A stretch of DNA of 62,958 nucleotides, filler included, from Octopus bimaculoides (Eukaryota), in assembly GCF_001194135.2 (NCBI RefSeq). It is 9 parts of 9 records of this genome, joined end to end, with 100 filler letters (N's around TTAATTAATTAA, not from the genome) between each part and the next. Parts side by side here need not be neighbours in the genome. Positions count along the whole stretch, not along the records: positions 13,259 to 20,946 come from NC_068992.1; 8 more parts are not named here. The stretch is one strand, 5' to 3'. The notes beneath the pieces are model-generated. The model did no database searches. It worked only from the letters and a program-made list of their open reading frames with translations, and had not been told where the DNA came from. This document shows, piece by piece, positions 1 through 62,958 of the stretch (position 1 is the first letter of the stretch; the number at the start of each line of letters is the position of its first letter). A program made the position numbers and the translations under genes.

Positions 1-225
1 AGAAGAAGAAGAAGAAGAAGAAGAAGAAGAAGAAGAAGAAGAAGAATGATGATGATGATGATGAGAAGGAGGAGGAGGGAAAAGAAGAAGAATGATGATG
101 ATGAGGAGGAGGAGGAGGAGGGAAAAGAAGAAGAATGATGATGATGAGGAGGAGGAGGAGGAGGAGGAGGGGAGAAGAAGAAGAAGAAGAAGAAGAAGAA
201 GAAGAAGAAGAAGGTAATGATGACG
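1..225. repeat. Compound trinucleotide microsatellite (AGA)n/(GAT)n/(GGA)n
   Basis: Directly visible tandem trinucleotides. Confidence 0.95.
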
Positions 226-445
226 ATGACGGCAACAAGCATCAGTAACAGCAACAATCACAATAGCAAATCACAAAAAGGGAAAGATCGATGAGATGCA
301 GCCGAACATTTGCTTCATTCAACAGCGAAGCAACAATTCGTTCTATAATTGAATATAATTGATTTTTCCCACTTATTCATCAATCCATCCACTCTGATAC
401 ATAATGCGATTATAATATTAATCCGATTCTCCGGAAGTGATTGAT

Positions 446-710
446 ATACACACACATACATACAACTGTATATTCATTCATACATATGTACATACATACA
501 TACATACATACATACAAGCCCGAACGCATGCACTCACGCATATATACACCAGCATAAAGACAGTCATGCATATATACATACAAAAACATGCACATATCAA
601 TTGCACGCATATGTTCATACACACACACACATACATACATACATACATACGTACATACATACATACATACATACGTACATACATACATACATACATACAT
701 ACATTCATAT
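446..710. repeat. (TACA)n/(CA)n compound microsatellite
   Basis: Directly visible; it explains the overlapping MYVC/HTYI ORFs. Many similar tracts occur across the window (e.g. 21047-21325, 27525-27740, 58585-58935). Confidence 0.95.
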
Positions 711-867
711 GATACGCAGCCTGGATATGAAAACCAGAAAGTGCTGAGCACCACTGGCAACTTCCACATTAAAAGTGACACCGATAGGACTAATGCGAGA
801 CGAAGTGATGGCGGTAGAGGCATTTCAAACCAAACAGCATTTGAATGTCGCATTGTATCACTTTGAC

Positions 868-1162
868 CAATGCTTCTCAAACTATCTGATGTGGCGTACC
901 GGAAGTTTCTTTTTTTTTCCAATGTGCCTGGGACCGGTAATATATCTTAGTAATATTAATTCATACCGGAAGCAATATATATATCATGAATATAATAAAA
1001 GCTGACAATTTTTAAAATCTTATATTTTTTTTGTATACAAATAATACAATACTACATAAGCATTTTATAATGTTTCGTTCTTTTCGGGAAACTCACCGCG
1101 TACCGGCAGCTAATGGCTCGCGGACCGGCACCGGTCCTGGACCACCACTTTGAGTAGCACTG
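868..1162. mobile_element. Non-autonomous hAT-like MITE (~295 bp)
   Basis: Imperfect TIRs CAATGCTTCTCAAA ... TTTGAGTAGCACTG. The 8-bp flanks ACTTTGAC and TCTTAGAC match at 6 of 8 positions, consistent with a decayed hAT 8-bp TSD. Confidence 0.65.
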
Positions 1163-1199
1163 TCTTAGACAACACCTGCTCAACAATAAAGAAAGAAGC

Positions 1200-1902
1200 G
1201 AATACTTTCCATGCATACTTAAAAGTGAGAGCAGCAGCTTCAGAGTAGAAGAACTATGTGCAGGTACTCTGAGAATACAGCTGTCTCATGCGACCCAAAC
1301 GAGGCTGGAATTGGCCTATCTAAACAGAAACTTGGAGGAGAAGCAGGCTTCATTCCAACAAAAATATTATCAACAAAAATGGGTACATATCTAGAAAGCC
1401 AGAGGGCAACAACAGCGTTGACAGGTGGAGTAGCTTCTCCGGGACTTACGAAACATTACATCCCACTTAGAAAGATATGCTTTTTAAATACTTGATAAGC
1501 AAGAGAGACAAAGATACTACCAAACCTCCACGTTGTGATAAAACATGTCAGCTCTGCTATATTACTCATATCATCAGCAGTTGCTCCAAAATGACTACCA
1601 GATACTCCCTGCTCCTGAGGAATGATATAGTTGCAAAATCTATTTACAATGCTATCCGCGGGTTAGACTGGCCTGACGTATACATCAAAGGCATGTCAGA
1701 ACCAACAGGTATCTACACCTTTAGAAATAAGGAATACTGGCGGAGCACCGCAAGAAAAACATCAATTTGGTGTAAACATAACAGATCTGATATTGTTCTG
1801 TGGGACAAGGAACGAAAGTCATTCATTGTTGTAAGAGGTCAGCTGCCCAACGGATGTGGATGTAAAATCAAAAAGAAAAAGAGAAAATTTATGGCGAATT
1901 AA
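1200..1902 (+). mobile_element. Degenerate 3' fragment of an RLE-type non-LTR retrotransposon (R4/Dong-like)
   Basis: The translation shows a decayed CCHC knuckle plus restriction-like endonuclease: CDKTCQLC..HIISSC....Y..LRNDIVAKSIY and KHNRSDIVLWDKERK. Frameshifted. Confidence 0.75.
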
Positions 1903-3029
1903 TGCAGAACTTCATGCCTTCATTCCATCATATTTTGTTATCCATTGTATGACTTGTTAAAAAAAAATCAAGCGACACCTGTACCTGAAGATTTCTTTTT
2001 CAAGTGAGGAAAGCCCTTGCACAGGATGAATCCCCCTCTGTAAACTACTCTACATCATTTGATGTAAACGAAATCGCAAGTTTCACATCTCTTAGGTGTC
2101 TCACTAAAAACTAGAGGTTCCTCACTCCCAGCTGTTGAAAGACTCCATTGAGTTCATCCACCCTTTAACAGGTTTCGTTTTTCATCCTGCAGCCACACCC
2201 CTTACCAATCAGGCTTGGTTACAGTTACTGTCTAATCGCCGACGGCCAGATCGTACATGTTGTTCTGAGTTACCAATAGCACTAAGAGCACATACATACA
2301 TACATACATACATACATACATACATACATACATACATACATACATTTCAATGTTGATCTCGTTGTTGTAGCAAATGTTCCTATTCAAGATCTCCATAGTT
2401 TTGGTTCTTCTCTTCATCAAACCAAAGACTAAGCCAACACTAACCATACCTTAATCTGAGCTAGATATGGTTATCACTTCTATTCTTCCATATCTCCTGC
2501 TTTTTCCCTATTTTCTTTAATTACTCTCATTCTTATCCTACTCCACCTTCTCCTCCTCTTCCTCCTCCTTATTCTCATCAGCATCATCATCGTCGTGGTC
2601 ATCATTTTTGCTATCCTCCCCGCTATCTTCTTTTACGTCATCACCACTTTCATCGATACTACAACCTTCATCGTCGCTGCCTTCATCACTACAACAAAAT
2701 CGTACCACCACCGCCGCCGCCGCCACATCATCATTGTCATCGTTCTCATCATCATCGGCGGCGTCGTCGTCTTGGTCATCATCATCATTAACGAACACAC
2801 TTCAAAAATTCGCAGAAACTTTGAAATCCTCGTGTTACTGCTGATTTGCGAAATGCTTCCAGTAACACAGACTGATGTGAAGTATAGTAGCTTTCCTTTC
2901 TTTTGTTCTCTATCTTCCGCAAGGTTCGAGTTGAGAAACGCAGGCTAAGATTATACAGTTTTTCCGACTATCTGCAATGTTGAACTGAATTTCGTCATCT
3001 TACCTATTTACATCTGATTGAGATAAGAT

Positions 3030-3385
3030 GTCTTTGGGTTCACTCCCACAGCATGGCACCTTGGGAAAGTGTCTTCTACTACAGCCTTGAGCCGACCAAA
3101 GCCTTGTGAATAAATTTAGTAGACGGAAACTGAAAGAAGCCCGTTGTATATATATGTGTGTATATATCTATGTATGTTTGCCTTTGTGCCTGTGTTTGTT
3201 CCCACATCACCATTTGACAGCCGTTGTTGGTATATTTACGTCCACGTAACTTAGCGTTTCGGCAAAAAGAAGCGGTAGAATAAGTACTAGGCTCTTCGGA
3301 TAGATTTGTTCAATTAAAACCCTTCAAGGTGGTGCTTCAGCATGGCAGCAGTCAAATAACTGAAACGAGTAAAAGAATTAAAAAG
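3030..3385 (+). mobile_element. tRNA-derived SINE family A (5'-decayed copy)
   Basis: Shared family core GGCACCTTGGG.AAGTGTCTTCTACT...GTAGACGGAAACTGAAAGAAGCCCG, internal (TA)(TG) tract, and 3' end CAGTCAAAT.ACTGAAAC.AGTAAAAG. Confidence 0.85.
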
Positions 3386-4050
3386 TAACATAATCATTCA
3401 ATTGCATAACATCATGAAATGTGAGATGGGCTTCAACACTAAACAACAACTTACAGTTGGCGTAGTGTTGTAAGGAATCAAGAAGAAATAAACAAATAAA
3501 TTACATTTTTACGAGGCACTTTGGGAATTTCAGTTGAAATTTGGCTTCCGATATTCTTAAGTTTCTTTTCGGATTTGAAATTTAACCCAAATGAACTTGA
3601 AATGGTTCATTTCAAATAAACGGAAAAATGACAAAAGGAAAAAGAAAATAGTTACAAAAAGAAAAAAAAAAGATACTTCGAATAAAAATTTTAACTCGTA
3701 CACGATATCAAAATTCAATAAAAAAAATTGCAAATTCAACTCGAATATCTAGCAGTAACAGTTTTCAAATAAATTTAGAATTTAAATGTTACTTTAAAAT
3801 ATTTTAGTTTTATAGATTTTAAATTAACAATAAAACTTTGCATGTTGTGCGGGCTGTGTGCATATGCGTGTGTATGTGTGTATATATATATNNNNNNNNN
3901 NNNNNNNNNNNNNNNNNNNNNNNNNNNNNNNNNNNNNNNNNNNNNNNNNNNNNNNNNNNNNNNNNNNNNNNNNNNNNNNNNNNNNNNNNNNNNNNNNNNN
4001 NNNNNNNNNNNNNNNNNNNNNNNNNNNNNNNNNNNNNNNNNNNNNNNNNN

Positions 4051-4160
4051 CAAAGAACTACTGATTCCAAACTACAAATTTTCTCCAAAGTGGATGGCGA
4101 TATTTAAATATCGCCATCCACTTTGGAGAAAATTTGTAGTTTGGAATCAGTAGTTCTTTG
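4051..4160. repeat. Perfect 110-bp palindrome
   Basis: Every 10-mer block is the reverse complement of its mirror, centred on TATTTAAATA. It starts exactly at a gap edge. Confidence 0.95.
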
Positions 4161-4199
4161 ACTGCTATTTCTAAATTTTCAGTATGTTGGAGAAGCAAC

Positions 4200-5142
4200 T
4201 CAATTGCTAATCCCTGTATATTTATAATGATATATATATATATATGTATGTATGTATTCAGTTTCGACTTTCTCAGTTGTCTCGAGAGTTAACCAATCCA
4301 AATGATTCTGTAAACTACAGAACAAATGGTAATCTGAAGGAGTAAGGTCCCGGAATAAGGCGGTTGAACAATTTTCTCCCAACCAAGCTCCTCGATCTTT
4401 TATGACGTTATCTTTGCAGTATGGGGTCTTGTATTTTCCTAATGAAACACCACTCCTTTTCGATTCGCTAAAGCAGGCCCTTTTTTCTTCGAAACAGCGT
4501 TCGAATGCTCTAATCACTGACAATATATATGAGTATTGATCGTTGCATTTGTTGTTAGCAACTCAAAGTGGAGGATTCCTCAGCGATCCCACCAAAACAG
4601 AGAGAAAAAACTTCTTCGCATGGAGTTCCCTTTTTGGTTGTATTTGGGCCTTTCCCCTTCACCAACATTTTGATAAAAGACCCATTTTTTATCACCTGTC
4701 ACCAGTATGTCCAAAAAGGGCGAGATGAGTTGACGAGAATGAAGAGAAGAGCAGATGTCCACTCGGGATTTGCGGTTCGCTTCAGACTAATCATGAGACA
4801 CCCATTTTTCGAAGTTTTGGGACCTTTCCAAGCTTTTTAAGAGGCAATGAAAAGCTGTATGGCTTGAACGAAGCTTGCTTGCCCATTCTTCAACTGAAAC
4901 TGCATGGTCTTTTTCAAGTTCTGCCAAAAAGAACTTGTCATCAAACTCAAATGTACGTCCTGTTTGGGCCTCATCTTGAAGGCTGAAATCTCCACTTCTG
5001 AGTTTTACAAGTCATCTTCTGCAAATTCTTTCACTCAGTCACTCTTCTCCATGAGCTGAGTAAGTATTTCGAGTCGTTTCAGTTGCATTATGTGTCTTAA
5101 ATCAAGCATTTTGTGTCTTGAATACTCCTCAGACACTTCCAT
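4200..5142 (-). mobile_element. Degenerate mariner (DD34D-type) transposase
   Basis: Minus strand reads MEVSEEYSRH (ATG at 5142), LDILVTGDKKWVFY and DLTPSDYHLFCSLQNHL. Multiple frameshifts and stops. Confidence 0.88.
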
Positions 5143-5277
5143 GTTTTAAGAGCTATAATTAGAGAAATTTTAATTATATTATCCTGCAAAATGAAATCTA
5201 ATTAGCTTAAATATCTCCAAATACATATAATATTATTTGATGCCATTAGACATCCTAAAATACTGTTAAAGCGTTTA

Positions 5278-5670
5278 CAGTGGCTGTGTGTTAAGAAGCT
5301 TGCTTCCCAATCACATGGTTCCGGGTTCAGTTCCTTGGGTAAGTGTCATCTACTATAGTCTCGGGCCGATTTATCTTTGTAAGTGGATTTGGTAGACGAA
5401 AACTGAAAGAAGCCCGTCATATATATATAGATTTGTGTGCGTGTGTGTGAGTGGTTGGCTGTATTTGTGTGTCTGTTCTTGTTTTCCCACCATCGGTTGG
5501 TTGGCAACGATGTTGGCGTGTTTACTTTCCCTTAACTTAGCAGTTCGCCGAGTGAGTGACGAATAAAATAAGTACGAGTCTCACAAAGAAGTCCTGGGGT
5601 CGATTTGTTTGACTAAAGGCGGTGCCCCAGCATGGCTACAGTCAAATGACTGAAACAAGTAAAAGAAAGA
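5278..5670 (+). mobile_element. SINE family A
   Basis: tRNA-like head (TGGCTGTGTGTTAAG...GGTTCAGTTCC), family core and 3' end. Confidence 0.9.
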
Positions 5671-5726
5671 AATTGACAATTTACAAATTGAAAGTATAGA
5701 AGTTCGGACATTACTTATGGAATGAC

Positions 5727-5758
<32 letters not shown>

Positions 5759-6714
5759 NNNNNNNNNNNNNNNNNNNNNNNNNNNNNNNNNNNNNNNNNN
5801 NNNNNNNNNNNNNNNNNNNNNNNNNNNNNNNNNNNNNNNNNNNNNNNNNNNNNNNNNNNNNNNNNNNNNNNNNNNNNNNNNNNNNNNNNNNNNNNNNNNN
5901 NNNNNNNNNNNNNNNNNNNNNNNNNNNNNNNNNNNNNNNNNNNNNNNNNNNNNNNNNNNNNNNNNNNNNNNNNNNNNNNNNNNNNNNNNNNNNNNNNNNN
6001 NNNNNNNNNNNNNNNNNNNNNNNNNNNNNNNNNNNNNNNNNNNNNNNNNNNNNNNNNNNNNNNNNNNNNNNNNNNNNNNNNNNNNNNNNNNNNNNNNNNN
6101 NNNNNNNNNNNNNNNNNNNNNNNNNNNNNNNNNNNNNNNNNNNNNNNNNNNNNNNNNNNNNNNNNNNNNNNNNNNNNNNNNNNNNNNNNNNNNNNNNNNN
6201 NNNNNNNNNNNNNNNNNNNNNNNNNNNNNNNNNNNNNNNNNNNNNNNNNNNNNNNNNNNNNNNNNNNNNNNNNNNNNNNNNNNNNNNNNNNNNNNNNNNN
6301 NNNNNNNNNNNNNNNNNNNNNNNNNNNNNNNNNNNNNNNNNNNNNNNNNNNNNNNNNNNNNNNNNNNNNNNNNNNNNNNNNNNNNNNNNNNNNNNNNNNN
6401 NNNNNNNNNNNNNNNNNNNNNNNNNNNNNNNNNNNNNNNNNNNNNNNNNNNNNNNNNNNNNNNNNNNNNNNNNNNNNNNNNNNNNNNNNNNNNNNNNNNN
6501 NNNNNNNNNNNNNNNNNNNNNNNNNNNNNNNNNNNNNNNNNNNNNNNNNNNNNNNNNNNNNNNNNNNNNNNNNNNNNNNNNNNNNNNNNNNNNNNNNNNN
6601 NNNNNNNNNNNNNNNNNNNNNNNNNNNNNNNNNNNNNNNNNNNNNNNNNNNNNNNNNNNNNNNNNNNNNNNNNNNNNNNNNNNNNNNNNNNNNNNNNNNN
6701 NNNNNNNNNNNNNN

Positions 6715-6756
<42 letters not shown>

Positions 6757-7576
6757 GTAAATACACACACACATAATCGGCGAGGGTATTAAGTTTGTAC
6801 ACAGTTTTTCTAAAATTATTACTAACACGATCTCCGTCCAACATTCTTTAGGACCAAACCTTAGATAAATAAGAAAATCAGTTATTATACACACAATGTG
6901 ATAAATATAATCTGTTCTTCTGACATTTTGTAATCGATGATGTCTACCATGAAAGATATTAACATTTCTTTTCCTATCGGCATTTTGATGTTTAAACATT
7001 TCCTAAGAGTATTAATAGAGTAAATGAAATAACATGGCTGATAATGCAAACCTGAATTTTAAGTACAATATGTTAGGAGCTGTTCTTTATTGAGTTGGAT
7101 ATAATGGTGGGTTAATACCCTTGACCTTTTTGGACCTCCTCCCTACCCTCTTGACTAGTGAGATCCATGCTGCTAAAGTTCTATTTGATCTTCAGCTGCT
7201 TGAGGCCTGCAGGTAAATGATGGCTACTGAGCAACTTAGAAGGAGCTGCTATTATATAAAGGAGCAATTAGGCAAAGTGTTCAGAGCTTCGCTTATTTAA
7301 TGAGGCAAACAGATAGAGAATAGTTTCATAGAATGATGAAATGAATGAAATAGGAGCTTATCGCTAACAATATTGTACTCGTGTTGATTAAGGGGGACAA
7401 TAAAGTGCCATTGATTGGCTTCGAAAACTATTAATTGATGAAATGATGGAATTCTTCCTAAAAATTGCAGACGACAGTAAATGATTAACGATGTTGATAA
7501 TAAATACTATTTCTGTTATTTAGCTTAAAATCAGACCTGATCGAGAACATTTAAGATCTAAGCGGTCTCAGTTACA

Positions 7577-7740
7577 GTGGTGGCTATGTGGTAAGAAAGC
7601 TTGCTTTCTAACCACATGGTTCCGAGTTCAGTCCCACTGCATGGTGCCTTGGACAAGTTTTTTCTAATATAGTCTAGGGCCGACCAAAACCTTTGAAGTG
7701 GATTTGGTAGACGGAAACTGAATGAAACCTGTCGTGTGTA
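7577..7740 (+). mobile_element. SINE family A, 5' half
   Basis: Head and core up to the internal microsatellite. Confidence 0.85.
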
Positions 7741-7745
7741 TATAT

Positions 7746-7976
7746 TTTCTTTTACTTGCTTCAGGCATGTGACTGCGGCAATTCTTGAGCACCGCCTTTT
7801 TTAGTCGAAGAAATCGACCCCGGGTCTTAGTCTTTGTAAGCCTCGTACTTATTCTATCGGTCACTTCGGCCGAACCGTTAAGTTACTCGGACGTAAACCC
7901 ACCAACATCGGTTGTCAAGTAATGGTGAGGGGGGACAAACATAGACACAAATACATACATATATACATATATGTAT

Positions 7977-8026
<50 letters not shown>

Positions 8027-8188
8027 ATATATGTACGACGGGCTTCTTTCAGTTTCCGTCTACCAAATCCACTCACAAAATTTTGGTCGACTCGAGGCAC
8101 ACTTGCTCAAGGTGCCTCGCAGTGGGACTGAACTCGGAACCATGTAGTTGGGGAGAAAATTTCTTGCTACACAGCCACTCTTGCACCT
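7746..8188 (-). mobile_element. SINE family A, full length
   Basis: Reverse complement of the family A head, core, internal (CA)n and tail. Confidence 0.9.
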
Positions 8189-8424
8189 ATATATAAATGT
8201 GTGTGTATGTATGTGTGTTTACAATTTAACTCCTCCAATTAATTTTTGTATTAAGTTTGTCTAGAAGAAGCCATTTGTGTGATCATCTCATACATTCTGA
8301 GACCTTTAATACCGACATATTAAACATTTTCTTGAGCAGTAACAAACTGAAATAACACTACCATTGTTGGAGATGTACTTGCATAGCAAGTGACTTGATC
8401 TGAAATCATGTACTGAAACAAAAG

Positions 8425-8767
8425 CAATTGCAGCGTATAAAGTGTTTATAGACCATTAAAAAAAACCCCAAAACACACACACAAAAACCGTTAGATTCAC
8501 TTCAACATTTAAATTTAATTCGTGTCAAAATATTTTCGTCGCTTTGAAACTGACAAAATTTCGTGCTGTTTCGTCGCTTTGAAACCGCGACCTGTTCACT
8601 AACAAAATTTCTTGCTGCTCAGCACGAAATTTTGTCAGCGAGCAGGTCGTAGTTTCAAAGCAGTGAAAATATTTTGACACGAATTAAATTTAAATGTTGA
8701 CGTGAACCTAACAGCTTTTGTGTGTGTTTTTTTAAATGGCTTATAAACACCTTCCACGCTGCAATTG
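8425..8767. mobile_element. Fold-back MITE with long imperfect terminal inverted repeats
   Basis: CAATTGCAGCG...TCAACATTTAAATTTAATTCGTGTCAAAATATTTT is mirrored by AAAATATTTTGACACGAATTAAATTTAAATGTTGA...CGCTGCAATTG. Confidence 0.8.
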
Positions 8768-9110
8768 ACTGCCATTGTCGTTATGCATCAATTTAGGTTG
8801 TTTCAGGTAGCCGATGTTACCACCACAAAATACGATTTTTAGTTGATTAGCAGCTAAATTTGTGGAAACAGATTCGAGAAATAATAAGCCATCCTGAGTA
8901 TAAAGGTGCTTTGTGAAGATAAGAAGTTACGTAATTCAGAATTTTTACTACAATACCTCTTTTTGCTTGCATTGGTTTTATTCACTCTAACTTTTGAAAC
9001 ATAGCAATTCAGATCAGTAATTTATTCGTCCCAATATTGTGTTTTGTTTCTGACAAACATGTACGTCACTAATATTCCATTTCCTAATATAATAATGAGC
9101 GTAGTGCTTT

Positions 9111-9179
<69 letters not shown>

Positions 9180-11574
9180 AGAATCATACCGGACACGGAG
9201 GAGAGAAAATAGTAATTCAGTGAAGGAGAAGTAGTGAGAGTAATAGCCCTGACTCAGAGGGAGTGAGAGAAAGTAACAGCAATAAGAGAAAGGAAGGAGT
9301 GATAGATAAAAAAGGAAGGAAGGGGTGGAAAAAAAATCAGTATTTCAACTCTGTGTGAATATGTGTGTGTATGTGTGTTCGTGTACAAGGGAAGTATGTG
9401 AATAATTGTATGTGTGATTATTATGTACCTTATTTTGTACTTTATTTATATATAAAATACTAGAATTAGCCGTTATTATTGACGGAACGTGGTCAGCTAG
9501 TACTACTATATTTTTGCTCAGATGACGTGCAGACTATACAGAATTCTCGATACAATTTCTGGTCACTCTAACTAAACGCTACACCAGGACTGGACTTTGG
9601 ACAACTACAGTTGCGATAGATACTCATAATTTTTTATGCTTTGCTTTACTATAACTGTTGTTGCCTTTACTGTGACTGCAGCTCTCACAGCTGACACTGT
9701 GGCTGCTGCTGTTGCAAATGTTACACCTCCTACAACTGCTGAGTAACCAATCTTCCTAAATGAGACGGATGTTATCGACCAATTCATACAAAAAGCCCAC
9801 TAGTCTAGCGAACCGGATATGTAATCTTTAAAACTTTTACAGTACCGGTTGAGGAGGAACTGCTCAGATAATAATTATTTTATAAGTGAAATGGCATAAG
9901 GAAATTGAAGACATAGAACACGTAACCTATATTTTAAAGATTTTAGGGAGTCTATTGAAACATTTGGCTGTACCGTTAAATAGAGTTGATCATGATACTA
10001 AAGTAGAAATGTCCTAGCTGTCGTCGTCTTCTTCTTCATTTTCTCCTTCTTCTTCTTCTTCTTCTTCTCCTTCTCCTCCTCCTCCTCCTTCTTCTTCTTC
10101 TTCTTCTTCTTTTTCTTCTTCTTCTTCCTTCTCCTCTCCTCTTCTCTTCTTCCTCCTCATTCTCTCTTCTTTTTCTTGCCCCTCCCGCACCTTCTCTCTT
10201 TTTCCTCCTCTTCTCTTTTTCTTCTCCTCCTCCTCTCTTCTTCTTCTCCCTCTTTCTCCTCCTCCTCCTTCTCTCTTCGTNNNNNNNNNNNNNNNNNNNN
10301 NNNNNNNNNNNNNNNNNNNNNNNNNNNNNNNNNNNNNNNNNNNNNNNNNNNNNNNNNNNNNNNNNNNNNNNNNNNNNNNNNNNNNNNNNNNNNNNNNNNN
10401 NNNNNNNNNNNNNNNNNNNNNNNNNNNNNNNNNNNNNNNNNNNNNNNNNNNNNNNNNNNNNNNNNNNNNNNNNNNNNNNNNNNNNNNNNNNNNNNNNNNN
10501 NNNNNNNNNNNNNNNNNNNNNNNNNNNNNNNNNNNNNNNNNNNNNNNNNNNNNNNNNNNNNNNNNNNNNNNNNNNNNNNNNNNNNNNNNNNNNNNNNNNN
10601 NNNNNNNNNNNNNNNNNNNNNNNNNNNNNNNNNNNNNNNNNNNNNNNNNNNNNNNNNNNNNNNNNNNNNNNNNNGGATAATACCATATATTTTTTTTTGT
10701 GAAAAAAGGAAAAGAATAAAAACAAAGTGTTTTTATTCATTAATAATAACAAAAACTTTCGGATTAGTTAAAAGATCTCCGCCAATTCCCCAGAATGGAA
10801 AATGGTTTGTCATGACATTCTTTTATTTAGTCGTGATATTTTCTGCCATCGAGCGTTTCCAATATTTACTCCTCTTCAGGCGCACAGGAACTTCTCCGAG
10901 GAACATCTCATTTAAAAGTGTTAGTGGGAGATTAATCTGGTAACCTAGACGTGCGCTAGGATTGCGTAAGCGCATCTAACACAACGGGTATTAGCTTGAC
11001 ATGGTCGATCATTGCTAACACGGTCCTAATCGTACTGAACGACACAGACCTAGATGTGTAAACGTTGGACTCTTTTGTAAAACAAAGAAGAGGGAAAACA
11101 AGAATGTTTGAAGCATTAATGTTGATAAAAAATAGAAACAAAACGAATAACAAGATCACTACTTACAAAAACATTCTCTCAAAGATAAGAAGTAGGAGTG
11201 GACGAGGTATGTCGCAATGGGCGCTACCGCCTTGATCGACGAATTTATACTGAAACGGAACGTAATATAATTCTGTTTTTCATGAAACTGATTGTGCTTC
11301 CGTATACTTTTGAAAGAGGAGTTGAAGGGAGCCCTAGCTGATGTTTTGTATGATGTGTACTCTGTCAAACAATGCAAATCGAGCGTGAAGCGAGAAAAGA
11401 GGTAGAGCTGGTGTTTCATATCAGCTCTACCTCTTTACCCCATAGATTAAGGACATAATACATGAATCTCAGGAACACGACAACTGCGTCGTAAATTTTG
11501 TGTAAGATTACAGATATTTGAACAATCAGTTTGAATTGCCCTCATTGACCTATTGAATTCACATGAATATTCTG

Positions 11575-11897
11575 CAGCTGTACTCAGTGGTTAGAGCGTC
11601 GGTCTTATAATTGTGAAACTGTGAGTTCGATTCCCGGACCGGGCTGTGTGTTGTGTTCTTGCGCGAAGAACTTTATTTCACGTTCCTCCTGTTCACTTAA
11701 CCGGAGAAATGAGTTGCGACATCTCTGGCGCCAAGCTGCATCAGCCTTTGCCTTTTTCTTGGATAACATTGGTGGTATGGATAGAGAGGGGGCTGGTATG
11801 CATGGGCGACTACTGGGCTTCCATAACCAACTTTGCCCAGATTTGTGCCTCGGAGGGTAACTTTCTAGATGCAATCCTATGGTCATTTATGACCGGA
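11575..11897 (+). mobile_element. tRNA-derived SINE family D (CORE-like central region)
   Basis: A-box AGTGGTTAGAGCG and B-box GAGTTCGATTCCC, followed by GTGTTGTGTTCTTG...TTTATTTCACGTT. CORE similarity is by eye only. Confidence 0.75.
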
Positions 11898-12357
11898 AGC
11901 AGCGGAGAGGAGACGAAATAGTGTGGTGGAGCGAGGCAAAAGTCCTAGTTGTGTCACGTGCGCAAGTGAAGACCAATAAAGAGCTTTCTGTCTAGAAGAG
12001 AAGTAGAAAGAAAAGGAAAGCAGAGGGGGCGCAGAACAGGAAAGGCTGGAACACTAACAGTGTGCCCCCAAGGAGAAGACTGTTGTGGATTATACACTAT
12101 TTGTATAACACCACATTTCGCAGCACCACGTATAGCCAGAGCAGAAGCAAGTGATAATACTATAATACTACTTAATGGACACCATCAGCAGAAATCAGAC
12201 AAACCTGAAAAACCCGGAGAGTTTGCCCTGCTTCACAGTGCCAGCTGGCAACAGGGGATAATAGTACAAATCTAACTTCTTGCGACGATGAAAGAGCACA
12301 TATTTGCAGTTTACTTAATTCAACTATTCAACGCGTGTGTATTTTGCGTGTATTTTG

Positions 12358-12723
12358 TGGAGGCGCAAATGGCCCAGTGGTTAGGGCAACGGACTCGCGG
12401 TTTCGATTTTCAGACCGGACGTTGTGTTTATTGAGCGAAAACACCTAAAGCTCCACGAGGATCCAGCAGGAGGTGGTGGTGAACTCTGCTGTACTCTTTC
12501 ACCACAACCTCCTCTCACTCTTTCTTCCTGTTTCTGTTGTACCTGTATTTCAAAGGGCTAGCCTTGTCACACTCTGTATCACGCTGAATCTCCCCGAGAA
12601 CTACGCTAAGGGTATACGTGTCTGTGGAGTGCTCAGCCACTTGCACGTTAATTTCACGAGCAGGCTGTTCCGTTGATCTGATCAAGTGAAATACTTGTCG
12701 TCGTAACCGACGGAGTGCCACCA
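12358..12723 (+). mobile_element. tRNA-derived SINE family B
   Basis: Head TGGAGGCGCAAATGGCCCAGTGGTTAGGGC and tail GTCGT..CCGACGGAGTGCCA, shared with 26789-27070 and 15600-15742. Confidence 0.85.
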
Positions 12724-13050
12724 TTTTGCGTATATGTGTGTGTGCGCGGATACCTGTATACGAGTTCGTAATGGGTGTATAGGTACGTAAGTCCATGTAA
12801 CTTGTGTGTATGTATGTGTGTTTGTGTTCGTGCCTGTTTGAGCTAGTTTAAATGTGTGTGTGCCTATGTGTGCATCTATGCTTATGTGTGCCTATGTGTG
12901 CATCTATGCTTATGTGTGCCTATGGGTGCATCTCGTGCACGTGTTTGTGTATGCGTGTATCTACGTGGGCACATGTATGCAAGTGTTTGTTTGCGTAATC
13001 ATGTGCACGGAAATGGTAATATCTGTCTGTCTGTCTGTCTGTCTATCTAT

Positions 13051-13102
<52 letters not shown>

Positions 13103-13529
13103 GTGGTGGTGGTGGTGGTGGTGGTGGTGGTGTGTGTGTGTGTGTGTGTGTGTGTGTGNNNNNNNNNNNNNNNNNNNNNNNNNNNNNNNNNNNNNNNNNN
13201 NNTTAATTAATTAANNNNNNNNNNNNNNNNNNNNNNNNNNNNNNNNNNNNNNNNNNNNTCTCTGTTTCTGTCTGTCAGCCTCTCTCTCTGTGTATATATT
13301 TATCTATATTATACTAAAACTCAAAGTTTGTCTGTTTTCCTGCCCTTTGATAATAATGATTACAAATAATATAGTTAATAAAATTTACAAATATTTTAGT
13401 CATTTCTCTTTTTAAGAAGAAACAATCAAGTTGAAAATGTCGATTTGCGGCACTTCAGTGTGTCGTCGGAACCACTGCCGTCCATCTTTTTCTTACTTTC
13501 TTTTTTCTTACTATTTTATTTTTATTCGG

Positions 13530-15590
13530 AAGTCCTGCGGCGATGGGAAGGTGGTGAAGCATGCAGACCTGACGGATTAGAAGATGTTCAGGCTGCTGCT
13601 GATGCAAATGACAGCCACAAGCTTCACCATCTTATGAAGCAAGTTTTGGGCCTAAGAGCTCTGCATCAGCTCCTTTGTTTTCTAAGGAGACTTCAACTCT
13701 ATTTACTAAATCAAGAGAAATCACAGGTCGCTGGATTGAACACTTCTCTGAACTCCTAAACCATGAGTCAGTAGTGGATGAAACAGTAATTGATACTATG
13801 CAACAAAGACCTATCATTGGCTCCTTAAATTCCACGCCCTCAATAGATGAGGTGTTGACAGCAATAAGTAAATTGAATCTTGGTAGGGCACCTGGAAAGA
13901 ATGGAATTTGTGCTGAGGTCTTGCGATTTGGTGGTGATTACATCATAAGTCTCTTCATGAACTTATTAGTGCAGTCTGGAGGGATGGTGTAATGCCTAAG
14001 AACTGGAAGGATGCAATTATTCTTCCTCTCTATAAAAGAAAAAAAGCCAGAACAATGTGTGGTAACTACAGAGGCATTGCTCTACTATCAGCTGCTGGCA
14101 AGGTTCTGGCAACTATTCTTCTTACCCGTCTGAATGGGTGTCTCGTAAATGATGTCCTATCTGAATCTCAATGTGGCTTCCGATCTGGTAGAGGGACAAT
14201 GGATATGATCTTCACAGCAAGACAGATGCAGGAGGAGTGCTATGAGTAGAATATGGATCTTGTCCAGGTATTCGTTGATTTAACGAAGGCTTTTGATACT
14301 GTGAATAGGGCCTTGCTATGGAAAATACTTGGCAAACTTGGATGCCTGGATCACTTTGTATCTATGATTAAATCATTTCATGATGGGATGGAGGCTTGGG
14401 TCAATGCTGTGGTGTCACTGTGAGACCCATTCCTGTAGAGAATGGTGTCAAGCATCCTTGACCCAACTCTCTTTTCTTTGTACTTTACTGCTGCTTTTAC
14501 TCATGCTTTGCTAAGGTTAGCTCTCTGGGAATATATGTCAGATATCGATCTTCTGGCTGCTTCTTTAATCTGCGCCGATTTGCTGCCAATTCAAAAGTTT
14601 TCCAGTCTCTTATTCGTGACTTCCTTTATGCAGATGACTGTGACTTAGTCACTCATACAGTGCAAATTCTTATGAATCGTATTTCTGCTTCTTGCAAGGC
14701 ATTTAGACTCAGCATTAGCCTGGACAAGACTGTTGTAATGTTCCAGCCTGCATCGGCAAATCCATATGTGGAACCAGCTATCTTGGTTGAAGGAACAATT
14801 CTGAAAGTGGTAGACAAGTTTGTCTACCTGGGCAGCACACTCAGCCGTTCTTGCTCCCTGGATGATGAAATATCTTTCAGGCTGCAGAGATCAACTGATT
14901 CCTTCCGGTCTCTTCAGTCTCGTGTCTGGTCCCAGCATGGCATCACAGATCAAACAAAAACTGCTGTGTACTGTGCATGTGTACTGACATCGCTCTTTTA
15001 CTCATGTGAGACACGGACCCATTACAAACGTCATGTCAGGATCCTTGAACGCTTTCATCAGAGATATCTCAGACACATTATGAATGTTGGCCGGACCTTA
15101 AAAACTCCAGACACACAGGTCCTGAGGACAGCTGATATCTTGAGTATTGAGGCGATGGTGCACACGCACCGGTTACATTGAACTGGACACCTTATTAGAA
15201 TGAAGGATAACAGGATCCCTAAGCTGATGCTATATGGGGAACTTGTAAATGGAAAGAAACATCGGCAGAAACCAAGGCTGCAATTTAAGGACTGTATCAA
15301 GTCCTCATTAAAGGCCTGTGATATGCAGGAGAGTGACTGGGAGAGCAATACCTGTCATCGCTACAGATGGAGGAAGCAGGTTAAGGAAGGGGTCGACACT
15401 TTTGAGAGAGCACGTATGAAGAATTTAAGCATGAAGAACTTAAGGGTGCTGCTCGAAAGCATGCTGTTCGAAAGCGCACTACTGGTGTAGTGAATGAGGA
15501 AATTCTTGTTTGCAATGTTTGCAGTCGTATATGCTTGTCAAGAGCAAGGCTCATTAGCCATGAACGGAGCCGCAAATGCAAAATATAAGT
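13530..15590 (+). mobile_element. 5'-truncated, degenerate RTE-clade LINE (RT plus C-terminal C2H2-like motif)
   Basis: WKDAIILPLYK..CGNYRGIALLSAAGKVL, SQCGFRSGRGTMDMIF, FVDLTKAFDTV, VDKFVYLGS and CNVCSRICLS...LISH. Stops and frameshifts are present. Confidence 0.92.
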
Positions 15591-15599
15591 TAGTCCTAG

Positions 15600-15742
15600 A
15601 GCGCTGAATATCCCCGAGAACTACGTTAAGAGTACACGTGTGTGTGGAGTGATCAGCCATTTTCACGTTAATTTCACGTGCAGGCTGTTCCGTTGATCGG
15701 ATCAACTGGAACCCTCGTCGTAAGCGATGGAGTGCCAACAAC
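15600..15742 (+). mobile_element. Segment homologous to the 3' half of SINE family B, directly after the RTE ORF
   Basis: CGCTGAAT.TCCCCGAGAACTACG...GGAGTGCCAACAAC matches 12581-12723. Confidence 0.85.
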
Positions 15743-16462
15743 ATGTACGTTTGAAAGCCAGTATTTATGCGTGTCGTATCTGGGTAAAACTTTATGAGGA
15801 AATCCTTTACTGAACAAAAATACTGACAAATAGATCATCAATGATTTTAATCGTCTGATGATATACAATATATACAATTAAATGGATTAAATGGATTGAC
15901 TATGAACAGATTGGATAATCTATTCATTGTCACACACACACACACACACACACTCAGAGTCACGTGATTACGCGCACGCACAGTAGTCATAAATATTACC
16001 ATGTGTAGGAGAACATTAATTAGTAAAATTAAAGAGTTACAACTAATGACTCCTTTCCGGTACCTACTCCACCGATGTTGAAATCAATAATATTAATCCA
16101 ATGTGTACATTTATTCAGAACCGATTTTTATCAACAGGGAGTCAAATTCAAAGTAATAGCGTTGAGGAGAGGAAAGAAGTTGTTTCAAAAAGAATGACGC
16201 TAAACAAACGCGATATTGCCAACTGTCTGACATTTTCATGAAGGATGGATATTAAAATGAACATAATAGATAAGAATCCCGCTTTTTGAAGATATATAAA
16301 ATCAGTAAGCTTTTTGGTTTTCATTTCTCGTGTGCTTATTTGCATAATTCGGTATATATACAATTATATATTTCTTCATGTTATATTTTTCTGTATTCCT
16401 CTGTCTCGCTCATCCAATCAAATATTGTTGACGATTTAAATTTCATTAATTATGGTGGAATT

Positions 16463-19400
16463 ATGAAGCTACAGACATTGCTAAGCACATATGTTTTAAC
16501 CGTCCTTCTACAACATTCAGACGAGGAACAGCGAAGTTCAAATCCCCATCGGTATCTAACTCTGCAACTTGTGGCAGATATACATAATTACAACAACTGG
16601 AAATTTGGTCGTTTCTACTCAGTTGAAACCATGATTGATTTATCCACAAACAAAGTTTTTTTTTTCGAAGATCCAGTAACTCTGCGCGTTTACTTCAACG
16701 ATTTAGTTATTGGTTATCCCATCCAATTTTTGCAATTTGTCAACAATCAACCGTACGAAATGATTTATAACCATACCTGTGATAATAGTAATAAAAAGGC
16801 CGAAGCTTTCTGCCAACATTCATATATAGGTGGCAAATCGTACAAAACAAAAGGATACTGTTGTCCTGAAAGTCTGCAGATGCATTGCATTCTATATGAT
16901 CCTTTATGGTATTCTGTTAATACTCTCGGCAACCCTATAATTATTCAAAGTCTTATAGTAGAGGTTTTTAAAAAAGAAAGGCACGCTGAGAAAAAGGAGC
17001 AAAGTGTCGCAAAAAGCAATCGTTTTCTTGTCAACGGCAAAACTATCGAGAAGAGAGACGACAACCTTTATTTCACGGCCCGCGTTCTTCACCAGACCAA
17101 CTCTAGTTGTAGACAGATAATTTGTTCAAATTTAAATTATTTATTGATACCCGTTGCAAACTCGGCACTAAATAGAAGTCCACAGGCAAAACAGAACATA
17201 AAAGGTGTTAATGAGTACTTGCTTATTAAGAAAAAATATTTTGATTTAAAAGGAATATCTTGTGGAGCAACAGGAATTACTGCCGGTGCCGTTTTGAAAA
17301 AGATCGACCGTTGTACAAAATCCTTTGTCAAAACTTGTTTCAAGAATCAACCATTGAGTTTCTGGCTTGAAGATAATTTGAAAAAATTGAACAATGATGT
17401 GGAGTCAGACAGATCAAAATATTTCCTATCGCATTTTGCCAAGCTAATGGCTCCTTATACTGGAAGAATTCCCGGTTGGGTATCAAATAAATCGTTGTTA
17501 TTTGTAGAGAATAAAAGGCATTCAATTCGTGCACAGCTAGATATTATAATAAATCTTAACAAAGACGTTCTTCCTTCTGCAATTCCATTATTAAGTGAAG
17601 GATCCATTGGAACCTTGTACAGCCACCCATTGACAGATAAAGGCAGCCGATATGAGATTGGTATAAATGTAATTAACATAGGACTGATTACAGGAAACTT
17701 TAAAGTATTATTAAGCTGTGAACCTGATAGACAGTTCAAGACTTATACATTGACCCCATTTCAAGGAGAAACTGTGATATTTTTTCACAAAATTGGTATT
17801 GCTGAACGAAGCAGTGGGAACACTGTTCCTGGAAAAACTGCCAAATTACTGTTTCCAGTGCAGTGTGAAATAGAATTATGGAATGAAAATCAGAAAACAG
17901 TTAAGTCAAAATACCTTATTATACGAAAAAACAAGCTCTGTATATGTTTAGTTGGTTGTAAATGTAGTTGTGATCCACCATACAAATGTGAAGTGAAAAA
18001 AGCTAAAATGATTCATTCTCCGGTCACGGCTATTTTCCGAGACGAAACATTAATTGCTTTAGGTATAGTTTTACTTTTTCTTATGATACTTAACATGTTA
18101 AAACTCATTTTTGGATTTTGTTTTCCGATATCCATTGGCGAAGCAGGGCTATGTGTTTTTATAAAAAGCAACTATCAGTGTAAATATTTCGATAAAGATC
18201 TTCAATATAAAACTGTAAAATATAACAAAGACGGTTACCCTGTGCACCCCAAAACTAGGCAAAGAGTGCGTGCTCTGTCACAAAAGCAAATGGGGGTTAT
18301 GAATTTCTTTTTTTTCTTTTATTTGCCATTTATTGGCATTCATTGGCTTTTAGTACGAAAATGTATAAATAAAAAGAAATCAGATATAATGTGGAATAAA
18401 TTAGAAACGTCTATCCAACTGATTCACGATGGTGACGAAGAGCGTAGTTTGCACGAATCTTTACGAAAAACAACATGTCATTATTCATCATCAGATCACT
18501 CCGAATTGCCAGATCATATCGAAGAAAAACGGAGTGCTATACTAAATGAATATGGGAAAAGGGTATGCAGAACAAAACGTTGGGAAGATTCGATATGCAA
18601 ACCGTTGAAAAAGTCACAGAGACAATCTTCAGAAGAATGTCGACAAAAGACTAAATTTAAAAGCATGCTTGCTAATATCATGAAAACTGACAAGGATTCT
18701 ACGTCATCAGAAAGTCTAGAAAGTCAGAAAGGTAAGAGGGATAGATTATCAACATTTCCATTGACTAAATCGTCAAAACGACAGACGTATAGTACTTCTA
18801 TAGGACACGAGACTAGTTCATCATCGTTTGAGCCTCCATGTCAACCATCCAAAAGAAGTGTCACAAGTGATGCTATGAAAAGTACACTTCAGTTTCCACT
18901 ACCAGAATTAATTCTTGATGTTCCTCTAGAGAAGCCACCAGGTGAAACTGACAAAGAAAGGATTGAGCGTGGTAATGTAAGCGCAACAACTCTCTCTGAA
19001 ATTGAAGTAAGTGAAAATGTGAGTGATGCTTCCTGTAGAGAAGTTGGAAAAAAGCCGTCTAAGACCAGCATCTTTAAAAAGAAGTCAAAATCAGCAAAAC
19101 GGACCACATCACGTGTTTCCTGGACAGAGGCAGATCGTGAAGAACAAGTGTGCAGCAGCAAAGAAGATGGTCGGCGTTTTGGATTCAAAGGGAAATCACG
19201 GAGTAAAGAATCCAGGGATATAGGAGAAGTGCCATTTGGATCGTTAGGTGAACAGAGAGGTAGAGCATCACCAGCTAAGTTAGGTAGCCTTTCTGATGTT
19301 GAACATCGGAGAGAAGTTTCAGCTCAAGAAGTTGAGTGCATGCCTCTAGTAAAATCTATGAGTGCGTTTCCCGTACAGGAGAGAGAGCATGTTTCATTAA

Positions 19401-20946
19401 GACAACCATCGACTGCAATGCCATTAACTACGGAAAGGACGTATACTTCAAGCAGAATGCATCCAAGTGAAATCACAAGAAGTGACATACTACAAAGGTC
19501 AGTCATTTCACCGGATCAGAAAGAACAGAAAAGAGTCTCAGATGCTATATTATACCCCCCAACAACTCCCACATACACCAAAGAACCATCGGACGTTGCA
19601 TTTGATCAGCAGTTCGTTCGACGATCTACCGATGGCTTTCAGCATTTCTCCAAAGAACAACAACGAAGTCCGACATCTATGGTTATTTCTTTAGAACAAC
19701 CGCCAATTGAACCAATTATCGAGCAGAAGCAAGCATCTTCGTTAGAACAAGAGCCGAGTCAATTGTCTAGAAAGGAAATGCAGCATGTCTCCTTAGAACA
19801 GTTGCGAAGTAGACAGCGTAGTGAAGATATGCAAGTTGTCTCCTTAGAAGAAGAGATGAGTCCACTATCTACAGAAGAGATGCAAGAGATCTTCATGGGG
19901 CAGCCGAGTGGAGTTTCTGAGGAAGCGATACGGCGCGTTACTGGAGTCCAACAGTCGACTTCAAAAATTTCCACGGCTTCAGCACCTTGTTTCGAGATTG
20001 AAAAATTGCCACTACGTCAACAACATGAAGTGCTACCCACACAAGAACGAATGTACAAATCGATGGTAGAGCCAGTGACTCAAATTCCTGTAAAAGACAC
20101 TCTGTACAAATTGCACTCAGATGGGAAATTAGCTCGAAAAGACAAAGTAGCCTCTTCAGGAGTAGCGCAACAGAGAAAATCATCGAAAAAGGGACAATAT
20201 CGAGTATCCTTTTTTGATACACCTATATTAGCACCGAAAAAACAAGATATTACTTTTGTACCACCAGATGATATAACAAAACCGACTTCATCAATGTACG
20301 ATGAAAAACCAATAAGGATGAGAAAGAGATCTTCTTCAGTTGATCATCGAAGTCAGATATCCAGAAAAGACACAGTGGAGAGTTCTTTTGAACAACGGCC
20401 TAGTGAAACTTACAGAGAGGATGTCAAAGAAATTCTACCTACATATGATTCAAGAGGTGTATTTGAAGAACTGCATATTCCATCACCTGAAAAGCAGGCT
20501 TCAATGCTGTATGATACAGTGAGAGAGACGCCGCATGATATATCGGAAATGTATAGCCTGTTAACAGACCAAGTAAGTCAACCATCTGTTGAAAGAGAGA
20601 GTACTATCAGATCGATATCAGATGAGCGAAGTCAGATATCTGAAACAATGGGTATTCCGAGTTCAATAACGGATCGTCGAAGTGAAATATCTGAAAGAGA
20701 AAGTATTCCTAGTACAATGATGGATCAACGAAGTCGATTATCCGAAAGAGAGAGTACTATCAGATCGATATCAGATGGGCGAAGTCAGATATCTGAAACA
20801 ATGGGTACTCCGAGTTCAATAACGGACCGTCGAAGTGAAATATCTGAAAGAGAGAGTATTCCTAGTACAATGATGGATCAACGAAGTCGATTATCCGAAA
20901 GAGAGAGTACTATCAGATCGATATCAGATGCGCGAAGTCAGATATC
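16463..20946 (+). CDS. HAP2: Divergent HAP2/GCS1 (fusexin)-like membrane protein with a very long repetitive C-terminal tail; 3'-incomplete at an assembly gap
   Basis: The open frame runs from 16286 into the gap; M at 16463 begins a signal-peptide-like MKLQTLLSTYVLTVLL. HAP2-like motifs appear in the correct order: DPVTLRVY...GYPIQFLQFVNNQPYE (16670-16759), C..FCQ...GYCC (to 16864), HCILYDPLWYSVNTLG (16883), YLLIP, YLLIKKKYFDLKGISCGATG..C...TCFKNQ (to 17350), an Ig-like domain III region, CICLVGCKCSC...C (17939-17989), and hydrophobic segments at ~18050-18128 and ~18293-18355. The track's stop at 20998 lies in an artificial gap linker. Confidence 0.88.
19673..19927 (+). repeat. Coding tandem repeat, 5 diverged 51-bp (17-aa) units
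   Basis: TSMVISLEQPPIEPIIE / QKQASSLEQEPSQLSRK / EMQHVSLEQLRSRQRSE / DMQVVSLEEEMSPLSTE / EMQEIFMGQPSGVSEEA. Confidence 0.85.
20591..20946 (+). repeat. Coding 153-bp higher-order repeat (3 x 51 bp), at least 2.3 copies, running into the gap
   Basis: Units start at 20591, 20744 and 20897. Units 1 and 2 differ at 4 of 153 nt. Confidence 0.95.
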
Positions 20947-21545
20947 NNNNNNNNNNNNNNNNNNNNNNNNNNNNNNNNNNNNNNNNNNNNTTAATTAATT
21001 AANNNNNNNNNNNNNNNNNNNNNNNNNNNNNNNNNNNNNNNNNNNNATGCATGTATGTATGTATGCATGTGTGTACGTATGTATGCATGTATATATGTAT
21101 GTATGGATGGATGTATGCATGTGTGTACGTATGTATGTATGTATGCATGCATGCATGTATATATGTATGTATGTATGCATGCATGCATGCATGTATGTAT
21201 GTATGTATGTATGTATGTATGTATGTATGTATGTATATATATATGTATTATGTGCGTACGTATGTTTGTATACATATGTATACACGTATGTATGCATGCA
21301 TGCATGCATGTATATATGTATGTGTAATAATGCCAAATAATATTTTGAAAGAATCTATGACGTACATTTCTCATTTGCCTTATACATAATAGGAAATACA
21401 TCTCATGACGCAAGACCTTTCTCAGTGAACACATGAAAATATCTTGATACCTGCACAAACTAATTTCTGCAGACTCCACTTACGCATATACTCCAAGAAA
21501 ACTGAGATACCACGTATCGTGTCCACGCTGAACACGAAACATGCA

Positions 21546-21644
<99 letters not shown>

Positions 21645-21949
21645 GTGTGTGTGTGTGTACTGAACTCCTGTAAAATACAGTGATACTTTTTATTAACGTG
21701 ATTTCAACTTAATCCGCCACAGTTCCGTAGGTTCTAATCAGCATAACCTCCCCTTCACAATTAACAAACTATATTAACGACAGACGATAATACCCCACCA
21801 TCTATTATCTCTCCTCGACTTCCTAGAACCAACAGAGCACTGAAGCTCACCACCCGACTTCCACTAACAGCTGTGAGACAAGAACCAACATCAAGTAAAT
21901 CCAATATCATTTTTATTTTGTCTTATTCTCACTTGACCGCCTGAACAAC

Positions 21950-22700
21950 GGCGCACACATCGGTAACAAGTCCTGTCATGAGACGATTTTCAGGGAAGGT
22001 TAATATTTGCCAGGATCTCCTCCTCTAAATTCTTTAACTAGGCTTTGATAGATATACCTCGCCGCCAATGACTCCTTTCTGATTTTCACTCGAGAGAGGT
22101 TCTCACTAGCCTTTGCATGGATATGCGTAGCAAATCACTTAGCATCTTCCACTACTTCACAATAATGTATCCGGACGATTACTAAGTGCATGACTTCATT
22201 TTTGTTGTGGTCACACCAAGAAATTTATAGTATTGCCCTAAAACAACGTCTATCGAAACCGTTTGCTATTGTATAGAATCTACTGATGTTACTCCAGACC
22301 TTAGAAACATAAGTCGCCGGTCATGACGATGGATGCATACAGGCAGAATTTGGTGCTTTGGTTGATAGCAGAGTTGAACCATACACACTTCAGGTACTGT
22401 TTTTTCGAGTTTCTTTTCCACATCACTTTTCAAGTTTCCGTCTTTAGCGATGGTACTACCCAATCACGTGGACGAGTCAACGCTCTCCAGAGTCTGGCAT
22501 TCCGACTAGAAGTGTTGTTGTTTTGCCTCTTACATTTTACTATTTTCGTTGATAATCTCATAAACAACCTTTTAGCTTCTATTATTGAAAGTGATGGCCA
22601 TGTCTTGTACAGGCGAAAATGGGGTACTAAAGAGTAACAGATCGTCTGTGAAGTCGAAGTCTGTCAGTTTCAATGTCGTATGTTGGATTTCCCATGGACT
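21950..22700 (-). mobile_element. Degenerate LINE RT fragment (RTE-like)
   Basis: Minus strand gives DFDFTDDLLL (decayed YADD), GSTIAKDGNLKSDVE and FDRRCFRAIL*ISWCDH. Confidence 0.7.
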
Positions 22701-22924
22701 GCTGCATCATGAATTCCACTACATGCCGGAACAAAATATGGACACTATACATTCCTAACATACCCTTGTTTTCCTTTAGTGACTAGGTTCAGATACCAAG
22801 AAACGTTAATGATGAAGAAAGAGGTAAAGAAGACGTGCATTTCTTCATATGGCTTGCAACCTATGTCGGGTAAATTTGCTTTAAATAGAAATCGAGTCAG
22901 AGTCGTAGCTAGGAAGTTATTTAC

Positions 22925-23156
22925 CTTCTATACCGACCCATAACGGCCAGTTTCCCCAGTTTCATGGCGTATAAATTCCCCTCCTGGACGTGACGCCGGT
23001 CCGTCGTAGGATTACTCATTGTTGCCAGCTGAGTGGACTGGAGCAACGTGAAACTAAATGCTTTTCTCAAGTACACAACGCGTTCACCGGTCCAGGAATC
23101 GAAACCACAATCTTACGTTCATGAGTTCAAAACCCCGACCACTAGACCACGCGCCT
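22925..23156 (-). mobile_element. SINE with a family-D-type head
   Basis: Minus strand reads GGCGCGTGGTCTAGTGGT...GGTTTCGATTCC...TTTCACGTTGCTCCAGTCCACTCAGC. Confidence 0.8.

Positions 23157-62958: not shown

What the first reader, a model, noticed from the sequence alone, without database searches (positions are those of the whole stretch)
16859..16888. The HAP2 fusion loop appears deleted: only 6 residues between CC and HC
Seen in sequence: GYCC-PESLQM-HCILY. Established knowledge: in characterised HAP2s the segment between this CC and the AHC motif is the cd loop, roughly 25-45 aa. It carries the membrane-inserting amphipathic helices or loops, an extra disulfide pair and a conserved Arg that salt-bridges to the Glu of the KPxE motif. 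Here the loop, both extra Cys and the Arg are absent, yet the partner Glu (QPYE, 16757) is retained and the reading frame is intact. Inference: this may be a loop-less fusexin. It could work bilaterally like nematode EFF-1/AFF-1, which lack a hydrophobic target-insertion loop, or serve as an adhesion or dominant-negative HAP2 paralogue. This is the strongest candidate for an undescribed system in the window.
Basis: partly seen in the sequence, partly recalled or inferred. Interest (0 to 1): 0.92.

Follow-up and report, generated by a model that had tools for sequence, protein, structure and literature searches.

The report
Octopus HAP2 lacking its fusion loop
An intron-free octopus gene encodes a HAP2 sperm-egg fusion protein that has lost the membrane-inserting loop shown elsewhere to be essential, and two diverged relatives share the loss, so it is a real, maintained variant whose function is untested.

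Summary
Codons 16859-16888 read CC-PESLQM-HC inside one uninterrupted ORF, which starts at ATG 16463 and is cut by the piece end at 20946 (at least 1494 aa).

The protein is a HAP2/GCS1 class II fusogen homologue:
- Pfam PF10699 matches at E=8e-20.
- An AlphaFold2 model (pLDDT 78) matches solved HAP2 structures best (Foldseek E about 1e-21).

Canonical HAP2s carry 25-116 residues between CC and HC. This segment holds CCxC, R-G-G-Q-D-C and SAHC, and bivalve molluscs have it. Here there are 6 residues, modelled as a tight c-d beta-hairpin. The loop, its disulfide pair and the salt-bridge Arg are absent.

It is not an assembly artefact:
- A 53%-identical Octopus vulgaris paralogue has CC-PESVQI-RC.
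- A 35%-identical complete protein from independent sequencing runs has CC-PHVLEA-HC.
- Cysteines are lost only in pairs.
- dN/dS between the two octopus copies is 0.62 (95% CI 0.48-0.80).

The coding sequence has no introns, whereas bivalve HAP2 has 14 or more exons. Exon skipping cannot explain the deletion. No compensating insertion appears in the bc or ij loops. Ticks independently have a 10-residue link.

Verdict: a new variant of a known family. The mechanism (EFF-1-like or partner-dependent engagement) is inferred, not shown.

The parts
16463..20946 (+). Intron-free coding sequence of a HAP2/GCS1 homologue. The 5' end is complete and the 3' end is cut by the edge of the piece (at least 1494 aa).
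   Evidence: There is a single ORF and its first ATG is at 16463. Pfam PF10699 scores 71.3 bits against a cut-off of 27.4. The protein is collinear with the multi-exon bivalve HAP2 proteins.
16463..16519 (+). Probable signal peptide, MKLQTLLSTYVLTVLLQHS.
   Evidence: It is an N-terminal hydrophobic stretch. It aligns with the signal peptides of P0002 and of canonical HAP2s. It is nearly identical in the O. vulgaris paralogue.
16628..17743 (+). HAP2-GCS1 domain match (aa 56-427), covering domains II and I.
   Evidence: The AlphaFold2 model matches HAP2 structures best.
16757..16759 (+). Glu99 of QPYE (strand b). In canonical HAP2 this is the partner of the missing Arg in the conserved salt bridge.
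   Evidence: It is Asn in P0002. The salt bridge is described in PMC6089408.
16772..16852 (+). The bc connection (aa 104-130), containing the conserved C106-C117 pair. It is not enlarged relative to bivalve HAP2.
   Evidence: Alignment and cysteine audit. In the model it has a short helix and the pLDDT falls to 62 in its second half.
16853..16864 (+). Strand c, GYCC.
   Evidence: The model places strand E111-115 at aa 130-134 with pLDDT 91.
16865..16882 (+). The residual cd connection PESLQM. It replaces the 25-116 aa fusion-loop segment and is modelled as a 4-residue turn (P135-L138) leading into strand d.
16883..16930 (+). Strand d and the conserved HC-ILYDPLWYSVNTL motif.
   Evidence: This is the most conserved ectodomain stretch between the octopus paralogues (aa 125-160, dN/dS 0.28).
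17261..17338 (+). The ij hairpin region, C267...C292 (CGATGITAGAVLKKIDRCTKSFVKTC). The canonical G-V-S-Y-x-A-F aromatics are replaced. All three loop-less proteins share a 1-residue insertion here.
   Evidence: pLDDT is 92-96.
18047..18118 (+). Transmembrane segment, approximately aa 529-552.
   Evidence: Hydropathy scan and alignment with the canonical HAP2 transmembrane segment.
18119..18355 (+). Conserved juxtamembrane module (FPISIGEAGLC...YNKDGYPVHP...) ending in a second hydrophobic segment (aa 612-631).
   Evidence: It is conserved in the paralogue and in P0002. It is also conserved in Pecten HAP2, exons aa 570-674. dN/dS is 0.38.
20591..20946 (+). In-frame 153-bp (51-aa) tandem repeats in the Ser/Glu/Arg-rich cytoplasmic tail. 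They run off the piece.
   Evidence: Tandem Repeats Finder reports 2.3 copies at 97% match.
16042..16541 (+). A 5' block (upstream region, probable 5'UTR and signal peptide) that is 92-99% identical to the O. vulgaris paralogue, while the rest of the gene is 60-80% identical.
   Evidence: A TATA-like 'gatatataaaa' lies at about 16293.

Best explanation
The window carries an octopus member of the HAP2/GCS1 gamete-fusogen family (class II fusion fold).

Identity and anatomy (shown):
- The gene has no introns in its coding sequence, so it probably descends from a retrocopy.
- It exists in at least two diverged copies in Octopus.
- In this lineage the cd connection at the tip of domain II has shrunk to a tight beta-turn, CC-PESLQM-HC. 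In all studied HAP2s this connection carries the membrane-inserting loops or helix, a loop disulfide, and the Arg that clamps the loop to a Glu on strand b.
- The loss is old and maintained, not an error or a decaying pseudogene.

Mechanism (inferred):
- The protein still acts at gamete membranes as a class II fusogen. Its refolding machinery (domains I-III, Cys-knot stem, TM, conserved juxtamembrane module) is intact.
- It can no longer anchor in the opposite membrane through cd fusion loops.
- Target engagement would therefore depend on protein contacts: either HAP2 or a partner on the other gamete (EFF-1-like bilateral action), or at most a small hydrophobic patch formed by the cd turn (L138/M140) and the bc loop (F116, Y121, I122).
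For: Family identity:
- Pfam HAP2-GCS1 matches at E=8e-20.
- Only HAP2 chains are found in PDB by sequence.
- The AlphaFold2 model (47-sequence alignment, pLDDT 78, pTM 0.62) matches HAP2 structures 7s0k, 6dbs, 5mf1, 5ow3 and 6e18 at E about 1e-21. Fsx1 follows at 1e-11, hantavirus Gc at 1e-10 and EFF-1 at 1e-8.
- The best canonical sequence hits are lophotrochozoan and arthropod HAP2s: Solemya, Pecten, nemerteans, spiders.
- Similarity to Pecten HAP2 extends through the TM, the juxtamembrane motif and the second hydrophobic segment.

The loss is real and conserved:
- The link is 6 residues in the window, in the O. vulgaris paralogue (L001, 53% identity) and in P0002 (35% identity, a complete 1163-aa ORF assembled identically from several runs).
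- Canonical HAP2s have 25-116 residues there.

The protein is maintained:
- The ORFs are intact, at 1494 or more, 798 and 1163 codons.
- Ten core Cys columns are retained. Cysteines are lost only as complete pairs (the cd-loop pair and an N-terminal pair), and a new pair is gained.
- Ectodomain dN/dS is 0.62 (bootstrap CI 0.48-0.80). The c-d hairpin region gives 0.28 and the TM/juxtamembrane region 0.38.

No compensating loop:
- The bc connection is no longer than in bivalves, and the ij loop has the same length with its aromatic residues replaced.
- The c-d hairpin is modelled confidently as a tight turn.

Intron-free state:
- There is one ORF, against 14 or more coding exons in Pecten and at least 9 exons across the first 419 residues (the only stretch mapped) in Solemya.

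Importance of the lost parts in other species: deleting the Arabidopsis alphaF helix, or making the R163A change, abolishes fusion (PMC6089408).
Against: - No expression, localisation or functional data exist for any of the three proteins. A gamete role is inferred only from family membership and from the fast-evolving, duplicated pattern.
- An ectodomain dN/dS of 0.62 is high. It is also compatible with relaxed constraint on a protein that has lost fusogenic function.
- A canonical loop-bearing HAP2 elsewhere in cephalopod genomes could not be excluded, because no cephalopod genome could be searched.
- The structural statement rests on a monomer AlphaFold2 model. Its coordinates could not be inspected, and its bc loop has low confidence.
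- The taxon and library type of the runs behind P0002 are unknown.
- The retrogene origin is inferred from intron absence alone. No poly(A) tract was seen after the paralogue, and the window's 3' end is cut.
Confidence: 0.6

Rival explanations
1. The protein is still an ordinary unilateral fusogen. A minimal fusion patch inserts into the egg membrane. The patch is made of the short cd turn (P-x-x-L/V, plus M/I/A) together with the bc and ij loops. This would resemble the three small loops of Trypanosoma cruzi HAP2 or the compact flavivirus cd loop.
For: - A small hydrophobic residue is conserved in the turn: PESL, PESV, PHVL.
- The hairpin is the most constrained ectodomain stretch (dN/dS 0.28).
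- Fedry 2018 shows that HAP2 tips are highly plastic, with three indel hotspots, one of them in the bc connection. T. cruzi HAP2 uses three small loops without an amphipathic helix.
Against: - The turn has only one or two aliphatic residues next to an acidic Glu and no aromatic residue.
- The bc loop is mostly polar (NHTCDNSNKKAEAFCQHSYIGGKSYKTK) and diverges strongly between the paralogues.
- The ij aromatic residues are replaced in octopus.
- The Arg clamp that organises the tip in all solved HAP2s is missing.
Confidence: 0.2
2. The protein is a neofunctionalised or non-fusogenic HAP2 derivative, acting for example in adhesion or recognition, or as a regulator. It may coexist with an undetected canonical HAP2, or cephalopods may have handed fusion to another protein.
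For: - Several hallmark features are lost together: the cd loop, the Arg, two disulfides and the ij aromatic residues. In P0002 the partner Glu is also lost.
- dN/dS is high at 0.62 and the gene is duplicated.
- Intron-free copies are typical of retrogenes, which often acquire new roles.
Against: - No canonical cephalopod HAP2 is found among the 83 HMMER hits or the 30 named ones.
- The whole refolding apparatus and the cytoplasmic module shared with bivalve HAP2 are conserved. This would be unnecessary for mere adhesion.
Confidence: 0.15
3. The feature is an artefact or dead DNA: an assembly collapse, a processed pseudogene copied from a mis-spliced mRNA, or the envelope-like gene of a retroelement (an RT fragment lies upstream).
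For: - The coding sequence is intron-free and lies next to LINE reverse-transcriptase remnants at 13445-15490.
- The deletion lies where canonical genes have flanking introns (PMC6089408).
Against: - The same 6-residue link occurs in three sequences from separate assemblies and runs, at 53% and 35% identity.
- Very long ORFs stay open in DNA of 35-38% GC.
- Cysteines are lost only in pairs, and dN/dS is significantly below 1.
- In Solemya and Pecten a single exon holds GFCC, the loop and HCLRxDxVW. Exon skipping would therefore also remove the retained GYCC and HCILYDPLW.
- Homology with the paralogue begins at 15982, downstream of the frameshifted RT pieces, so the RT is not part of the duplicated unit.
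- Similarity to bivalve HAP2 runs along the whole protein.
Confidence: 0.05

Closest known systems
Canonical metazoan HAP2/GCS1 (for example bivalve Solemya velum KAL5009314 and Pecten maximus XP_033735138; structurally characterised Chlamydomonas 5MF1/6E18, Arabidopsis 5OW3, Cyanidioschyzon 7S0K)
   Same: - The Pfam HAP2-GCS1 domain is present.
- The predicted three-domain class II fold is closest to HAP2 structures.
- Ten core cysteine columns, the strand b N-N-x-P-Y-E motif, G-[FY]-C-C, H-C-x-x-x-D-P-x-W-Y, the C-x-C-x3-C-x-C-x-C stem knot and a single TM are all shared.
- With Pecten it also shares the juxtamembrane I-G-x-x-G-L-C / Y-N-x-x-G-x-P-V-H-P module and the second hydrophobic segment.
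   Different: - The cd connection is 6 residues instead of 25-116.
- The third Cys of CCxC, the R-G-G-Q-D-C Arg and Cys, and an N-terminal Cys pair are absent.
- The ij-loop Y/F residues are replaced.
- The coding sequence has no introns, against 14 or more exons.
- The cytoplasmic tail is very long and repeat-rich.
Tick 'hapless 2-like' proteins (Ornithodoros turicata XP_064484785, Rhipicephalus appendiculatus KAL1487266)
   Same: They are HAP2-family proteins with a drastically shortened cd link (CC-NCEPGNNCTV-HC, 10 residues). They lack the conserved Arg and keep the strand b Glu.
   Different: - The shortening is independent (arthropod lineage).
- They keep the loop Cys pair and the CCxC motif.
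- They are also uncharacterised, so they give no functional guidance.
Nematode EFF-1/AFF-1 (FF family of class II cell-cell fusogens; PDB 4OJC)
   Same: - The class II fold is shared, with a Foldseek match at E about 1e-8.
- There is no long hydrophobic fusion loop at the domain II tip.
- EFF-1 acts bilaterally by trans-trimerisation (established knowledge). This is the mechanistic analogy proposed here.
   Different: - There is no detectable sequence relationship.
- Structural similarity is far weaker than to HAP2.
- EFF-1 is a somatic fusogen.
- Bilateral action of the octopus protein is untested.
Trypanosoma cruzi HAP2 (5OW4) and flowering-plant HAP2, the known extremes of tip diversification (Fedry et al. 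2018, PMC6089408)
   Same: They show that the HAP2 tip tolerates large deletions. Variable region 2 is absent in flowering plants, and region 3 is shortened in many animals and protozoa.
   Different: Those proteins retain part of the cd connection, the alpha0 or alphaF element or small loops, and the invariant Arg-Glu salt bridge. Here both variable regions, the intervening element and the Arg are all gone.

Membership tests
HAP2/GCS1 (Pfam PF10699; eukaryotic class II gamete fusogens) | Significant match to the HAP2-GCS1 profile | tested here: met
   The match scores 71.3 bits, E=8.3e-20, over aa 56-427, against a gathering cut-off of 27.4. The only PDB sequence hits with E below 1 are HAP2 chains; the sole non-HAP2 hit is peroxiredoxin-1 at E=1.4.
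HAP2/GCS1 | Three-domain class II fusion-protein fold, closest to HAP2 structures | tested here: met
   The AlphaFold2 model has pLDDT 78 and pTM 0.62. The top eight Foldseek hits are HAP2 chains at E about 1e-21. This is a model, not an experimental structure.
HAP2/GCS1 | Type I topology: signal peptide, ectodomain, Cys-rich stem, single TM, cytoplasmic tail | tested here: met
   A conserved second hydrophobic segment follows the TM, as in Pecten HAP2.
HAP2/GCS1 | Conserved core cysteine framework | tested here: met
   The ten columns invariant in 12 canonical sequences are all Cys here: C106, C117, C133, C134, C142, C267, C284, C292, C419 and C468. The stem knot is also present.
HAP2/GCS1 | A cd connection carrying fusion loops or an amphipathic helix, with its own disulfide (CCxC ... 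DC) | tested here: not met
   Six residues (PESLQM) stand in place of 25-116, and both loop cysteines are absent.
HAP2/GCS1 | Invariant Arg (cd) to Glu (strand b) salt bridge | tested here: not met
   Glu99 is present, but no Arg exists between C134 and C142. The paralogue has Arg in place of His141, whose significance is unknown. P0002 has lost the Glu as well. The salt bridge is described as invariant in PMC6089408.
HAP2/GCS1 | Gamete-specific expression and requirement for gamete membrane fusion | not testable with these tools
   No expression data are accessible, and no paper in the library mentions cephalopod HAP2.
EFF-1/AFF-1 (FF) fusogens | Sequence or profile membership | tested here: not met
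   Pfam reports only HAP2-GCS1. EFF-1 appears only as a distant fold match at E about 1e-8 and TM about 0.25.
EFF-1/AFF-1 (FF) fusogens | No hydrophobic membrane-insertion loop at the domain II tip | tested here: inconclusive
   The cd loop is absent and the bc and ij loops are not enlarged. Model coordinates could not be inspected to map the surface hydrophobicity of the tip.
EFF-1/AFF-1 (FF) fusogens | Bilateral requirement (fusogen needed on both membranes) | not testable with these tools
   This needs cell-cell fusion assays.
Processed retrogene | Absence of the introns present in orthologues | tested here: met
   There is one continuous ORF. Solemya and Pecten HAP2 have conserved introns throughout, including on either side of the GFCC...DxVW exon.
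Processed retrogene | Poly(A) remnant and target-site duplications; an identifiable intron-bearing parent gene | tested here: inconclusive
   The window's 3' end is cut by the piece edge. No poly(A) tract follows the paralogue's stop codon. A parent gene could not be searched for.

The most novel reading that the evidence does not exclude
Cephalopods carry out sperm-egg fusion with a HAP2 that has no membrane-inserting fusion loop and no Arg-Glu clamp. Ticks may do so too, independently. This would be a natural HAP2 that works like EFF-1, by trans-engagement of a protein on the other gamete rather than by lipid insertion. If so, the shift from unilateral, virus-like insertion to bilateral zippering happened repeatedly within the fusexin superfamily, and the 'essential' cd loop is dispensable in animals.
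Probability: 0.25. Interest if true: 0.8.

Novelty: new variant of a known kind. Interest (0 to 1): 0.55.

Why it matters
The cd fusion loops and the Arg-Glu clamp are the parts of HAP2 shown experimentally to be required for gamete fusion in plants, algae, ciliates and Plasmodium. They are also the target of transmission-blocking antibodies.

A lineage that has kept the rest of the fusogen under selection while deleting exactly these parts is a natural experiment on how a class II fusogen can engage its target membrane. It gives a directly testable case: unilateral versus bilateral fusion assays, and liposome binding.

It also documents HAP2 in cephalopods, for which the searched literature has no report. 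There it is a fast-evolving, duplicated, intron-free gene, a pattern typical of reproductive proteins. The existing O. vulgaris gene model is truncated and omits the domain II tip, which explains why this was not noticed.

Tried and rejected
1. Exon skipping as the origin of the deletion: rejected. In Solemya (aa 153-202) and Pecten (aa 149-203) one exon holds GFCC, the whole loop and HCLRxDxVW, so skipping it would also remove the retained flanks. An internal in-frame deletion, or use of cryptic splice sites before retrocopying, remains possible.

2. Assembly collapse: rejected on the basis of the O. vulgaris paralogue and the Logan contigs.

3. Retroelement envelope gene linked to the upstream RT: rejected. 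The RT pieces are frameshifted LINE remnants outside the block shared with the paralogue.

4. First AlphaFold2 run, on a 9-sequence alignment: pLDDT 51, so it was unusable. A second run with 47 sequences was adequate.

5. The word-indexed protein search found almost nothing. The three searches returned only P0001, P0002 and P0077. The exhaustive HMMER scan was needed.

6. An 84-sequence alignment failed internally.

7. The window's own protein could not be looked up, because its ORF is cut by the piece end. The Pecten isoform P0006 was not on record, so isoform P0085 was used.

8. Attempts to identify the taxon of runs ERR14857104, ERR12370320 and ERR12370321 through the literature found nothing.

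9. Five literature searches for HAP2 in cephalopods or molluscs found no relevant report.

10. A poly(A) or target-site-duplication signature of retroposition was not found downstream of the paralogue.
Full report
**What is at the coordinates**

The usable piece (13259-20946) contains one very long uninterrupted reading frame on the + strand.
- Its first ATG is at 16463 (MKLQTLLSTYVLTVLLQHS..., a signal-peptide-like start).
- It is still open where the piece ends at 20946, giving at least 1494 codons.
- The QPYE glutamate is E99 at 16757-16759.

**What the protein is**

- Pfam finds a single significant family, HAP2-GCS1 (PF10699), at 71.3 bits and E=8e-20 over aa 56-427.
- A sequence search of all PDB chains returns only HAP2 chains with E below 1 (Cyanidioschyzon 7S0K, Chlamydomonas 6E18/5MF1/6DBS, Trypanosoma 5OW4); the one non-HAP2 hit is peroxiredoxin-1 at E=1.4.
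- An AlphaFold2 model from a 9-sequence alignment was poor (pLDDT 51).
- A second model from a 47-sequence alignment reached pLDDT 78 and pTM 0.62.
- Foldseek placed the second model closest to the solved HAP2 ectodomains (E about 1e-21). Archaeal Fsx1 followed at 1e-11, hantavirus Gc at 1e-10 and C. elegans EFF-1 at 1e-8.
- A hydrophobic TM lies at about aa 529-552.
- After the TM comes a juxtamembrane module (FPISIGEAGLC...YNKDGYPVHP...) and a second hydrophobic segment. Both are also present in Pecten maximus HAP2.

The protein is therefore homologous to lophotrochozoan HAP2 along its whole length. The best canonical hits are Solemya velum, a spider, nemerteans and Pecten.

**Is the loop really missing?**

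Yes.
- HMMER aligns query 78-137 with Chlamydomonas chain residues 84-147, and query 139-159 with 186-206. About 38 residues have no counterpart.
- In the exhaustive HMMER scan, most canonical HAP2 alignments restart at query residue 139/140, the HC.
- In MAFFT alignments, canonical sequences have 25-116 residues between CC and HC. They show a recurrent CCxC ... R-G-G-Q-D-C ... S-A-H-C pattern.
- The window has six residues there.
- The third Cys, the loop Cys and the Arg are all absent. Fedry et al. 2018 describe this Arg as forming an invariant salt bridge with the strand b Glu (PMC6089408).
- The model shows strand c (aa 130-134) and strand d (aa 139-144) joined by a four-residue turn, P135-L138, at pLDDT about 91.

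**Is it an artefact?**

No.
- The only close database relative, an Octopus vulgaris 'hypothetical protein' (P0001), is a truncated gene model.
- In its genomic locus (L001, GCA_951406725.2, OX597825.1) the ORF extends upstream (9113..11686) and reads GYCC-PESVQI-RC. This paralogue is 53% identical in protein.
- A third protein, P0002, is 35% identical and is a complete 1163-aa ORF. It was assembled identically from several independent sequencing runs (L002-L004) and reads GFCC-PHVLEA-HC.

Three sequences at this divergence share the same six-residue link of form P-x-x-[LV]-x-x.
- In P0002 the orphaned Glu has become Asn.
- A cysteine audit shows that all ten core Cys columns are retained.
- The clade lacks two complete pairs (the cd-loop pair and an N-terminal pair) and has gained a new pair at C216/C221. 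This is the behaviour of a folded, disulfide-bonded protein under selection.
- Between the two octopus copies, Nei-Gojobori dN/dS is 0.62 for the ectodomain (bootstrap 95% CI 0.48-0.80).
- dN/dS is 0.28 for the c-d hairpin region and 0.38 for the TM and juxtamembrane part.

The protein is fast-evolving but constrained, with the remodelled tip among the best-conserved stretches.

**Gene structure and origin of the deletion**

- Solemya HAP2 spans 45 kb and Pecten HAP2 spans 14 kb with at least 14 coding exons.
- Their intron positions coincide.
- The octopus coding sequence has none of these introns, which suggests descent from a retrocopy.
- No poly(A) trace was seen after the paralogue, and the window's 3' end is cut.

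I tested the idea that the loop was lost by exon skipping. Fedry 2018 notes conserved introns between strands b, c and d. The idea fails. In both bivalves one exon contains GFCC, the entire loop and HCLRxDxVW. Skipping that exon would also remove the GYCC and HCILYDPLW that octopus retains. The change is an internal in-frame deletion.

The LINE reverse-transcriptase remnants upstream (13445-15490) are frameshifted. They lie outside the block shared with the paralogue, which starts at 15982. They are therefore not part of the gene.

**Is there a substitute loop?**

- The bc connection (aa 104-130) is no longer than in bivalves, is mostly polar, and differs strongly between the paralogues.
- The ij hairpin has the canonical length, but its conserved G-V-S-Y-x-A-F aromatics are replaced: GITAGAV and GISIGSV in octopus, GVTEEAF in P0002.
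- From sequence and secondary structure, nothing replaces the lost hydrophobic element.
- I could not inspect model coordinates, so a tip-surface analysis remains to be done.

**How it most likely works**

Shown:
- It is a HAP2-fold type I membrane protein with an intact core, stem knot, TM and conserved cytoplasmic module.
- The cd fusion loops, the loop disulfide and the Arg clamp have been absent since before the divergence of three lineages or paralogues.
- It is maintained by purifying selection, and it is duplicated and rapidly evolving.

Inferred:
- It still functions at gamete membranes. Fast evolution and duplication are typical of reproductive proteins, and no other cephalopod HAP2 was seen among the 83 hits or the 30 named ones.
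- Lacking a lipid-inserting element, it probably engages the opposite membrane through protein contacts. These could be trans-HAP2 as in EFF-1, or an egg-side partner.

Rivals:
- A minimal hydrophobic patch (L138/M140 plus bc residues) suffices for unilateral insertion.
- The protein has been repurposed and no longer fuses membranes.

These alternatives cannot be separated computationally here.

**Comparison with what is known**

- Fedry 2018 established that the HAP2 tip is an indel hotspot. Every HAP2 described there nevertheless keeps part of the cd connection and the Arg-Glu bridge.
- In Arabidopsis, deleting alphaF or mutating the Arg abolishes fertilisation.
- The octopus-type proteins go beyond that range.
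- They are not unique in kind. Tick 'hapless 2-like' proteins (Ornithodoros, Rhipicephalus) have a 10-residue link, CC-NCEPGNNCTV-HC, that keeps the Cys pair but also lacks the Arg.
- None of these short forms appears in the literature searched.

**Verdict**

- The functional proposals are untested, and the 'paralogue' idea is currently without support.
- This is a new variant of a known family, of moderate to good interest for the gamete-fusion field, and directly testable.

Noticed in passing
window 16042-16541 versus L001 about 8872-9370: The roughly 420 bp upstream of the ATG plus the signal-peptide codons are 92-99% identical to the O. vulgaris paralogue. Identity drops abruptly to 60-80% for the rest of the gene (signal peptide dS 0.12 against ectodomain dS 0.54). 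This suggests gene conversion or strong constraint on a shared promoter, 5'UTR and leader. It also suggests that the window comes from O. vulgaris or a very close relative.
   Followed up: partly
L001 9113-11686 (Octopus vulgaris OX597825.1, about 71.67 Mb): The deposited O. vulgaris gene model (P0001, 561 aa) starts at an internal Met. It omits about 237 N-terminal residues, including the signal peptide and the whole domain II tip. The genomic ORF is continuous from MKLQTLL... (798 aa). The window's own gene has no counterpart in the protein database and so appears to be unannotated.
   Followed up: yes
window 13445-15490 (+): Frameshifted fragments of a non-LTR (LINE-type) reverse transcriptase lie here (RVT_1 hits in two ORF pieces). 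This is a decayed repeat upstream of the gene and outside the block shared with the paralogue. A 113-bp piece (15623-15735) recurs at 88% identity in L001 16721-16836.
   Followed up: partly
window 20591-20946 (+), running off the piece: The cytoplasmic tail has in-frame 153-bp (51-aa) tandem repeats at 97% identity (ERESTIRSISD.RSQISETMG.PSSITDRRSEISERESIPSTMMDQRSRLS). P0002 has unrelated short repeats (TTGKQKE-type) in its tail, and the paralogue's tail is much shorter. Tails are evolving by repeat turnover.
   Followed up: no
P0037 (Ornithodoros turicata XP_064484785) and P0039 (Rhipicephalus appendiculatus KAL1487266): Tick HAP2-like proteins have an independently shortened cd link of 10 residues (CC-NCEPGNNCTV-HC / CC-NCDGGQNCTV-HC). 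They lack the conserved Arg and keep the Cys pair. Ornithodoros also has a second HAP2-like gene with a 26-residue link (P0032).
   Followed up: partly
window 18119-18355; Pecten L006 exons at 11633-12428: A conserved post-TM module is shared by octopus, P0002 and Pecten HAP2. It consists of FP.xIG.xGLC, then Y-[ND]-x-x-G-[YI]-P-[VI]-[HD]-P, then a second hydrophobic segment LNxxFFFYLPxxxxHW. It has the lowest dN/dS of the protein (0.38). It may be a re-entrant segment or a second membrane segment. I do not know of a described function.
   Followed up: no
window aa 216/221 (17108-17125) and the N-terminus (aa 20-35): The loop-less clade lacks the N-terminal Cys pair that is present in 11 of 12 canonical HAP2s. 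It has a clade-specific Cys pair instead (SSCRQIIC; NTCKSC in P0002). It also shares a 1-residue insertion in C-T-K-S-F-V-K-T-C.
   Followed up: partly
L002-L004 (Logan contigs of ERR14857104, ERR12370320, ERR12370321): Contigs from several runs have identical sequence over 4.2 kb and end in an A-rich tract with an ATTAAA about 25 nt before the end. They may be transcripts, which would be expression evidence for a loop-less HAP2. Neither the organism nor the library type could be determined here.
   Followed up: partly

Follow-up and report, generated by a model that had tools for sequence, protein, structure and literature searches.

HAP2/GCS1 is, to our knowledge, the only gamete fusogen known with confidence, and its mechanism is thought to rely on hydrophobic loops held by an invariant salt bridge. 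In the solved structures from Chlamydomonas, Arabidopsis, Trypanosoma and Cyanidioschyzon (PDB 5MF1, 6E18, 6DBS, 5OW3, 5OW4, 7S0K), a 40-residue or elaborate cd region carries hydrophobic loops or helices held by a Glu-Arg salt bridge that has been described as invariant (PMC6089408). R185 of Chlamydomonas HAP2 is essential for fusion and for liposome binding, and a role has also been described for Q379, the Gln of the ij loop (PMC5332557). In Arabidopsis, deletion of the insertion helix abolishes function; the tip of HAP2 varies strongly from lineage to lineage and carries deletions in several groups of animals (PMC6089408). Another class II cellular membrane protein, C. elegans EFF-1/AFF-1 (PDB 4OJC/4OJD), has a non-hydrophobic cd loop; the EFF-1 tip is acidic and the protein is needed on both membranes (PMC8784728). 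In RefSeq, proteins of bivalves and nemerteans already bear the name “hapless 2-like”, and HAP2 in molluscs is therefore not new to databases; the literature searched yielded no publication on HAP2 from cephalopods or molluscs.

The window analysed here is a stretch of 62,958 nucleotides of Octopus bimaculoides DNA made of nine joined parts, and the gene lies in the part from NC_068992.1 (positions 13,259 to 20,946). An open reading frame on the + strand begins with the ATG at 16463 and meets no stop codon before the piece ends at 20946, which gives at least 1494 codons in DNA of 33–44% GC. The frame around this ATG is open from 16286. The preliminary description had placed the gene at 16463–18355; its start holds, whereas 18355 is the end of the second hydrophobic helix and the frame continues to 20946. 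The octopus origin that it proposed is borne out, as the only close database protein comes from O. vulgaris and the 5′ flank matches the DNA of the O. vulgaris copy at about 99% identity. This flank (15985–16462, + strand), defined by its homology to the O. vulgaris locus (L001), would hold the promoter and the 5′ UTR, with a TATA-like run near 16355–16375. Farther upstream on the same strand (13445–15490) are decayed and frameshifted fragments of a non-LTR reverse transcriptase, seen as short ORFs in differing frames, of which the ORF at 13992–14249 matches Pfam RVT_1 (E = 2e-7). These LINE-like fragments adjoin the HAP2 gene as a neighbour and are not part of it; no counterpart was found upstream of L001. 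An Rfam scan of the piece returned no RNA family.

The gene had been read from its sequence as HAP2/GCS1-like, with a PF10699 match and superposition on the class II fold set beforehand as the tests of that reading. PF10699 scores the octopus protein at 71–74 bits for a gathering cut-off of 27.4 (E = 8e-20 to 1e-20), far beyond chance, over residues 56–428 (16628–17746, + strand; profile positions 31–418 of 515). A profile of the animal family matches solved HAP2 chains with E values of 6e-69 to 4e-51. In addition, the AF2 model of the octopus protein (pLDDT 84.2, pTM 0.63) retrieves nothing but solved HAP2 structures at Foldseek ranks 1–8 (E 6.6e-22 to 1.2e-19). Archaeal Fsx1 (1e-12), EFF-1 (4e-10) and then viral class II proteins (Gc/E1) follow, the EFF-1 chains ranking 12th and lower. 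Hence, the octopus locus is a HAP2/GCS1 family member with an intact reading frame and a predicted class II fusexin fold. The quoted motif strings, PVTLRVY..YPIQFLQFVNNQPYE, HCILYDPLWYSVNTLG and DLKGISCGATG..C..CFKNQ, are all present in the translation of 16463–20944. The protein itself is absent from the protein collection searched. Both the ectodomain alone and a profile of the three cephalopod-type sequences match only the O. vulgaris protein in the protein database.

The domain order is that of the solved HAP2 proteins and the topology is type I, with a signal-peptide-like N-terminus, a large ectodomain and a C-terminal anchor. Judged from the N-terminal sequence MKLQTLLSTYVLTVLLQHS, residues 1–19 (16463–16519, + strand, start codon included) form the putative signal peptide, which is identical in the O. 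vulgaris ORF. The ectodomain (residues 20–525; 16520–18037, + strand) comprises 506 residues, 18 of them Cys, and is predicted from translation, AF2 and Foldseek to adopt the class II fusexin fold. It carries four N-glycosylation sequons: N103 (NHT), N213 (NSS) and N342 (NKS), all three listed in the preliminary description, and N237 (NRS), which was missing from that list. Within it, the ij-loop segment that bears the PF10699 signature (CGATG...C...CFKNQP, residues 267–297; 17261–17353, + strand) contains C267, C284, C292 and Q296, all invariant columns in a 25-sequence alignment; Q296 is the counterpart of Chlamydomonas Q379. A domain III-like β-sandwich is predicted at about residues 375–490 (17585–17932, + strand), from AF2 strands at 380–487 and from profile alignment to domain III of the PDB HAP2 structures.

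The sandwich is followed by a Cys-rich stem motif (CICLVGCKCSCDPPYKC, residues 493–509; 17939–17989, + strand), in which C493, C495, C499, C501, C503 and C509 are conserved across animal HAP2. The transmembrane anchor and the adjoining hydrophobic stretch span residues 527–567 (18041–18163, + strand). Hydropathy places the anchor at 531–567, with Kyte-Doolittle peaks at 531–549 (2.6) and 549–567 (1.94), and AF2 predicts a helix at 527–553. Beyond it, a post-anchor module (Y..KDL....V.Y..DGYPVHP.T..RVRAL) and a second hydrophobic helix (residues 607–630 from the alignment consensus and AF2, 612–630 by hydropathy) occupy 18164–18352 (+ strand). This module is common to animal HAP2 generally and is modelled with a pLDDT of 95–97.

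The comparison with metazoan HAP2 (Solemya velum KAL5009314.1, Pecten maximus XP_033735139.1, Lineus longissimus XP_064623729.1) extends these similarities. The octopus protein shares with them PF10699, 15 of the 18 Cys columns conserved in other animal HAP2, the NQP of the ij loop, the C.C..C.C.C stem, the anchor and the post-anchor module (Y.E..L...V.YD..G.P.HP.T..RVR / FFFY.PF). However, it is only 22–28% identical to other animal HAP2 proteins, in agreement with the strong divergence first noted for it, and its tail is much longer than theirs and contains tandem repeats. A further difference lies at the tip of domain II, where the cd loop of about 35 residues with RGGQDC seen in bivalves and nemerteans is reduced to four.

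In the octopus protein, strands c (GYCC, residues 131–134) and d (QMHCIL, residues 139–144) are joined by the four-residue turn PESL, without any hydrophobic run (16853–16894, + strand). AF2 models them as a tight hairpin, with a pLDDT of 92 for the block. The loop is down to a turn of four to five residues in all three cephalopod-type copies, namely the octopus protein, L001 and P0002; counted between GFCC and xxHC, four residues separate the strands in each of them and eight in ticks. In a census of 51 HAP2 representatives, the loop measures 22–297 residues in the other 46, nearly all with R-G-G-Q-x-C. Similarly, an HMM of non-cephalopod HAP2 skips profile positions 162–197 in all three cephalopod sequences. 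The collapse takes out both fusion loops, two Cys and the salt-bridge Arg, and with them the hydrophobic membrane-insertion element of the domain II tip. The consensus Arg of the loop aligns with TRA (184–186) of Chlamydomonas, that is R185, whose partner there is E126. The strand b Glu, conserved in the solved HAP2 proteins, is kept as E99 in the octopus protein, but the Arg and the whole segment around it are absent from the octopus protein, L001 and P0002, and in P0002 the Glu is replaced by Asn. In all three copies, the bc region beside the turn is polar and basic. This collapse in every cephalopod-type copy is new. It also qualifies the earlier description of the gene as intact, which fits the reading frame but not the cd loop and its conserved Arg, both of which Chlamydomonas HAP2 needs for membrane insertion and fusion.

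Since the lost segment bears the fusion loops, the textbook mode of action of HAP2 is unlikely for the octopus protein, and “gamete fusogen” designates a putative role only. Based on alignment and model, the protein probably cannot insert into membranes by itself, although another tip loop might supply the membrane contact. Exon skipping was considered as the source of the deletion and rejected: in Solemya, strands c and d and all of the cd loop between them lie in a single exon (residues ~150–202), so that the cephalopod deletion is intra-exonic. A partial parallel is found in the “hapless 2-like” proteins of ticks (Ornithodoros XP_064484785.1, Rhipicephalus KAL1487266.1, Ixodes CAN8032015.1), in which the cd loop was independently shortened to eight residues (NCxxGxNC) and also lacks the Arg. 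Unlike the octopus protein, they keep both loop Cys, and they fall on the arachnid branch of the tree.

In a neighbour-joining tree of 616 columns, a distance method only, the three cephalopod-type sequences form a clade with 100% bootstrap, which is sister to bivalves (82%) and then to nemerteans (66%). This position in the metazoan HAP2 tree agrees with the species tree, arthropods being separate, and the best non-cephalopod match is the bivalve Solemya. At only 36% identity, the three sequences still have the 15 conserved Cys and the motifs in common.

The gene structure also differs from that of the bivalve. The octopus gene (at least 1494 codons) and L001 (798 codons) each consist of one exon, whereas the coding part of the Solemya gene is split into 18 exons or more that span 45 kb. 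This single-exon structure is also new. All parental introns are lost in both copies, as in a retrogene, and the contrast with the bivalve suggests such an origin, although stepwise intron loss may have led to the same structure. Beside these genes, cephalopod genomes may also contain a canonical HAP2 with introns and a complete cd loop, in which case the cephalopod-type copies would be a side branch.

The closest relative is the O. vulgaris gene on OX597825.1 at 71.67 Mb, whose hypothetical protein P0001 carries the UniRef name “Generative cell specific-1/HAP2 domain”. It belongs to the same subfamily, with a single exon and the collapsed cd loop PESV, and its protein is 57% identical to that of O. 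bimaculoides (dS ~0.56). Its ORF stops after 798 residues, and the public gene model lacks the N-terminal part, as it starts only at an internal Met that lies 237 residues into the ORF. The locus studied here is also an example of a gene missed or truncated by automated annotation. The 5′ ends tell a different story from the proteins. Homology to L001 starts at about 15985, with about 94% identity over 15990–16176 and only 2 mismatches in 348 bp over 16177–16524, so that the flank and the signal-peptide segment are together about 99% identical; in the rest of the coding sequence, identity falls to 60–80%. The dS of 0.56 as against 0.6% divergence in the 5′ flank, together with the end of homology within the tail, points to paralogy rather than between-species orthology. 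On these sequence grounds, the two genes are most likely old paralogues with a homogenised 5′ end, and gene conversion is the most likely cause of the homogenisation. The O. vulgaris copy is without the conserved C-terminal domain (...KP.YPCLN), which was found neither downstream of the L001 stop codon nor in the octopus piece; some copies may therefore be decaying.

The octopus gene is still under purifying selection, with an overall dN/dS of 0.59 (bootstrap CI 0.48–0.73). The ratio is lowest in the stem and in the anchor and post-anchor module (0.32) and reaches 1.06 in domain III (CI 0.62–1.86). Purifying selection on a loop-less HAP2 is new.

These observations lead us to a reading that we consider fairly probable, that of a single-exon metazoan HAP2/GCS1 member shaped by vertical descent, retroposition, duplication, 5′ homogenisation and a loop loss that would prevent self-insertion. 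The gene would descend vertically from a molluscan HAP2 gene, most likely through a processed, retroposed copy in which all introns were lost, with duplication later. The O. bimaculoides and OX597825.1 copies would be the resulting old paralogues; their promoter, 5′ UTR and signal-peptide segment underwent recent homogenisation, for which gene conversion is the likeliest cause. The DI-DII-DIII scaffold behind the signal peptide is retained, as are 15 of the 18 conserved Cys, the ij-loop signature, the stem, the anchor and the animal-specific post-anchor module, while the cd loop has collapsed to a tight β-turn. Such a protein should still be able to fold into the class II hairpin and to trimerise, but could not anchor loops in the opposite membrane. 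If membrane merger at fertilisation persists, either the protein would have to be present on each of the two membranes, in the manner of EFF-1, or attachment would have to come from a partner; otherwise, an adhesion or recognition role could be envisaged. The likeness to EFF-1 is a functional analogy, and a bilateral mechanism for the octopus protein is a hypothesis drawn from it. EFF-1 belongs to another family (Foldseek ~4e-10 as compared to 1e-22 for HAP2, without PF10699). More tentatively, cephalopods could have turned an ancestral gamete fusogen into a loop-less, retroposed, duplicated and fast-evolving fusexin that works in an EFF-1-like manner, on both membranes or with a partner, at fertilisation or in somatic fusion; this possibility is a good deal less secure. 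Were it true, the loop-less cephalopod fusexin would represent a naturally occurring intermediate between the mechanisms of the HAP2 and FF types, and paralogues that share a homogenised promoter and signal peptide while their ectodomains have diverged could aid species-specific gamete compatibility.

Other functions can be weighed against the same data. Reproductive proteins typically evolve fast and duplicate, and this bears on the idea, raised as an alternative in the preliminary description, that the gene was repurposed. It could have left gamete fusion to become a somatic fusogen that acts homotypically like EFF-1, or a protein of adhesion or recognition with no fusogenic activity. Such a shift is in line with the missing hydrophobic cd loop, which parallels EFF-1, with duplication and a dN/dS of 0.59 overall and about 1 in domain III, and with long, variable and repeat-rich tails. 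Nevertheless, we find it doubtful, as sequence and fold are far nearer to HAP2 than to EFF-1 and as fast evolution and duplication would equally suit a reproductive protein. A unilateral fusogen of the canonical kind known from Chlamydomonas, Plasmodium and Arabidopsis, here carried by the sperm, would insert its tip in the egg membrane, trimerise and fold back, with other tip residues replacing the cd loop. The retained scaffold, stem, anchor and ij-loop signature and the purifying selection agree with it, as do the high variability of HAP2 tips and their deletions in several animal groups (PMC6089408). We still regard it as unlikely, more so than repurposing: PESL offers no hydrophobic run, the Arg and two Cys are gone, the Glu partner is Asn in P0002, the bc region is polar and basic in the three copies, and neither Chlamydomonas nor Arabidopsis HAP2 functions once the Arg or the insertion element is lost (PMC5332557, PMC6089408).

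A dead or dying processed pseudogene, that is a retrocopy still open by chance, would account for the lack of introns, and the adjoining decayed LINE, the absence of the protein from the databases searched and an O. vulgaris paralogue that ends before the conserved C-terminal domain also speak for it. This reading was judged unlikely, and indeed very much so, on the basis of a dN/dS significantly below 1 (CI 0.48–0.73). An ORF of at least 1494 codons in DNA of such GC content, the 15 Cys and the motifs kept at 36% identity and the maintenance of the 5′ regulatory block all argue in the same direction. In the least credible reading of all, the gene is no cellular HAP2 but encodes a class II envelope protein of an endogenous virus or retroelement. 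Although introns are lacking, fragments of reverse transcriptase precede the gene on its own strand and class II folds are common to bunyavirus and alphavirus glycoproteins, HAP2 structures beat all viral ones by about ten orders of magnitude (best viral match of the AF2 model, E 1.3e-12). In addition, PF10699 is specific to HAP2, the animal-HAP2-specific post-anchor module is present and the tree tracks the species phylogeny, from molluscs to nemerteans with arthropods apart. The fragments themselves are LINE-like, broken and absent from the paralogous locus. The viral reading was accordingly judged unlikely.

Under the single-exon HAP2 reading that we favour, cephalopods join the short list of bilaterians with a retained HAP2. 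They also provide a natural experiment in which HAP2 has been kept under selection after losing its loop element, with the partial parallel of ticks. A loop-less HAP2 bears on whether the HAP2 scaffold can work without self-insertion, as EFF-1 does, and on how fusexins change from a unilateral to a bilateral mode or back. For some cephalopod species, CRISPR can be used.

Beyond the second hydrophobic helix, the octopus protein continues into a long Ser/Glu/Arg/Lys-rich tail, from residue 631 to beyond 1494 (18353–20946, + strand), which is cut by the piece edge. No homologue of this tail was found in the protein database searched. Tandem Repeats Finder detects in it an in-frame repeat of 153 bp (51 residues; 20591–20946, + strand), present in 2.3 copies with 97% identity and made of 51-bp sub-repeats, whose array reaches the piece edge.

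In the piece at 13259-20946 of the window (31-46% G+C), the downstream portion consists of a single very long + strand frame, open from 16286 through the piece edge, in which ATG 16463 plausibly starts the HAP2 ORF. The visible 4.4 kb of coding sequence contains no intron. The N-terminus of the translation, MKLQTLLSTYVLTVLLQHS, resembles a signal peptide. It is followed by an ectodomain (residues 20-525) with 18 cysteines and four N-x-S/T sequons (N103, N213, N237 and N342), by a strongly hydrophobic membrane anchor (residues 531-567) with a short basic segment directly after it, and by a second hydrophobic helix (residues 612-630). A tail rich in Ser, Glu, Arg and Lys then extends at least 864 residues past this helix and reaches the piece edge; should that helix cross the membrane, the tail's topology would be uncertain. 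The preliminary description had placed a HAP2/GCS1-like gamete fusogen at 16463-18355. The sequence strings it quoted are all found in the translation and its start holds; its end, 18355, falls where the second hydrophobic helix stops, short of the gene's end.

The only Pfam family detected is PF10699 (HAP2-GCS1), at residues 56-428 (71-74 bits, E ~1e-20; gathering cut-off 27.4). A single-sequence search of PDB sequences returned weak matches only, five of the six being HAP2 chains, and a profile built from 25 animal homologues matched the solved HAP2 chains of Trypanosoma, Chlamydomonas, Cyanidioschyzon and Arabidopsis with E values of 6e-69 to 4e-51. With the AlphaFold2 model (96-sequence alignment, mean pLDDT 84.2, pTM 0.63), Foldseek ranked HAP2 chains in all of the first eight places (E 6.6e-22 to 1.2e-19), followed by archaeal Fsx1 (~1e-12), EFF-1 (~4e-10) and then hantavirus, alphavirus and phlebovirus class II proteins. 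Among predicted viral structures, the top match to the model reached 1.3e-12. Given the PF10699, PDB-profile and Foldseek results, the product is almost certainly a HAP2-family class II fusexin, of predicted structure. The family assignment made from sequence was thus correct, as was the observation behind it, and the two results on which it had been staked, a PF10699 match (71-74 bits) and a HAP2-like fold (HAP2 top in Foldseek), were both obtained.

The main new point is the loss, in the cephalopod-type copies, of the segment that bears the fusion loops. In all other aligned animal HAP2 sequences, a loop with R-G-G-Q-D-C lies between strands c (GFCCxC) and d (SAHCLxF..WY); at this place the window protein reads GYCC-PESL-QMHCILYDPLWY. 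Loop length, counted as the residues between GFCC and xxHC in the 51 representatives with both anchors, is 4 in the window protein and in its second-closest relative (P0002), 8 in three tick proteins and 22-297 in the other 46 sequences; the Octopus vulgaris copy (L001) likewise has 4. With an HMM built from the 22 non-cephalopod sequences only, the alignment of every cephalopod sequence split in two, with profile positions 162-197 passed over, which rules out an artefact of the multiple alignment. In the AlphaFold model, strands 131-134 and 139-144 are linked by a tight turn (pLDDT 92).

In Chlamydomonas HAP2, a 40-residue cd loop bears two fusion loops, and R185, which forms a salt bridge with E126, is needed for gamete fusion and liposome binding (Fédry et al. 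2017; PMC5332557). The salt bridge does not vary among the HAP2 structures solved, and it has been put forward as a signature of HAP2 (Fédry et al. 2018; PMC6089408); in Arabidopsis HAP2, deletion of the insertion helix abolishes function (PMC6089408). In our profile-to-PDB alignment, the consensus Arg of the animal loop aligns with Chlamydomonas T-R-A, that is, with R185. The octopus protein still has the salt-bridge Glu, E99, and the Gln of the ij loop, Q296. It lacks this Arg and both fusion loops, as well as two of the 18 cysteines that are conserved. In P0002 the salt-bridge Glu is changed to Asn, as might be expected once its Arg partner is gone. All three copies have a polar, basic bc region beside the cd segment.

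In ticks (Rhipicephalus, Ornithodoros and Ixodes; P0023, P0069 and P0105), an independently shortened cd loop has 8 residues (NCxxGxNC); here too the conserved Arg is lost, and both loop cysteines are kept. Elsewhere in the ectodomain, residues 216 and 221 (17108-17125) are additional cysteines: the one at 216, cephalopod-specific, occurs in every one of the three copies, and the one at 221 in the two octopus copies only; both columns are Cys-free in 22/22 other animal HAP2 sequences compared, and the two residues may form a new disulfide.

An exhaustive representative search gave 135 relatives. The closest is an O. vulgaris 'hypothetical predicted protein' (UniRef label: HAP2 domain), encoded at L001 (OX597825.1, 71.67 Mb); from the same MKLQ start, the ORF there (L001 9290-11686) has 798 residues and no intron. 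The public model (561 aa) takes an internal Met as its start, 237 codons downstream of the true one, and so leaves out the signal peptide together with the greater part of domain II. P0002, 36% identical over the full length, is known only as contigs assembled from three public sequencing runs; its sharing of the subfamily's derived features leads us to infer that it is another cephalopod. The next relatives are the bivalves Solemya, Pecten ('hapless 2-like') and Mytilus, then nemerteans, then a spider, ticks and Hymenoptera. A neighbour-joining (distance) tree over 616 columns puts the three cephalopod-type sequences in one clade (100%), with bivalves as sister (82%) and nemerteans next (66%), arachnids and insects standing apart. 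This pattern fits vertical inheritance within Mollusca rather than horizontal or viral acquisition. HAP2 has been described as lost from most bilaterians (Steele and Dana; PMC2766252). Molluscan HAP2 is already visible in databases; our literature searches found no paper discussing it, and the window's own copy is absent from the protein collections searched.

The Solemya gene has at least 18 coding exons across 45 kb, and both octopus genes are single-exon. The simplest account of the loss of every intron is that a processed mRNA was probably retroposed within the cephalopod lineage; the diagnostic 3' end of the gene falls beyond the piece. An exon skip was rejected as the cause of the loop deletion, since a single Solemya exon covers strands c and d and the loop between them. 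The window gene is a HAP2 homologue without introns, duplicated, and without fusion loops.

Homology between the window and L001 runs from ~480 bp upstream of the ATG to near 18743, inside the tail. Across 16177-16524 (upstream flank and first 21 codons) only 2/348 positions differ, and window 15985-16531 is 94-99% identical to L001 8815-9360; past 16524, identity falls abruptly to 60-80%. Over 790 aligned codons (Nei-Gojobori), dS is 0.56 and dN 0.33. Because a dS of 0.56 is incompatible with 0.6% divergence of adjacent non-coding sequence under simple orthology, we read the two genes as old paralogues. On this reading, the stretch with the promoter and signal peptide was recently homogenised, gene conversion being the likeliest cause, and the sharp identity boundary looks like a tract edge; the sequence would then belong to O. 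vulgaris or to a species very near it. Short islands near-identical even at synonymous sites also occur within the coding sequence, e.g. at 16711-16750.

For this single sequence pair, dN/dS is 0.59 over the whole alignment (bootstrap 95% CI 0.48-0.73), 0.32 (0.18-0.53) in the stem, anchor and post-anchor module, and 1.06 (0.62-1.86) in the domain III-like region. The gene is constrained but fast-evolving and, being constrained, presumably functional; a pseudogene is unlikely in view of the open frame and a dN/dS below 1. The tree, the first rank of HAP2 in the fold search and the presence of the animal-specific post-anchor module all contradict descent from a virus or retroelement.

The octopus protein retains the class II scaffold, stem, anchor and conserved juxtamembrane module, the parts needed for trimerisation and hairpin fold-back, and lacks the element by which HAP2 anchors in the opposite membrane. 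Canonical unilateral membrane insertion seems unlikely. The closest functional precedent is EFF-1, whose cd loop is likewise non-hydrophobic: it is acidic, and EFF-1 is needed on both fusing membranes (PMC8784728). Our best reading, to which we give slightly less than an even chance, is that the octopus protein still helps to bring membranes together or to fuse them, either bilaterally or via a partner, and that it probably does so at fertilisation. A purely adhesive or recognition role, or one in somatic fusion, is a serious alternative.

The post-anchor module, Y.E..L....V.YD..G.P.HP.T..RVR, is well conserved in alignments of animal HAP2 (A1 and A3), and the second helix that follows it, N..FFFY.PF..H, is common to animal HAP2; the two together occupy 18164-18352. 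A C-terminal domain ending KP.YPCLN is shared by P0002 and Solemya; Pfam models neither this domain nor the post-anchor module and second helix. The L001 copy ends at 798 aa without the conserved C-terminal domain, no remnant of which was found within 10 kb downstream. At the piece edge, the window tail ends in a 153-bp (51-aa) in-frame tandem repeat (20591-20946), with copies 97% identical, made of 51-bp sub-repeats and clipped by the edge. The P0002 tail carries an unrelated 11-aa repeat (TTGKQKEMFP-like).

Upstream, the gene adjoins a decayed non-LTR retrotransposon (13445-15490, + strand), with short ORFs in shifting frames and LINE-type reverse-transcriptase fragments (ORF 13992-14249; Pfam RVT_1, E 2e-7), which is missing at the paralogous O. 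vulgaris locus. A (CA)n microsatellite at 15930-15953 directly precedes the stretch homologous to the O. vulgaris paralogue and is a possible boundary of the unit that was duplicated or converted. Finally, a 113-bp stretch at 15623-15735 is 88% identical to L001 16721-16836, downstream of the O. vulgaris gene, and is probably a short interspersed repeat.
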